Positions 1 to 64,000 of a stretch of 64,000 nucleotides of DNA are shown one piece after another. A model generated the notes under the pieces. The model ran no database searches. It saw nothing but the letters and a program-made list of their open reading frames with translations, and was not told the DNA's origin. The first letter of the stretch is position 1; each line of letters opens with the position of its first letter. Origin of the DNA: an uncultured Phycisphaerales bacterium (GTDB taxonomy: Bacteria > Planctomycetota > Phycisphaerae > WQYP01); assembly GCA_903845195.1 (NCBI GenBank), contig CAIMWO010000033.1, positions 2,347 to 66,346 on the forward strand, read 5' to 3'. Made by a program: the position numbers and the translations under genes.

Positions 1-1346
<1,346 letters not shown>

Positions 1347-1530
1347 TCTTCTTCCTTCTAACCTTCACGTAGGCCGGGTCGAGGCAAACTCGCAAGGTTA
1401 TAGCGGTTGGCGAGGAAACCGTAAAGCACGGCGGAGGAAAAGTGGAAAAATGGAGCGTTAGAGATGAAGGGATTGGTGGCCAAGGAATGAAAAGGTGGTG
1501 ATGGGCTGAGCATCGTGGAACCACCCAAGT

Positions 1531-1545
1531 GGGAATTGGGAATTC
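1531..1545. repeat. (GGGAATT)x2 heptamer repeat forming the inverted motif GAATT-GGG-AATTC in the carB/zinc-ribbon divergent intergenic region
   Basis: gggaattgggaattcg read directly. Same GAATTC-core heptamer family as 50-83, 43081-43104 and 63529-63562. Confidence 0.5.
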
Positions 1546-1558
1546 GCGACATAATAGA

Positions 1559-1572
1559 GGATTATTTAATCC
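1559..1572. promoter_or_regulatory. 14-bp palindrome GGATTATTTAATCC in the divergent promoter region upstream of carB
   Basis: Perfect inverted repeat GGATTA-TT-TAATCC within an AT-rich stretch. Operator-like site, by inference only. Confidence 0.3.
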
Positions 1573-1737
1573 CTTTTATTCTTGCCCATCACCTTCTCAG
1601 GGGATACAACGTACATAAGTCAATGAGAACTGCAGATGAATAGTCACACATAAATGGTGGGCTATACCGGGTTATACGCGGTCATCAGTGGGAATCCACC
1701 CGAGTGGTGTTGCTATAAGGCGGAAAGGCGATTGCAG

Positions 1738-2448
1738 ATGATCCTTGTAACATGTCCGTCATGCAAGAAGGTTCACCAGATATATGAATCCTTGCTGGGC
1801 AAGCGCGTTCAGTGCAAAGATTGTGGCGTAGCATTCGAGGCCAGATCGAATGGGGCGCAGCCGGTTCCGGCGGCGGTTGCAGGATCGAAAGGGGCTGAGA
1901 TATTAGATGAACCCGTGGAAGTTCCTCGGGATGTGCCTTCCAAGGCGCAAAGGCCATTCGGTTTAGTGTGGGTCGTCTTCTACTGGATCATTAACGGTCT
2001 TTTAGCCATACCACTTGGTTACATTATCGCCTGCATGGGAAGCGCGCTGGGCGGCACAAATGAAATGACACGGAATATGTTTGGTTCTCGCGGATTCGGA
2101 GAGTCTGGCGGGACGCCAGCCTTGGCAGCGGCCTTCCTCGAGTTCATTGGGCTTCTGGTGTTCCACTTTGGGCTGATTCTCTTGGTCGCTTGCTACGGTT
2201 TGTGGACATACCGAAAATGGGGGCTTTCATTGGCAAGGGGATTGGCCGTTGCCTCTTTTGCACTGAACGTGCTGATATTTATATTGGGCATTATCAGCCG
2301 CGCTGGAATCGTGGCCGGTTTGATCGGGATGGTCATCTCTGCCGGCATCCTGGTTTATCTATACGGTTATGCTGACCTTCGCGAGCGTTTGAAAGGGTAC
2401 ATTCCAACCGGAGGCCTACAAGGCGGCTCGTGGGAGCAGTATAAATGA
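1738..2448 (+). CDS. membrane protein with N-terminal zinc-ribbon (CPSC..CKDC, MJ0042-type finger) followed by ~4 TM helices
   Basis: ORF 1654..2448, start taken at MILVTCPSCKKVHQ... Cys pairs CPSC and CKDC. Hydrophobic segments VWVVFYWIINGLLAIPLGYII, FIGLLVFHFGLILLVACYGLW, LAVASFALNVLIFILGII, IVAGLIGMVISAGILVYLYGY. Paralogous N-terminus to the next gene. Confidence 0.6.
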   Translation: MILVTCPSCKKVHQIYESLLGKRVQCKDCGVAFEARSNGAQPVPAAVAGSKGAEILDEPVEVPRDVPSKAQRPFGLVWVVFYWIINGLLAIPLGYIIACMGSALGGTNEMTRNMFGSRGFGESGGTPALAAAFLEFIGLLVFHFGLILLVACYGLWTYRKWGLSLARGLAVASFALNVLIFILGIISRAGIVAGLIGMVISAGILVYLYGYADLRERLKGYIPTGGLQGGSWEQYK

Positions 2449-2531
2449 TGATCTAGCCGTCCGCGTCATATCGGTCGCGGCTCGTTGGCGTTGTGCTCAA
2501 GCCTGTTCGATTCGCGTTCGGGAGAAGCGCC

Positions 2532-5500
2532 ATGATTTCTGTCCAATGTCCATCATGCAAGATGGTGCATTCGTTGCCCGAGTCGGCGTTGGGTAAGAAC
2601 GCACGCTGCAACGACTGCCAGCATGTGTTTGTCGTTACGCATGACGCGGGGCTCGTGGAGTTAGGCGTTGGCCAAGGGGTTGTGAGCCCGGCGCCCCAAA
2701 AGATTCAGCTTCACCCCCAAGTTCACTCACGATCACCCCAAACGGGCGGTTTGGAAGTATTGTCGGACGAACGATCTCGGTCCAAAGCCAATAAGGTCCT
2801 GCACATCGGAGTGCCTGCCGGACTATTCCTGGTCGCGGGGATTGTCGTTGCGGTTTATGTTCTATTACCGGGTCACCCCAAGCCGACTTCTACGGCAAGC
2901 ACCGAAATTGCCCCACCCGGCAATGTTCGCAACACCCTGCGGCCCTCTCTCAGCAAAGCTCGCGAATTAGCCAACCGTGAAATTGACGCAGCTCGGCTAA
3001 GTGGTATCGCTTACGCCTGTATGATCTATGCCAGCAGAAACAACGACCAAATGCCTGCTCATCTATTTGCCATCACGTCCGACTTGCATTCGCCCCAAGA
3101 TTTCAAGTCCAAGTTTTCGTTAACTCTCGAGCCCACCGCCATGACCTCCACCCCCGCCGACCTTGAGTCTTGGTGCGATTGGATCTACATCGGTGCCGAT
3201 CTCTCAACTACCACTTCCTCCGCGGAAAGGATCGTCTTCGCGTACAGCAAGGATTTGTACGCCGACCACAGCCGCTGCATTGTTTTCGCGGATTGCCACT
3301 CGGAATGGATTGAAGCCTCCAATCTGACAGGTGTTTTTAACAAATCTAACAACGCCCGCGCCGCGGTCGGACTTTCTCCTGTTTCCCTCGATGGCCCGCC
3401 TCCGAAATCAGTCCCGCCGCATCGCATCAGTTCGAAGCGCCCGCCAGCAACTACACCGCCGGCCGAGTTTCATAAAATTGCAGGTTTGCAGACTGTGGCG
3501 AGGTTCCTTGAGCCGCCGATGCAATGTGCTTGCCCGTGTTGGTCCCCTGACGGGAAATACATCATGTTCATTGCTCGACCCGCTGAACAGGCGGGCGGAA
3601 ATCTTTCTAAGGGACCATGGAATCCTGGAATTGTGCCGGGGAACATTTGGGTTGTTTCCGTCGACGGGGCGAAGAGATGGTTGGTCAGCAACTTCTTCTT
3701 CGGCAAACTTCTAACGCCTGATGGCCGCCGCGCCGATCCATTGAAACTAGATGTGAGTACGGTGTCTTGGTCGCTTGACGGCGGGAAAATCGCTTTCCGG
3801 GCTTATGAGGGAGAAGATAGGCCGATTGGAATTCAAACCGATCTCTATGTTATGAAAGCCGATGCGTCTGACGTTTTCCGGGTAGCAAAAGATGATGGTT
3901 GGGGTAAGTTGGGCAATCGCACGCTTCAATGGACACCGGATGGAAAGGGGTTGCTCTTGGGTGGGTCAACGATTGATTTAGAAGGAACGAAGTTATCCCC
4001 GCTTACCGTTTCCGGTGGAGGAAAGGTCACAAACGCTTGCTCTTCGCGTGATGGGACGAAGTTGGCAGCGATCGTCGAAGAACGTACAGAAAGCGGCCTT
4101 GGTGTAATTGACCGAAGTTTGCAGCAGGTGAAGTGGCTCGCTCGTGGCAAAATGTTCGGCGGTGGGGGCACGAATTACGCTCCGCGATCTTGGTCGCCGG
4201 ACGGGAAACAGATCGCAGCGGATGCCACAAATAATGTGGGCAGAGATAAGCACATTGCTATCTTTGATGCACTAAGCGGAAGTGAGCGGAGGCTCGTCGA
4301 CGGTGCGGCACCGTCCTGGTCCCCTGACGGGCAACGAATCGTCTTTGCTGGGGGGGAAGGCGACCCGGACAATCTGTATCTGATAAGCCCCAACGGGAAG
4401 AATTTGCAGAGGATCACCAATCTGACTCCTCCGGGGGTGCAAATGATCTGGGGTTCGTATCCATGTTGGTCACCCGACGGGAAACAGATTGTGTTCAGGC
4501 GCGGTCAATACATTTGGGTGGCTAACCTTGACGGAACGAGACAATCGCCGATTGCCATAAGTACCGATCATTCACGTGTAACGAACACGGGCACTCGAGT
4601 TGGGCCATGTGAATGGACACCACTGTGGAAACCGGACGGAGGCATAGCGTTTACGCCGTATAAGGAAGCAAAATGGGAGAGTTTGGGAGCAACGCCTGAG
4701 TTTGAGGTGTCCGTAACAAACGTCGATGGCACAGAAGTTCGTCCGCTTGTGCGGCTTCAATCGCCAGCCGATGGTGATGGCGCCAGCTGGTCACCTGACG
4801 GAAGTAAGATGGCCTTTGACAAAAACGGAAATATCTGGGTTGCGAAGGGAGATGGCACTGGTCAGAGCAGGCTTACGGGAGGCCGGCATCCTCAGTGGTC
4901 GCCTGATAGTCAGAAAATTCTCTATGTTCAAGGCAGCAAAGGCAACGAAGTTCTTTGCACAATCGGTTTCGACGGCAGCAATCAGACGCAGATAACGGAA
5001 CCAAGTCACGGATACACCGATTATCATTGTTGGTGTCCGGACGGCAAGAAAATAGCCTTCAATGGTCAGTACGGAATATGGATTGTCTCCGCTCAAGGCG
5101 GCGATGCGCATCGCATTGCACCGGGGGTCTACCAGCCGCGCTGGTCGCCGGACGGCAAAAAGTTGGCGTTTTTCGTTCAAGGGAAACCAGTCGAGCTGCC
5201 CGCGGCAGTGAGTCCGTCTACCGTATACGTTATGAATGTGGACGGCAGTGGCATTCGGCCTGTAATACAGGTAGATAAAACCGCGTACGGCGATAATGTT
5301 GTGAACAACCTATCATGGAGCCCCGACGGCAAACACATCCTCGTCGGAGAGACCGCAAAGGGCGGCTACGATTATGAGGACCGGCATCATATTTGGATCG
5401 TGGATGTCAGCGAGCCGGTGTTTTACCAAGCGTCGTACGTTAGTTCTCCCTTGCTTGCCTGGAAAGTACCGGCGTTCGATCCTGTGCCGCGGGTCATTTC

Positions 5501-6077
5501 GACCATTCCATCGACAGGAGGAGCGCCTGTCCCCGGAGCTGGTGAGTTGCCGCGCGATGTGAACTCGAGACACCCACCTGCCAAGCCGGACCGTGCAGAC
5601 GGTCAGAGCAAGATTGGGCCCGTCATGAGCCGCACGGGCAAAATCACTGTGGATTGGACAATTCCAGAGTGGGCTAATGCGACGGGGTTGCCTGTGGATA
5701 ACCCGATACAAAAAGTGTGCGTAGTCCGGAAGGAGAGGCGGTTCCCAAACCTCTTGATGTTTGCCGGCGTTGGAGTTGGTGGTGCAGCGGAGTCAAAGGA
5801 TGATCAGGCGTACAAGGATTATCTCCAACGGATGACCGATACATTCAACAATGGCATACCTCCAGGAAAGGCTTCCAAGCCTGTGGAAGCGACGGTCAAC
5901 GGCGTCCAGTATGACAAACTCTCCGCCGAATCTGGTATTGAGACAGCGGTTGTGCTGGTCGGAGTACAGGACGGGGTATGCGTATCGTATTGGTTTGTGG
6001 GCAATCCGAACCGAATTGCAGAGTTCAATGCGATGGTGGGCAAGGCGAAAATAACCAAAGAGCAAAGCGAAAAATGA
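2532..6077 (+). CDS. large (1182 aa) membrane-anchored protein: N-terminal zinc ribbon, one TM helix, DUF1559-like segment (..IVFADCHSEWIE..), then >10 PD40/TolB-type beta-propeller repeats (WSPDGK/WTPDGK)
   Basis: ORF 2493..6077, start taken at MISVQCPSCKMVHSL with a GGGAGAAG SD-like motif upstream. TM helix LHIGVPAGLFLVAGIVVAVYVLL. Recurrent W[ST]PDG[KQ] motifs along the protein. Confidence 0.6.
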   Translation: MISVQCPSCKMVHSLPESALGKNARCNDCQHVFVVTHDAGLVELGVGQGVVSPAPQKIQLHPQVHSRSPQTGGLEVLSDERSRSKANKVLHIGVPAGLFLVAGIVVAVYVLLPGHPKPTSTASTEIAPPGNVRNTLRPSLSKARELANREIDAARLSGIAYACMIYASRNNDQMPAHLFAITSDLHSPQDFKSKFSLTLEPTAMTSTPADLESWCDWIYIGADLSTTTSSAERIVFAYSKDLYADHSRCIVFADCHSEWIEASNLTGVFNKSNNARAAVGLSPVSLDGPPPKSVPPHRISSKRPPATTPPAEFHKIAGLQTVARFLEPPMQCACPCWSPDGKYIMFIARPAEQAGGNLSKGPWNPGIVPGNIWVVSVDGAKRWLVSNFFFGKLLTPDGRRADPLKLDVSTVSWSLDGGKIAFRAYEGEDRPIGIQTDLYVMKADASDVFRVAKDDGWGKLGNRTLQWTPDGKGLLLGGSTIDLEGTKLSPLTVSGGGKVTNACSSRDGTKLAAIVEERTESGLGVIDRSLQQVKWLARGKMFGGGGTNYAPRSWSPDGKQIAADATNNVGRDKHIAIFDALSGSERRLVDGAAPSWSPDGQRIVFAGGEGDPDNLYLISPNGKNLQRITNLTPPGVQMIWGSYPCWSPDGKQIVFRRGQYIWVANLDGTRQSPIAISTDHSRVTNTGTRVGPCEWTPLWKPDGGIAFTPYKEAKWESLGATPEFEVSVTNVDGTEVRPLVRLQSPADGDGASWSPDGSKMAFDKNGNIWVAKGDGTGQSRLTGGRHPQWSPDSQKILYVQGSKGNEVLCTIGFDGSNQTQITEPSHGYTDYHCWCPDGKKIAFNGQYGIWIVSAQGGDAHRIAPGVYQPRWSPDGKKLAFFVQGKPVELPAAVSPSTVYVMNVDGSGIRPVIQVDKTAYGDNVVNNLSWSPDGKHILVGETAKGGYDYEDRHHIWIVDVSEPVFYQASYVSSPLLAWKVPAFDPVPRVISTIPSTGGAPVPGAGELPRDVNSRHPPAKPDRADGQSKIGPVMSRTGKITVDWTIPEWANATGLPVDNPIQKVCVVRKERRFPNLLMFAGVGVGGAAESKDDQAYKDYLQRMTDTFNNGIPPGKASKPVEATVNGVQYDKLSAESGIETAVVLVGVQDGVCVSYWFVGNPNRIAEFNAMVGKAKITKEQSEK

Positions 6078-6134
6078 GACCTTCGGGCTTGAATAAAGAA
6101 ATGGATAAAGTGAAGTCGTTCGTGCTATGAGGGC

Positions 6135-7328
6135 TTACGCCCAATCGGGCCTGCTGGGCAGATCGGCCGGCAGGCAGCGGTGTTGGCGGACGCGTTGGAT
6201 GACGTCGGAGAAGAGCGTTTCGGTGGCGGACCATGGGGCTTTCTTGAAGGTCCAGCCGGCCGAGTCATAGCAATCATTGATGAACCGCGTCACCGCCTGG
6301 ATTTCAGAAAACGCGGTGATGGGCGCAAAACCTTTGCGAACGGCGTCGGCAAAACTATTGAAGATCAGGGAGCATCCGTCGAATTCCTTGCGGTCATCGC
6401 GGAATTCCGTCACCGGTTGGCCGTCGCAGAAGAGGTACCCGGCGCCGTTCCAGAGCGCCCGGCCCTTTTCGCCGACAATGTCGATCTGGTGGCGTTCTTC
6501 GGTAGAGCAGGTGGTGCCGACGAAGGTGATGGTGGGGGCGTCCGCCGTATCCAGCGTGCCGCGGATGAACGCCGTGTCGCCGGCTTCCAGCGTCGGCGCA
6601 TCGTGAAACTTGTACATGGCGGCCTGCACATTCTTGACGCGAGCCACGCTGGGCAAGGCACCGGGGGAAAGCAATGTGAGCATCTGGTTTACGTAGTGCA
6701 CGCACTGGTTGTAGAGCGCGCCATCGACGCACCAGTCGCCGTCGATCTTCATGCGGCCGGCCCAGGGAATGCGGCCGTAGTATTCCTCCGTCCGCCACCA
6801 CAGGCTGGAAAGAAACACTTCCTTGATGCGCCCGATCGCTCCGGACTGCAGCGCCGCGCGGAGTTCCAGCATGCTCTTCCGGCCGACGTGCTGCATCTGC
6901 ACCGCCCCGACCTTTCCGCTGGCGCGCTGGGCCGCGATCATCGCCGCGCAATCATCCGGATGCGTCGCCATCGGCTTTTCCACCAGGACATGCTTGCCGG
7001 CCTGGAATGCCGCGACGGTCATCGGACGGTGAAAATGGTGCGGCGTGCAGATATCGACCGCGTCGACCGCAGGGTCGGCAAGAACTTCCTCATAGGAACG
7101 GTAGATTTTCGTGCCACTCTTGAGCAGCCGGGCAATCGCATCGGCCACGCGGCGGTCCTGTGGATAAAGATCGTAGCCGCCGACGAGCTGAAAATGAGGG
7201 TTCTTCTCGACTTCGTTAATATGGCAATAGCCGATGCCGCCAGCGAGGCCGATTTGTGCGATACGGATAGCGTCGGGGCGTTTGGGGACGATGGCGTTGG
7301 CCTCAAGGGCGACGTTGCGGGTTGTCAC
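6135..7328 (-). CDS. Gfo/Idh/MocA family NAD(P)-dependent oxidoreductase
   Basis: N-terminal Rossmann IRIAQIGLAGGIGYCH..., EKPMATHPDDCAAMIAAQRASGKVGAVQ typical of the family. GTG start at 7328 preceded by GGAG. The longer ORF to 7466 has an implausible Arg/His-rich N-terminus. Confidence 0.7.
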   Translation of the reverse strand: MTTRNVALEANAIVPKRPDAIRIAQIGLAGGIGYCHINEVEKNPHFQLVGGYDLYPQDRRVADAIARLLKSGTKIYRSYEEVLADPAVDAVDICTPHHFHRPMTVAAFQAGKHVLVEKPMATHPDDCAAMIAAQRASGKVGAVQMQHVGRKSMLELRAALQSGAIGRIKEVFLSSLWWRTEEYYGRIPWAGRMKIDGDWCVDGALYNQCVHYVNQMLTLLSPGALPSVARVKNVQAAMYKFHDAPTLEAGDTAFIRGTLDTADAPTITFVGTTCSTEERHQIDIVGEKGRALWNGAGYLFCDGQPVTEFRDDRKEFDGCSLIFNSFADAVRKGFAPITAFSEIQAVTRFINDCYDSAGWTFKKAPWSATETLFSDVIQRVRQHRCLPADLPSRPDWA

Positions 7329-7534
7329 GAAGAGCACTCCAAAAGTATTTCGGTGAAGAATCGAAAACCGAATTATAACGTGCAATGCCGCCGAAAGACC
7401 ATCAATCACGACCAAGCCATGATGCCGCCGGCGATGGCCGCCGCCCCGAAAAGGTGACATCTTCACCGCAAGCCTTATGATAATACTGGGATTCTATATT
7501 CCCGTTTCGGATGGTGGTGTGTGAGAGGTCCTCG

Positions 7535-9601
7535 ATGCGCCTCGGCATTCGCCGAAAATTGATTGGCACATTGATTCTTGTGGGATTGTTCCCCCTGGTC
7601 ATGAGCCTCATTGTCATTCTCGGCGGTGGCGCCGCGATGCAGCTTTCGCGCATCCGCACCACCTACGAAGACATCGCCGCGGACTGCTCCTACCAGATCA
7701 CGTCGCGGATTCGCTCGGAATTGGGCAATACATTGTTGTTGTCGCGGCTGCCCCATACGCTGGAATTTGTCCGCGAAAAGAATCGTCGTCGCACCCTGCA
7801 GGGTGTGCCCGCCACCATGCCCGGAATTTCGATTCCCCAGCCCAATGACGCGGCCAATGAACTCGACCGGAAGTGGCCCGGTTTGTCGCCCACCGATCCG
7901 ATTGTGGCCGCCATCCTGCAAAATCCGATGGCCGACCAGCTGCGCCTTCTGGGCGCCGAGGATCCCACCGACCGGCAGTTGTTGGTGACGAATGCCTACG
8001 GCGAACTGATCGCAGCCGACGTCAAATCCGGCGATTTCTTCCAGGCTGATGAGCAATGGTGGCAGATCACTTACAACGAAGGTCATGGCCGGGTGTACGT
8101 CAGTTCGCTGGTGATCAATCCCGTCAATGACAAGATGGTCATCGAAGTCTCGGTTCCGGTTCTCGATGATGTCAGCGGTCGTCGCGTCGTCATCGGGGTC
8201 ATCAAGGAAAAACTTGATGTTTCGTGGATCCAGCGACCGCTCAAGGAACTTCCCGCCAAGCTGGGCGCCACCGGGCAGCTATTCGACCTGGACTCCAGCC
8301 ACACCATCTTCGCACCCGATCCCAGCCCGGTGAATCTGCAGGCCGAGGAATACTATCTTCGTCACCGCGGCAATCCCCACGTCGGGATCACCACGCTGAT
8401 GTTCGGCAATCTGGTCCAGGGCATCGCGCTTGTGCCCACCGATACGATTTACGTTTCTTCGACGGAACGGCCGCAGGTGCCGCACTGGGCCGTGCTGGTC
8501 AGCAAGCCGTCATCCGAGGCGATGGCGCCGATTTACAAGATCGCGCTGATGGTCGCCGCGATCGGCGCGGCATTGATCCTGGTGCTCTTTATTCTCGGCG
8601 TGGCGATTTCCAATCGCGAGATCATCATGCCCATCCTGCGCCTGCGCGAGGCCACCGCCGCCGTCGGCCGGGGCGAACTGAACGTCCGCCTCATGAGTAC
8701 CGACGTGCGCGATCCCACCTTCCGCAAGGACGAACTGGGCGACCTGGCCCACGACTTCGACGAAATGACCCGGCAACTGCAGCGCAACGTCAATGCGCTG
8801 GCGCGTTCCAACGAAGCCAAGCGGCGTTTTATGGAACTGGCCGGCCACGAACTGCGCACGCCCGTGACGTACATCCTGGGCGTTTGCCAGTTGGCGCAGC
8901 GGCAGTTGCAGCAGGAAGTCGCCGACGTCGTGGCTGCACGGCAGGATGTCGCCACCGCCACGCGAAGCAACTCCGCGGTCAATGTCGAACTGGGCAAAAT
9001 CGCTCTCAAGGCGCAGCGCCTCAGCCGCATCATTGACAACCTGCTGAAACTGGTGAACAACGATCAGTTCACCACGCGCATGACCAAGGCGCCGGTCGAT
9101 ATCCGCTCGTTGCTGCTGCAGGTGACGAGCGATTACCGACCCTTCAGTCTCGAGCGCCGGCAGCAGCTCATCGTGGATCTCGCGGGCAACCTTGCTTCGA
9201 TCGAAGGCGATCGCGACAAGCTCGAAGACGTCTTCACCAATCTGCTCTCCAACGCCATTCGCTTCTCGCCCGACGGCGGCGTGGTGAAAGTCACCGCCCA
9301 TGAAGTCGTCGGCGATATGCTGGAAGTCCTCATTGAAGATTCCGGACCCGGCATCAGCAAGGAAGACCTGACTAATCTTTTTGAACCGTTCTATGTCGGC
9401 TCCGACATCATGCATCATCACTCCGGCGAGTATGAGTTCGGTTCCAAAGGCATCGGCCTGGGCCTGGCGATCGTCCGCCGCTTTGTCGAGCTTCATGGCG
9501 GCGTGGTGCGGGCGCAGACCACCGGCCACGGCACGCAGTTCCATATCCTCCTGCCGCTGAACAAGGAACCCATGGAACTTCCTCCGCCGGCGAATTCGTA
9601 A
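7535..9601 (+). CDS. sensor histidine kinase with periplasmic dCache-like domain, HAMP, HisKA and HATPase_c domains
   Basis: TM LIGTLILVGLFPLVMSLIVILGGG. Cache-like WWQITYNEGHGRVYVSSLVINPVNDKMVIEVSVPVLD. Second TM, HAMP. HisKA box ELAGHELRTPVTYI. HATPase LIEDSGPGIS...GIGLGLAIVRRFVELHGG. No response regulator adjacent. Confidence 0.8.
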   Translation: MRLGIRRKLIGTLILVGLFPLVMSLIVILGGGAAMQLSRIRTTYEDIAADCSYQITSRIRSELGNTLLLSRLPHTLEFVREKNRRRTLQGVPATMPGISIPQPNDAANELDRKWPGLSPTDPIVAAILQNPMADQLRLLGAEDPTDRQLLVTNAYGELIAADVKSGDFFQADEQWWQITYNEGHGRVYVSSLVINPVNDKMVIEVSVPVLDDVSGRRVVIGVIKEKLDVSWIQRPLKELPAKLGATGQLFDLDSSHTIFAPDPSPVNLQAEEYYLRHRGNPHVGITTLMFGNLVQGIALVPTDTIYVSSTERPQVPHWAVLVSKPSSEAMAPIYKIALMVAAIGAALILVLFILGVAISNREIIMPILRLREATAAVGRGELNVRLMSTDVRDPTFRKDELGDLAHDFDEMTRQLQRNVNALARSNEAKRRFMELAGHELRTPVTYILGVCQLAQRQLQQEVADVVAARQDVATATRSNSAVNVELGKIALKAQRLSRIIDNLLKLVNNDQFTTRMTKAPVDIRSLLLQVTSDYRPFSLERRQQLIVDLAGNLASIEGDRDKLEDVFTNLLSNAIRFSPDGGVVKVTAHEVVGDMLEVLIEDSGPGISKEDLTNLFEPFYVGSDIMHHHSGEYEFGSKGIGLGLAIVRRFVELHGGVVRAQTTGHGTQFHILLPLNKEPMELPPPANS

Positions 9602-9635
9602 TGACCACCCCTTTTGACGACGGGTTTTTCGCTTC

Positions 9636-10865
9636 ATGATTATGTTTGCCGCACCAGCCTGGTTGATCGCGATGCCACTGGTGGGCATTCTCGGCGTTTG
9701 GGCGCTATGGCGCGGGCGGCATCACGTGCAGCGCGTCTCCTCGACGCGTCTGTGGGAAGGGCTCACCGGCGAAGCCTCCGGCAAGAAATCCCGCCACGTC
9801 GATCCCGTCTGGCTGATGGTTTTTCTCGCCTCACTGCTCGCAGGACTGGCCCTCGCCGGACCGCGCTGGCAATCGGCGACAGATCCGCAAGTCGCCACCG
9901 CCGACGTGCATTGGGCCATCCGCGGCATCGCGGGCCAGACGCAGGCTGAACTATTCGTTCGCATCGAGCGCGATCAAGGACTATCGGGGACCTGCAAACT
10001 CATCGTCGCGCCCACCGAAATGGACGAGTTCACGGGAGTCGTGAAGCAATTCTCGGTAGCGGACTTGCGCCAAGGCATGGTGGTGCAGGTCCCGAATTTC
10101 CCGGAGTTGCAGGCCACATTGACCGCCGGCCCGCACGTGCTGGCCAAGAGCACCTTCATCCGCCGCGATCGCCCGCCTTTCGCGTTGCTGACCGCCGTCG
10201 CGCGTGGCGGCAAAATCGACCCGGCCCTGCTCCGCCTTTTCTCCGTGCATCCCTCCGTGACCACCGACGATCCTACGATCCGTCCCGCCGTCCTGCTCGT
10301 GGACGATCCGCGTTTCGAAGCCGATTCAGTCGACGCCCGTACACTCGTGATCGCCTCGCCGCGCACACCCTTGCCGGGCAACACGCTCAAGCAGGTCATC
10401 ACCCCCGCGGCTCCCGCCAGGCCGCAATCCGCCCAGCTCAACCTGGCCGCCGTCCGTGTGAATCGCTACACGAGCGCCGAACTCTCCAGCGACTGGGAAA
10501 TCCTCGCCACCCTCGACGGCCACCCGTGGATCGCCATGCGCACCGAATCTGCTACGCCCACCGCGCCCCTGCGCCGCTCGGTCTGGCTCGCCTCCAACCC
10601 CGCTCAGGACGGCAACTGGGGCGTGGACCTTTCCTTCGTTCTTTTTTTTGGCGAACTACTCGATCAGATGTATCCCGCCACCGTGGGTACCGCCCCCTCC
10701 GATGTGGGCGTTGTGGAATGGACCGAGCGACGCGACACATCGGGCGAACCATCGCCCACCGTCGCGCCCATTTCTCTGATGCCAGGCGCCGGCCTTGCCG
10801 CAATTGTGCTTCTGGCCTCGGCTTCGCTGCTGCTCTTTCGCCGCGCCCACCTTCCGCCGGCCTAA
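9636..10865 (+). CDS. BatA-like membrane protein (N-terminal double-transmembrane domain family) with C-terminal TM anchor
   Basis: N-terminus MIMFAAPAWLIAMPLVGILGVWALWRGRHHVQRVSSTRLW matches the BatA-type double-TM signature. C-terminal hydrophobic AGLAAIVLLASASLLLF. Confidence 0.5.
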   Translation: MIMFAAPAWLIAMPLVGILGVWALWRGRHHVQRVSSTRLWEGLTGEASGKKSRHVDPVWLMVFLASLLAGLALAGPRWQSATDPQVATADVHWAIRGIAGQTQAELFVRIERDQGLSGTCKLIVAPTEMDEFTGVVKQFSVADLRQGMVVQVPNFPELQATLTAGPHVLAKSTFIRRDRPPFALLTAVARGGKIDPALLRLFSVHPSVTTDDPTIRPAVLLVDDPRFEADSVDARTLVIASPRTPLPGNTLKQVITPAAPARPQSAQLNLAAVRVNRYTSAELSSDWEILATLDGHPWIAMRTESATPTAPLRRSVWLASNPAQDGNWGVDLSFVLFFGELLDQMYPATVGTAPSDVGVVEWTERRDTSGEPSPTVAPISLMPGAGLAAIVLLASASLLLFRRAHLPPA

Positions 10866-10874
10866 ACGCTCATC

Positions 10875-11915
10875 TCATGTTTCGGGTCGATCAAACTTTG
10901 TCTCCGCGACATGGACTGGCTGGCCCGAAAGATGCGCGACGATTCGCTCTACATGCACATGACAGTTTTCCAGGAACACCTTGTACCCATGCTGCGTCCC
11001 CGCCACAGCCGTCCCCGCGACGTATACCCCGGGCACATTGGTCTGCATCGTTTCCGGATCGAACGTCGGGGTCTGCCGCTCGCCTTCGAGCGTTACGCCG
11101 GCCATTGCGCACAAACTCATGTCCGCGCAATAGCCCGTCAAAAGCAATACGAAATCCGCCGACACATCGAGGGTCGTTCCATCACCGTTCTGCAGCGTCA
11201 CCGCCTCGGGCGTGATCCGCGTCGGCAGCGTATGCCAATGGGCGGTGATCTTCCCGGTCTTGCACAGCGCAATGAATTCCGGATAGAGCCAGTACTTGAT
11301 GGATTCTTTGTCGATCGTATCCCGGCGATAGCTGAACGTGACGTTCGCGCCGGCCCGGTGGCAGCGCAGCGCCGCTTCCACCGCCGAATTACGCCCGCCG
11401 ACGATCAGCACGCGCTTCCGAAAGTAGGCGTGCGGATCGCGGAAATAATGGGACACGTGTCCCAGGTCTTCGCCGGGAATGTTGAGCAGGTTCGGCTTTT
11501 CCGTTCCGCCGGTCGCCAGGATAATGCGGCGCGCCGTGACCGTCTCAGGCAGCGCTTCCGGTTGCAGTGCAGACTGAACGGTGACGTGAAACACATCGCC
11601 CTGGCGCTCGATTCCCACGACGCGCCGATACGTCTGAATCTGAAGATCGAATTGTTCCACCACGCTGCGCAGATACGCCAGGTATTCCTCCCGCGACGCC
11701 TTTTCCTGTCCCGGCGTCACCAGCGGCACACCGGCGATGGCGATCCGGTCATTGGATGAAAACCAACGCGTTCCGGTAGCCCACCAGCCCATCGTCGCGC
11801 CGATCTGGCCCGCCTCAACGTGTACGTAGTCCAGTCCAGCCTTCTTAAGCCCCACGGCCACTTCAAGTCCCAGGGGCCCGGCGCCAACCAATAGGATGTC
11901 ATACTGCCTGTTCAT
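10875..11915 (-). CDS. FAD/NAD(P)-binding oxidoreductase, thioredoxin-reductase-like (YpdA-like)
   Basis: MNRQYDILLVGAGPLGLEVAVGLKKAG dinucleotide-binding motif. Second Rossmann VLIVGGRNSAVEAALRCHRAG. GVYVAGTAV near the C-terminus. Confidence 0.65.
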   Translation of the reverse strand: MNRQYDILLVGAGPLGLEVAVGLKKAGLDYVHVEAGQIGATMGWWATGTRWFSSNDRIAIAGVPLVTPGQEKASREEYLAYLRSVVEQFDLQIQTYRRVVGIERQGDVFHVTVQSALQPEALPETVTARRIILATGGTEKPNLLNIPGEDLGHVSHYFRDPHAYFRKRVLIVGGRNSAVEAALRCHRAGANVTFSYRRDTIDKESIKYWLYPEFIALCKTGKITAHWHTLPTRITPEAVTLQNGDGTTLDVSADFVLLLTGYCADMSLCAMAGVTLEGERQTPTFDPETMQTNVPGVYVAGTAVAGTQHGYKVFLENCHVHVERIVAHLSGQPVHVAETKFDRPET

Positions 11916-12062
11916 GCGGCACATCATAATCTATTTTTTCGTGATTAGAGATGTATGAGAATCGTTTTTTGGAATTCTTTTTTCCTTTGTCTGCTCCCCC
12001 GCGATCCTCTCCCGCGATATCATGCCGGACTCGATATCTTGCTTCCCTGACCAGGTGTTATT

Positions 12063-13427
12063 ATGTCTGCTTCCTCCGCTCCTCTCATGATCAGTGTTTC
12101 CGGCGTCCGCGGCATCATCGGCGCAACGCTCACGCCCCAGGTGGCCGTCGAGTTCGGCCAGGCTTTTGGACACTTTCTGAGAACGCAGAATCCCGGCCGC
12201 AAGTCGAAAGTCGCCATCGGCCGCGACACCCGACCCTCCGGCCCCATGGTTTTCGGCGCCGTCTCGGCGGGACTCATGTCCGTCGGCGTGGACGTCATCG
12301 ACGTGGATGTCGCCACCACGCCCTCCGTGGCACTCTTCGGCCGCTACCTGAAGACCGACGCATCCATTGTCATCACCGCCTCGCATAACCCGATCCTCTG
12401 GAATGGCATCAAGTTTCTCCGCCACGACGGCATCGCCTATCCGCCCGCCCAGGCCGCTCAAATCAAACAGATCTATTTCGACAAGCCGTGGAAACTCGTC
12501 CCCATCGAACACCTCGGCCTGCTCTCCACCGATTCCCGCATCCACGCCCATCACATTCAAACCGTGCTGCAATACTTCGACGTCCGGGGCATCGCCGCGC
12601 ACCGCTACCGCGTCGTCCTCGACTCCGTCAACGGCGCCGGCTGCATCGGCACACCCATGCTCACCGGCAAGCTCGGCGTCGAACTGATCCACATGAACGG
12701 CGAAGCCACCGGCCATTTCGCCCACACGCCGGAGCCCACGAAGGAAAACCTCGTCACGCTCGCCGACAAGGTCCGCGAGAAACGCGCTGCCGTCGGCTTC
12801 GCCCAGGACCCTGATGCCGACCGCCTCGCCGTCGTCGACGAAAACGGCACCTACATTGGTGAGGAATACACCCTCGCCCTCTGCACCTATGCCCGCATGC
12901 TCACCAAACCCGGCTCCGTCTGCGCCAACCTCTCCACCAGCCGCATGGTCGATGACATCGCGGCGAAGTTCGGCCAGAAGGTTTTCCGCACACCGGTAGG
13001 GGAGGCCAATGTCGCTTCCAAAATGATGGAAATCAATGCGGTAATCGGCGGCGAAGGCAACGGCGGCGTCATCGACCTGCGCGTCGGCCCCGTCCGCGAC
13101 AGCTTCCTCGGCATCGCCATGATCCTTGATCTGATGTCCCGCACCGGCAAGTCGATCTCGCAGATCGTTGCCGAACTGCCGCGCTATGCCATGCTCAAGA
13201 CCAAGTTTGAATGCACGCCCCAGCAGTCCGCCGCACTCGTCGAGAAAGTTAAAACGCAATTTGCCGACCAGAAACTCGACCTGCAGGATGGCGTCCGCAT
13301 TGATTGGCCGACGGGCTGGGTGCACGTCCGCCAAAGCAACACCGAGCCCATCGCCCGCGTGATCGCCGAAGCCGCCGACGAACAGACGGCCCAGTCGCTC
13401 GTGGCCCAGGTCCAAGCCCTCCGCTAA
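12063..13427 (+). CDS. glmM: alpha-D-phosphohexomutase family protein, phosphoglucosamine mutase-like
   Basis: ISVSGVRGIIG, active-site region TASHNPILWNGIKFL, GEGNGGVIDLRVGPVRDSFLG. Could also be a PMM/PGM-type enzyme. Confidence 0.7.
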   Translation: MSASSAPLMISVSGVRGIIGATLTPQVAVEFGQAFGHFLRTQNPGRKSKVAIGRDTRPSGPMVFGAVSAGLMSVGVDVIDVDVATTPSVALFGRYLKTDASIVITASHNPILWNGIKFLRHDGIAYPPAQAAQIKQIYFDKPWKLVPIEHLGLLSTDSRIHAHHIQTVLQYFDVRGIAAHRYRVVLDSVNGAGCIGTPMLTGKLGVELIHMNGEATGHFAHTPEPTKENLVTLADKVREKRAAVGFAQDPDADRLAVVDENGTYIGEEYTLALCTYARMLTKPGSVCANLSTSRMVDDIAAKFGQKVFRTPVGEANVASKMMEINAVIGGEGNGGVIDLRVGPVRDSFLGIAMILDLMSRTGKSISQIVAELPRYAMLKTKFECTPQQSAALVEKVKTQFADQKLDLQDGVRIDWPTGWVHVRQSNTEPIARVIAEAADEQTAQSLVAQVQALR

Positions 13428-13592
13428 TGCGACACAGGCCCTTGTTCGCGAACGTCAACTTCAGACTCCTTTCACCTTGCCCAGCTCCCCGCATGTTCGT
13501 ACAATACGCGACTCAAAATGCCATTAGGCTCGCTCCGGCTTGCTATGTTGCGGCTGGGGGTGTCCTGTACCATTGCTGAAGGGTAGTCCCAC

Positions 13593-13859
13593 ATGATCGC
13601 TGTTGAGAAGAAGAAAACCGTTATCGAATCCAATCGTAATCACGAGAAGGACACCGGATCTCCGGAAGTCCAGATCGCCCTGCTCACCGAACGCATCGCC
13701 GAACTCTCCGAACATCTCAAGTCCCACAAGAAGGATTTCTCGAGCCGCCGCGGCCTGCTGAAAATGGTCGGCACACGCAACAGCCTCTTGAAATACCTGA
13801 TCAACACCGACAAAGATCGGTATCAGAAGATCATCACCAAACTCGGATTGCGTAAGTAA
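13593..13859 (+). CDS. rpsO: 30S ribosomal protein S15
   Basis: 88 aa; [50 protein letters not shown] is the canonical S15 core. Immediately upstream of pnp, as in the conserved rpsO-pnp operon. Confidence 0.9.
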
Positions 13860-13865
13860 ATTGCA

Positions 13866-13945
13866 GCAGCAAGAAACACGAAGCAGGCAATGGTTGTGAT
13901 TCCTCTTGCTTCCGGATTTCTTGCTTCTTGTTTCTATTTTTTGTT
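13866..13945 (+). terminator. rpsO-pnp intergenic stem-loop(s) followed by a T-rich tract (terminator/attenuator or RNase III-type processing hairpin)
   Basis: agcaagaaa...tttcttgct long-range inverted repeat enclosing gaagcagg/cttgcttc, followed by ttgtttctattttttgtttgtt. Confidence 0.35.
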
Positions 13946-14015
13946 TGTTGGCTGGCTGAAATACGTAACGGTAGGCCGGTGAAAGATAAGTTCTATTTAG
14001 CGTAAGGAAAAAACA

Positions 14016-16181
14016 ATGGCAGTCGTCAAAGTCACTCGTGAGATCGGTGGGAAAACATTAAGTCTGGAAACCGGCCTTCTGGCCAAGCAGGCTGATGGGG
14101 CAGTGCTCGTGCGCTACGGCGATACGGTCATCCTCGCCACCGTCGTCAGCTCCGACCCCCGCCCCGGAACTGATTTCTTCCCCCTGACCGTCGATTATCG
14201 CGAAAAAACTTCCGCGGCCGGCAAGTTCCCCGGCGGCTTCATCAAGCGCGAAGGTCGCCCCACCACCAAGGAAACCCTCACCGCCCGCATGATCGACCGT
14301 CCCATCCGTCCGCTCTTCCCCTTCGGCTATTTTGACGAAGTGCTCATTCAGATCATGGTGCTCTCCGCCGACGGTCAGAACGACCCCGACGTGCTCTCCA
14401 TGATCGGCGCCTCGGCCGCCCTGGCCATCTCTTCGGTCCCGTTCGAAGGCCCGATCGGCGCCGTCCGCGTCGCCCGCGTCGACGGCCAGTTCAAAGTCAT
14501 GCCCGTCACCGCGGAAATGGACCTCTCTGATCTGGACCTGCTCCTCTCCGGCACCGAAGACGCCGTCAACATGATCGAAGTCGGCGCTCGCGAGCTGCCG
14601 GAAACCGTCATTCTTGACGCCATCAAGCTCGGACACGCGGCCATCCGCGAAATTACCGGCGCGATCGGCGAACTCCAGAAACAAGTCGGCAAGCCCAAGT
14701 TCGGCAAGCTCAACAAGCCCACCGACGAACTCGTCGCAGCCATCAGCAAGAAGTATGGCAGCGAGATTCTTGCCTCCAAGAACATCGTCAAGAAGCAGGA
14801 ACGCAATGACGCCGTCAAGGCCGTCAAGGAAAAGATCAAGGCCGAATTCCTCGCCATTGATACCAAGACCACCAAGCCGCTCAATGATCCCTTCCATGTC
14901 GCACTGGCTATTTCCGTCATCGAGGAAAAGCTCATTCGGGACATGATCCTCTCCGGCAAACGCCCCGACGGCCGTGACACCAAGACCATCCGGCCCCTCA
15001 TGGGCGCCGTTTCGCTCTTGCCCCGCACTCACGGCTCGGCACTCTTCCAGCGCGGCGAAACGCAGGTGCTCACCACCGCCACCCTCGGCACCGGTGAAGA
15101 CGAACAGATCGTCGACGGTCTCGGCGATGAATATTCCAAGAAGTTCATGCTCCACTACAACTTCCCGCCGTTCTCCACCGGCGAAGTCAAACGCATCATG
15201 GGTCCCGGCCGCCGCGAAATCGGCCACGGTGCCCTGGCCGAACGTTCGCTCGAAGCCGTCCTCCCCACGCCGGACGTCTTCCCGTACGTCGTCCGCCTCG
15301 TCTGCGACGTGATGGAATCCAATGGCAGCTCCTCGATGGCCTCCGTTTGCTCCGGCACCCTCGCCCTCCTCGACGCCGGCGTCCCGATCGTCCGCCCCGT
15401 CGCGGGCATCTCCATCGGCCTGGTCAAGGAAGGCACGCGCGAAGAACTGCTCACCGACATCATCGGTGAGGAAGATCACTACGGCGATATGGATTTCAAG
15501 GTCTCCGGCACCACCGAAGGCGTCACCGGCATCCAACTCGACCTCAAGATTCGCGGCCTCTCCTTCGACATCATCGAACGCACTTTCGTCCGCGCTAAGG
15601 AAGCCCGCTTCTTCATCCTCGGCGAAATGGCCAAGGTTCTCTCCACCCACCGCCCGCAGATTTCCCAGTTCGCACCGCGCCTGCTCACCATCAAGATCAA
15701 CCCGGAAAAGATCGGCAAGATCATCGGACCCGGCGGCAAGACGATCAAAGCGATCGTCGAACGCACCGGCGCCAAGATCGATATCGAAGACGATGGCTCA
15801 GTGTTCATCGCCGCGATGGGCATGGAGGCTGCCGAGAAGGCCCGCGAGGAAATCGAACGCCTCTCCGAAGACGTCAAGATCGGCAAGATCTACAACGGCA
15901 AGGTCACCAGCATCAAGGATTTCGGCGCGTTCATCGAAGTCATCCCCGGCCAGGACGGCCTGTGCCACATTTCCGAACTCGCCGACCGATTCCTCAAGAC
16001 GGTGGGCGAAGAAGTGAAGATGGGCCAGAGCGTCCGCGTGAAGGTCATCTCCATCGACGACCAGGGCCGCATTAAGCTCTCGCGCAAGCAGGCGATGCGT
16101 GATGAAGCCCCGAAGCAGCCGGCCCCGGCCGCTCCCCAGGAGCAGGCCCAGCCCGTTGGCGACCCCACCGCCCCGGCCTGA
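14016..16181 (+). CDS. pnp: polyribonucleotide nucleotidyltransferase (PNPase)
   Basis: 721 aa. Two RNase PH domains, KH (KIGKIIGPGGKTIKAI) and S1 (GKIYNGKVTSIKDFGAFIEV) at the C-terminus. Follows rpsO. Confidence 0.95.
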   Translation: MAVVKVTREIGGKTLSLETGLLAKQADGAVLVRYGDTVILATVVSSDPRPGTDFFPLTVDYREKTSAAGKFPGGFIKREGRPTTKETLTARMIDRPIRPLFPFGYFDEVLIQIMVLSADGQNDPDVLSMIGASAALAISSVPFEGPIGAVRVARVDGQFKVMPVTAEMDLSDLDLLLSGTEDAVNMIEVGARELPETVILDAIKLGHAAIREITGAIGELQKQVGKPKFGKLNKPTDELVAAISKKYGSEILASKNIVKKQERNDAVKAVKEKIKAEFLAIDTKTTKPLNDPFHVALAISVIEEKLIRDMILSGKRPDGRDTKTIRPLMGAVSLLPRTHGSALFQRGETQVLTTATLGTGEDEQIVDGLGDEYSKKFMLHYNFPPFSTGEVKRIMGPGRREIGHGALAERSLEAVLPTPDVFPYVVRLVCDVMESNGSSSMASVCSGTLALLDAGVPIVRPVAGISIGLVKEGTREELLTDIIGEEDHYGDMDFKVSGTTEGVTGIQLDLKIRGLSFDIIERTFVRAKEARFFILGEMAKVLSTHRPQISQFAPRLLTIKINPEKIGKIIGPGGKTIKAIVERTGAKIDIEDDGSVFIAAMGMEAAEKAREEIERLSEDVKIGKIYNGKVTSIKDFGAFIEVIPGQDGLCHISELADRFLKTVGEEVKMGQSVRVKVISIDDQGRIKLSRKQAMRDEAPKQPAPAAPQEQAQPVGDPTAPA

Positions 16182-16216
16182 TTCTGCGGAATCAGACGCC
16201 ATCCAGCAGTAATCAT

Positions 16217-16255
16217 GCCGCCCGAAAGGATCCTCCTTTCGGGCGGCTTTTCTTT
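16217..16255 (+). terminator. rho-independent terminator downstream of pnp
   Basis: gccgcccgaaagga-tcc-tcctttcgggcggc perfect 13-14 bp GC-rich stem followed by ttttcttt. Confidence 0.7.
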
Positions 16256-16594
16256 ACCCGCACCGTTCCATTGACCCCACCCGATCCGCCGCTAAGATGC
16301 CATTCGTGTAGACGCTGGAAATTCTTGCCGAATGTGGAGATTGATGCCTGTCCCGATGGGCACGCAGAGATTTCTGCAGCGGGGGACCCGATGCGGCCTC
16401 CAAACGGACCGCTCTGGGGCGAATCTGCCATACCGGCAGTAGGCGTATCAGCGCGCCGAGCCCGTCAGCTTACCTCGCAGGCTACACCGGAGTGAAGACG
16501 CAGAACGAAATCCGCGCCCAGAAGGCTGCCGGGAAGTTCCCGAACTGCGGCCCGATTTTTCTGTGTGCCGTGCGCGCTGCGTTGTCAGAATCGT

Positions 16595-18577
16595 ATGCTC
16601 GTATCCCATCAAGAACGCCCGCGCGAACTCCGCTGGTACCACGCCGGTCCCATGCTCTATGGCGACTGGGGCACCAGTCGTTTCTACGTCCTCGGGCTGG
16701 CCTTCTATTTTGCGCTTTACGCCTCCTTCTGGTACATCCTTGGCGTGGGTCTCCTCGTGGCCGCCGTCGGCTGGGCCTACACGGTGGTTTGCCGCGTCTA
16801 TCCCGATGGCGGGGGAGTCTACTCCGCCGCCCGCCAGCTCAGCCCCGTCCTCTCGGTCATCGGCGCTCTACTCCTCTTTGCCGACTATGCCGTCACCGCC
16901 GCCCTCTCCGCATTCGAAGGCATCCATTACTTCGGCATCGAATCCAATCATTGGGTGCAGGTCGGCGCCATCGGCAGCATTCTTTTCCTCGGCTTGATCA
17001 ACTACATCGGCCCCAAGCGTGCCGGCGCGTTCGCACTCGTCGTGGCCCTGGCCACCCTCGTCTGCACGCTGATTCTGGTTGCCTTTTCCATACCCCATCT
17101 CCATGCCGGCTGGTCGCATATCGCCTCTCCCCAAGGCGCCATGACGCATCGCTGGTCCACCCTCGTCAACGTCGTGCTCGCACTCTCCGGCGTCGAGGCC
17201 ATCGCCAACATGACCGGCATCATGGTGCAGCCGGTCAGCAGCACTAGCAAGAAATCCATCTGGCCGGTCCTGGCCGAGGTGGTCATATTCAACATCCTGC
17301 TGGGCATCGCCATGCTCGCCCTGCCCGCCGCGCTGCAGACCGCTTCCTCGGACCCCGCAGAATTCACCAAGCCCGCCTACGTCTATGACCGCCAGCGCGC
17401 CGAATTTCAGGACAACAACCCGGGCTACAAGTCCGACCCCGTGCTCAAAGCCCGCTTCGACGCCCTGCCCGAAAAATCCCGTAACGAAGAGCGCATGCAG
17501 AAAGTCGTGCTTCGCGTCATGGGCGAACAGTTCGTTCACCCCTGGTTCGGCGCCATTAGCGGCGTCGTCTTCGGACTTCTCCTGATTTCCGCGGTTAATA
17601 CCGTCATCGGCGGCATGGTCTCCGTCAGCTACGTCATGTCCCGCGATACCGAGTTGCCGCGTTTCTTCGGCAAGCTCAATCTCTTCGGCGTGCCGTGGCT
17701 CGGACTGATCCCGGCGATCATCGTGCCCTGCCTGCTGCTGCTGCTCTTTACCGATCTCGATGCACTGGCGGATCTCTATGCGATCGGCGTCGTCGGCGCG
17801 ATCGCCATCAATCTCTCGTGTTGCACCATCAATCGCAGACTCCCCGTCAAGAAATGGGAACGCACCGCCATCGGTTTCATCGCCGCGGTCATGATCGCCA
17901 TCGAACTCACGCTCGCCGTGCAGAAGTGGCACGCCCTGGTATTCGTCTCGATCATTCTTGTGATCGGCCTGGGGATGCGGCTCTTCACCAAGTGGTACTT
18001 GCCCGCCCGCGCCAGAATGGGTCTGCCTCCCACGCCCGAGACCCTGACGACCGGCCGTTACCGCGGCGCCGAAACTCACATCGAGCGTCCTGCGCCGGCC
18101 GTGGCCGCCGAAGGCAAGATCTCCGTCAGCATGTTTGGTACTCCCGCGGAACAGTTGGATATGTCCAAACCGCACGTCCTCGTCGCGGCGCGCGGTTCCA
18201 AACCTCTCCTCGATTTTGCCGCAACCTACGCCAAGCAAATCAACGGCATCCTGTTTGTCATCTTCGTTCGCCAGGTCAACGTCGCCTTCGAGATGGGCGC
18301 CCGTGCCCCCACCCTCGATGAAGATCCCGCTGCCCGCAATGTCTTTGAAATGGCCGCCCAGGCCTGCAGGGATGCCAGTGTCCCGCTCATCCCCATCTAC
18401 GCTGTCAGCGGCGATGTGGCTTATTCCATCCTCGACTTCGCCGCCACTTACGACGTCCGCGCCCTGCTCATGGGCGTCAGCCGCAAGGGCACATTCCTCC
18501 GCGCCCTGCAGGGCGACGTCCTTACCGCCGTCGCCGATCAGCTCCCCGCCGACATCCCGCTGCTGATTCACGCCTGA
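16595..18577 (+). CDS. APC-superfamily amino-acid permease fused to a C-terminal universal stress protein (UspA) domain
   Basis: About 12 hydrophobic helices from YGDWGTSRFYVLGLAFYF. C-terminal ~150 aa HVLVAARGSKPLLDFAATYAKQINGILFVIFV...ALLMGVSRKGTFLRALQGDVLTAVADQLPADIPLLIH is Usp-like. Confidence 0.65.
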   Translation: MLVSHQERPRELRWYHAGPMLYGDWGTSRFYVLGLAFYFALYASFWYILGVGLLVAAVGWAYTVVCRVYPDGGGVYSAARQLSPVLSVIGALLLFADYAVTAALSAFEGIHYFGIESNHWVQVGAIGSILFLGLINYIGPKRAGAFALVVALATLVCTLILVAFSIPHLHAGWSHIASPQGAMTHRWSTLVNVVLALSGVEAIANMTGIMVQPVSSTSKKSIWPVLAEVVIFNILLGIAMLALPAALQTASSDPAEFTKPAYVYDRQRAEFQDNNPGYKSDPVLKARFDALPEKSRNEERMQKVVLRVMGEQFVHPWFGAISGVVFGLLLISAVNTVIGGMVSVSYVMSRDTELPRFFGKLNLFGVPWLGLIPAIIVPCLLLLLFTDLDALADLYAIGVVGAIAINLSCCTINRRLPVKKWERTAIGFIAAVMIAIELTLAVQKWHALVFVSIILVIGLGMRLFTKWYLPARARMGLPPTPETLTTGRYRGAETHIERPAPAVAAEGKISVSMFGTPAEQLDMSKPHVLVAARGSKPLLDFAATYAKQINGILFVIFVRQVNVAFEMGARAPTLDEDPAARNVFEMAAQACRDASVPLIPIYAVSGDVAYSILDFAATYDVRALLMGVSRKGTFLRALQGDVLTAVADQLPADIPLLIHA

Positions 18578-18598
18578 AAATAGAATTGCGCTCTGGTA

Positions 18599-19684
18599 TT
18601 ACCGCTCGAACGGTCGGGGCAATCGCGTCCAGTCCAGAACCACGCCGGTGTATGTTTCGGGATGCAGAAGCAGTCCGTCGTAAGCCTGTTTAATTTCGCT
18701 GGGCTCCATCCGGTGCGAAATGAGCGGCGCGATCTGCATCCGGCCGGCCATGATCCAGTCAAAAATCATCCGTTGTTTGTCGAAGAGATTGGGGCCGTTG
18801 CCCGGTGTCGGCGGATAGGCCGGAATACACCACTCGTGAGCCCCGCGAACCGTCAGGAAGCGGGTGTGGATCGCATTGAGAAACGGCGTCAAGTCGGTGG
18901 GATAATCGCCCCGCGCCGTTCCCAGTAGAATAAGCTGGCCGTGCTGCGCGGTGGCCTGCAGTGCCTGCAATGCCACTGCGGAATTTCCCGCCGCTTCGAC
19001 CGAGATATGGGCAAGCTGTCCCTCCGTCAGTTCGCGAATTTGTGTGAGAACCTCCGCGGGTGTTCCGCCCAGGACGTGCGGGATGTTGCACACACTCGCC
19101 AGCTTTCGCCGCGCCGCATTCGGATCGACGCCGATTACGCGTGCCCCCAAAATTCCAAACGCCTGCGCCGCCAGGTTTCCCACGGCCCCCAACCCAAAAA
19201 CCACCACCCACGGATGCCGCGGCAACTCCGCCTTGATCACCGCCGTTGCCGCCACGCCCGCCATCCTCGACGCCGCGGCAATCGCAGGATCCAGCCCCTC
19301 CGGCACCGCAATCGAAAACCCCTGCTCGTACTTCGCTTCATCTCCCTTGACCAGCGAGGCATGTTTTTGAAACGCAAAGATCCGTTGCCCCGGCTTCACC
19401 CGCGTTACACGCTCCCCGATCGCTCGCACAATACCCACATTCCCATACCCCGGCCGAAACGGATGCGAGCACCAGTTCCCCGGCACCAGCGCATCCTTGG
19501 ATAGCCCCGTGTAAATCGCCAGCTCCGTCCCCGCACTGATAAACGAGAACTCCGTCTCCACCAGAAATTCCGTCGGCAACAGCGTCAGGTCAAACGCATT
19601 CGTCTGCAGTTCAACCTGGTTTTGCGAAGTAATGACGATTTCGTGGCGTTGCATGGAGGGTAGAGTAAGTGCGACGCAGGCCAT
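18599..19684 (-). CDS. zinc-type alcohol dehydrogenase-like protein (MDR superfamily, BchC-like subgroup)
   Basis: FSFISAGTELAIYTG, PGYGNVGIVRAIGERV, Rossmann VVVFGLGAVGNLAAQAFGILGARVIGVD. Alternative start MQRHEIV at 19654. Confidence 0.6.
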   Translation of the reverse strand: MACVALTLPSMQRHEIVITSQNQVELQTNAFDLTLLPTEFLVETEFSFISAGTELAIYTGLSKDALVPGNWCSHPFRPGYGNVGIVRAIGERVTRVKPGQRIFAFQKHASLVKGDEAKYEQGFSIAVPEGLDPAIAAASRMAGVAATAVIKAELPRHPWVVVFGLGAVGNLAAQAFGILGARVIGVDPNAARRKLASVCNIPHVLGGTPAEVLTQIRELTEGQLAHISVEAAGNSAVALQALQATAQHGQLILLGTARGDYPTDLTPFLNAIHTRFLTVRGAHEWCIPAYPPTPGNGPNLFDKQRMIFDWIMAGRMQIAPLISHRMEPSEIKQAYDGLLLHPETYTGVVLDWTRLPRPFER

Positions 19685-19734
19685 CGGTCAATCCGTGAAT
19701 GGTCTTTGCCCCCGCGAGTTCCTGCTTCTCGTCT

Positions 19735-20364
19735 TCACACTTTCGTTCGACCGCTGATCGCGTCTGCCAGAATTGCTTTGTTCGAATATTCGATCTGTGC
19801 CCCCGCCGGAAGACCGCGTGCCAATCGCGTGATCGCAATGTGCGGCGCCACCCGTCCAATCTCCTGCTGCAGATATAACGAAGTGCCGTCCCCCTCCATC
19901 GTCGGATTCGTCGCCAGGATGATTTCTTTCACTCCCGACGCCACGCCCTCCACCGAGGGCCCAATCCGCGCCAGCAACTGCGGTATCGTCAGTTCACTCG
20001 GCGTCACATTCTCCAGCGGCGCGATTCTCCCCAGCAACACGTGATATACGCCTTTGAAAACTCCGGTCGATTCCAATTGCAGCAAATCCTTCGGCTGCTC
20101 CACCACGCAGATCACTTCATGGTCCCGCCCCGCGTTACCGCAGATACTGCATGGATCGCTCTCCGTCAGATTGAAGCAGATCGAACAATGCCGCACCTGC
20201 TCCTTCATCGAACGGATCGCATCGGCCAGCGCCAGCGCCTCCTCCTTCGGGCTCTTCAGCAGATGAAACGCCATCCGCTCGGCCGATCGCGTCCCCACTC
20301 CCGGCAGCCGCGCCAGCATCTCCATCAACTTCCGCAGCGACTCAGTGTAATGTGGATTTGTCAT
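19735..20364 (-). CDS. recR: recombination protein RecR
   Basis: HhH LPGVGTRSAERMAFHLL, C4 zinc finger CSICFNLTESDPCSIC, Toprim VICVVEQPKDLLQLE. Conserved dnaX-ybaB-recR order. Confidence 0.9.
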   Translation of the reverse strand: MTNPHYTESLRKLMEMLARLPGVGTRSAERMAFHLLKSPKEEALALADAIRSMKEQVRHCSICFNLTESDPCSICGNAGRDHEVICVVEQPKDLLQLESTGVFKGVYHVLLGRIAPLENVTPSELTIPQLLARIGPSVEGVASGVKEIILATNPTMEGDGTSLYLQQEIGRVAPHIAITRLARGLPAGAQIEYSNKAILADAISGRTKV

Positions 20365-20452
20365 GAGTACTCGGTAGTCCGTGGCCCGTGGTCAGAGAAT
20401 AAGGGGCCATGGGTCTGACCACTGACCACTGGCCGCCGACAACGATTATGTC

Positions 20453-20797
20453 TTACTGCCCCAGCATCCCGCGCATCGCACCCAAATCCAATCCACCCGT
20501 CACCTGCTCCATTTCCTTCTCGACGGCCGCCTTCGCATTCCTGATCGCCTGGTTCACCGCGGCCCGCGTCAGATCCGAAAGCAACTCCGTATCCGTCAGC
20601 GGCGCCGTCGTCGCGTACGTAATCCGCGTAATTTCGAAAAGCCCGTTTGCTTCTGCTGTTACCAGCGATCCGCCCGCCGTGCCTGTGGCCCGCAACTGTG
20701 GCAGCCGCGCCTGCACTTCCTGCATCTTCGCCTGCATCTCCCGCGCCTTGGCCAGCATCGGCCCCATCTGTCCCAACGCCTTCAACTGATCAAACAT
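20453..20797 (-). CDS. ybaB: nucleoid-associated protein YbaB/EbfC
   Basis: 114 aa; MFDQLKALGQMGPMLAKAREMQAKMQEVQARL...GGLVTAEANGLFEITRI matches the YbaB family. Located between dnaX and recR. Confidence 0.85.
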   Translation of the reverse strand: MFDQLKALGQMGPMLAKAREMQAKMQEVQARLPQLRATGTAGGSLVTAEANGLFEITRITYATTAPLTDTELLSDLTRAAVNQAIRNAKAAVEKEMEQVTGGLDLGAMRGMLGQ

Positions 20798-20800
20798 TTC

Positions 20801-21652
20801 TCACTCTTCCGTATTCAACAACTCAATGTTCACGACATTCGCATCCAGCTTCTTCATCAACTCCTGCACCACCGGATTGTTTTCCACATCATCCTTCACC
20901 TTCGGCGGAATCCGCTGTGCCTGGGGCGTCGGCGGGGCTGCCGGTCCGCCAAACCGTGCTGCATCGTTCCCCTTTGCTCCGCCCGCCGGATCGTGCGCGA
21001 CCTCCGGAAACACAAGACTCAGCCGAATCCCCTTGCCCGTCACCGCCCGCAGCGATTCCTCAATCTTCGCCCGGGCTTTCTCATTGGCAAACCCTTTCAG
21101 ATTCGCAGGCATCCACGCCATGGTCTCCCCCGTCTCCGCATTCAAGGATTCCAGCCGCCCCTCATACCCCAACGTCCGATCCAGGTACCCAAACAGTTTT
21201 CTTGCCGCCGCCCACACCGCCGCCAGATTTCCCAGATCCGCTACCATTTCCACCGGCGCCGCCTGCACCGCTGCCGGCATCACCGGTCCCGGCCTCCCCA
21301 TCGGCCGCGGCCCCGGACGTCCCGCCCCGCCCACGCCTTCCTGCCGGGTCTGGGCATTGCGCGCCTCTAACTCTTCCTTCTTCTGCCGCATGTGCGACTT
21401 CATCACTTCATAGATCGATTCCTCCCCCTCCGGCTCCGCATCAGGTGGCATGCCCAGTGAGGCAGAGGCCGGGGGGGGGCCGCTGGGCATGTTCGGTTGA
21501 GTTTGTCCCGTCCCCGCCACCTCCCCCAGCACCGCTGCCGCTGCCGCCGGATCAATCGCCACTTCCCTCGGCGGCGCCGTGACTCCCTCCGTCCTCACGG
21601 TCTCACTTTTTTTTTTGACCCGCCCCAGGCGAGTTAGAACTGCTTCCGTCAC
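20801..21652 (-). CDS. dnaX: DNA polymerase III tau-specific C-terminal region (domains IV-V), encoded in the +1 frame relative to the upstream dnaX segment; overlaps it by 50 nt
   Basis: 283 aa ORF reading ..RLGRVKKKSETVRTEGV.. through the same A10 run. Pro/Gly-rich linker then a conserved C-terminal block (AAVWAAARKLFGYLDRTLGY...). Combined length ~655 aa, the size of a bacterial tau. Confidence 0.65.
   Translation of the reverse strand: MTEAVLTRLGRVKKKSETVRTEGVTAPPREVAIDPAAAAAVLGEVAGTGQTQPNMPSGPPPASASLGMPPDAEPEGEESIYEVMKSHMRQKKEELEARNAQTRQEGVGGAGRPGPRPMGRPGPVMPAAVQAAPVEMVADLGNLAAVWAAARKLFGYLDRTLGYEGRLESLNAETGETMAWMPANLKGFANEKARAKIEESLRAVTGKGIRLSLVFPEVAHDPAGGAKGNDAARFGGPAAPPTPQAQRIPPKVKDDVENNPVVQELMKKLDANVVNIELLNTEE
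21577..21616 (-). promoter_or_regulatory. putative dnaX recoding cassette: A10 slippery run (21607-21616), in-frame UGA, stem-loop CCGUGA-12 nt-UCACGG beginning 6 nt downstream
   Basis: Minus-strand mRNA reads GGU CAA AAA AAA AAG UGA GAC CGUGAGGACGGAGGGAGUCACGG. Layout mirrors the E. coli dnaX A AAA AAG heptamer plus stem-loop. Confidence 0.5.
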
Positions 21653-22778
21653 CTCCGGCCATTAGTTGCCGGATACTCGAGAATTGCTCCGCCAGCGCCA
21701 ACCTCACGATCAACGCATCGAACAGCGGCCGGTGCATCGTGCTCGATTTCAACGACCGCAGCGACAACTCGCACAGCGTGATCAAATGCACCAGCGTCGG
21801 CGGATCATATTTCCCCGACAGCGCCGTGAAAGCTCCCCGAGCCTCTCCCGGCACATCCAGCAGGTCCGTCTTCTCCCCGCACGTGGCTACCAGCATCAAT
21901 CCACGGAAAAATTCGATCAGCTCCCCCAGCACTTGCTCCACCCCCATTCCATCCTTCAGCAGCTTGTCCGCCTTGATGATCGCCGCCGCCGCGTCCCCTT
22001 CCGCCATCGCCGATACCAGCTCCGCGATCGAAGCCGTCGGCGGCTTGCCCAGCAACTCCTCAATCACCTTGTCCGTGATCTTCTTTTCCCCCATCGACAG
22101 CACGCGATCCAGGATCGACAACGCATCGCGCATCGACCCATTCCCCAGCCGCGCGATCCGGAAGATCGCATCCTCCTCCGCCTCCACGCCCTCATCCTTG
22201 CAGATCGCCCGCAGATGCTCCGCAATCTGCTGCGTCGGAATATTCTTGAAATCAAACCGCTGGCAGCGGCTGATGATCGTCGCCGGCACCTTGTGCACTT
22301 CCGTCGTCGCAAAGATAAACTTCACATGCGACGGCGGCTCCTCCAACGTCTTCAACAACGCATTAAACGCCCCGCCCGACAACATGTGCACTTCGTCGAT
22401 AATGTAAATCTTGTACGCGCTCCGCGCCGGCCGAATCCCCGCCGACTGCCGCAGCTCACGCACCTGGTCCACCGAGTTGTTCGACGCACCGTCGATCTCG
22501 ATGACATCCATATCCTCGCCCCGCGCGATCGCCTTGCACGTCTCGCACGATCCGCACGGGTTCCCATCTTTTACGTTCGGGCAGTTGAGCGCCTTGGCCA
22601 AGATCCGCGCCGCCGACGTCTTCCCCACCCCGCGCGTCCCTGTAAACATGAACGCATGCGCCACCCGCCCCATCTTGATGGCGTTCTTCAGCGTCTGCGA
22701 AACCGCCTCCTGCCCGACCAGTTCATCAAAGGTCTGCGATCGATACCGCCGCGCCAGTACTGTATAAGTTTCCGCCAT
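21603..22778 (-). CDS. dnaX: DNA polymerase III subunit gamma/tau, domains I-III; the in-frame product (391 aa) terminates ...PGAGQKKK* immediately after an A10 run
   Basis: Walker A FTGTRGVGKTSAARILAKALNC, zinc module CGSCETCKAI, SRC/sensor motifs. Stop TGA at 21603-21605 (minus). Confidence 0.9.
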   Translation of the reverse strand: MAETYTVLARRYRSQTFDELVGQEAVSQTLKNAIKMGRVAHAFMFTGTRGVGKTSAARILAKALNCPNVKDGNPCGSCETCKAIARGEDMDVIEIDGASNNSVDQVRELRQSAGIRPARSAYKIYIIDEVHMLSGGAFNALLKTLEEPPSHVKFIFATTEVHKVPATIISRCQRFDFKNIPTQQIAEHLRAICKDEGVEAEEDAIFRIARLGNGSMRDALSILDRVLSMGEKKITDKVIEELLGKPPTASIAELVSAMAEGDAAAAIIKADKLLKDGMGVEQVLGELIEFFRGLMLVATCGEKTDLLDVPGEARGAFTALSGKYDPPTLVHLITLCELSLRSLKSSTMHRPLFDALIVRLALAEQFSSIRQLMAGGDGSSSNSPGAGQKKK

Positions 22779-23025
22779 AGACCCGGATTATAACCCATCC
22801 CGCCACTTATGAAACTGCGTTGAAATTCAATGAATAATCCCATCTTTTCCCCGCTCGCTCATCTCTCCTTGGACGACTACTTGGAAGGCCTCTTCCGCCG
22901 CGCACTGACAATGACAAATAACCACCCTCTAGCTTTTCCCACCCCAACCCGATAATATTCATCCACGCGATCCTGTAATCCTCGGTGGAACCGATCTCGC
23001 GTACTTCTGTGGCCAGGGATGCGCC

Positions 23026-24315
23026 ATGACCATCACCACACATAGCCGCACTCTTCCTCGTCGGGCCCCTAGCGCATCTCCTGCGCCTGCCCCGTTAACA
23101 ATCCCGCCTGAACCCATCGCAATCGCGGCGACCCAAACCGTTGAGGCGCAGATAACCTCTGAATCCCCTGCAAAGCCGCCACAGGATTCAACCGATTTGT
23201 TGATTATGAGCTCTCTCGATACCAAGCCGCCGCCGGCGCCTCCCGGCACCAGTGATCTGCTCGATGCCCTCGTGCAGGATCACCTCGAGCGCGCCACTGA
23301 GCCGCCCGACGTTGCCGCGCCCGCTGTTCCGACGATGACCGCCCTTTCGTCTGAAGATCGCGCGGCCATGCTGCACCGCGAAATCGAATCGCTGCTCTCC
23401 GGGACTAAGGACGCCGCAATGGCAACCCTCGCGTCCGTTGCCGATGGAATTTTGCAGACCGTCGCCGATGCCGGCGAGTCCGCGCCCCCCATGCCCATTG
23501 AACCCGCCCTATCGTCGGCTCCTGTGGCAGAACGGTCACCCGCGCCGAACTCACTCGCCAACGAATCCCTCTCCGTCGATCAACTGGATGCGCTCCTCAC
23601 GCCGGCGTTGCCCGGAAATGAAACTGAAGAAACAATTACTGCCGCACCGCTTCCGGAGGACGCTCCTCCTGAATCCATCGCGGTTCTCCCCAGTCCGCTC
23701 CTCGATGACCCCAAGACGCCCGCTTCATCGGATCATCTTGAGGGCCTGTCCAACGTGCCGTTGCCCGCTGCCGCAGCCGCACAGGCGATAGCTCCTGACG
23801 TCGACGAAGGCGAGCAGAAGATCGCGGAAGCCGAGGGCGTGCTTGCCGAAGAACTCGCACAATTGATGCAGGAGAAGCCCGAAACCGTACCCGCCGGCCC
23901 GCTCGAGACTGCGTCAACTGCCGCAGCGGAAGAACCCGCGACAGGCCTGGCCGCCCCGAGCGCCTCGACGCAAACGTCTCCGCCGGCCCCCGAATCCGTG
24001 TCCGCCAAGCCGGCCGAAACCGCTACCAAAGCGCCGGCATCTCCCGCGGTCGGATCCGCCGACCCGTCTTCGAAAGAAGCAGCCGTCGCAGCCAACGCCA
24101 AGATCGTCCAGGCGCTCACTCCCACCCAATCGAACAAGCCAAAGGCCGGATTCGTCAGCAATGTGGCCAGCGACCTCGCCTTGATGATCGCACAATTGAT
24201 CGACTTGCCATTCTCCTGGGTCGGAGAACTCGACAAGAACATCCTCGGTGTGGCGGCATTCATGCTGCTCCTCTCCGGCGGAGTGCTCAAACTCATCGCC
24301 TGGTGGCTCGGCTAA
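23026..24315 (+). CDS. Pro/Ala/Glu-rich low-complexity protein with a single C-terminal TM helix
   Basis: 429 aa dominated by P, A, E, S, T (..APAPLTIPPEPIAIAATQ.., ..PAPESVSAKPAETATKAPASPA..). C-terminal ILGVAAFMLLLSGGVLKLIAWWLG. Start uncertain; reality of the ORF is moderate. Confidence 0.4.
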   Translation: MTITTHSRTLPRRAPSASPAPAPLTIPPEPIAIAATQTVEAQITSESPAKPPQDSTDLLIMSSLDTKPPPAPPGTSDLLDALVQDHLERATEPPDVAAPAVPTMTALSSEDRAAMLHREIESLLSGTKDAAMATLASVADGILQTVADAGESAPPMPIEPALSSAPVAERSPAPNSLANESLSVDQLDALLTPALPGNETEETITAAPLPEDAPPESIAVLPSPLLDDPKTPASSDHLEGLSNVPLPAAAAAQAIAPDVDEGEQKIAEAEGVLAEELAQLMQEKPETVPAGPLETASTAAAEEPATGLAAPSASTQTSPPAPESVSAKPAETATKAPASPAVGSADPSSKEAAVAANAKIVQALTPTQSNKPKAGFVSNVASDLALMIAQLIDLPFSWVGELDKNILGVAAFMLLLSGGVLKLIAWWLG

Positions 24316-24816
24316 GCCGGTGGTGGGGGGAGATGTGATCAGCAGGTATGAGTCCAATCGAGAGCCTCCAACAACAACCAATCTCAACAAAGTCCCTTCC
24401 ATGCGCCACATTGTTAAGCTGGGCAATCGCCACGGTGCCTCGCTGTCCCGAGTATCCGTCTCCATTTTCCGGATCAGACTGAGCGAGGCCTTTTTAGCGG
24501 ACCTAAGTCGCACATCTCATCGTCGGCGCGACATCCCGCACGACGCGCCGCTTATCGGACGCCAAAAAACCCTGTAAAATCAAGCCCTTTTTGCACATCT
24601 CAAACTTTCCCTCTCGCCACTGAAGTTTTGCCACGCTCTCGTCCGATAGCTTTGGGGCTCATATGACTGTCAACCGCTTCGTGTCCCGACAGTCTGCGGC
24701 CAAGTATTCACGGTGGAACCGTTGCTCTCAAAATATTATGCGTTCGACGGAAAGCCGAACGACGGCGAATCGTCCCTCCAGACCTTCCGCTGTAAACAAA
24801 AAACCAGGAGCAAACG

Positions 24817-25005
24817 ATGAGCAAACGTGAACTAATCGATGCCATTCTTGAACATAATCGCACCGCCGCGCCCGAATTTCTTGCACGCTTCGGCGAAAAC
24901 GATCTGAAAGCCTATCTCGAACGCGTCACCGTGATCGACGACGCCAACCACAGGTCAGCCGTGCGAACCACGGTCGATGCACATCAGGAATTACAAATGG
25001 CGTGA
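24817..25005 (+). CDS. small hypothetical protein (62 aa)
   Basis: AGGAG 8 nt upstream of the ATG. Balanced composition MSKRELIDAILEHNRTAAPEFLARFGENDLKAYLERVTVIDD. Sits in an otherwise ~1.1 kb non-coding stretch. Confidence 0.35.
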   Translation: MSKRELIDAILEHNRTAAPEFLARFGENDLKAYLERVTVIDDANHRSAVRTTVDAHQELQMA

Positions 25006-25448
25006 TAGAAGTTTCGAGTAGTAAAGGTCTGGGGTCGGAGAGAGACGCGAGAGAAGAATGGGAGTTTTCAGAGGCCCCTCGGCGCACGAAAGACGTGCAG
25101 CAGGCAAGCCGAGGCGTCTCCAAACTTGAGGCGAGCCGGGACTCTGGCGCTCGCAAAGGCCGGACGAACGGTGCCCGAACGAAGCGACGCGTTTGCGAGC
25201 CGCGGGGTAAATCGGGGCGTACCCGAGTTACTGGTCCACCCGTGGCTTGTCGGCGCGTCGCTTTTTTGCCGCCAGAACGCGATATCCTGTATAACGAATT
25301 TCGTTAATATGATTTAATGGCCCGGCTACTAATTTTGACAAACCCTCAAATAAATAGTGGATTTTATGGTCCTAATATAGTTAAATGGTGGCGGAGCGTG
25401 GTGGTTATTACGTAGACAGGCTTCGGCGCTACAGAAAAGGGATGCTAC

Positions 25449-25937
25449 ATGTTCTCACAGACCGCTGAATACGCGCTCCGAGTCATCGTTCATTTGGCCT
25501 CGTTGAAGGATTCTCCTACCACGACGCGCCAGATTGCCGTGACCACCAAGATCCCCGAAGGGTATCTCGCCAAAGTTCTCCAGAGCCTCGTCCATGCAGG
25601 CCTGGTGCAAAGCCAGCGCGGCCTTCATGGCGGCTTCGTGCTGGGCCGCCAGCCCACCACGCTGACGCTCTACGATGTCATGTCTGCCGTCGATACGCCC
25701 GCACGCATTCACACCTGTCCCCTCGCGCTGAAAACGCATGCCCAGGAATTGTGCGCCTTGCATCGCCGTCTCGATAACGTCCTGCTCGCGGTCGAAAACT
25801 CACTGCGGCAAGCGACGATCTCCGAAATCATCGGCGATTGCACCTGCTGCAAACCCCTGGCCGAAGTCAACGGTGAAATGTCCGTCAGTGGCGGTAATGG
25901 TGAAGCCGCTCCGACGGATACAACCGGCGTCGCCTGA
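25449..25937 (+). CDS. Rrf2-family transcriptional regulator (IscR/NsrR-like, three conserved Cys)
   Basis: MFSQTAEYALRVIVHLA...TTRQIAVTTKIPEGYLAKVLQSLVHAGLVQSQRGLHGGFVL wHTH. Cys cluster HTCPLAL..CALHRRLD..DCTCCKPL. Confidence 0.8.
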   Translation: MFSQTAEYALRVIVHLASLKDSPTTTRQIAVTTKIPEGYLAKVLQSLVHAGLVQSQRGLHGGFVLGRQPTTLTLYDVMSAVDTPARIHTCPLALKTHAQELCALHRRLDNVLLAVENSLRQATISEIIGDCTCCKPLAEVNGEMSVSGGNGEAAPTDTTGVA

Positions 25938-25960
25938 AAAAGTTGAAAAATAAAAAAGAC

Positions 25961-26000
25961 GCAGCTTGTGCTCCAAGCTGCGTCTTTTTTTTCTTCTATT
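25961..26000. terminator. bidirectional rho-independent terminator between the Rrf2 gene (+) and moeZ (-)
   Basis: aaaaaagacgcagcttg-tgctcc-aagctgcgtctttttttt: 11-bp perfect stem flanked by an A-run and a T-run. Confidence 0.8.
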
Positions 26001-26009
26001 TTTTGCGAC

Positions 26010-27233
26010 TCAGTAACGCGGCACAGTGGGGTCGATCATCAGGCTCCACAGATCGATGCCGCCGGCAAGAGAACGTGCATTGGTAAAGCCATGCTTGCGG
26101 AGAATCGCCGTGCCGTTCATCGAACGGACGCCATGGTGACAATGCACGACAATGCGTTTGTTCTTGTGCGCGGCCAGTTCGCTGTCAACGCGTGCATCAA
26201 GCTCACTGAGCGGGATCAACGTTGAGCCGTCAATTTTGCACACGTCAAATTCCTTGGGCTGCCGCACATCGAGAATCAGCAATTCCGCCCGAGAATCGAG
26301 CCATTCTTTGAGTTGCGTCGGATGTACTTCCCACTCCGGATTGATGTGGATCTGAATGCCGCTGCTGGTGACAACCGGCTTGGCTGCGTTCGCCGACGGC
26401 ATGCCGCAAAATGCCTGGTAATCGATCAGCTTCGTGATCGTGGGATGATCGCCGCATAGCGGGCAATTCTTGTCCCGGCGAAGCTTGAGCGTGCGAAACT
26501 GCATGTCCAGCGCGTTGAGCACCTGTAGCCGCCCGAACAACGGCGTGCCAATACCCGCCAGAATTTTGATCGTTTCGTTCGCCTGAACGGACCCAATGAT
26601 GCCGCACATCGCGCCCATCACGCCGCCCACCGCACACGAGGGCACCATGTCGGCCGGGGGCGGTTCGGGATATTGGCAGCGGTAGCATCCGGACGAAACC
26701 TCTCGGCCGTTCCATGATTTGATGTGCGGCGCAAACACCGTGTTCTGCCCTTCGAAACGAAATATCGAGCCGTCGACGTTGATCTTCTTGAGCAGAACGC
26801 ACGCGTCGTTCACCAGATAACGCGTCGGAAAGTTATCCGTGCCGTTGATGATGACATCATACGGAGCAATCCATTCCATGGCATTTTCCGCGGTGATTCT
26901 GCCACGATGTTGAATAATGTTCACGTCCGGATTGAGAGCGCGAAGCTTCTTCTCCGCAATGTCGAGCTTGGATTGCCCGACATCGATCGTAGAGTAAAGA
27001 ATTTGCCGCTGCAGGTTGGAGTGGTCGACGGTGTCGAATTCGACAATCCCGATCGTCCCGACCCCGGCGGCCGCCAGATACATCGCATTGGGACTGCCCA
27101 GCCCGCCTGCGCCGACGATCAGCACTTTGGAATTGAACAGCGTAAGCTGGCCGGCCTCGCCGAATTCCGGAAGGGCCAGATGGCGCGCATAGCGGTTTCG
27201 TTGTTGCTCGGTGAGTGTGGTGACTGGAGGCAT
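26010..27233 (-). CDS. moeZ: MoeZ/MoeB-type E1-like adenylyltransferase (ThiF family) with C-terminal rhodanese domain
   Basis: RYARHLALPEFGEAGQLTLFNSKVLIVGAGGLGSPNAMYLAAAGVG. CxxC pairs CYRCQYP and CPLCG. Rhodanese LILDVRQPKEFDVCKIDGSTLIPL...VVHCHHGVRS. Confidence 0.8.
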   Translation of the reverse strand: MPPVTTLTEQQRNRYARHLALPEFGEAGQLTLFNSKVLIVGAGGLGSPNAMYLAAAGVGTIGIVEFDTVDHSNLQRQILYSTIDVGQSKLDIAEKKLRALNPDVNIIQHRGRITAENAMEWIAPYDVIINGTDNFPTRYLVNDACVLLKKINVDGSIFRFEGQNTVFAPHIKSWNGREVSSGCYRCQYPEPPPADMVPSCAVGGVMGAMCGIIGSVQANETIKILAGIGTPLFGRLQVLNALDMQFRTLKLRRDKNCPLCGDHPTITKLIDYQAFCGMPSANAAKPVVTSSGIQIHINPEWEVHPTQLKEWLDSRAELLILDVRQPKEFDVCKIDGSTLIPLSELDARVDSELAAHKNKRIVVHCHHGVRSMNGTAILRKHGFTNARSLAGGIDLWSLMIDPTVPRY

Positions 27234-27342
27234 GGTTCGGACTCCGCAAGGGTTGAAATGAACGAGTACGGTATCATACAGGAATCGCCAGCGGCGCGCG
27301 AAGCCCACCGGGTGTTGCATGCGACCGAACGGAAAGGCGCAG

Positions 27343-27765
27343 ATGCGTTTGGAAATAGCTCAGAGCCAGATTGCCGAAATCGCCCAGACGGGAGTGAAGG
27401 CCTTTCCGGAGGAAGCCTGCGGCCTGCTGATAGGGCGGATCACTGATCGCGCATGGCATGTGGAAAGCGTCATCCCCGCGGAAAATATCGCCGCCGCCTC
27501 TGAGCGCCATCATCGCTACACGATCGACCCGAAAGTATTTCTGCACACCCAGCGCACCGCCGAAGCCGCCGGCCTGGAAGTCGTCGGTTTCTTCCACAGC
27601 CACCCCAATCACCCGGCCACCCCCAGCACCTTCGACCGCGAGCGTGCCTGGGGCAGCTATGTGTACGTGATCGTGCACGTGACGCCGAATGGGGCGCAGG
27701 AGACGACCGCCTGGGAACTGGTGGGGGAGGCCATGACTCCAGTGAAGATCGACGACCTCACCTGA
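27343..27765 (+). CDS. JAMM/MPN+ family metalloprotease (Mec+-like)
   Basis: EEACGLLIGR ... VVGFFHSHPNHPATPSTFD contains the E...HxH...S..D JAMM motif. Divergent from moeZ. Confidence 0.7.
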   Translation: MRLEIAQSQIAEIAQTGVKAFPEEACGLLIGRITDRAWHVESVIPAENIAAASERHHRYTIDPKVFLHTQRTAEAAGLEVVGFFHSHPNHPATPSTFDRERAWGSYVYVIVHVTPNGAQETTAWELVGEAMTPVKIDDLT

Positions 27766-27787
27766 ACTTCAGATCGGGGCTTGGCAA

Positions 27788-28156
27788 TTACTCTTGCGAA
27801 GGGAGCAGCAAATCGGCGCTAATATCCCCGCTGAGTTGCACCCGCCAGCTATCCACCGTTTGGCTCAGCAAATTCCAGTTTCCCCTCGCCGCCCGCCGCA
27901 CGAAACCCCGATCGCCTGAGATCGGACCCTCATAATCCAGATAAACTCGCCGGTGGTCCCCAATGCGAACCGCCTGCAAAACCGCCTCTGCCCGGTGCCA
28001 CTCTTCCGGCGGAATGCGAATTTGCCACGTTACCAGCAGCTCCTGTCCCGCAATTTCCAGCAAAAGGTCCCAGTGCGGCTCCGCGATATCCTCATGCCGG
28101 AGCACGGTATAGCGCAATACTTGCGGCTTGGCGGCGGTAGGCATGGACTGGCTCAT
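27788..28156 (-). CDS. stand-alone LigD-type 3'-phosphoesterase (PE) domain protein
   Basis: LRYTVLRHEDIAEPHWDLLLEIAGQELLVTWQI...HRRVYLDYEGPISGDRGFVRRAARGNW parallels the LigD PE signature (..QKHAARRLHYDFRLE..W.., ..HPLEYGDFEGVIP..WDRGTW). No ligase or polymerase domain nearby. Confidence 0.5.
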   Translation of the reverse strand: MSQSMPTAAKPQVLRYTVLRHEDIAEPHWDLLLEIAGQELLVTWQIRIPPEEWHRAEAVLQAVRIGDHRRVYLDYEGPISGDRGFVRRAARGNWNLLSQTVDSWRVQLSGDISADLLLPSQE

Positions 28157-28221
28157 GGCTTGCGATTCCCTCGCCCGATGATACCATCATGTGTTCGCTT
28201 AATCATTTGGAGAAAATCGGC

Positions 28222-29010
28222 ATGGTTGGTTTTGCCTCTCCTCGATGGAATGGATCTAAATTCCTGTTGTCTTGCGCTCTGCTGTTCGTGCTGGTCGCCA
28301 TGCTCGGCGGTTGTACGAGCGAACTGCAGAAGAACCGTGAACTGGGCGTGTCGCTCTATCAAAAGGAGCACTACGACCAGTCTCTCGCTGCGCTTACCAC
28401 AGCGCTCAAGTGCGACGAGTTCGACGCAGTCTCGAATACCTACGCCGGCCTGATTCACTATCGCGCCGGCAACTATCAGCAGGCCTGCTATCACTTCAAG
28501 ACCGCCCTCCAGGCGGATCCCTCGAGCGAACAAGCCAAGGCCGGTCTTACCGCCGCTCTGATTCGACTGGATAAACCCGATTTAGCGCTGGACTACCTCG
28601 AACGTGCGTCGGCACTGGCGGAAAAAGTCAAAGATCCACGCTGGAAAAAGTCCTTCGCCAATCGACGCTATCAGGATCAGACCGATGAAGGCTTGTTTAC
28701 CGGCAGGGCCGGTGACCGGCTGCGTATCGGACGAACTTACGAGAAGCTTGGCGACTATGACAACGCTTTGCTCTATTACAAGAAGGCCCTTGCGGTGGCG
28801 CCGGATAATCCCAGCGTGCTCTTCGCAGTCGGTTTGCTTTTCGAAAAGACCGGCGACAAAACCGTGGCCCGGGAATATCTCATCAAGGCCTACATGGCCG
28901 ATCCCAGCACGCCCGGACTTACCGAGGCCCTGACGCGCAACGGCATCGCCATTTCCGACGTTCTTGGAGTTCCCAAAGGGCAGGAGTCGGCCGTCCCCGC
29001 TCCCAAGTAG
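28222..29010 (+). CDS. tetratricopeptide-repeat lipoprotein
   Basis: Lipobox LVAMLGGC. TPR-like repeats (AGLIHYRAGNYQQACYHFKTALQADP, GRTYEKLGDYDNALLYYKKALAVAPDNP). Confidence 0.6.
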   Translation: MVGFASPRWNGSKFLLSCALLFVLVAMLGGCTSELQKNRELGVSLYQKEHYDQSLAALTTALKCDEFDAVSNTYAGLIHYRAGNYQQACYHFKTALQADPSSEQAKAGLTAALIRLDKPDLALDYLERASALAEKVKDPRWKKSFANRRYQDQTDEGLFTGRAGDRLRIGRTYEKLGDYDNALLYYKKALAVAPDNPSVLFAVGLLFEKTGDKTVAREYLIKAYMADPSTPGLTEALTRNGIAISDVLGVPKGQESAVPAPK

Positions 29011-29046
29011 CAGGGCACTCCGACTCTGTCGGCGGAATAGCGGTTC

Positions 29047-29598
29047 ATGCCTGAAACCCTCAGTCAACGCTTGATCGAATCTCTGGAACCCGTACGGGAC
29101 CAGCTCTACGTCCTTGCGCAGGAGCGCTCGGCCAGCGCTCCGGCGGCAGAAGGACTGCTCCAGCAGACACTTCGTCACGTGCTTTCCGTCATGATCGACG
29201 GGACGCTCAAGACGGATGCGGCACGGGCCGTGGAAGATGAACTGCGGAATGGGCCCGTGGTTGCGGTCTCGAGCGATTCCGTGATGCCTGCCGATGTCTG
29301 GGCGCGCCTCTCCGCTGGCGTGCAGATTGAGGCGGCACGACACGGCGGGGGACGCGGGGGCGTTGGCATCAACCCCGAAAGTGTCCTGCTGAATCCCGAT
29401 CCGCTACTGGCGCCTCGAAAAGGCGTCCAGCAAGAAGACCCCCAGGCCGCACCGCATCTGACGCCGACGCGATTCGTCCTCGTGGCCGGCCTGGCGGTGG
29501 TGCTCGGCGTGGCGGTCACCATCTACTTGGCAACCCGTAATTCGAAACCCCCGCGGCACGCTCCGTCCATGACCACCACGGCCACTGCACCAGGATGA
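29047..29598 (+). CDS. hypothetical protein with C-terminal TM helix
   Basis: 183 aa ORF. C-terminal FVLVAGLAVVLGVAVTIYLA. No recognisable domain. Confidence 0.35.
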   Translation: MPETLSQRLIESLEPVRDQLYVLAQERSASAPAAEGLLQQTLRHVLSVMIDGTLKTDAARAVEDELRNGPVVAVSSDSVMPADVWARLSAGVQIEAARHGGGRGGVGINPESVLLNPDPLLAPRKGVQQEDPQAAPHLTPTRFVLVAGLAVVLGVAVTIYLATRNSKPPRHAPSMTTTATAPG

Positions 29599-29658
29599 TC
29601 GGGACGAACACGCGTTGCTTCAAGAACGTTAACCGTCGATGGGGCGGTAAGGTGATTA

Positions 29659-30354
29659 ATGGACCATGTGCTGACGAGTCGATTCCCCACGCGGATTCAT
29701 CGCCTGGATGTCGCCGGCCAAACCATCGATCTGGTGGCGCCGGTCGATCCCGATGCGCTGCTGGATGACCCGATCGTCGAACAGCGTTACAAAGACGACA
29801 ACTATCTGCCCTACTGGCCGATCATCTGGCCCAGCGGTCTGATGATGGCCGAGCGCATTCTGAATGCCGCTGAAAGCCCTCCAGCGCTTCCGCCGGGCGA
29901 AGCGTCGCCGCGTTGCATTGAACTGGGTTGCGGCCTGGGATCGACGGGCATTGCTGCGGGCCGGCGCGGCTGGCATGTGACGTTTACCGATTACGACCCG
30001 GAAGCCGTGGACTTCGCCGTACACAACGCCCTTCGAAACGGGATCCCAACCGAGCGGGTACGCGGCGTTCACATGGATTGGCGCGCGCCCCTGGCCGAGC
30101 AGTTTCCGTGGGTGCTGGCATCCGATGTGTTATACGAGCGTCGATTGCATCCGCTGCTGTTGTCCGCGGTCAAGGCGCTGCTTGCGCCGAGTGGCACGGC
30201 ATGGGTAAGCGATCCGCAACGCACCAGCGCCGAGGATTTTCCGCTGGCCGCCGTCGAGTCCGGCTTCAAGGTCAGCACCGTCTACATGGAAGGCAAGAAC
30301 TTCGCCGGCGGCGTGCAACAGGGAACGCTCTACGTGCTGACGCGGGTTGCGTGA
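29659..30354 (+). CDS. class I SAM-dependent methyltransferase (protein-lysine methyltransferase Methyltransf_16-like)
   Basis: YLPYWPIIWPSGLMMAERIL...CIELGCGLGSTGIAAGRRGWHVTFTDYDPEAVDFAVHNALRNG...VLASDVLYE. Confidence 0.65.
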   Translation: MDHVLTSRFPTRIHRLDVAGQTIDLVAPVDPDALLDDPIVEQRYKDDNYLPYWPIIWPSGLMMAERILNAAESPPALPPGEASPRCIELGCGLGSTGIAAGRRGWHVTFTDYDPEAVDFAVHNALRNGIPTERVRGVHMDWRAPLAEQFPWVLASDVLYERRLHPLLLSAVKALLAPSGTAWVSDPQRTSAEDFPLAAVESGFKVSTVYMEGKNFAGGVQQGTLYVLTRVA

Positions 30355-30421
30355 GTGGGGAAACGCAGATCTATCGCGGAAGCGTCAGAACATCACATCG
30401 CATGGCGCCTTTGACCAACTG

Positions 30422-33118
30422 CTAGTTTTTCGCAGGTTTTTTGCCTGCCTCTTTGCCGGCCAGCGGCCTGGGTTCATCGGGGAACCAGCAACTCTCGATG
30501 CCCTGGGTATCGACGGCCGTGACGAAGTAGAACTTTCCGGCGGCGCCGGACGGATCACGAAACGTCGTCTGAGTCAGCAGCTTGTAGCGCTCCGGAACAT
30601 AGGGCGAATTCAGAAGGGTCATGATGCGGCCCTCCTCATCAGCACGGTAAACGCGGTATCCGGCGATCTTCCCGCTGGCGGGTTGCCACGTAACGCTTAC
30701 GCCGCCTTCCGGGCTGGGCTTAACATGGATTCCCTGCGGCAGGGCCGGAGCGGTGGGTGGATCGTAATTGCGCCGAGCCAGCTTCAAATCGACCAGCGTG
30801 TGGAAAAATGTCGCCGCGTCCGCCCAGTTGATCCACTTGGCCTGGTTGAGCGTCCGCGTGTAGTAACAAGCCTCGGTGATGCCCACCGGCGATTCCTCGT
30901 TGGGGTTTTCCAGGATCGGCATATAAGGTGCGGCAATCCATCCTTCCCAGCGGTGATCGTGCGACTGAGTGCGAAAGTAATTGCCCCGCGTGTACGAAAG
31001 CGTCCGGCCCGAACTCCCGGGAAGATCGTGATGCTCCATGTCTCCAGTGACGTCGATGGCGTCAGTGAAACGCTGGTACACCGCGGGATGAATCGACAGA
31101 TCCTCGTTTTGCGTCAGTTCAATGGAGCGCAGCCAGTGATCGCAAACAGCCTGGTAGAGCAAGTCGCTCTGCGAGCCCTGCCCGGAATTGCCGGAGTACG
31201 AGCGCTGCCCGTGGCCGTAGATACCCGCCACACCGGCGCTCTTGGTCACATCGCGGTAGAACATGGTCATCCAGTCGTCGTGGGACTTCTTGCCGCCGTA
31301 GAGACCGAAGTAGATCGATCCGATCTGCATGTTGTAGGCATTGGCAAAGGCGATGAGATGGGGAAGGCCCGAGTCCGGATAAACGGCGCCGTTGGTCAGC
31401 ATGGAGGCGCGGCCGACGGCGTAGCAGATTTTGTCCAGCCGTTCGTTGGGGCCCCAGTACTCCGCCAGCGGCGCCATCGCGCCCGACCCATAGCCGATGT
31501 TGTAGGGCTGCACCGGGCCTGCCACCTTATCGCCACCGCTGGGCCGATTATCGAGCGGAGGCAGTTTGTTCACCTGATTCTGCGCCCAGCCGGGAAGCCA
31601 CGCGGCCACCGTATCTTTGTTGGGCTCCATCGTCGGCGAGGCCATCTTGCGGACCGCATCCCGCACGGCGTCGTCCTTGCCCGTGAGATAATCGAGCGCC
31701 GCGGTCTCATTCCATGATCGATGCCAGTCCGCTTTCTCGTAAAACTTCGCCCCCTCCACTTTCAGCAGTACCGCGAGATCATCGACCGTAATCCCAGGTT
31801 CGTCGACCGCCGCCGTCAGCGTGACCTGGTTTGATCGCACAACGTCCCAGAGTTTCTCCGCATCCGTCGACGGTACAAAGACGATGCGGTTCTGGAACCA
31901 GAACGAGCGGATCGTCTGGCTAAAGGAATCAAAATTGCGATGCAGGGTGGTGGGGCCCATGAATTGCAACGTCTGTGGCGAAGCTGGCTTTTCTTCCGTG
32001 GGAGTTTCGCTCTGGTAGGACACTCCCGGTTGGCCGGCCGAAATGTGCGGTATGTTGACGACACTGAACCCTGCCTTTTCCGCCTCGGCCGCGTCGACGT
32101 ATTGGTTCTGCACGTAGCGAAGTAGCTTCCGCAGGCCCGTCGGTATTTTTCGAATGACGGGCGTCTCGCCGTCTTTGCCGAATGTGGCCTTGCCGCTTAG
32201 CAGCATCGGTGCCGCAGCCGCCACGCACTCGGGGGACTCCTTCTCTTCCGGGAATGTCCGTTCCGTGGCGATGATCATGCTCCCGTGACGCGGGATCAGG
32301 TACGTGGATTCCGCAGCATCCGGCACGCCCTTCGGTCCGACCTTGACCCGCACCTTCGCGAAGATCGGCCCGCTGGCGTACTTGAACTCGCGAATCTCCA
32401 GGTTTTCCGGCGACTCATAGCTGACCGTCGTCGCTCGCAGCGTCGTGAAAGTTTCATCTCCCTTGGGCTGGGCTTCGGCATGCTGGCGCTCCAGCCGAAA
32501 GCTGGGCCCCATCCAGCCGTCGAGCAGATTCAACTTGCCGAACGGCGTTTCAAGCCCGCTGATCGCGCCCTTGCGCGGGCCCTCGGTCAGGAAGGCGACT
32601 TTGAGATCATCAGCGGAAAACTGAACCTGACCGCTGCTTCCCGTCGCGGGGATGGGACTCATCTTGCCGCCAGGATTCGTCCCTCGATAGACAAACAATT
32701 GCCTGCGCTGCCAGGGAGCCAGGTCGGTGAAAAAATAAATGTGCATGGCGGAAATGCCGCCAGCAACCGAGTGGCGGATGTCGTCGGCCTGATAGGGGAT
32801 CGGCTTGGTCCTGGCCGTGTCGGCGGCATCGAAAATGACCAAGCCATTGGAGTCCGTGCACTCCCCGGTATGAAAAAAAAGCGGAACGCGCACGAGATCG
32901 TTCTTGCGGGCAAGACCCACATGCTCGTTGACCGTCAACTGCCGAAGGGGACCTCCCGCCTTTGGCACACTTTCACGAATCACGGGCGTGAAAGCGAGAT
33001 TCGGTGCAGCGAACACCGAAGCGTCTTCGGCCGCATCGACGCGAAGGCCGATCAGGCCGGTAGCGACGAACGATAGGAAGAGGCTCGCCCCCACGAAATG
33101 GCGACGGGATATCCGCAT
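30422..33118 (-). CDS. Tat-signal secreted 898-aa protein with C-terminal fibronectin-III-like domain (possible polysaccharide-active enzyme, unassigned)
   Basis: MRISRRHFVGASLFLSFVATGLIGLRVDA twin-arginine signal. C-terminal GVSVTWQPASGKIAGYRVYRADEEGRIMTLL...FYFVTAVDTQGIES FN3-like. Confidence 0.5.
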   Translation of the reverse strand: MRISRRHFVGASLFLSFVATGLIGLRVDAAEDASVFAAPNLAFTPVIRESVPKAGGPLRQLTVNEHVGLARKNDLVRVPLFFHTGECTDSNGLVIFDAADTARTKPIPYQADDIRHSVAGGISAMHIYFFTDLAPWQRRQLFVYRGTNPGGKMSPIPATGSSGQVQFSADDLKVAFLTEGPRKGAISGLETPFGKLNLLDGWMGPSFRLERQHAEAQPKGDETFTTLRATTVSYESPENLEIREFKYASGPIFAKVRVKVGPKGVPDAAESTYLIPRHGSMIIATERTFPEEKESPECVAAAAPMLLSGKATFGKDGETPVIRKIPTGLRKLLRYVQNQYVDAAEAEKAGFSVVNIPHISAGQPGVSYQSETPTEEKPASPQTLQFMGPTTLHRNFDSFSQTIRSFWFQNRIVFVPSTDAEKLWDVVRSNQVTLTAAVDEPGITVDDLAVLLKVEGAKFYEKADWHRSWNETAALDYLTGKDDAVRDAVRKMASPTMEPNKDTVAAWLPGWAQNQVNKLPPLDNRPSGGDKVAGPVQPYNIGYGSGAMAPLAEYWGPNERLDKICYAVGRASMLTNGAVYPDSGLPHLIAFANAYNMQIGSIYFGLYGGKKSHDDWMTMFYRDVTKSAGVAGIYGHGQRSYSGNSGQGSQSDLLYQAVCDHWLRSIELTQNEDLSIHPAVYQRFTDAIDVTGDMEHHDLPGSSGRTLSYTRGNYFRTQSHDHRWEGWIAAPYMPILENPNEESPVGITEACYYTRTLNQAKWINWADAATFFHTLVDLKLARRNYDPPTAPALPQGIHVKPSPEGGVSVTWQPASGKIAGYRVYRADEEGRIMTLLNSPYVPERYKLLTQTTFRDPSGAAGKFYFVTAVDTQGIESCWFPDEPRPLAGKEAGKKPAKN

Positions 33119-33452
33119 TCGCTTTTCCTTCCAAAGGCGGTTTCATATCTCCCAACGACCGCTAGAAATAACTGGCTTTCAATTCGTAACGGGATCATGA
33201 AACAGCATGTAAAGTCCGAAGACGCTTCGAGATGGACGGCGTGGCATTGACGCTCACATAATGAACGATCGAGATGGGGCTTTGATGCATGGGGGAAAAT
33301 GATAATAGCACCCAATCGGAGTGAGACGAATCCGCAGACTGATTTGTAAGGTCGGCAGATGATGATTTTCTTCTTGGGCGGGCCTTGCGGGGATTGACGG
33401 ATGAGCGAGAATGCCCGGAGATAGGGGATTGATGCACGAGAGGAGCTGCGGT

Positions 33453-34298
33453 ATGAAGGTGCGCAAGGCGGTAGTGACGGCGGCGGGAAAAAGTCAGCGG
33501 GCGTTGCCGTTGCAGCGATTCGTGGATCGCGATGGGACTGAAAAAACACTACTGCAGATCGTCACCGAAGAAGTGCTGGCGGCCGGCGTGGAGGAGATCG
33601 CGGTGATCACCTGCCCCGGCGACGCGGCGGTGTACCGGGAGGCGGCGGGGGGACATGCGGGGCGGATCAGTTTTATCGAACAGGAGAAACCTCGCGGCTA
33701 TGGAGACGCGATCTTTCGGGCCGCAGATTTTGTCGGCGGTGAGGCGTTTGTGCACCTGGTTTCCGATCATCTTTATTTGAGCGCTAGCGAGGTCCGGTGC
33801 GCGGCCCAGTTGGTGAAAGCGGCCGAGGCGAACAGTTGCGCAGTCTCGGCGGTGCAGGCGACACGCGAAAGCATGCTGCCCTACTACGGCACGGTCGGCG
33901 GACGGCGCGTCGTGCAGCAGCAGAAAATGTACGAAGTCGAAACCGTGATGGAAAAGCCGACACCGACCCAGGCCGAGCAAACGCTGATCGTGCCCGGCCT
34001 CAGAGCGGGGCATTACCTGTGCTTCTTTGGCATGCACGTGCTGACACCTGCCGTGATGGAGATTCTGCAGCGGCAACTGGCGGCACTGCCCGCCGGACAA
34101 ATGCTGACGCTTAGCGGCGCACTGGCCGAACTCCCGCAACGCGAGAAGTACCTGGCCCTCGAGATTGACGGTTCGCGGCACAATGTGGGCGTGAAATACG
34201 GCATCCTGATGGCACAGATGGCGCTGGCGATGGCTGGGCAGGACCGCGAATCGGTGCTGGCGGAAATGGTGGAAATGCTGGCGGCCCGAGGCAAATAG
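33453..34298 (+). CDS. sugar-1-phosphate nucleotidyltransferase (GalU / UTP-glucose-1-phosphate uridylyltransferase-like)
   Basis: [22 protein letters not shown]-terminal NTP-transferase motif, [17 protein letters not shown]. Directly upstream of the bifunctional gene. Confidence 0.6.
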
Positions 34299-34386
34299 AC
34301 GCTTAAAAGTCGATGGCCCCGCCTGAGCGCTAGGCCCCTCTCTCATTTTCTATTTCTGTCCCGGCTGATGATGCAGGAAATGAACG

Positions 34387-37300
34387 ATGCACAGCAAACT
34401 GATAGATGTGATTGTTTCCGAAGAAGCGGGAGTGCGAAACCAGTCGCTGGATGCACTGGTGGCAGGGGCATCGCTGGAAGAACTGCTGCGACAGTGTGCA
34501 GCGCTGGATGACTTTCGGCGGACGTGTCCCAATCTGTATCAACGGGTGCGCGCACTCTTCTTCCTGTACGCGATTTACCGCTTCCATGTCCCCCTGTGTG
34601 TGCCCGCAACGGCCCATGGAGCGATTCCCTTTCACGGCTACGAGCAATTACTGGCGCGGCGGTTCGAAGAATCGATCGATACATTTCTGGCCACCCAGAC
34701 TAAGCAGGGCGCCAGTGATCAGCTCTCATCCGCACTGGCCGCGGCATACAAGGACCTGGGATTTCAAACGCTGGCGAATCAGGTGCGTCGAAGCGTCCGA
34801 TCGGTGCGGGGGAATCAGTGGATGTTCCGCGTCGGCCATCCGCTCGATCAACCGCTGCGAATCCGCCCCGAGTTGCTGGCGCGGCACCAGGCCGCAGGAG
34901 GGGATGCCGGAGCGTATCCAATTCTCTGCGAGAAAACGCCCGTGCGCATGGACCTTACGCACTCGGCATGGAGCGACATTTTTTTCCTGGGTATGGACTA
35001 TCCGGAGGGGGCGAAGGTCCTGAACGTGTCGATCGACTTGGCGGTCCACGGTCGCGACCCGCTGCCCCAGCCGCCGGTCGAGGCCTACCTGCGGGTGATC
35101 GATCAGCCGGTGCTGCGGTTGGTGTCGGTGGATCTGGGCGCGAGCGTCGAGATCAGCAGTCTGGCGGAAGTATTCGATTTTGCGCGGGATTACCTGGGCC
35201 TCTTGAAGGCGGCCGTGATTGCCGCCGGGATCGTGCCGCCGGGTCTTGAGGGGTCCGAGCAGCAACTCTCCGACGTGCTGGCGCGATTGGTCGGGCCGGG
35301 GCTGGGGTTGGAGATTGTCAGCAAAATCAACGACATTCCCAAGGGCTCACGCTTGGCGGTATCGACCAACCTGCTGGCGTCGCTGATCAGTGTCTGCATG
35401 CGCGCGACCGGACAAACCAAGCAGTTGACCGGCCCCCTGGAGGAACCGGAGCGCCGCGTGGTAGCCGCGCGGGCGATCCTCGGCGAGTGGCTCGGCGGCA
35501 GCGGCGGCGGGTGGCAGGATTCCGGCGGCGTTTGGCCGGGAATGAAACTCATCTGCGGCGCACGTGCCGAAAAGGGCGATGTGGAAGCCGGCATTTCGCG
35601 CGGCCGGTTGCTGCCCAATCATCGTATTCTGAATCGCGACGATGCCAGCGATGCCGCACGTGAAGCACTCCAGGATTCACTCGTGCTGGTGCACGGCGGA
35701 ATGGCGCAGAATGTCGGTCCGATCCTCGAAATGGTCTCCGAAAAATATCTACTCCGTAGCGAAAAGGAATGGGAAGCCCGTCAGGCGGCCCTCGGCGTGC
35801 TGGACCAGGTCCTCACCGCACTGAAGGCCGGCGATATCCGCGCGGTCGCCAAGGCCACCACCTACAATTTCTTCGGCCCGATCCAGGCCATCATTCCCTG
35901 GGCCAGCACGATGTACACGGAACTGCTCATCGAACGCATCAAGGCACGCCTCGGCGAGGATTTCTGGGGCTTCTGGATGCTCGGCGGTATGTCCGGCGGC
36001 GGCATGGGATTCATTGTCGCCCCGCACCGCAAAGCCGAGACGCAGAAACTGCTGCAGGAAACCATGCGCGACACAAAGAACGAACTGCAAGCTGCATTGC
36101 CCTTCGCCATGGACCCCGTCGTTTACGATTTTGCCATCAACGAACGCGGAACCTGGAGCGAGATTCTCGTCGGTGAGCAGGCCATGATGCCCGCCAGCTA
36201 TTACGGCCTGATGGTGCCCGGATGGATCCGGCAGGATGTGCGGAAATTGACGCCGCTGGTGCGCGGCGACTTGGAGCGGTTCGGTCAGACCTGCGCAAAA
36301 AACGCGGCCATGGGAGAGACCGTCGACGCTGTGTTCCAGCGGCTGATTCCCCATTCGGCACGCGAGAGTTCGCAGAAACAGAGCCTGGGCCAGGTGCTCG
36401 ATGATCTCGGCTTTGATCGGCAGCAGCATGAACAGGTCCGCGGATCGCTGCGGGCCGGCCGGCTCGGGCTGGCGCAAAATCGTCTGCCCGACGCGACGAC
36501 CATTGAAGACGTGCGCCCGGAAGATGTGTTTGATGCCCGCGGCGACGGCGCGGAAAAGTATCGCTCCCTCGGGCAAAAGGCGCTGCAGGATGGACAGGTG
36601 GCGGTCGTAAGTCTCGCAGCAGGCGTGGGAAGCCGCTGGACGCAGGGGGCCGGCGTCGTCAAGGCACTGCATCCGTTCTGCAAACTGGGAGGGCGGCATC
36701 GAAGTTTCCTCGAAGTGCATTTGGCAAAAAGCCGGCGGGTATCGCAGGAGACCAACTCGGCAATCCCCCACGTCGTCACGACGAGCTGGCTGACGCACGA
36801 CCCACTCGCCAATTTTCTGGCACGGAGCAACAACTACAAGTATCCGGGCGAGGTTGTGTTGTCGCCGGGACGCGCCGTGGGCCTGCGAATGGTCCCCATG
36901 GTGCGGGACCTGCGGTTTGCCTGGGAGGAAATGCCGCAGCAGCAGTTGGATGAGCAGAAGCAGAAGATGCGGGAATCAGGCCGATCCGCGTTGATCGGAT
37001 GGGCGCAAGCCGCCGGCGAGGGGAGCGATTACACCGACAATCTCCCCGCACAATGCCTGCACCCCGTCGGCCATTGGTTTGAGATTCCCAACATGCTGCG
37101 GAACGGCATCCTTGCGGGGCTGATCGAAAAACGCCCGCAACTCAAGTACCTGATGCTGCATAACATCGATACGCTCGGCGCCGATGTCGATGCCCGGCTG
37201 CTGGGGCTTCACATCGATCGTGGCACCTGCCTGTCCTTCGAAGTCATCGGCCGGAGGATCGAGGATCGCGGCGGCGGCTTGGCGCGGGTCGATGGACGCG

Positions 37301-37722
37301 TGCGTCTGCTCGAAGGCCTCGCAATGCCGCGGGAAGAGGACGAATTCGGACTGAGCTTCTATAACTCAATGACGACCTGGATCGACATCGATCAACTCCT
37401 CACAGTCTTCGGGCTGACCCGCGATGAGCTTAGCAATGTCGAAAAGGTGGCGGCAGCCGTGCGGACCATCGGCGCACGCATGCCGACCTACATCACCCTC
37501 AAAGATGTAAAGAAACGCTGGGGCCAGGGGCAGGAGGATGTCTTCCCCGTGGCGCAGTTTGAAAAGCTCTGGGGGGACATGACGGCGCTGCCGGAAGTGG
37601 GCTGCGGATTCTTCGTAGTGGACCGCCGGCGTGGGCAACAACTGAAAGACCAGGCGCAGTTGGACGGGTGGTACCGGGAGGGGAACGCCGCTTACCTGGA
37701 AACGCTCTGCGCGTGGAGCTGA
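34387..37722 (+). CDS. 1111-aa fusion: N-terminal ~180 aa unknown, a GHMP-kinase-like (fucokinase-type) sugar kinase domain with a degenerate glycine-rich loop, and a C-terminal UDPGP-family (UDP-sugar/UDP-GlcNAc pyrophosphorylase-type) nucleotidyltransferase
   Basis: GHMP motif 1-like PVRMDLTHSAWSDIFFLGMDYPEGAKVLNVSIDL. Motif 2 position DIPKGSRLAVSTNLLASLISV (compare Fkp NLPKGSGMGTSSILGAATLAV). GGSGGGWQDSGG (Fkp GTGGGWQDQVGG). UDPGP: VVSLAAGVGSRWTQGAGVVKALHPF, IPHVVTTSWLTHDPLANFL, LMLHNIDTLGADVD. Confidence 0.6.
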   Translation: MHSKLIDVIVSEEAGVRNQSLDALVAGASLEELLRQCAALDDFRRTCPNLYQRVRALFFLYAIYRFHVPLCVPATAHGAIPFHGYEQLLARRFEESIDTFLATQTKQGASDQLSSALAAAYKDLGFQTLANQVRRSVRSVRGNQWMFRVGHPLDQPLRIRPELLARHQAAGGDAGAYPILCEKTPVRMDLTHSAWSDIFFLGMDYPEGAKVLNVSIDLAVHGRDPLPQPPVEAYLRVIDQPVLRLVSVDLGASVEISSLAEVFDFARDYLGLLKAAVIAAGIVPPGLEGSEQQLSDVLARLVGPGLGLEIVSKINDIPKGSRLAVSTNLLASLISVCMRATGQTKQLTGPLEEPERRVVAARAILGEWLGGSGGGWQDSGGVWPGMKLICGARAEKGDVEAGISRGRLLPNHRILNRDDASDAAREALQDSLVLVHGGMAQNVGPILEMVSEKYLLRSEKEWEARQAALGVLDQVLTALKAGDIRAVAKATTYNFFGPIQAIIPWASTMYTELLIERIKARLGEDFWGFWMLGGMSGGGMGFIVAPHRKAETQKLLQETMRDTKNELQAALPFAMDPVVYDFAINERGTWSEILVGEQAMMPASYYGLMVPGWIRQDVRKLTPLVRGDLERFGQTCAKNAAMGETVDAVFQRLIPHSARESSQKQSLGQVLDDLGFDRQQHEQVRGSLRAGRLGLAQNRLPDATTIEDVRPEDVFDARGDGAEKYRSLGQKALQDGQVAVVSLAAGVGSRWTQGAGVVKALHPFCKLGGRHRSFLEVHLAKSRRVSQETNSAIPHVVTTSWLTHDPLANFLARSNNYKYPGEVVLSPGRAVGLRMVPMVRDLRFAWEEMPQQQLDEQKQKMRESGRSALIGWAQAAGEGSDYTDNLPAQCLHPVGHWFEIPNMLRNGILAGLIEKRPQLKYLMLHNIDTLGADVDARLLGLHIDRGTCLSFEVIGRRIEDRGGGLARVDGRVRLLEGLAMPREEDEFGLSFYNSMTTWIDIDQLLTVFGLTRDELSNVEKVAAAVRTIGARMPTYITLKDVKKRWGQGQEDVFPVAQFEKLWGDMTALPEVGCGFFVVDRRRGQQLKDQAQLDGWYREGNAAYLETLCAWS

Positions 37723-37769
37723 ACCAGAGTCTGCAACGCCATGGAACCACGACTGCACGATGTGGAATA

Positions 37770-37783
37770 ATTTTGCATGCAAA
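37770..37783. promoter_or_regulatory. perfect 14-bp AT-rich palindrome TTTTGCATGCAAAA
   Basis: Read directly, just upstream of the tandem structured repeat. Candidate dimeric regulator site. Confidence 0.3.
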
Positions 37784-37792
37784 AATAAAAAA

Positions 37793-37958
37793 GCCGTGTG
37801 GAGGAGGGTAAGTGTCCACACGGCTTGGCGGAGGAGGAAACGAGTACTTGAAACCGCGGCGTGTGCCTTGCGACGACACGCCGACGGGTTGTTGATAAAG
37901 GCCGCGAGTTCGAGGGTTAGTCCACTCGCGGCTTGGCGGAGGAGGAAACGAGTATTGG
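37793..37958. repeat. two tandem ~108-bp units, each a 9-bp-stem hairpin with a 14-nt loop followed by the conserved motif TTGGCGGAGGAGGAAACGAGTA(C/T)TG; a third 8-bp hairpin lies between them
   Basis: Unit 1: gccgtgtgg-aggagggtaagtgt-ccacacggc + ttggcggaggaggaaacgagtacttg (37793-37850). Unit 2: gccgcgagt-tcgagggttagtcc-actcgcggc + ttggcggaggaggaaacgagtattgg (37901-37958). Spacer hairpin cggcgtgt..acacgccg. Confidence 0.7.
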
Positions 37959-38388
37959 TCAGCGGCTTGGCTGCTGAGTGATCGTCCCACTTGACCATTC
38001 AGTAACTGTTGCCGCGGCATTTCCACACAATTCAGGTGCTCAGACCGCCGGTCTGGTCCTGAATTATTCATTTGTCATGCTGGAGTAAAAAGCAACAGGC
38101 GTGCCAGATCTGATGTGAAGGTTTTAGTTTTTTCGCCAGCGTGATAGTGAGCCAAAAAATCGCTCTAAAAGCGTGTTTTATGGCGAAAATGCGGGGTAAA
38201 TGCTGGTCAAAAATCACAGGGGAGGTGAGAATTGGTTTTTCGTATGCTGATGGCGGCTGCGTAAATGATCATCAAACAGGCACGGCGGGGGTTCCGGGTG
38301 CCCAACGATCACGCAGAGGCGGTCGCGATGGCGGGTTTTGCGGGTGATGGCGATGTTTAAGCTCTGGTTTAGAAATGATTTACAAGCG

Positions 38389-41160
38389 ATGAAGCGGATT
38401 GCCTGGCGGGGGCTTGGCCTCTCCATTCTGGGCCTATTCATGGGTTTGCTGGCCGCATGCCCCTCTTCGGAAGATGTTCGCCCCACTTCAAATACTACGA
38501 ATTTGGCCCCGATGAGCGTCGATTGGCCGCTGTTTGCCACCCGCCGATCGTCAAACTATCTGCGGTTGGACCTTCCCAGCGTTGTCGTGGGTACAAAGAT
38601 CGATGTAGGTGTCATGGACGGGGTGGCGGTTCAGATTTCATCCCTGCGCGTCTACCGCAGCACCATGGTCAGTCCCCGGGCTGAGCAGATGACCGGCGAT
38701 CCGCGGATCACCATCGACGCCGGAAGTTATCTCGTGCCGCTGCCCTTGGAGCAGGCTGAAGATCACCGCGTCTTCGAAGTCAAAGATCCGATGCCGCTCT
38801 ACATGAAGGTCGACGTGGCGGCGACGGCAGCGCCCGGTGACTACCGGTTGCCCGTGATCATCAAGGCACCCGGACGTGAGCCCATCACCTGCGCCGTACT
38901 GCTGACGGTCTCCGAGATTGTATTGCCGACCGAGCAGCGCGTCCTTGCTGCCGCGACCACGACCATCGACGAACTGTCACGGCTGTTCCCCGCAACCTTC
39001 GGAAGTTTCAACGCGGGATATCTGGATCGTGCAGAGCCTGAGCATGCCGCGGCCGTGGCCCAGCTCGACACAATGGTCAAAGCTGGCCAGCGCGAAGGGC
39101 TGGCGTTGTTCGTGGAGGATCTTTGCCCGGCGGTGAAAGTAGACGATGTGGGGCGGGTGAATATCGATTGGGATGCGTACGATCGTGTGATGTCGCCGTA
39201 CATGGACGGAACGGCATTTGCCGATCGCGTGCCGTTGCAGGTGTGGCTGGCGCCGGTGCCGCCGCGGCGGATTCGCGACTCCGCGGTGCAACTGCGTCAG
39301 TACCTGGCCACCTGCGCCGAGCACTTTGCCGCCAAGGGATGGGTGGCGACTCCCGCCTTTATGCATCCTGCATTGGTCGAGGCCATGGGCGATGCGGCAG
39401 AGTCGCCCGAGAAAGCGGAATTGCGCACACAGATCAGCAAAATTCTGCAGATGCACATGTCACGCGACGTGCTGGCGGTGACCACTCCCGACGGGCAGGT
39501 GCCGCACCCGCGGATGTGGGTGGTGGATGATACCGATCCGCGGCTGCCTCCGGCGGGTGCGCTGGCGACGGAACAGAGCGTTCGCGTCTGGCCGTGGGTG
39601 TGTGCGGCGCGCGGTGTGAAAGGATTCGTCTGGCGCGGCGCGGTCGAACATGCGGATGAAGTCGCCAAAGGACAGGAGAATGTCCTCTCGCCGGGCGCCG
39701 GCCGGCGGCCGCTGCTGGTGGCGCAGGCACACCAGTCGAAAGATAAGAAAGGGGCTGCGACAGGCGAACAGGTCGAGGTATTGCCAACGCTGCGGATGGC
39801 GTGGCTGAATGCGGGAATTAATGACACGGCCATGCTGGGTTTGCTGGAGAAACGCAGCGATCCGAGCCTCGTCAGCGAAGTCCTGGCCGGTGTGGTAGGC
39901 CGCACCGGCGTCACGCTTTCGCTCGCGGGCGCGGAAATTCCGACCGCGCCCGCAGGTTATCTGTATGCCGGCTGGCCCGGCGAATTGAAAACCTGGCAGG
40001 CCTTGCCCTTGCTGATGGAAAGGCTGGTGCTGGCGAACGATCCGGGGCACCAGGTGAAAGTGTCCGCGGATGATCCGATATATCTTCAGGCCAAGGTCTG
40101 GCTGGGCGATGCGCATCGTCCCGCGGCGCGCGTGGGCGGATATCGCTTTATGCTCCAGCAGGGCCGCGAGGGAGCGGTGGTCGAATCGCTGATGGATCTG
40201 CTGGTGGAGAACCCGGTGGATTCGCCGACTGAAATGGAATTCAAATTTCCTAATCTGCCGGGTGATTTCGACATTGCCGGCGCCACCGATATCGGCGGCG
40301 GAAAACTGGAACGCACGATCGAAGGCTACGGCCTGGCACGCGTCGGCGTGAAAATGGCAGCCCACCTGGAATCGATCCGTGAATGCCCCGCGCTCACCGA
40401 TGCTCTGGTCCGCGAGCGGACCGGCAGCGCCATGGTGCATCTGCCTCTGACGGTTCCGATCTACAGAATGAAGAGCTTTCAGATGTCCCCCCGTGTGGAC
40501 GGCCGGGGCGATGACTGGCCGCAGGACGCCGCAGGCGCAGCGTTTGGCCCGATGCCGGTCGGCCTGCGGTATCTGAGCCGGGTGGATGTGCTGAAAGGCG
40601 CCGTTCGCCAGGAGCAGACGCCCGCGATCGCACGCTGGACCTATGATAATGATTTTCTATACGCGCTCATCCGTTGCGATCAGAATGGCATGTCAGATGA
40701 AAAAAATAACGAGTGGCCCTCGCAGGATGGACGCTGGTGGGGGACCGATGGCGTTCAAGTGCAAGTCTGCGGCGGCGGTGTGCTCACGGGCAAAAAAGTG
40801 TTCGTCGTCGGCATCAAACCCAGCGGAGTGGTGCTGACCCGAGTCGGCAAAGTGGAATCGGGCATGAATACCGCATCGATCAAATGGGCCGAGGGCCCGG
40901 CGAACGTCAAATTTGGAATCACCACGGATAAGACCGGCTACTTGGTGGAACTGGCGATTCCACGTAAATGGTTTTCCGAACCGAACCCGCCGGCCACTGC
41001 CACGGGAGGTGGGCGTTCCGATGGCGCCGTCGGCGGAGCCGCCCTGTGGCGCATCAACATCCTGCGGCATCGCGCCAGCGATCTGGAAAGCGCAAGCTGG
41101 AGCGGTCCCGTAGTCGACGACACGGACATCGGAATGATGGGCCTGCTCGTAGGGGAGTGA
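38389..41160 (+). CDS. large lipoprotein (about 924 aa) with C-terminal CBM9/DOMON-like carbohydrate-binding-type domain; N-terminal two-thirds unassigned
   Basis: MKRIAWRGLGLSILGLFMGLLAAC lipobox. C-terminus WTYDNDFLYALIRCDQ...WWGTDGVQVQVCGGG...VFVVGIKPSG...YLVELAIPRKWF resembles CBM9-like folds. Confidence 0.5.
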   Translation: MKRIAWRGLGLSILGLFMGLLAACPSSEDVRPTSNTTNLAPMSVDWPLFATRRSSNYLRLDLPSVVVGTKIDVGVMDGVAVQISSLRVYRSTMVSPRAEQMTGDPRITIDAGSYLVPLPLEQAEDHRVFEVKDPMPLYMKVDVAATAAPGDYRLPVIIKAPGREPITCAVLLTVSEIVLPTEQRVLAAATTTIDELSRLFPATFGSFNAGYLDRAEPEHAAAVAQLDTMVKAGQREGLALFVEDLCPAVKVDDVGRVNIDWDAYDRVMSPYMDGTAFADRVPLQVWLAPVPPRRIRDSAVQLRQYLATCAEHFAAKGWVATPAFMHPALVEAMGDAAESPEKAELRTQISKILQMHMSRDVLAVTTPDGQVPHPRMWVVDDTDPRLPPAGALATEQSVRVWPWVCAARGVKGFVWRGAVEHADEVAKGQENVLSPGAGRRPLLVAQAHQSKDKKGAATGEQVEVLPTLRMAWLNAGINDTAMLGLLEKRSDPSLVSEVLAGVVGRTGVTLSLAGAEIPTAPAGYLYAGWPGELKTWQALPLLMERLVLANDPGHQVKVSADDPIYLQAKVWLGDAHRPAARVGGYRFMLQQGREGAVVESLMDLLVENPVDSPTEMEFKFPNLPGDFDIAGATDIGGGKLERTIEGYGLARVGVKMAAHLESIRECPALTDALVRERTGSAMVHLPLTVPIYRMKSFQMSPRVDGRGDDWPQDAAGAAFGPMPVGLRYLSRVDVLKGAVRQEQTPAIARWTYDNDFLYALIRCDQNGMSDEKNNEWPSQDGRWWGTDGVQVQVCGGGVLTGKKVFVVGIKPSGVVLTRVGKVESGMNTASIKWAEGPANVKFGITTDKTGYLVELAIPRKWFSEPNPPATATGGGRSDGAVGGAALWRINILRHRASDLESASWSGPVVDDTDIGMMGLLVGE

Positions 41161-41172
41161 GGGTCGCCACCC

Positions 41173-41799
41173 ATGAGCCCAATAAGTGCCAGAGCGTTTG
41201 CATCGCTGATGCCAGTCATTCTGGCAATATTCGTGGGGGCAGTTACGACGATTGTGACGGGTTGGGCATGTGCGGCGTGGGCACCGGTCGGCTGGAGTCT
41301 GGACGCAAGAGATGATTTGGAACACGCGTCAGAGGTCATCGATCCAGACGGAAACCGGGTTCTGTGCTATCAGGAGGGTGGGATTGGTTGGGGTTACTTG
41401 ATGATCTGTTGCGAACGAGTGTGGGTTGGGGGAAAAGCAGAGTTGCTTCTCGATGACAATCCGTTTGCCACAAAATTTCACTACATTGTTGGATTTCCAT
41501 TCCGCGCGATGCGATCGCGAGTGGAGGTGCAGCCCCTCACTTCAATGTCCATTCCGCAGAGATGGGAACTGCCGTGGCATGAAATTCTACGACGCGGCCT
41601 GGCGACAAGGGATTTGCCGATGTGGATGCATACCAAAAAAGACCGGCGGTTACCCCTCATTCCGATGCCATGGGGTTTTGTCGCAGACACGTTGATTTAC
41701 GGGTTGGTGTACTGGATGGTTGCGAGGTGGTGCGGGCAGGCATGGCGGAAATGGAAACGCGTGCCGCGGGGATTCCCGGTAGAACTGACGAAGGGATGA
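41173..41799 (+). CDS. hypothetical membrane protein
   Basis: N-terminal TM FASLMPVILAIFVGAVTTIVTGWACAAWAPV and C-terminal ADTLIYGLVYWMVARW. No domain recognised. Confidence 0.35.
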   Translation: MSPISARAFASLMPVILAIFVGAVTTIVTGWACAAWAPVGWSLDARDDLEHASEVIDPDGNRVLCYQEGGIGWGYLMICCERVWVGGKAELLLDDNPFATKFHYIVGFPFRAMRSRVEVQPLTSMSIPQRWELPWHEILRRGLATRDLPMWMHTKKDRRLPLIPMPWGFVADTLIYGLVYWMVARWCGQAWRKWKRVPRGFPVELTKG

Positions 41800-41962
41800 G
41801 GGGGAGTTCAGACTTTCAGCCGACTAGTTGTTGGGTTATTCAAGTTGAATCGATAGTTGTGAGATCAGGTTTTTGGGGTGGCGGGAGGCGGAGCGGACCG
41901 CGCGCAGTCCTGCAATTCGGTGAACTACCGGCGACTGCGTAGAATGAAGGGTAGAGGATTAT

Positions 41963-43063
41963 GTGATGTCGATGCAGTTGGCACGCGAACTGGTGATGCG
42001 GCATGGGTGGAATTCGACCGTCTACCAGATTCTGAACCCCGGATTCGAACACTGGTGGCCGGTAGGGGGGCAAGGCGTAGTGGGGTTTGTGCGGCCGAAG
42101 AACGCGTTGGGCGGGGCGTGGGTGGCGGCAGGGGCACCGGTATGTGAGCGGCGATTGCTGACGGGAATGGTGCGTGAGTTTGAGGATGCGGCGGCGGAGG
42201 AATCGCGGCGCGTCTGCTATTTCTGCGCGGGGTCGCGGATGCTAGAAGTGGTCGAGGACGGCTCCAGGCACGCGGTGGTGGGGATCGGCGCCCAGCCGGT
42301 GTGGGACCCGCGCGAATGGCCGGAGATTGTCCAGACGAAATCCGGCGTAAGGGCGCAATTGAATCGGGCGCGAAACAAGGGCGTACGCGTAAGCCGGTGG
42401 TCGCCGAAGATCGCTCGCGAAGATGTGGATGTGCGCCGGTGCCTGAAGTCGTGGATCGATTCGCGGCCGATGCCGGCCCTGCGCTTCATGGTGGATCCGC
42501 ACGTCTTGGAGGGGGTGCTCGAAGATCGCGTGGTGCTGGTGGCACAGCGCCAATCTGAGGGGGCGGAACACGAACCAGAGGTCGTCGGGTTTCTGGTGGC
42601 CTCTCCCGTGCCGCAGCGAAACGGGTACCTGGTGGAACAGATCGTTCGAGCGCCTTGGGCGCCGAACGGAACCGCCGAGTTGCTGATTGATGCGGCGATG
42701 CGGGAGCTCGCAGACCGCGGCAGCACCTACGTGACGCTCGGGCTGGTGGCCCTGGCGGAACGTGCCCGCGAATTGATCGCGGAGAATCCGCTGTGGTTGC
42801 GCGTGTTGATGGGCTGGGCGCGGGCACATGGCCGGCGGTTCTATCATTTCGACGGCTTGGAGGCGTTTCGCGCAAAGCTGCAACCCATGATGTGGGAGCC
42901 TGTGTATGCGATCGCCAACGAGCCACGATTCTCGATGCGGACCCTCTATGCCGTCGCCCAGGCATTTTGCGTGGGCTCGCCGTTGAACACGCTGGGCGTG
43001 GCATTGGGCCGGGCAATTCGGCAAGAGGGTGCTTGGGCGCGCGATCTGATGAAGCGCAGGTAA
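41963..43063 (+). CDS. DUF2156 / MprF C-terminal (aminoacyl-phosphatidylglycerol synthase-like) domain protein, stand-alone
   Basis: 366 aa soluble protein; overall resemblance to the lysyl-PG synthase C-terminal acyltransferase fold (..YVTLGLVALAERARE..WLRVLMGWARAHGRRFYHFDGLEAFRAKLQP..WEPVY). Confidence 0.45.
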   Translation: MMSMQLARELVMRHGWNSTVYQILNPGFEHWWPVGGQGVVGFVRPKNALGGAWVAAGAPVCERRLLTGMVREFEDAAAEESRRVCYFCAGSRMLEVVEDGSRHAVVGIGAQPVWDPREWPEIVQTKSGVRAQLNRARNKGVRVSRWSPKIAREDVDVRRCLKSWIDSRPMPALRFMVDPHVLEGVLEDRVVLVAQRQSEGAEHEPEVVGFLVASPVPQRNGYLVEQIVRAPWAPNGTAELLIDAAMRELADRGSTYVTLGLVALAERARELIAENPLWLRVLMGWARAHGRRFYHFDGLEAFRAKLQPMMWEPVYAIANEPRFSMRTLYAVAQAFCVGSPLNTLGVALGRAIRQEGAWARDLMKRR

Positions 43064-43080
43064 CTTCGTAAGGGCGGCGG

Positions 43081-43104
43081 GATTCAAGATTCGGAATTCG
43101 GAAT
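43081..43104. repeat. (GATTCRR/AATTCGG) heptamer tandem repeat, ~3 copies, intergenic
   Basis: gattcaa gattcgg aattcgg aat read directly. Same GAATTC-core heptamer family. An inverted partner cttgaatcg lies ~70 bp downstream (43157-43165). Confidence 0.5.
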
Positions 43105-43224
43105 GGGATAAACAAATGGGGGATTTCGGCGGAACGCGCCTCTAGTATTCCCTTGAATCGAATAAGAACAAGAACAGGCATCCTGATGCATGGACGGCGT
43201 TGTGATAGAGCGAAGGAGAATGTT

Positions 43225-43704
43225 ATGGCTGGCTTTCGATTCGAGCGCAAGAATGCCGGGAAACGGTGGAATGGATCGGCCTTTCTGTTCCTGATTCTCG
43301 GCATTTTGGCGGGCAACCTTGCCGGATGTGCGGCCGCATCAGTTGCAGGGGATGCCAGCGGCGAAGTCTTGGGCAAGTCCGAAGAGCTGATTCGTCGTGG
43401 AAAGGTCGAGACCGATCAACCGGTACCGATTGCCGATGCCATCGAAATTGTCCAGAGGGCTGCAGACGAATTAAAACTCAATTCCGCCGGTCACGAAAAA
43501 CATCCCGATCAGGTGAAGCTGATTTACCGCGACGATCGCAAACAAATGGTTGTCGTGACCATCGTTCGGCGAACCGAAGTGCTGACCGAGATTCATACGG
43601 ATGTGGGCTTCCTCGGCCCGGAGAGCCTGGGGCGAGCGGTGATGCGGCAAATTCTGGACGATCTTCCGCCGGAAAGGCCACATGATGCAAAATCCCTGAA
43701 CTGA
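43225..43704 (+). CDS. small lipoprotein, hypothetical
   Basis: AAGGAGA SD, MAGFRFERKNAGKRWNGSAFLFLILGILAGNLAGC lipobox. Confidence 0.45.
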   Translation: MAGFRFERKNAGKRWNGSAFLFLILGILAGNLAGCAAASVAGDASGEVLGKSEELIRRGKVETDQPVPIADAIEIVQRAADELKLNSAGHEKHPDQVKLIYRDDRKQMVVVTIVRRTEVLTEIHTDVGFLGPESLGRAVMRQILDDLPPERPHDAKSLN

Positions 43705-43784
43705 ACGGTTTGGCCAGGGTTTCGCGAAGTTTTCCGCACGCTGCAGGAAAAGAATTGCACTGGAACGGCGAATACGGAGAGAAT

Positions 43785-44540
43785 ATGGCGTATTCTCAGT
43801 GGAAAGGGAGTTCTATGCGTTACGGGGCAGCAGCGGTTGTGGTGGCGGGGATGATGATGTGTCTGATCGGGGTCGCCGCCGGGCAGTTGGTGATTCCGGA
43901 TGAACCCAAGCCGGTAGAGGCTTCGCAAGCCGTTCAAAAACCGGTACGCGAAATGATGGCCGGATACCAGGCCGCCGTGACCGCGGGGGACATTGAAAAG
44001 GCAATGAGCTTCTGCGCCAGCAAAAATGAGCGGCAAACGAAGGTCGTGAAGATATCGATTGCTGTCGACATGGCCATTGTAAAGCTGCACGAGCGCGTCG
44101 AGAAAAAGCTGGGCAAAGATGCGTGGGGCACTCTCGGCGAGCGTCTGGCGGAAGTGTCCGAAGCCTCCGACAAGGCCGCCAGGATCACGGAATTGGATGG
44201 GGATGATCTTGTGCAGGTGCAGTGGTATGCGGATTCCCAGATTCCCGAAGAGAAACGCTTCGCAGCCCAGTGCCCCATTCGCAAGACCAAGGACGGATGG
44301 CGGTTCGATATTTTCGTCAACGGCGATGACATTGCGGAAATGCGGCGCGGGTACCGCGATGTGCTGGCGGAAGTCACCGAAATACAAGCCGATGTTGAGG
44401 CGGGCCGGATCACCAGTGCCGACGAACTCACGAAACGCGTCGAAATGCTGGTCAAGGATGCACGGGGTGGCGGGGCCGAGGAAGAGACCACCCAACCCGA
44501 CTCGCAGCCGGCGGCAACCGCGCCAGTGGAGGGGATGTAA
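43785..44540 (+). CDS. secreted hypothetical protein
   Basis: GGAGAGA SD. Signal-like MRYGAAAVVVAGMMMCLIGVAAGQ. Acidic C-terminus. Alternative start at 43815. Confidence 0.4.
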   Translation: MAYSQWKGSSMRYGAAAVVVAGMMMCLIGVAAGQLVIPDEPKPVEASQAVQKPVREMMAGYQAAVTAGDIEKAMSFCASKNERQTKVVKISIAVDMAIVKLHERVEKKLGKDAWGTLGERLAEVSEASDKAARITELDGDDLVQVQWYADSQIPEEKRFAAQCPIRKTKDGWRFDIFVNGDDIAEMRRGYRDVLAEVTEIQADVEAGRITSADELTKRVEMLVKDARGGGAEEETTQPDSQPAATAPVEGM

Positions 44541-44565
44541 CGAATCTTCCGCTCCTGATCGCTGA

Positions 44566-45972
44566 TCAGATGTTGCGCAGTTTATTCGATCCGTTAAACG
44601 CCGCGACCTTGTACGTCTCGGCCAGCGTTGGGTAGTTGAAAACATTATTGATGAAGAAGTCGACAGTGCCGTTGAAGGCCATGACCGCCTGGCCGATGTG
44701 CACCAGTTCGGTCGCCTGCGTGCCGATGATGTGCACGCCAAGGATCTGCCGGCTCTCCTGGTGGATCAGCAGTTTGAGCATGCCGACGGTATCGCCGAGG
44801 ATCTGGCCACGGGCGACTTCCTTGTAGTGGGCGATGCCGGCCTCATAGGGAATGCCGGCGTCCGTGAGTTGTTTTTCCGTTTTTCCAACCATCGAGATTT
44901 CAGGAATCGCGTAGATGCCGTAGGGGAATAGCTCAGGAATGGAAGTGGTTTCAACGCCGAAGGCATGGCAGACGGCCAGGCGTCCCTGCTCCATTGAGGT
45001 GGACGCGAGTGCGGGAAAACCAATGACGTCACCGGCGGCGTAGATATGGGCCACATCCGTCTGATAGCTCTTGTTGACCTTCAGACGCTCGCGATCGTCG
45101 GGGACCAGCCCGACGTTTTCCAGTTGCAGAGACTTGGTGGTGCCCTGTCTGCCCACAGCATAGAGCAGGCACTGCGCGGTCAGGCATTTACCGGATTCGA
45201 GATGCGCCTGAACGAGCTTTGAGCCGTGGTTGCTGGGAGCGTCGATTTCTTCGATCTTCGAGACTTTCTCGCCGAAGCGCAGCGTGATGCCGACCTGGCG
45301 CATTTGATACTGCAACGCCTCGACGATTTCGCGGTCGAGGAATTCGAAGAGTTCAGTCTTGCCTTCGACGAGCGTCACGCGCACACCGAGCGTGCCCAGC
45401 ATGCACGCATATTCGACGCCGATGACGCCGCCCCCGACGACGATGATCGATTTGGGCAGGTGCGCCAGTCTGAGCAAGCCGTCGGACGTGAAAATGTTGT
45501 GATCGTTGAACGGCACCGACGATGGCGTCGCCGGACGCGTACCCGTGCAGATGATGAATTTGTCGGCCGTGATCATCTCGGTATGTTCGGGCATTTCCAG
45601 CTGCAGGAGATTCGGCCCTTCGAAATGGGCATTGCCCCACAGCAGATCGATGCCGTTGCGGTCGAAATGTTCGCGGATGACACCGCGCTCGTTGTGGATG
45701 ACATGCTGCGACACGTAGATGAGGTCTTCGATCGTGATATCGCGTTTGGGTCGGAAGTTGTCCCCGTACAGGGCGCGCTTGTTGGAGCCCGTCAGGTACA
45801 GCACGGCTTCGCGGAGCGACTTGGAGGGAATGGTCCCGGTATTGATCCCGGCGCCGCCCAGAACCGGATCTTTTTCAATGATGCAGACTTTCTTCTCGAG
45901 CTTGGCAGCCTGGATGGCGGCTTTCTGCCCGGCGGGCCCGGACCCGATCACAGCAATATCGTAATGTTTCAT
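44566..45972 (-). CDS. sthA: soluble pyridine nucleotide transhydrogenase / FAD-dependent pyridine nucleotide-disulfide oxidoreductase
   Basis: MKHYDIAVIGSGPAGQKAAIQAAKL, GGAGINTGTIPSK, second Rossmann IIVVGGGVIGVEYACMLGTLG, dimerisation domain at the C-terminus. No redox-active CxxxxC, consistent with SthA rather than Lpd. Confidence 0.75.
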   Translation of the reverse strand: MKHYDIAVIGSGPAGQKAAIQAAKLEKKVCIIEKDPVLGGAGINTGTIPSKSLREAVLYLTGSNKRALYGDNFRPKRDITIEDLIYVSQHVIHNERGVIREHFDRNGIDLLWGNAHFEGPNLLQLEMPEHTEMITADKFIICTGTRPATPSSVPFNDHNIFTSDGLLRLAHLPKSIIVVGGGVIGVEYACMLGTLGVRVTLVEGKTELFEFLDREIVEALQYQMRQVGITLRFGEKVSKIEEIDAPSNHGSKLVQAHLESGKCLTAQCLLYAVGRQGTTKSLQLENVGLVPDDRERLKVNKSYQTDVAHIYAAGDVIGFPALASTSMEQGRLAVCHAFGVETTSIPELFPYGIYAIPEISMVGKTEKQLTDAGIPYEAGIAHYKEVARGQILGDTVGMLKLLIHQESRQILGVHIIGTQATELVHIGQAVMAFNGTVDFFINNVFNYPTLAETYKVAAFNGSNKLRNI

Positions 45973-46146
45973 TGTCCCTTCCACTTTCACCGTTCCTTCC
46001 CGCGAGATACTTATCGGCCAAGCCGCCGCGGGAGTCAATGGAGAGTTTGCTTCAGAACGCTTTGTTTTTCGTTATTTCGTCACGGAAAATTCGGAGCGGT
46101 TACTCCGGTGTTGTGCCGGGTGGGGGTTCATCGGTAGACTGCACGC

Positions 46147-47028
46147 ATGTCGTTGGAAATTTGCGTTTTGGGTAGCGGGAGCGGCGGGAATTCGACGGTC
46201 GTCAGATCGCCGTGGGGTTGCGTACTCGTCGATGCGGGCTTTGGTCCGCGGGCCACCGCCCAGCGGCTGCACGGAACAGGTGTGGACGTCGAACACCTCG
46301 CGGCCATCGTGCTAACGCACCTCGACACCGATCATTTCAAAACGCACTGGCTGCGAACCATCGTGAAGCAAAAGATCCGTCTGTTCTGCCACCGCAAAAA
46401 GGTGAAGCAGATTGTGGGCAGTCCCGAGGCGCGGGATATGTTCCTGCGCGTAAAGGGTTCGGAATCACTGATCGAGTTGGTGAACGGATTTGACGAGGCG
46501 GCCGGTTTCGAACCGGTGAAGGGCGTTCGGATGGAGCCGTTGCCCTTGGCGCACGATGAAGCGGGGTCGCACGGTTTCGTTATCTCATGCGATGGATACC
46601 GGGTCGGATATGCGACAGACCTCGGCCATGTTCCGGAGGAACTGATTGAGCGCTTCTGCGGCGCCGATGCGGTGCTGCTCGAGGCGAATTACGATCCAGA
46701 AATGGAACAGAACAGTCCCCGGCCCTATTTTCTTAAGCAGCGGATCATGGGTGGCAAGGGGCATCTCAGCAACGGCCAGGCGCTGTCCGCCCTCCAGTCG
46801 ATTCTGGATCGAACGCACCAACGGCAGGGTGCGGAAAAACTTCCCCGGCACATCGTACTGATGCATCGCAGTCGCCAGTGCAACTGCCCGAAACTGGTCG
46901 AGGGATTCTTCAAACAGGATGAACGCATTGCCCGCGTGCTGACGCTGGCCCATCAGGCACAGCGCACGCCCTGGCTGAGCGTACGACGACAGAAGAACGT
47001 CCAGACGCAGATGCGGCTGACGTTTTGA
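46147..47028 (+). CDS. MBL-fold metallo-hydrolase
   Basis: MSLEICVLGSGSGGNSTVVRSPWGCVLVDAGFG...IVLTHLDTDHFKTHW (HxHxDH motif). Confidence 0.7.
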   Translation: MSLEICVLGSGSGGNSTVVRSPWGCVLVDAGFGPRATAQRLHGTGVDVEHLAAIVLTHLDTDHFKTHWLRTIVKQKIRLFCHRKKVKQIVGSPEARDMFLRVKGSESLIELVNGFDEAAGFEPVKGVRMEPLPLAHDEAGSHGFVISCDGYRVGYATDLGHVPEELIERFCGADAVLLEANYDPEMEQNSPRPYFLKQRIMGGKGHLSNGQALSALQSILDRTHQRQGAEKLPRHIVLMHRSRQCNCPKLVEGFFKQDERIARVLTLAHQAQRTPWLSVRRQKNVQTQMRLTF

Positions 47029-47059
47029 AGCGGGGGGGATCTCGCCGCCAATCCGCAGA

Positions 47060-48265
47060 CTACTTTCTATTCACAACAGAGGCCGGCAAGATCGGCGCCA
47101 GGCTCTGTGCGACGGTAACAGTTCTTACTTTCCCGCCCATGAGCGTGAAGGCTGTGGTCAACTGTTTGCCATCGTGCGTGATCGCGACAATAAACGGAAG
47201 CTGCCCCTTGTTGTTGACGAGTTTGACCGAGTCAAACGTCGCCGGTTGCCGGAGCGCCGCCTTGAGTAATGACGGCGGGAGATAATCATCGTCAGCGCAT
47301 TTGAGCTGGCCAGTTTTGGCGGTATGGATGAAATCATCGAGGTTGTCGAAGGTCTGCTTCTGGGCGTTGGCACGGGCCAGAAAACTCGTGAGGGTCAGCA
47401 CGATCGCGCGGTCATACGAGACCCGCGTCGGATCCTTGGGAAGTTCGAGCCACCATTTTTCGAATCGCTTCTGGAAGGCCGCGTCGTCGTTGCCGAAGAC
47501 TTCCCTCCAGGCGTCGAGATACGGTTTCCCGTCGCTGATGAGATTCATCAGGCGGATGAACGGCTTCTGGTATTTGCCGTCCTCTCCGAAAGCCAGAAAG
47601 TGAATCATAGCCCAGGCCTGATCGTAGTTTTCGGCAAGCAGCTTGTGATTCCACGCTTGGTGCGAGAGGTTCATCATGGCCTTGATGGTTAGAAACTTAC
47701 TCTCGTTGATTTCAGTCTTGATGCGCCGCAGGCGGTCCGGAGGAATCACGCCGGAGACAAACGCATCGCCGGTGAAAACGGCCTCGCCGAAGTATTCCGC
47801 CAGCCCTTCGTTGATCCAGGGGGGAATCTCGCCACGGATGACGGCATGGGCGAACTGGTGGAAACCTTCATGCTGTACCACGTGCCAGGTCCAGATGTCG
47901 GGCTTTTCGCCCGCGATCGCCATGAGGCGCGGACCCTTGTCGTCGATCATGAAAACGCCTGCTGAACCCTCCATGCCGCCGGCAGCGTAATAATCGGTCT
48001 CGTTCTTGAAAAGGAAGAAAGGAAAGCGCGACTTGATCTCTCCGGAAAAGCCGGCGGTGCGCCGCTGATACTCTTCAAACATGCGCGTCATGCGGACCGC
48101 CGCTTCGCGCCCTAAGTCCTCGTCCAGGTCAGTATGGATAATGTAGTTGGGCGATAGCACCGTACGAAGGTGTGCCGGTCCCGCAGGCTCTTTCTTTTCT
48201 GCGCTGCTTTCTACGGCAAAAATGAGCGAAATGAGAAACAAGGCTGACACGAGGATGTATTTCAT
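47060..48265 (-). CDS. secreted DUF1570-like protein with HExxH zinc-metallopeptidase motif
   Basis: Signal MKYILVSALFLISLIFAVESSA. WHVVQHEGFHQFAH contains HEGFH. Family resemblance to the planctomycete DUF1570. Confidence 0.55.
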   Translation of the reverse strand: MKYILVSALFLISLIFAVESSAEKKEPAGPAHLRTVLSPNYIIHTDLDEDLGREAAVRMTRMFEEYQRRTAGFSGEIKSRFPFFLFKNETDYYAAGGMEGSAGVFMIDDKGPRLMAIAGEKPDIWTWHVVQHEGFHQFAHAVIRGEIPPWINEGLAEYFGEAVFTGDAFVSGVIPPDRLRRIKTEINESKFLTIKAMMNLSHQAWNHKLLAENYDQAWAMIHFLAFGEDGKYQKPFIRLMNLISDGKPYLDAWREVFGNDDAAFQKRFEKWWLELPKDPTRVSYDRAIVLTLTSFLARANAQKQTFDNLDDFIHTAKTGQLKCADDDYLPPSLLKAALRQPATFDSVKLVNNKGQLPFIVAITHDGKQLTTAFTLMGGKVRTVTVAQSLAPILPASVVNRK

Positions 48266-48418
48266 GCATTTCCGCCGGCGAGAGAAACTGCTTATCAGGA
48301 ACAGACGCATTCTAATTAGCGCCAGTGCCTTCCCGCAAGCATGTGGATTGTCACTCGCGGATTTGCCCCGGTCACAGGAGGAATATGCACAGCCGCGAAT
48401 AATCAATCTTTTGAATGG

Positions 48419-51400
48419 CTATCCGGCTCTTCCGGCGCGATGCGGCTCCACGCGTTCTTTGCTCACCCGCAGGCCGGTAGTGTTGATGTGGGCGGCAAAG
48501 GTAAGGCCGAGAGAACCGGGTCGCATCGAGAGATTGCGAAGTTCCGTGCGCAGCCGGTGGGCTTGGTCCGGCGTAGCGCAGAGAAAATACGCAAAGCCGC
48601 CCCCGCCCGCGCCGGCCAGTCCCCCGGCCAGATAGTGCGGCCGAAGCTGCAGAAACAGCGAATCGATCGCCGGCGTCGTCGAACCCGGGAAAAGGTCCTT
48701 TTTGATCCGCCAGTAGCGATTGATTTCCGCCGAACACGAAAGCCAGTCCGCATTCTTCAGCGCTGCCGTGGCCGCGTGGGCACAATGCACCAGCTCGTTG
48801 AACAGCACCAGTGTGCCGGGCTCTCGGGAAAGATAGCGCCCCATGACTTCACGCAAAATATTGCGCGCCAGCCGCTGTTGGCCGGTGAAGTAGACGACGA
48901 GGCGATCTTCGAAAGCTTGTCGATGGGCCGGCGACAGCGGAATGCGTGTCGCATGGAGCCGCTGCGGGATGCCGGGCTTGGCCGAGGTGATCTTGGCGCC
49001 GCCAAGGATTCCACCCACCTGATCCTGCCAGCCGCCGCCGGTGCCCAGGTATTGCTCCAGCAGCAGGGTTTGCTCGAACAGCGATGCCGGGGCGTTATCC
49101 TGTCCGGTCGCCGCGCGCAGCACAGCCAGCGTCGCGGCACCCAGAATCGATGAAGTTCCCATCCCCGAGCCCTTGGGAAGATTGGACGCCGTCATGAGTT
49201 CGAAGCCGCGCCTGCGCTTACCCGACCGGTGCAGACGCGACAGCCACTTATGCATGGAAGTTTCGCGCGCCGTCGGCGCCAACCCTGTCAGACGCAGCGC
49301 CACCATGTGCAGCGCAAACGGATTGCCCGCGAAAGAGTCGTCAGCGGAAATCGCCAGCTGTTCGGGATCGGTGATGATGCGCGTCTTTCCCAGGTCCCGC
49401 GAAACCAGCCGCACGATCGGCTCGTTCAGCGGTCGAAAGGTGGATTGAATCGGCTCAGTATCATTGAGGTTGATCGCGACATTGACGACCGTCCCGCCGT
49501 TTTCGAGGCAGTAGGGGGGTGTATCCGTCCATCCCCCGGCCAGATCGATGCGGACCGGTGCCGACGCGATCAGGCATTCGGAGTTCTCAATACTCAGCGC
49601 GGCGTCCTCTTTCGTCGCAACGATGCGCGGATCCATCGCTTGGCGGATGCAAGAAAAAGCCTGGTTCTGCAGAGCACCCGGCGCCGCGGGCAAGGCCACG
49701 GCGTCGTGAGGAAAGTGCGGACGGTCGATGATCTCCGCCAGCGACCAGAATAATCGCGCCCGAATCAGCGGCGGCGTCGCTGGATTTCGCGCAGCGCGGT
49801 GGACCTGCTCGGTTAGTTGCTGATACCCCGCCGGGCCGAAGTGATTGATCGTGCTTTGCACCGAAGCGGCAGAGCCATCCGCAACCGCGGTCAGCCACTC
49901 CGTCGCCTGAAGAATTCCCGAAAGCATGTCCCGGTGGTGAGCCATCGCCGCTGCGTCGCCGCGCTCCAGAATGTCGGCCATGGAATAACGGCGATCTGCC
50001 CGCCAGGCCTTGCGAACCGCACTTGTGAGCGCGTGCGGCGACGTCATCCACTCGATGTCGCTCATATGCGATTCCGCCCCGGCATGCGAAGCGTGAATCC
50101 CACGGTAAAGCTTCGCCGTCCAGAGCGAGCGCTTGGCCGACCGGTCATCGGGCCACAGGTCCGATTCGCTCAGTCCCGCCAGGCTCAGCCAGTGACGCAG
50201 ATCGATGTTGCAGAGCGTGCGATCCGTCTTGAAATCGTCGTGCACGCCGCTGATCACGGTGACCAGGTAGGACTTGTTTCCATCCTCGATCGGCACGCCG
50301 AAGACCAGCGTATCCGGCGGAACATGCAGGCCCGCGTGCGCGCCGCGGCCCGAAAGCTTGAGATTGCTCAGGATTGAACCGTGCCCGATGGTTAACCGAC
50401 CGGGCAGACTGCAATTTTCAATGACCACATGCTCGGCGATCTTTACGTCGGCTGCGGAAACGACCGATTGAAATACCCGCGCCGTCTTGGGCAGTGCGGC
50501 AGCACACGCAAAGCGGACGTTCTTGTGAAAGAGCGTGTTGATCGGCGCGGGATCGAGTCCCGTCATCGCATCGCGGAATTGCCGCGTCGTGCCCAGATGA
50601 GCGAAGTGCGCGTTTTCAAACTCATACACCCGCAGCGGCGAATGCGCCAGCGCGTGGCGCAAATCAGATTGCAGCTTGCGTAACAGCGGATCGCCGGAAA
50701 GCAGCGGAAGATTCTGCGTCAGTGCTGCCGGAACAATGTCGGAGTAAAGGTCGATCTGCCGGCGCGTCTTGAGATGCCACGCCGGCGAATACTTACGCGA
50801 GAGCGTGTGCAGCGCCGTCGTAGCGGCCGCATCGAAAAACAGCAGGCCGGAATCGATGAGCACCCGATCGCGCTCGTCCGTGACGCCTGCCGATCGCATC
50901 TGCTCGACCGTCGCCTTCTGCATCGTTGCGACGACCAGCGGAAACGCCGACTTCGCCGCCTTCGGGTTTCTCGCCGTTGGCTTTTCAATCTTGAACACGC
51001 CGTGGTGTTCGCCGAACTCCGCGGGTGTACGCAGCGAAAGTGCCGTGATGCCCGCGTTTTCTGGCAGCGACGGCATCGCCGCGCCGTCAAAAAGCAGAAA
51101 CACATCGCCCGCCGCGATCAGCATTCCCGCCCCTAGCCGCGGTGGCATCGCCGCCAGCATGAGGTAGAGGTGATCGAACAGGGTCATCAATTGGCCGTCG
51201 GGACGGATCAGCGGCAGCGGCGCAAAAATCTTGCCCAGTGCCGAGTACTGCGGCAGACGCTGCGATGCGCCGCCCGAATGAATCAGCAAAATGCGCAGCG
51301 CATCGAACGGCTTCGCCTCTCCGATCGACTTGTGATGCGCCGCGATGGCGCGCAACACGCCAAACGTGGCCCCGCCCGAACCGGCACGAAACCCCGGCGG

Positions 51401-51724
51401 ATCGGGCACCACCAGGTTTTGCTGCGATGATGGGAAAAACGCTCCCAGCGGCCCGCCCCCCGAAGCCCGCGCCGCCAATTCATGCCGATACCCCGCCGCC
51501 TGATGTTCATTCGCCGCCGTCAGCACCAGGTAATCCCACGTCAACCCCGGTTGATGCCCGATCAACGCACGTTTGTAAGCCTCCGCCGCGCGGGAGAGCA
51601 GCAGTTCGAGATTCTCACCCGCCTTCGGTTTCGATTTGCGATGTTCACTTGAGGACATGGAACTACCCTGAAAGAGCCCGGGAAACGACGTGAGTTTGTT
51701 ATCGGCCAGATATCTTCGCATCAT
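48419..51724 (-). CDS. fkp: bifunctional L-fucokinase / GDP-L-fucose pyrophosphorylase (Fkp-type): N-terminal nucleotidyltransferase, C-terminal GHMP kinase
   Basis: N-terminus WDYLVLTAANEHQAAGY...LLIHSGGASQRLPQYSALGKIFAPLP. GHMP motifs RIDLAGGWTDTPPYCLENGGTVVNVAINL, NLPKGSGMGTSSILGAATLAV, GTGGGWQDQVGGILGG. Alternative start at 51658. Confidence 0.75.
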   Translation of the reverse strand: MMRRYLADNKLTSFPGLFQGSSMSSSEHRKSKPKAGENLELLLSRAAEAYKRALIGHQPGLTWDYLVLTAANEHQAAGYRHELAARASGGGPLGAFFPSSQQNLVVPDPPGFRAGSGGATFGVLRAIAAHHKSIGEAKPFDALRILLIHSGGASQRLPQYSALGKIFAPLPLIRPDGQLMTLFDHLYLMLAAMPPRLGAGMLIAAGDVFLLFDGAAMPSLPENAGITALSLRTPAEFGEHHGVFKIEKPTARNPKAAKSAFPLVVATMQKATVEQMRSAGVTDERDRVLIDSGLLFFDAAATTALHTLSRKYSPAWHLKTRRQIDLYSDIVPAALTQNLPLLSGDPLLRKLQSDLRHALAHSPLRVYEFENAHFAHLGTTRQFRDAMTGLDPAPINTLFHKNVRFACAAALPKTARVFQSVVSAADVKIAEHVVIENCSLPGRLTIGHGSILSNLKLSGRGAHAGLHVPPDTLVFGVPIEDGNKSYLVTVISGVHDDFKTDRTLCNIDLRHWLSLAGLSESDLWPDDRSAKRSLWTAKLYRGIHASHAGAESHMSDIEWMTSPHALTSAVRKAWRADRRYSMADILERGDAAAMAHHRDMLSGILQATEWLTAVADGSAASVQSTINHFGPAGYQQLTEQVHRAARNPATPPLIRARLFWSLAEIIDRPHFPHDAVALPAAPGALQNQAFSCIRQAMDPRIVATKEDAALSIENSECLIASAPVRIDLAGGWTDTPPYCLENGGTVVNVAINLNDTEPIQSTFRPLNEPIVRLVSRDLGKTRIITDPEQLAISADDSFAGNPFALHMVALRLTGLAPTARETSMHKWLSRLHRSGKRRRGFELMTASNLPKGSGMGTSSILGAATLAVLRAATGQDNAPASLFEQTLLLEQYLGTGGGWQDQVGGILGGAKITSAKPGIPQRLHATRIPLSPAHRQAFEDRLVVYFTGQQRLARNILREVMGRYLSREPGTLVLFNELVHCAHAATAALKNADWLSCSAEINRYWRIKKDLFPGSTTPAIDSLFLQLRPHYLAGGLAGAGGGGFAYFLCATPDQAHRLRTELRNLSMRPGSLGLTFAAHINTTGLRVSKERVEPHRAGRAG

Positions 51725-51807
51725 GATGAGGACAAAACATTTGCCACGATAGTAAGCCTATTGAAACGCGGGGTGAAGCACCGACCATGACGGTTCAGGC
51801 AGTGGCC

Positions 51808-53307
51808 TTACGCGTCGAGTCTCTTCTCCAGCAACTCGCCCACCATTTTCGGATCCGCCTTGCCCTGGCTGATCTTCATCACCGCACCGCGGAGGAAGCC
51901 CAGGCTCGCCTGCTTCTTCTTCGGATTGTTCTTGTAGCTGTCGACCGCATTAGGATTGGCCGCCAGCGCCTCTTCCACCCACTTCTCCGTGGCACCCACA
52001 TCACGAACCTGGATGAGCCCCTTGGCCTCCGCGATCTTCTTCGGATCGCCCGACGGATTCGCGAGCAGCTCCTCGAAAACCGTCACCGCCGCCGTGGCCG
52101 AAATCGTCCCGTCGTCCGCCAGCTTGGCCAGCGCCGCATAAGTCATCGCCGAGATGCCCAACTCCGGCAGCAGCACGCCGCGTTCCTTCGCGGTCTTCGT
52201 CGCCACGCCCAGCAACAGATTCGTGACCCGCCGCGCCGATCCGCCCGCCGCTACCGCCGCCTCGAACAGCTCAGCATTCGGCCGCTCGTCGATCAGCGCC
52301 ATCGATTCCTTCGGCGTAAGCGCATAATGTTTTTCATAACGCTTCCGCCGCTGGATCGGCAATTCGACCACTTCCTTCCGCACCGTCTCGCGCCACTGCT
52401 CGCTCACCGTCACGGGCACCAGGTCGGGATCGGGAAAATACCGGTAATCCTCTGCCTCTTCCTTTTCGCGCTGCAAAACGGTGACGCCTTTGTCATCATC
52501 CCAGCCGCGGGTGCTCTTACGCATCGGCTGCTGCTTCTGTCCGCCCGCATGCCATTCCGCAAGTTGCCGCTGAATCTCATACGCACACGCCCGCTCCACG
52601 GATCGGAAACTGTTCAGGTTCTTGCATTCCGTGATCGGCGTCTTGAACGTCTGCCCATTATGGAAAATGTGCAGGTTAATGTTCGGCTCAAACCGCATGT
52701 GGCCCTGCTGCATAATGCCTTGCGAAACGCCCAGGTACCGGCAGATCCGCCTCAGTTCTTCACCGAAAAGCCTCGCCTCCTCCGGTGTGGTCAGATCCGG
52801 CTCTGTCACGATCTCCAGCAGCGGCGTACCCGCGCGATTCAGATCGACCTGGCTGAACTCCTCGTGTCCCTCATGCAGCAACTTGCCCGCATCCTCCTCC
52901 AGGTGCGCACGCCGGATGCGAATCGTCTTGTACGAACCATCCGTCAGCGGCAATTCAATCTGTCCCTCGCCGCACAGCGGCAAGTCATATTGCGAAATCT
53001 GATAATTCTTCGGCAGGTCCGGATAGTAATAAGACTTGCGGTCCCACTTCGTGAATGAGGGAATGACGCAATTCAACGCCAGCCCCACCATCATCGCCAT
53101 CTCCACCGCCCGCTTGTTGATCACCGGCAACACGCCCGGCAGCCCCAAAATGACCGGATCAACCAGCGTATTCGGCGCCGCATTGGCATTATCCGGATAC
53201 GCCCCGTTGGCCACACTGGTGAACATCTTGGTCTTGGTGGCAAGCTGAACGTGGATTTCCATGCCGATGAGAACTTTGTATTGGATGTCGGTTGCAGTTG
53301 CGGACAT
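51808..53307 (-). CDS. gatB: Asp-tRNA(Asn)/Glu-tRNA(Gln) amidotransferase subunit B
   Basis: MSATATDIQYKVLIGMEIHVQL...GLPGVLPVINKRAVEMAMMVGLALNC canonical GatB N-terminus. C-terminal GatB/YqeY domain. Confidence 0.9.
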   Translation of the reverse strand: MSATATDIQYKVLIGMEIHVQLATKTKMFTSVANGAYPDNANAAPNTLVDPVILGLPGVLPVINKRAVEMAMMVGLALNCVIPSFTKWDRKSYYYPDLPKNYQISQYDLPLCGEGQIELPLTDGSYKTIRIRRAHLEEDAGKLLHEGHEEFSQVDLNRAGTPLLEIVTEPDLTTPEEARLFGEELRRICRYLGVSQGIMQQGHMRFEPNINLHIFHNGQTFKTPITECKNLNSFRSVERACAYEIQRQLAEWHAGGQKQQPMRKSTRGWDDDKGVTVLQREKEEAEDYRYFPDPDLVPVTVSEQWRETVRKEVVELPIQRRKRYEKHYALTPKESMALIDERPNAELFEAAVAAGGSARRVTNLLLGVATKTAKERGVLLPELGISAMTYAALAKLADDGTISATAAVTVFEELLANPSGDPKKIAEAKGLIQVRDVGATEKWVEEALAANPNAVDSYKNNPKKKQASLGFLRGAVMKISQGKADPKMVGELLEKRLDA

Positions 53308-53476
53308 TTTTTCACCACTGAATCACAGGAAACGATGACGCACCGTGCGGTCAATAGATTAACGGGAAGCCCGCGGGGATGCACGCGGACGGCGGTTTGT
53401 CAGCCGCAAAAATGTGGCGGATAATGCGCTGCGGACCGGTCATGCATAAAATGCCCAAGTCTATAAAGGAGCCCCC

Positions 53477-54496
53477 GTGGCCGCTTTACCCCTTTCCCCG
53501 ACGTTGTTCTTTGACACGATCAATGCATTTCAACGGGCCGCCGCCCTGAACACGGCAATCGAACTGAAACTCTTCACCGCCATCTCCGAAGGCCACGACA
53601 CCCCCGAAAAGCTCGCATCCCGCTGCCAGACCGCCGTCCGCGGCGCGCGAATACTGGCCGATTACCTCGTCGTCATCGGCTTCCTCACCAAGAACGCCGG
53701 CCGCTACGGCCTCACGCCCGATTCCGCCGCCTTCCTCGTCGAAGGCACACGCACCTACGTCGGTGGGGCGGCACTATTTCTTTATGACCAGCGCCAGCGC
53801 GATGTATGCGCCGACCTTACCGCCCGCGTCCGCCGCGGCGGCGCCCCGCCCGATGGCGATCACGTCCTCGACCCGGAAAGCGATGTCTGGGTGAAATTCG
53901 CCCGCGGCATGGCCGGCATGATGACACTCATCGCGCAGATGCTGGCGCGCAAACTCATTGTCGGAAACGCCGCGACGCAGCCGCTGAAAGTCCTCGACAT
54001 CGCCGCCGGTCACGGCCTGTTCGGAGCATTCATCGCACGCGAAAATCCCCAGGCTCGAATCGTCGCCCAGGATTGGGGCAACGTCCTCGAAGTCGCCAAG
54101 GAAAATGCAGAAAAATTCGGCGTCGCATCCCGTTTTGAATACCTGCCCGGCAGCGTGTTCGATGTCGACTTCGGCACCGGCTACGACCTCGTGCTGGTCA
54201 CGAACATCCTGCACCACTTCGATCCGCCGACCAATGAAAAACTGATGCGCAAGGTCTACGCCGCGCTCAAACCCGGCGGCCGCGCCGCAACGCTCGAATT
54301 CATCCCCAATGACGACCGCATCACCCCGCCCAACTCCGCCGCATTTGCCCTCATCATGCTCGCCGGCACCCCCGGCGGCGATGCCTACACCTTCCGCGAA
54401 CTCCATCAGATGATGCAAAACGCCGGCTTCGCCCGCAGCGAGTGCCTCGACCTCGCCCCTACCCTCCAACGTGTGGTGATTTCTCACAAAGCCTAG
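53477..54496 (+). CDS. class I SAM-dependent O-methyltransferase (family 2, with N-terminal dimerisation domain)
   Basis: VLDIAAGHGLFGAFIARENPQARIVAQDW, YDLVLVTNILHHFD. Confidence 0.75.
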   Translation: MAALPLSPTLFFDTINAFQRAAALNTAIELKLFTAISEGHDTPEKLASRCQTAVRGARILADYLVVIGFLTKNAGRYGLTPDSAAFLVEGTRTYVGGAALFLYDQRQRDVCADLTARVRRGGAPPDGDHVLDPESDVWVKFARGMAGMMTLIAQMLARKLIVGNAATQPLKVLDIAAGHGLFGAFIARENPQARIVAQDWGNVLEVAKENAEKFGVASRFEYLPGSVFDVDFGTGYDLVLVTNILHHFDPPTNEKLMRKVYAALKPGGRAATLEFIPNDDRITPPNSAAFALIMLAGTPGGDAYTFRELHQMMQNAGFARSECLDLAPTLQRVVISHKA

Positions 54497-54595
54497 ATGG
54501 GCTTCAAAATCGCTCGTCGCTTCAGACCCGCGAATCACCTCAGAGCCGTGCGGCTCCGCCGCCGGCCCAACAAATGAGCCGCATCGATGCACTTT

Positions 54596-55441
54596 TCAAT
54601 CTGCCTGGGCGCGGCAGAACGCATCAACTGTGCCGAGCAAGACAAACCCCGCCCGCTCATAGAGTCCAATGGCCGCCGCATTGCCCTCATTCGTAAGCAG
54701 CGTGACATAACGATGCCGCGACCGTGCCGCCAGCTCAAACGCCCGCAGCAACAGCGCACCGCCGATGCCCTGCCGGCGATACGCCGGGTGAACATCAAGA
54801 CTGTAGATGTATCCAAGATCGCCGCGGGTATAGAGCGTGACGCAACCGGCCGCCACGGGAACATCAGTACTGGCGAGCGCCAGAAACCCGTCCATATCTG
54901 TGTCGTCGAGTCGCCGTTCCACCGCGGTGAGAAGCTGCAACCGCTCTGCGGGATCCGTAACGCCCTCGTTCGCGAGAATTGTTTCTGTAAGACTGCCCAA
55001 CAAGGACATGCCCGCGCGAATCGGCACAAACGTGAGATCCGCTCGATCTGGAAGCGGCCTCACCTGCCCGAGTGAATAGCAACGATCCGTCCGCTGCTGA
55101 TAGCCCTCGGATTGCAGCACGGCCTGTAACCCGGTGCAAGCATTCTGCGGGGAAATTTCCCATTTCCGGCACCGGACGTTGTGCTGGTTGAAATACCCGT
55201 CCACCTCCGCGATCGCCGCGGCGGGATCGGCATCGGCCGTAAGGGATATGTCTGTGACACAATTGGCCGAGCGCACCACCGGAAACTCCGGCGCGCAAAT
55301 TGCCAGGCCAAAATCGAACGTCGTTGACTCTCCTAGAATTAAATTCGCCGCCCCATGCGCCCGCACGGTCCGCGCAACCAGTTGCTGCGCCGTCATCGCC
55401 GGCACGGCAGATTTGAACACTGGAAGGTTGAATCGGGACAT
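54596..55441 (-). CDS. GNAT-family N-acetyltransferase (tandem GNAT-like halves)
   Basis: C-terminal half YIYSLDVHPAYRRQGIGGALLLRAFELAA...VTLLTNEGNAAAIGLYERAGF is a canonical acetyl-CoA-binding motif. Confidence 0.6.
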   Translation of the reverse strand: MSRFNLPVFKSAVPAMTAQQLVARTVRAHGAANLILGESTTFDFGLAICAPEFPVVRSANCVTDISLTADADPAAAIAEVDGYFNQHNVRCRKWEISPQNACTGLQAVLQSEGYQQRTDRCYSLGQVRPLPDRADLTFVPIRAGMSLLGSLTETILANEGVTDPAERLQLLTAVERRLDDTDMDGFLALASTDVPVAAGCVTLYTRGDLGYIYSLDVHPAYRRQGIGGALLLRAFELAARSRHRYVTLLTNEGNAAAIGLYERAGFVLLGTVDAFCRAQAD

Positions 55442-55742
55442 CACTCGTCCTTGGTTTCCGTGCCACGCACACCGAACCAATGTTTTTGCATTGAGGCAAG
55501 AAATTCTCGGGTAATCGGATAACCCGATGCAGACCCGATCACCGAATCGATTCCACAGTACGGGCAGAATGCTGTTTGGCCAACCCCAATAGGTTCGTCG
55601 TACCAATTGGTAATTAACGAGGGAGGAAATAGTCGGATGCAACAAAAGCAACCGCAGGTATTGCTGCGCTCAATTTCGTCTCGGTGACGAATGCTATGTT
55701 TGTAGGCGGCAATGTAGTCGGGGTCTGCCATGGGGCTTCCGA

Positions 55743-57206
55743 TTACGCACAGACGCCGGGCTTCTTCTTGCTCCACTCATGCGCCGATTCATACTGCTGC
55801 GCCACCCGCAGCAGCGTCTTCTCGCTGAACGTCGGCCCCAGCAACTGCAACCCGATCGGCAGATTCCTCGAAAACCCGCACGGCAGCGACAGCCCCGGAA
55901 TCCCCGCAATATTGCACGTCACCGTGAACACATCGCACAAATACATCTGCAGCGGATCGTCCCCCTTGCTCCCGAACTCAAACGCCACTGATGGCGACGT
56001 CGGACAAGCAATCACGTCGCACTTCTGAAACGCATCATCAAAATCCTTCTTGATCAGCGCCCGAACCTTCAACGCTTGCAGGTAAAACTTGTCGGCATAA
56101 CCCGCCGAAAGCGCGTACGTCCCCAGCATGATGCGGCGCTTCACTTCCGCCCCAAATCCCTCGCCCCGGCTCGCGGCATACAAATCGTACAGATCCTGCG
56201 GCGTATGCGTGCGATGTCCATAATGCACCCCGTCATATCGCGCCAGATTCGATGACGCCTCCGCTGGCGCAATGATGTAATACGCCGCAATGCCATACTT
56301 CGTGTGCGGCAGCGAAACGTCCACCAGCGTCGCCCCGTGCGATTTGTACCAGTCGATCGCCCCCTGCACCGCCGCCTTGACCTCCGGCTCCATCCCCTCC
56401 ACATCAAAATATTCCCGCGGAATCCCGATCCGCAGCCCCGTCATCGGCGTCTTCAACTCCGCCAGATAATCCGGAATGGCATCAGGCCAGCTGGTGGAAT
56501 CCTTCTCATCATGTCCCGCGATCACCTGCAAAAACAGCGCTGCATCTTCCACCGTCTGCGTCATCGGCCCGATCTGATCCAGCGAACTGGCAAACGCCAC
56601 CAGCCCGTAGCGCGATACCAGTCCATACGTCGGCTTAAGCCCCACGATCCCGCACAGCGAGGCCGGCTGACGGATCGATCCTCCCGTGTCCGAGCCCAGC
56701 CCGCCGAACGCCAGTCGCGCCGCCGTCGCCGCCGCCGCCCCGCCCGACGATCCGCCCGGCACGCACTTGGTATTCCAGGGATTCTTGCTCGGCCCGAATG
56801 CCGAATTCTCTGTCGACGAACCCATCGCAAATTCGTCCAAGTTCGTCTTGCCCACGATCACCGCGCCCGCCGCCTGTAGCTTCTCCACCACCGTCGCGTT
56901 ATACGGCGCATGAAAATTTTCCAGCATCTTGCTGGAGCACGTCGTCGCGCCCCAGTTCGTGCACATGTTGTCCTTGATGTAGATCGGCACGCCCGCCAGC
57001 AGCCCCGGCTTCTCGCCGCGCTTGATCGCCGCGTCGATCTTCTCCGCCTGCTCGATCGCCCGCTGCGGGAAGATCGAGTTGTACGCATGAAGCTGCGGAT
57101 TCAGATGGTCGATCGCCGTCAGAACTTCCTGCGTCGCCTGCCGGCTGGTGATCTCTCCGGCAGCAATTTTGTCGCGCAGTTCACGGGCGGTAAGGGACGA
57201 AAGCAT
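55743..57206 (-). CDS. gatA: Asp-tRNA(Asn)/Glu-tRNA(Gln) amidotransferase subunit A (amidase signature)
   Basis: GLLAGVPIYIKDNMCT, GGSSGGAAAATAARLAFGGLGSDTGGSIRQPA amidase signature. Confidence 0.9.
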   Translation of the reverse strand: MLSSLTARELRDKIAAGEITSRQATQEVLTAIDHLNPQLHAYNSIFPQRAIEQAEKIDAAIKRGEKPGLLAGVPIYIKDNMCTNWGATTCSSKMLENFHAPYNATVVEKLQAAGAVIVGKTNLDEFAMGSSTENSAFGPSKNPWNTKCVPGGSSGGAAAATAARLAFGGLGSDTGGSIRQPASLCGIVGLKPTYGLVSRYGLVAFASSLDQIGPMTQTVEDAALFLQVIAGHDEKDSTSWPDAIPDYLAELKTPMTGLRIGIPREYFDVEGMEPEVKAAVQGAIDWYKSHGATLVDVSLPHTKYGIAAYYIIAPAEASSNLARYDGVHYGHRTHTPQDLYDLYAASRGEGFGAEVKRRIMLGTYALSAGYADKFYLQALKVRALIKKDFDDAFQKCDVIACPTSPSVAFEFGSKGDDPLQMYLCDVFTVTCNIAGIPGLSLPCGFSRNLPIGLQLLGPTFSEKTLLRVAQQYESAHEWSKKKPGVCA

Positions 57207-57243
57207 GCAGCGTTCCTTGAGCGGTTAGTGGCCTATTTCATCG

Positions 57244-57846
57244 TTACTGGTTGGGCTTCCACGTGATCGAGCCGAGAATGCCGAGCGCCAGTTTGCGTTC
57301 GTCATCATTCTTTGCCACGGCCATCGCATGCAGCTGATCGCCATCGGCCCGAAGCACGATCAATTCGCAGAAGGGTTGTTTCCCCTTCGTATACCCGTTG
57401 ATCTCCCGCGTCGGCAGACCGTTTAGCAGGTAAGTCTTGGTCTCTTTCACGGTGTAGTCCGCCGGGCCCGCCTCGACCAGACTCTTGGCCTCCGCCGAAG
57501 TCGTGATGACCACAAACGGCGTATCGGTCGGTGCCGGCCGTCCGTTATACAAAGAATATTGATCGATCTTTTCGGTGGACTTCTTCATTCGCGTAACCGT
57601 CGTCGGCGTCGTGAATTCCCACGTGCCGCTGACCACCGGCGCCTTCGCCCCCGACAACGTCGGCCCACCCGCTTTCACCGGTTCCGCCTCGGCCTTGCTC
57701 GAAGCGTTCACCGCAATCACATCCTCGCCGAACTCCGGCCGCACTATCCGCTGCCGTTGCTGAATCGGACTCATCGATTGGCAACCCGCCAGCAACAGCA
57801 ACCCCGCTCCCCCTGCCATCATCCATCCACGTATTTTCATAATCAT
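57244..57846 (-). CDS. lipoprotein, hypothetical
   Basis: AGAGG SD. MIMKIRGWMMAGGAGLLLLAGC lipobox. Confidence 0.45.
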   Translation of the reverse strand: MIMKIRGWMMAGGAGLLLLAGCQSMSPIQQRQRIVRPEFGEDVIAVNASSKAEAEPVKAGGPTLSGAKAPVVSGTWEFTTPTTVTRMKKSTEKIDQYSLYNGRPAPTDTPFVVITTSAEAKSLVEAGPADYTVKETKTYLLNGLPTREINGYTKGKQPFCELIVLRADGDQLHAMAVAKNDDERKLALGILGSITWKPNQ

Positions 57847-57915
57847 TACCTCTGAAAGAGATCCTGATGTTCTTCCCACATCGCAGCGGCACAACGGCCG
57901 CGCGACCATTTTTTC

Positions 57916-58236
57916 TTATCCACCGCCCATGCCGGTATCCAAAACCTTCGGCACCGCAAAATAAGGCCCATCCTTCGCCGGTGCGTTCGCCAATATCTGC
58001 TCCGTCGTCAGCCCGGGATGCACCACATCCTCCCGCAGCACATTCTTCAGCGGCAGCGGATGCGCCATCGGCTCAACGCCTTCAACATTCACTTCCTTCA
58101 ACTGCGCCACGTACCCCAGCACACCCGTAAGCTGGGTGGCATAGCGGGCAATGTCGGCATCCGTGAGCTTCAATCGCGCCAGCTTGGCGACCTTTTTCAC
58201 TTCTGCTGCATCGAGCTTTACGGCCGGTTCAGCCAT
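57916..58236 (-). CDS. gatC: Asp-tRNA(Asn)/Glu-tRNA(Gln) amidotransferase subunit C
   Basis: 106 aa; VKKVAKLARLKLTDADIARYATQLTGVLGYVAQLKEVNVEGVEPMAHPL is the GatC signature. Confidence 0.8.
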   Translation of the reverse strand: MAEPAVKLDAAEVKKVAKLARLKLTDADIARYATQLTGVLGYVAQLKEVNVEGVEPMAHPLPLKNVLREDVVHPGLTTEQILANAPAKDGPYFAVPKVLDTGMGGG

Positions 58237-58256
58237 GAGCCCATCCTTTCGCGCAT

Positions 58257-58284
58257 AAAAAACGAGGCTCGTAAGCCTCGTTTG
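58257..58284 (-). terminator. rho-independent terminator downstream of rpmB (minus strand)
   Basis: Minus strand reads acgaggct-tacg-agcctcgt followed by tttttt. 8-bp stem. Confidence 0.5.
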
Positions 58285-58377
58285 TACGTCTAACTCATGA
58301 TTTGGTCAACGATTTCCAAGGACCGTATCGCCGATGCCCCTCGGCCGTCCGGCCGCCAAAGGCTTCGACCACCCGTC

Positions 58378-58650
58378 TTAGGCTTCTACCTTCGCCGGTG
58401 CCTTGTACGTCTGCGAACGCTTCAACCGCTTGGTCACCAGGCCGCTGCGAATCGCCTTGGCCGACGCCCACACCCGGGCCGGCTTGCCATCGATCACAAC
58501 GCGAACCTTCTGCAGGTTCGGCTTGAACTTGCGGGCGCTGCGACCGGTGATCTTGATACCTACGCCGCCCAGGTACTTGGCCTTACCACGGTAGGTGCAC
58601 TGGCGACCGATCTTCGTGCGACGGCCGGTATAAACACATTCGTGCGGCAT
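58378..58650 (-). CDS. rpmB: 50S ribosomal protein L28
   Basis: MPHECVYTGRRTKIGRQCTYRGKAKYLGGVGIKITGRSARKFKPNLQKVRV fits the L28 pattern (C.VTGK...G...S......R.F.PNLQ). Confidence 0.8.
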   Translation of the reverse strand: MPHECVYTGRRTKIGRQCTYRGKAKYLGGVGIKITGRSARKFKPNLQKVRVVIDGKPARVWASAKAIRSGLVTKRLKRSQTYKAPAKVEA

Positions 58651-58702
58651 GGATAAACTCCTTGGTCAATATCGAGCCAAGTAATCTAGCAGAAAGGCGG
58701 GT

Positions 58703-61576
58703 TTAATGCAACGCGGCGGGATTTGCGGCGGGATTTGCATTTTTCTCGATGCCTTCCGTCCCGGTGAGGTTTGCCAAGAGGGCTACATAAAGCTGCTGGC
58801 CGCTTACCCAGTACATGTGCTTGCCTGCAATCCAGGGGCCGGCAAAGTCGACGCCCAACCGCGGCAGCTGAAAGCCGCGATCCAGCACCCAGAGCCCATA
58901 CTTGGGCTTTGCCGCATCGGTTTCACGGCGAAATCGCAAAAGTGATTGCTGGGTTGTCACCCATACGGTATGCGTAGACTCGACCGTCAGCCGCCCCGCA
59001 TAGAACGATGTGGCGTCTAGCGGTATCAATTGCGACGGCTTGTCCGGGTAGAGCACTTCGGCTTCGCGCTGGCGCAGAGACCAGGTCCCATCGTCGGCAT
59101 CCTGCCAGGTCGAGCCGCCCTGAAGTGAGTGGGGGAGCACACGCCATTGGCCGTCCTCCCATCGGCGGACGGATGCCAGGTCCGCACTTCTCACCTGTGC
59201 ATCCCATTCCGGCGATTTGGACCCCCGTTGCCGGGCTTCTTCCAGCCGAATCGGATAGACCTCCTTCCAGTGTGCGGCCGCTTCCGGGGTGAGCGTCCAT
59301 CCACAAGAAAGTTGCGGCAAGGCGCTACAGTCCGGCCATGTCGAGGCCCAACTGCCCTCCTGCGAATGAACCGGATTTGCGGTTATCGTCGCGCCATCAA
59401 ATTTCATCCACTGCAGCGTCGCATATTGTTTATCAAAGCCGAGTACGGCGCCCATCTTCGCATCGACGCCAACAATGTGAGCGAGCAGCGGATCGAATTC
59501 ACCACTGCTCTTCTCCTGGCGGTAGATCGCCCAGTCGGTCCCGCGGAACACCCCGACGGCCGCGAAATCACCGCACATGCCGTTGCGTTCGGCCACATAC
59601 ACCTTTTGTTTAATGTAGAGTGCATCACCCAGGCGGACCAGGCAGCATGCCTGCCAATCTGCGCCTGCGGTAAATGCCGCGCCGTCCGGCATCACTTCCA
59701 TGAGTCGCTCATGGTAGGTTTCCACAAGAGCTTTGAGGGACCTGGCCCTCTCTGTCGTTCCACGATCATGGAACAGAACGCCGTTGATGCCTTCATCTCC
59801 GCCGATTGTAGGGACGATGGCCGTGCCTCTGCTCAGCGGCCAGATGCTGGGATTGAAACCCGTGGCGAGCGGTTCGCCGAGCTCCGTGACCTTGCCCGCC
59901 TCAGCGCGGCACAACTGGGTGGTTACCCGTGCGGTGGGTCCGAGTCGCGCGATCACTTCGCTGCGTTTCACCCCGTGCCGGATGAACCACAGACGGCCGC
60001 CCGGACCACGAACGGTGGGATAGTTTTCCAGCAAATTGTCCTGCACGGGCAATCTTTCGGCGATGCTTTCGCCGCGCAGCAGCGGCATGCCGGGTTCTTC
60101 GGCGAGGTTCAGCCAGACTATCGATTGTTCTTTCTCGTATTCCTTTCCAACCTTGAACGCCAGGCAAACCCACGATTTCCTCGTGGCGACGATGTGCAAC
60201 TCATGACCAGCCAGCGTCCCAAGGGAAGCAATGGGCGTAATCTGATTCCGGCTTCGATCGATCGTGTAAAGCTTCGCTTCATCGTGCGCGTAGAGTCGGC
60301 CGTTGTCGCCGACGCAGTCGATCACGAACCCCTTACTGGGTAAATCGACCGGCGTAATCGCCTTTTCCTCAATGATGAGCATCTTGGTCTGTGGTTCCCC
60401 GGCCCGCCACGCCTGCACGTACTGCCGTCCATCGGGATCGACAAACAGCAGCCGTGCCGCAGGCCAGTCTGCGAGTTTGGTTACCTGCACATCGGTGCCG
60501 CGGGCAACGATCGCGTCGATCGCCTGGTGAAGGCGAGCGGTGCTTTCTTCGCCGGTCGTTTTCCGCAGGGCTTCGTTGAGCAGCCCCAGGCGGGATTCGG
60601 GCAAGTCCGAGAGGATCTTCGTGGCACGCTGACGCGTGGCGAATTCATCGTTTTCCAGATCCGCAATTGCCGCGTGAATCTCCGCCGCCGACCGATCGGG
60701 CCCGACGGCCAGCGACAGCATCAGTATCTTGTGGGGTATGAAAGTATCCCTGATGTTGTCCGGCGTCTTGTGATCCACGAGTAAATAGCCCCGGCCGTTG
60801 TGATGGATCACGCCGTCGGCAAATTCCTCCTTGAGGCGGGTGACGATTCTGGCGCTGTCGTCGGCAATGCGGATGACAAACGACCCTGTCGTGTGGCAGT
60901 TGGATGTGAATCTCCGCGTGAGCCAGAGGGAATCGCCGATGCGGAAGAGCTGGTTCGCCCAGTACGATCCGGCGCTGGACAGGTCCTGATTTTCATCGGC
61001 ATTGGCGAGGGCAGGTAGGGATATCTCATGGCTCTGTTCGCCCGTGAGGGTGAAAATCCGATCTGTGCCTACGACCCAGACAGTTTGTTTTTGATCGACT
61101 AGTAACGACCGGCCGACCCACGACGCGGCATCCGGCACATTGGGAAAGCTCCGTGCCTCATAGTAATAGCCGGAGAATTCTCGCCGATTAAGTTGCCCGC
61201 CGGCGATCGTCCAGAGCACGCATCTCTTCTGATCTTCGGACGGGTCAAGGTAGTACGCGACGGATTTTTCGTTCACCGCCACGAGCGGGACGTAATCGTT
61301 GAAGCCAGCCTTGCCGGTATGCGGGGAACGCAGATGTGCATGGGGAAAAGGGAATTCCCTCGCCGCGTATCGTTCGCGGCAGCCGTCGTGCAGCGGTGTG
61401 ATCTCCACATCAATCGCCACGCCGCCGTTCGGTAGCCGCGCCAGTTCCGTTCCCCGGTCGTACATGTAGACGATGCGCGCGGAATCGATTCGCGGCAGTT
61501 CCGGATCGGCCGCACGGCTTTGAAGGGGACCACACGACAGCAGCAAACATGTCCAGAGGATGCGGCGCAAGATCAT
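58703..61576 (-). CDS. 957-aa Sec-secreted protein of unknown function
   Basis: Signal MILRRILWTCLLLSCGPLQSRAA. Uniform coding composition, no recognisable motif. Confidence 0.5.
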   Translation of the reverse strand: MILRRILWTCLLLSCGPLQSRAADPELPRIDSARIVYMYDRGTELARLPNGGVAIDVEITPLHDGCRERYAAREFPFPHAHLRSPHTGKAGFNDYVPLVAVNEKSVAYYLDPSEDQKRCVLWTIAGGQLNRREFSGYYYEARSFPNVPDAASWVGRSLLVDQKQTVWVVGTDRIFTLTGEQSHEISLPALANADENQDLSSAGSYWANQLFRIGDSLWLTRRFTSNCHTTGSFVIRIADDSARIVTRLKEEFADGVIHHNGRGYLLVDHKTPDNIRDTFIPHKILMLSLAVGPDRSAAEIHAAIADLENDEFATRQRATKILSDLPESRLGLLNEALRKTTGEESTARLHQAIDAIVARGTDVQVTKLADWPAARLLFVDPDGRQYVQAWRAGEPQTKMLIIEEKAITPVDLPSKGFVIDCVGDNGRLYAHDEAKLYTIDRSRNQITPIASLGTLAGHELHIVATRKSWVCLAFKVGKEYEKEQSIVWLNLAEEPGMPLLRGESIAERLPVQDNLLENYPTVRGPGGRLWFIRHGVKRSEVIARLGPTARVTTQLCRAEAGKVTELGEPLATGFNPSIWPLSRGTAIVPTIGGDEGINGVLFHDRGTTERARSLKALVETYHERLMEVMPDGAAFTAGADWQACCLVRLGDALYIKQKVYVAERNGMCGDFAAVGVFRGTDWAIYRQEKSSGEFDPLLAHIVGVDAKMGAVLGFDKQYATLQWMKFDGATITANPVHSQEGSWASTWPDCSALPQLSCGWTLTPEAAAHWKEVYPIRLEEARQRGSKSPEWDAQVRSADLASVRRWEDGQWRVLPHSLQGGSTWQDADDGTWSLRQREAEVLYPDKPSQLIPLDATSFYAGRLTVESTHTVWVTTQQSLLRFRRETDAAKPKYGLWVLDRGFQLPRLGVDFAGPWIAGKHMYWVSGQQLYVALLANLTGTEGIEKNANPAANPAALH

Positions 61577-61786
61577 GAAGTACCTCGCTGTTGGTAATCA
61601 AGTACTCCTTGGAATACCGCACAAGTCGGGAGGGATCAAGACAAATCGCCCGGGAGTTTCCTTGCAGGGGAGCGGGCGTGGGACCGGCTGGCGACCGTTG
61701 AATGTGTATAGAAACTCATCAATACACTGTTGACATCCTTAATCAGCCGTCTACCATTGCCTTGCTTACGAATCTAGGGTGTCTCG

Positions 61787-62542
61787 ATGTTACGAATGCT
61801 CATTGCCGTGCCGGTCTTCAACGAAGAGAAGTACGTCACGCGCGTGCTTTCTGAAATCCGCAAATACGGCCATGACGTCCTCGTCATCGACGACGGCTCC
61901 ACCGATGCCACCCCGTCCCTCCTCCGCAAAGTCCGCGGCATCCGCATCCTCACCCACCCCGAAAACCGCGGTTACGGCCAGTCGCTCATCGATGCCTTCA
62001 CCTATGCCGCCGATCGTGGCTATGATTGGGTCCTCACCATGGATTGCGATGAACAGCACGAACCCGCCCGCATCCCCGCCTTCTACGCCGCAGCGCAGCG
62101 CGACGATGCCGACGTCATCTCCGGCTCGCGCTACATGCCCGGCGACAACGGCGATGCCGACCAGCCTCCCCCCGATCGCCGCAACATCAACATGGTCATC
62201 ACCGAATTGCTCAACTCCACGCTCAATCTTTCGCTCACCGATTCCTTCTGCGGCTTCAAGGCCCATCGCGTCGCAGCCATGCAGAAACTTCGCCTGACCA
62301 TCCCCGGCTACGCCTTCCCCATGCAGTTCTGGGTCCAGGCCGTTGCCCAACGCCTGAACATCCGCGAAATCCCCGTCAAACTGATCTACAAAGATGCCAC
62401 CCGTCACTTCGGCGGCATGCTCGACGACCCCACCGCCCGGCTGCAGCATTACCTTGAGGTCCTCGCCACCGAACTCCAGGCCGTGCAAACCGAATCCCCC
62501 GTCCTCGCCGATACATCATGCGCGCTATGCTGTGACCCGTGA
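61787..62542 (+). CDS. family-2 glycosyltransferase, polyprenyl-phosphate sugar synthase type (DPM1/ArnC-like)
   Basis: IAVPVFNEEKYV, LVIDDGSTDAT, DxD in TMDCDEQHEP, GSRYM...FCGFKAH. Confidence 0.8.
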   Translation: MLRMLIAVPVFNEEKYVTRVLSEIRKYGHDVLVIDDGSTDATPSLLRKVRGIRILTHPENRGYGQSLIDAFTYAADRGYDWVLTMDCDEQHEPARIPAFYAAAQRDDADVISGSRYMPGDNGDADQPPPDRRNINMVITELLNSTLNLSLTDSFCGFKAHRVAAMQKLRLTIPGYAFPMQFWVQAVAQRLNIREIPVKLIYKDATRHFGGMLDDPTARLQHYLEVLATELQAVQTESPVLADTSCALCCDP

Positions 62543-62565
62543 CAGCGCCGCAGTATTATGCAACC

Positions 62566-64000
62566 ATGACCTCCGTCTCTCCCAACCACGACGCCGTTCG
62601 CCCCGATCCCGCACAGATTGTGGTCCCGCGAAAACATGGGCAAGTGCTCTTCACGCCCGCTCCAAACCTGTTGACCGATGCCCGTCGTCCCACGCTGGCC
62701 GGAAAATGGTCCGAGTTGCAGCAACTCGCCCGGCAGGATTTCCTTCACGCCGTCCAAACCCACGCCCAGCGCATCGGCGCCCCGCCTCCGCCGCAAACCC
62801 TTCTCGAAAAACGCTGGATTCTCACCGGCCATCAGCTTGAGTTCTATCACGCCGGAGTCTGGGCCAAAGTCGTCGCCGTCGATGAACTGGCCCGCCGCTT
62901 CGGTGGCGATGCGTCGGCCGCAGCCTTCGACGTGCTCGTCGATCATGATGTCGTCGATCGCCTCGGCTTCGACGTGCCCGTTCAACAAGGTGAAACCTGG
63001 CAGCGCTATCCCGTGCTCTGGGCCTCCGCCTCGCACGTTCCCGCCGATGGCTTGCATAGCCCAAACCTCAAGCAATTCGAAGCTTGGGACGCGGAATTGG
63101 CCAAGCATCCCCAGGCCCACGTCGATGCCCTGGCGCACATCCTGACGGAACTGAAACCCACCGCCGAATTGCGGCAATTCACCCCCTGGATGTCCCGCGC
63201 CCGCTGGAAACTCGAACAGGCGATGGGCATCAACGTCCACCACGTGCCGACCAGCCTGTTGTGTAGCGGAGACGCCTGGGCCACCTTCGTCCGCGCCTGG
63301 ATCGAACACGCCGCCGCTTGGACCGCCGTATACAACAAACACCTCCACGCCTACCGCCGCCGCGCCGGCATCAAGAACCCCCAGCACCCCATGCCCGACC
63401 TGCAAAAAACCGTCGACACGCTGGAACTTCCCTTCTGGATCTACCGCCCCGGCCAACCGCGCCAGCGCCTCTTCCTGCGCACTGGTGCCAATCCCGCCCT
63501 ACTTCATGGTGAAACCGCGCTCCCCCTCAATTCAGAATTCAAAATTCAGAATTCAGAATTCGTCATCCGCCCCCGCGCACTCACCCTCACCATGTTCCTC
63601 CGCCTCTTCGTCGGCGACCTCTTCATCCACGGCATCGGCGGGGCGCTCTATGACCAGATCACCGACGGCATCCTTCACGAACTCTTCGGCGTCATCCCCT
63701 CCTACGCCTGCGTCTCCGCCGCCTGGCTCCTTCCCCTCGGCCAGCCCTTCGAAGCCGCCGATGACCTCGCCGCCCTCCGCTGGCGCCGCCATCACGCACT
63801 GCACAATCCGCAACTGACCATCGATCCCTTCACCGCGCTCAAGACGGATGTCGCCGAACTCATCACCCAGCGGCGTGATCTAATCAAAGCAATCGCCGAT
63901 TCACTTGCCCATCACCGCCACGACGGCCGCCCCGCCCGCGCCGCATCCTTCCGCCAACTTCACGCCCTCAACGCCGCCTTGCACGAAAAAGCCCCGCGCA
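62566..64000 (+). CDS. hypothetical protein (>478 aa, runs off the window end) carrying an in-frame heptamer-repeat-encoded insert NSEFKIQNSEF
   Basis: ATG 24 nt after the GT2 stop. Open frame with coding-like composition on both sides of the 63529-63562 repeat. No family recognised. Confidence 0.5.
   Translation, partial: MTSVSPNHDAVRPDPAQIVVPRKHGQVLFTPAPNLLTDARRPTLAGKWSELQQLARQDFLHAVQTHAQRIGAPPPPQTLLEKRWILTGHQLEFYHAGVWAKVVAVDELARRFGGDASAAAFDVLVDHDVVDRLGFDVPVQQGETWQRYPVLWASASHVPADGLHSPNLKQFEAWDAELAKHPQAHVDALAHILTELKPTAELRQFTPWMSRARWKLEQAMGINVHHVPTSLLCSGDAWATFVRAWIEHAAAWTAVYNKHLHAYRRRAGIKNPQHPMPDLQKTVDTLELPFWIYRPGQPRQRLFLRTGANPALLHGETALPLNSEFKIQNSEFVIRPRALTLTMFLRLFVGDLFIHGIGGALYDQITDGILHELFGVIPSYACVSAAWLLPLGQPFEAADDLAALRWRRHHALHNPQLTIDPFTALKTDVAELITQRRDLIKAIADSLAHHRHDGRPARAASFRQLHALNAALHEKAPR
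63529..63562. repeat. (AATTCAG) heptamer tandem repeat, ~4.8 copies, reverse complement of the 50-83 repeat
   Basis: aattcagaattcaaaattcagaattcagaattcg read directly. Sits inside the last CDS without breaking its frame. Confidence 0.9.

Follow-up and report, generated by a model that had tools for sequence, protein, structure and literature searches.

A coding heptanucleotide repeat conserved at orthologous sites in Phycisphaerae as a probable new case in a known class of dispersed bacterial repeats

We analyzed a 64,000-nucleotide stretch of DNA, referred to below as the window (GC content, 59.7%), that carries a short tandem array of a seven-base unit near each of its ends. The features with which this analysis is concerned are as follows.

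63529..63561, plus strand: heptanucleotide array (AATTCAG)x4.7, encoding L-NSEFKIQNSEF (Tandem Repeats Finder [TRF], sequence, translation).
50..83, minus strand: twin array (GAATTCT)x4.9, inside carB (TRF, sequence, translation).
62566..64000, plus strand: BshC-like host gene, which runs off the window (550 homologues, Foldseek; Pfam and NCBIfam without a match).
1..1347, minus strand: 5' part of carB, the gene for the carbamoyl-phosphate synthase large subunit (NCBIfam PRK05294).
61787..62542, plus strand: GT2 glycosyltransferase gene that immediately precedes the BshC-like gene (Pfam PF00535).

TRF resolved the right tract as 4.7 copies of the period-7 unit AATTCAG (92% matches) and the left tract as 4.9 copies of GAATTCT on the plus strand (100% matches), so that each is a head-to-tail heptamer array of at least three copies. 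Read on the minus strand, the left tract is a perfect 34-nt GGAATTC(AGAATTC)4, and the right tract is spelled AATTCAG AATTCAA AATTCAG AATTCAG AATTC, with a single substitution, A for G at 63542, that gives an AAA (Lys) codon rather than AGA (Arg). An earlier note on this DNA had described the heptamer at 63529 as the reverse complement of the repeat at 50-83, and the TRF units bear this out: AATTCAG and GAATTCT are exact reverse complements, and the two tracts lie ~63 kb apart in inverted orientation. The start that it gave for the right tract is also correct, but the tract ends at 63561 rather than 63562, a base that already belongs to the following codon, GTC, and the G-to-A change at 63542 has to be added to the description. 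When the 21-mer (AGAATTC)3 was searched for in the window with up to 3 mismatches, it matched solely at the two tracts (0.00 matches expected from 100 shuffles), and a scan of the 64-kb window for imperfect or degenerate period-7 runs found none beyond these two. Within the 74 kb of sequence covered, the source genome has two AGAATTC-type loci, 63 kb apart.

Both tracts lie in open frames that are read in the AGAATTC sense, on the minus strand in carB and on the plus strand in the open reading frame (ORF) that starts at 62566. The latter reads ALPLNSEFKIQNSEFVIRPRAL across the array, with NSEFKIQNSEF as the peptide of the tract itself, which confirms that the right tract sits in frame within an ORF that stays open. 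The shared sense and peptide of the two tracts, to which the earlier note had also drawn attention, are real but do not amount to a second coincidence. Since three units (21 nt) run through all three frames, the GAATTCT sense has TGA in each; (AGAATTC)n is open in all three frames and, whichever is used, encodes a cyclic permutation of RIQNSEF. The occurrence of the same peptide in both genes is therefore forced arithmetically by the stop-free AGAATTC sense and has no independent weight. The suggestion that the codons of the tract are atypical for this genome holds only in part, as two of the seven are rare in the window (AGA, 4% of Arg codons, and TCA, 9% of Ser codons), but the other five (ATT, AAT, GAA, TTC, and CAG) are ordinary.

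The ORF that carries the left tract is carB (NCBIfam equivalog PRK05294, E = 6.9e-238). The match to PRK05294 stops at model position 412, shortly ahead of the array, and residues 35-88 of the query replace residues 410-422 of E. coli CarB when the two proteins are aligned. The array is contained in this lineage-specific linker of ~54 amino acids, which lies at the junction of the carboxyphosphate and oligomerisation domains; in Planctomycetota that are more distant, this site is occupied by a short linker or by other sequence.

The host protein of the right tract, for which searches of Pfam and NCBIfam gave no match, belongs to a family of ~520 to 560 amino acids that is conserved in Phycisphaerae (550 homologues in a protein search). 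It is 535 amino acids long in P0001 and 526 if translation starts with the ATG at 62566. We modelled it with AlphaFold on the basis of 45 homologues (mean pLDDT, 93.9), and the best structural match of the model in Foldseek was BshC, the bacillithiol cysteine-adding enzyme (4wbd; E = 1.8e-11; TM = 0.56). Array residues ~330-341 form a loop between strands 326-330 and 342-345 of the model, where pLDDT dips to 78, and the family alignment places the array in a variable loop immediately N-terminal to an invariant IRPRALTLTMF motif. The right tract is thus read in frame, and its product is predicted to form a short, hydrophilic loop on the surface of a BshC-like enzyme. In a strain-level variant, P0244, residue 335 is Arg instead of Lys, which corresponds to a pure, unmutated array.

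Both tracts are genuine native repeats. Five strain-level sequences of the BshC-like protein (a 90%-identity cluster drawn from NCBI, ENA, JGI, and Logan) all carry the loop, at equal length. A JGI contig, L242, is 100% identical to window positions 54951-64000 (9,050 nt) and continues for a further 10 kb, which hold ordinary genes and no further arrays; the GT2 gene adjoins the BshC-like gene in this contig and in a related locus, L243, as well. Independent Illumina and nanopore assemblies agree on the tracts. The contigs on which arrays were found are 24 to 142 kb long, come from several sources, and carry the arrays internally, contrary to a confinement of copies to contig ends. The earlier note had left the choice between a native repeat family, the terminal inverted repeats of a large element, and a linker or adaptor artefact. 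The first of these is supported, and the last refuted, by the five strain-level sequences, by the identical L242, and by arrays at the same codon positions in the orthologues of other species. The element fares no better: the interior ORFs that we sampled encode PNPase, GatB, lipoamide dehydrogenase, a histidine kinase, sugar-nucleotide enzymes, GatA, GatC, and L28, with no mobile-element genes among them, and each array is conserved separately within its own gene in relatives whose neighbouring genes differ.

Among the representative genomes scanned for the repeat, a Phycisphaerales metagenome-assembled genome yielded L081, a carB orthologue whose DNA is 83% identical to that of the window and which has the 34-nt array, without a mismatch, at the corresponding codons. 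In the 1,350-nt alignment of the two genes, the longest identical run is 41 nt and consists of the array and its immediate flanks; third-codon-position identity is 0.60, and the four codons just upstream of the array differ entirely (KHES versus QSQQ). The unit at this site varies by lineage. From DNA, it is AGAATTC in the window and L081, GGAATGC in L121, and GAAACGC in L244, while the peptides RSQKPEARSQ and KSEVRSQ point to two further units, AGAAGCC and AGAAGTC. The carB genes of L121 and L244 are 82 to 88% identical, yet their units are different. L121 has an additional, intergenic array besides the one in carB.

A similar series is found at the second site. The closest orthologue of the BshC-like protein, P0002, is 63% identical, and its locus, L120, has the array AACGCGG AATGCGG AATGCGG AATGCGG AATTT, with the same position, loop length, and number of heptamer slots as in the window. 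L120 in fact carries two GGAATGC arrays in two different loops of this gene, the other of which is without an array in the window. P0003 reads LNSEFRILNSEF at the loop; the units of P0003 and P0049 were deduced from peptides alone. In L243 the array is decaying (AATTCAT CGTTCAG CGTTCAG AATTCAG AGTTCAA), other near homologues have a loop of equal length but unrelated sequence, and many orthologues in the family alignment are without any array. The earlier note had raised the prospect of orthologues that lack a 33-to-35-nt insert. The near orthologues instead carry an equal-length loop, filled by another heptamer array or by decayed sequence, and we rejected an insertion into an empty site on these grounds.

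Given that heptamer arrays occur at orthologous sites with lineage-specific units, the arrays are old and evolve in concert. Those at both sites predate the divergence of several Phycisphaerae species, and the array has remained internally uniform while its unit shifted from lineage to lineage, which is the signature expected of concerted evolution. Units at the array edges retain an older state (the L120 array ends in AATTT, and the P0124 and P0147 arrays end in ..QN), as in-place concerted evolution would predict. Compared with its nearest orthologues, the right tract is no insertion but an old array of a kind that is either maintained in a uniform state or allowed to decay.

L120 (GC, 0.67) and L121 (GC, 0.60) probably derive from different organisms; the tetranucleotide correlation between L121 and L243 is 0.88, and known pieces of the same genome give 0.88 to 0.98. 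Two or more related carB genes are present in the metagenome assembly ERZ26871208. Among the matches listed from a metagenome contig scan for (GGAATGC)3, none was a contig with carB or the BshC-like gene, and a further protein search returned short fragments only and no new carB with GGAATGC.

The unit also occurs outside this lineage, with (GAATTCT)3 at no fewer than 119 loci in representative genomes. Among the matches listed, many hosts are Nostoc, and others belong to Bacteroidota, Acidobacteriota, Verrucomicrobiota, Planctomycetota, Clostridia, and candidate phyla. Many copies of (AGAATTC)n in other phyla, also among the matches listed, lie in frame within genuine housekeeping genes, namely those for IleRS, ValRS, AlaRS, UvrA, MetH, LpxB, and Lnt, mostly between Pfam domains; most of the Nostoc (GAATTCT)n copies retrieved are in short ORFs and are therefore probably intergenic. 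The seven-base register extends to other units. Across ~0.9 Mb of pattern-retrieved sequence from the matches listed (121 loci, 119 of them from the (GAATTCT)3 scan), we counted 157 other exact arrays at period 7 versus 13, 15, 26, and 14 at periods 5, 6, 8, and 9, respectively. A replicate based on at least 120 metagenome contigs with (GGAATGC)3 gave 126 arrays at period 7 versus 21, 10, 11, and 3. As recounted in later work (PMC4679880, PMC4692102), Mrazek (2007) reported heptanucleotide repeats to be the most abundant class of long simple sequence repeats (SSRs) in many bacteria and proposed polymerase slippage in a seven-base register as their cause.

We favor, with a probability of roughly 0.68, the reading that the tract is a copy of this dispersed heptanucleotide SSR class that is tolerated in loops and linkers and is made uniform by slippage-type turnover. 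Heptamer arrays would arise genome-wide and turn over through slippage-type events, and those within genes would survive only in the stop-free sense, at in-frame lengths, and in permissive loops or linkers. Uniformity would come from replication slippage or unequal exchange within the array. Since the coding frame is kept only by changes of three units (21 nt), an array would be expected to contract to about two units and to re-expand in three-unit steps, in the course of which one variant may spread and the unit may occasionally be replaced. What the comparisons above show is the location, age, uniformity, and unit replacement of the arrays, and the slippage step and the absence of function are inferred. 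Nothing that we saw suggests an independent function for the peptide or the DNA tract, or a role as an on/off switch, and probably neither has one.

Several observations sit less easily with slippage. Length variants, which slippage-type turnover predicts, were found in none of the five strains, and the window agrees in tract length with L081 in carB and with L120 in the BshC-like gene. The 41-nt run in carB is as compatible with selection on the nucleotide sequence as with homogenisation. Slippage confined to a single array does not account for the unit that two unlinked genes of this genome have in common, nor for the presence of the derived unit GGAATGC both in L121 carB and at two places in the L120 BshC-like gene, and the preference for seven bases is itself left unexplained.

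Selection on the nucleotide sequence would be expected if the arrays were cis-acting elements, for instance tandem DNA or mRNA sites for a protein of the OB-fold, Csp, or S1 type that reads seven bases, or a pause in translation where two domains meet. We consider this unlikely, although it would account for a degree of nucleotide conservation in carB that exceeds the synonymous background (the 41-nt run against a third-position identity of 0.60). The arrays are also pure and narrow in size, with 4 to 5 units here and mostly 27 to 34 nt in the (GGAATGC)3 contigs among the matches listed; the carB array lies at a domain junction, two of the seven codons are rare, and regulatory roles have been proposed for other heptamer families (PMC4679880, PMC4692102, PMC2700814). 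However, the unit is not kept between close species, as the GGAATGC of L121 and the GAAACGC of L244 illustrate in carB genes that are 82 to 88% identical, the array of L243 is decaying, and many orthologues have none. The hairpin that AGAATTC arrays are predicted to form (z = -3.6 and -3.9) is confined to this palindromic unit and is absent from GGAATGC arrays at the same sites (z = -1.0 and 0.0), and a search of Rfam for structured RNA found no match at either tract. A hairpin or cruciform as such was rejected, given that the non-palindromic orthologous arrays do not fold. A tandem cluster of restriction sites (five GAATTC sites) was likewise discarded, as the variant units do not contain the site.

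A further reading is a process that acts between loci, in which arrays would be spread or homogenised by ectopic gene conversion, template switching, or a dedicated enzyme, such that a lineage has "its" unit at many loci. The two arrays of the window have the same unit, although primitive heptamers fall into ~1,170 distinct classes (rotations and reverse complements pooled), L120 has GGAATGC arrays in two loops of a gene that lacks the second array in the window, and the same derived unit is found in carB of L121. Of ~163 additional arrays in the loci retrieved, among the matches listed, 6 were of the same family as the array near them, which is far above chance, and in Geobacter, Xanthomonas, and Beggiatoa, dispersed families with a single unit are the norm (PMC2700814, PMC4692102, PMC4679880). 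We nevertheless hold an inter-locus process to be rather improbable: L120 and L121 are probably different organisms, the older state of the edge units points to change in place over re-insertion, and the differing derived units of close relatives are what local drift would give. To the same low degree, we entertain the broader proposition that heptamer arrays are actively seeded and homogenised across loci by a process common to many bacterial phyla, for which template switching between arrays or a dedicated enzyme with a seven-base register may be candidates. If this were so, each lineage would have its own current unit, and arrays would colonise the linkers of essential genes in the manner of a mobile microsatellite; the identical pair in the window and the GGAATGC arrays of its relatives (in carB and twice in the BshC-like gene) would be its traces.

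The unit length, which is not a multiple of three, and the position within coding sequence correspond to the classical slipped-strand layout of phase-variable contingency tracts, in which a single unit gained or lost would change the reading frame and turn the gene off or on. Such switching is very improbable here. Copy number is invariant among the five strain-level sequences and hence gives no sign of a switch, the carB tract does not differ in length between two species with 83% identity in carB, and one of the hosts, carB, is a core biosynthetic gene. The fragmented carB calls in relatives reflect nanopore frameshift errors along the gene, not at the array. Array-borne frameshifts had been considered as the source of short carB calls on long contigs and were rejected for that reason.

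That the tracts are the terminal inverted repeats of a 63-kb element, or an adaptor or assembly artefact, as their inverted orientation near both window ends might suggest, is scarcely credible, given that the genome continues normally past both window edges (L242 and L081), that the interior is housekeeping, that each tract is conserved in its own gene among different neighbours, that the two assembly types concur independently, and that recombination between the tracts would join halves of carB and the BshC-like gene.

Taken together, these results indicate that the tract is probably a new, coding, and orthologously conserved case in a known class of dispersed bacterial heptanucleotide repeats. 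For annotation, such tracts should be kept as real coding sequence, neither trimmed as artefacts nor read as element boundaries. The two protein loops in related Phycisphaerae provide a natural series of arrays that have changed unit several times without a change in position or length, and through them the dynamics of heptanucleotide repeats in bacteria can be compared directly between species. To our knowledge, the origin of these repeats and their preference for seven bases have been without an explanation since 1990 and 2007. Across phyla, heptamer repeats also turn out to supply essential proteins with linker and loop sequence.

Among known systems, the contingency loci of Haemophilus, Neisseria, and others resemble the window tracts in being coding tandem repeats with a unit length that is not a multiple of three. 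They differ in that the window tracts have a constant copy number, without polymorphism, and lie in housekeeping genes (carB and that of a conserved BshC-like enzyme) rather than in surface or restriction-modification genes.

The short tandemly repeated repetitive (STRR) sequences were defined in heterocystous cyanobacteria, where they are mainly intergenic; their units CCCCAGT, TTGGTCA, and CAACAGT form dispersed single-unit families in Calothrix and Nostoc. The window tracts are likewise tandem heptanucleotides and probably dispersed, and (GAATTCT)n is abundant in many Nostoc among the matches listed, beside many other heptamer families. In contrast to the STRR sequences in the strict sense, which are set by their cyanobacterial host, intergenic place, and STRR1-3 units, the tracts described here are in a planctomycete of the Phycisphaerae, both copies are translated, and the unit is another one.

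A further likeness is to the GGGNATC repeats of Xanthomonas and Nostoc and to the TAACTGA repeats. GGGAATC forms a dispersed single-unit family with a preference for four units in Xanthomonas (Rehm et al. 2015, PMC4692102), and TAACTGA repeats occur in Beggiatoaceae, Cyanobacteria, and Bacteroidetes, a distribution for which "no mechanism is evident" (MacGregor 2015, PMC4679880). Common to all are a seven-base unit, a preference for about four units, probably a dispersed distribution, and the presence of one unit in distant phyla without a known mechanism of transfer. G-quadruplex formation or translational regulation has been proposed for those families, whereas AGAATTC has no G-tracts and lies deep inside genes.

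By analogy, the closest precedent appears to be the dispersed elements of Geobacter metallireducens, which consist of four tandem GGACCGG units and are present in 49 copies (Aklujkar et al. 2009, PMC2700814). Like the arrays described here, they have ~4 to 5 seven-base units and are found inside genes, at times twice in one gene, as in L120, as well as between genes; one unit recurs at many loci of the genome, as it may here. The Geobacter elements differ in unit and phylum and were annotated as putatively regulatory, and the orthologous conservation and unit turnover seen in Phycisphaerae were not described for them.

Among the matches listed, tandem arrays of period 7 far outnumbered those of neighboring periods in both sets of loci, with 157 arrays versus 13 to 26 at periods 5, 6, 8, and 9 in L001 to L121, which are mostly pattern matches, and 126 versus 3 to 21 in L122 to L241, which are metagenome contigs; the excess is for contigs selected for one heptamer family. 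The excess spans many phyla, cyanobacteria not alone, and the arrays are typically 27 to 34 nt long (both among the matches listed in L001 to L241). On a Bacteroidota contig (L001, positions 5211 to 5554), five different heptamer arrays lie in a row (CCTAATT, GAATTCT, ATTCCGT, ATTTCGT, and ATTTCGC), with stepwise differences from one unit to its neighbor. In-frame (AGAATTC)n arrays encoding ..NSEFRIQNS.. were also found inside the IleRS, ValRS, AlaRS, UvrA, MetH, LpxB, and Lnt genes of unrelated phyla (loci L042, L070, L039, L084, L094, L106, and L097), and in most of these genes the array falls between Pfam domains.

The CarB inter-domain linker that holds the carB array of the window carries other recurring peptides, such as TGVQPVS...HGRDAHAT and DKTTQGESLDHEWPI, in other Planctomycetota (P0122, P0128, P0133, P0153, P0156, and P0270 to P0299). 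These peptides look like the in-frame translation of another, different dispersed repeat family, and the linker therefore seems to accept repeats in general. In the CarB protein of a Phycisphaerales MAG (L081), further lineage-specific insertions lie downstream of the array, e.g., ...KQLRTSEFRRDVSG... and ...PPTQNRAATVRERPVNP...; the former includes the residues SEFR and might be what is left of a decayed array. The contig of another relative (L121) holds, besides its GGAATGC carB array, an intergenic array whose unit differs from GGAATGC by one base:

L121 16618-16635, (TGAATGC)x2.6, flanked by ssb and the gene for ribosomal protein L9

Two GGAATGC arrays occupy separate variable loops of the BshC-like orthologue at L120:

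L120 1135-1152, GGAATGC array, first loop
L120 1517-1544, GGAATGC array, second loop

The window orthologue is without an array at the first of these sites, where it reads KPTAEL-RQF. The homologue P0049 has the peptide TQNSELRTQNS at this loop, from which we infer an AGAACTC unit. In a second homologue, P0023, residues 336 to 346 (FVIRASSFVIR) adjoin the array loop; the peptide looks like the product of a 21-nt tandem duplication that took in the first residues of the conserved IRPRAL motif.

Elsewhere in the window, a riboswitch was detected (Rfam RF00379, 61 bits versus a gathering score of 38), and the open reading frame directly 3' of it, at 16496 to 18574, encodes an amino-acid permease with a fused universal stress protein domain:

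16320-16499, + strand, c-di-AMP riboswitch

Neither Pfam nor NCBIfam has a model for the host protein family of the second window array (window 62566 to 64000, + strand, and homologues P0001 to P0120). A GT2 glycosyltransferase gene adjoins the BshC-like gene wherever the upstream gene was seen, namely, in the window, in a JGI contig identical to its end (L242), and in a relative with a decayed array (L243). The family, so far unannotated, has invariant GHQxEFxH and HGIGGAxYD motifs and a BshC-like fold (structural match to 4wbd, E = 1.8e-11); it may be a thiol or cysteine ligase of the Phycisphaerae.
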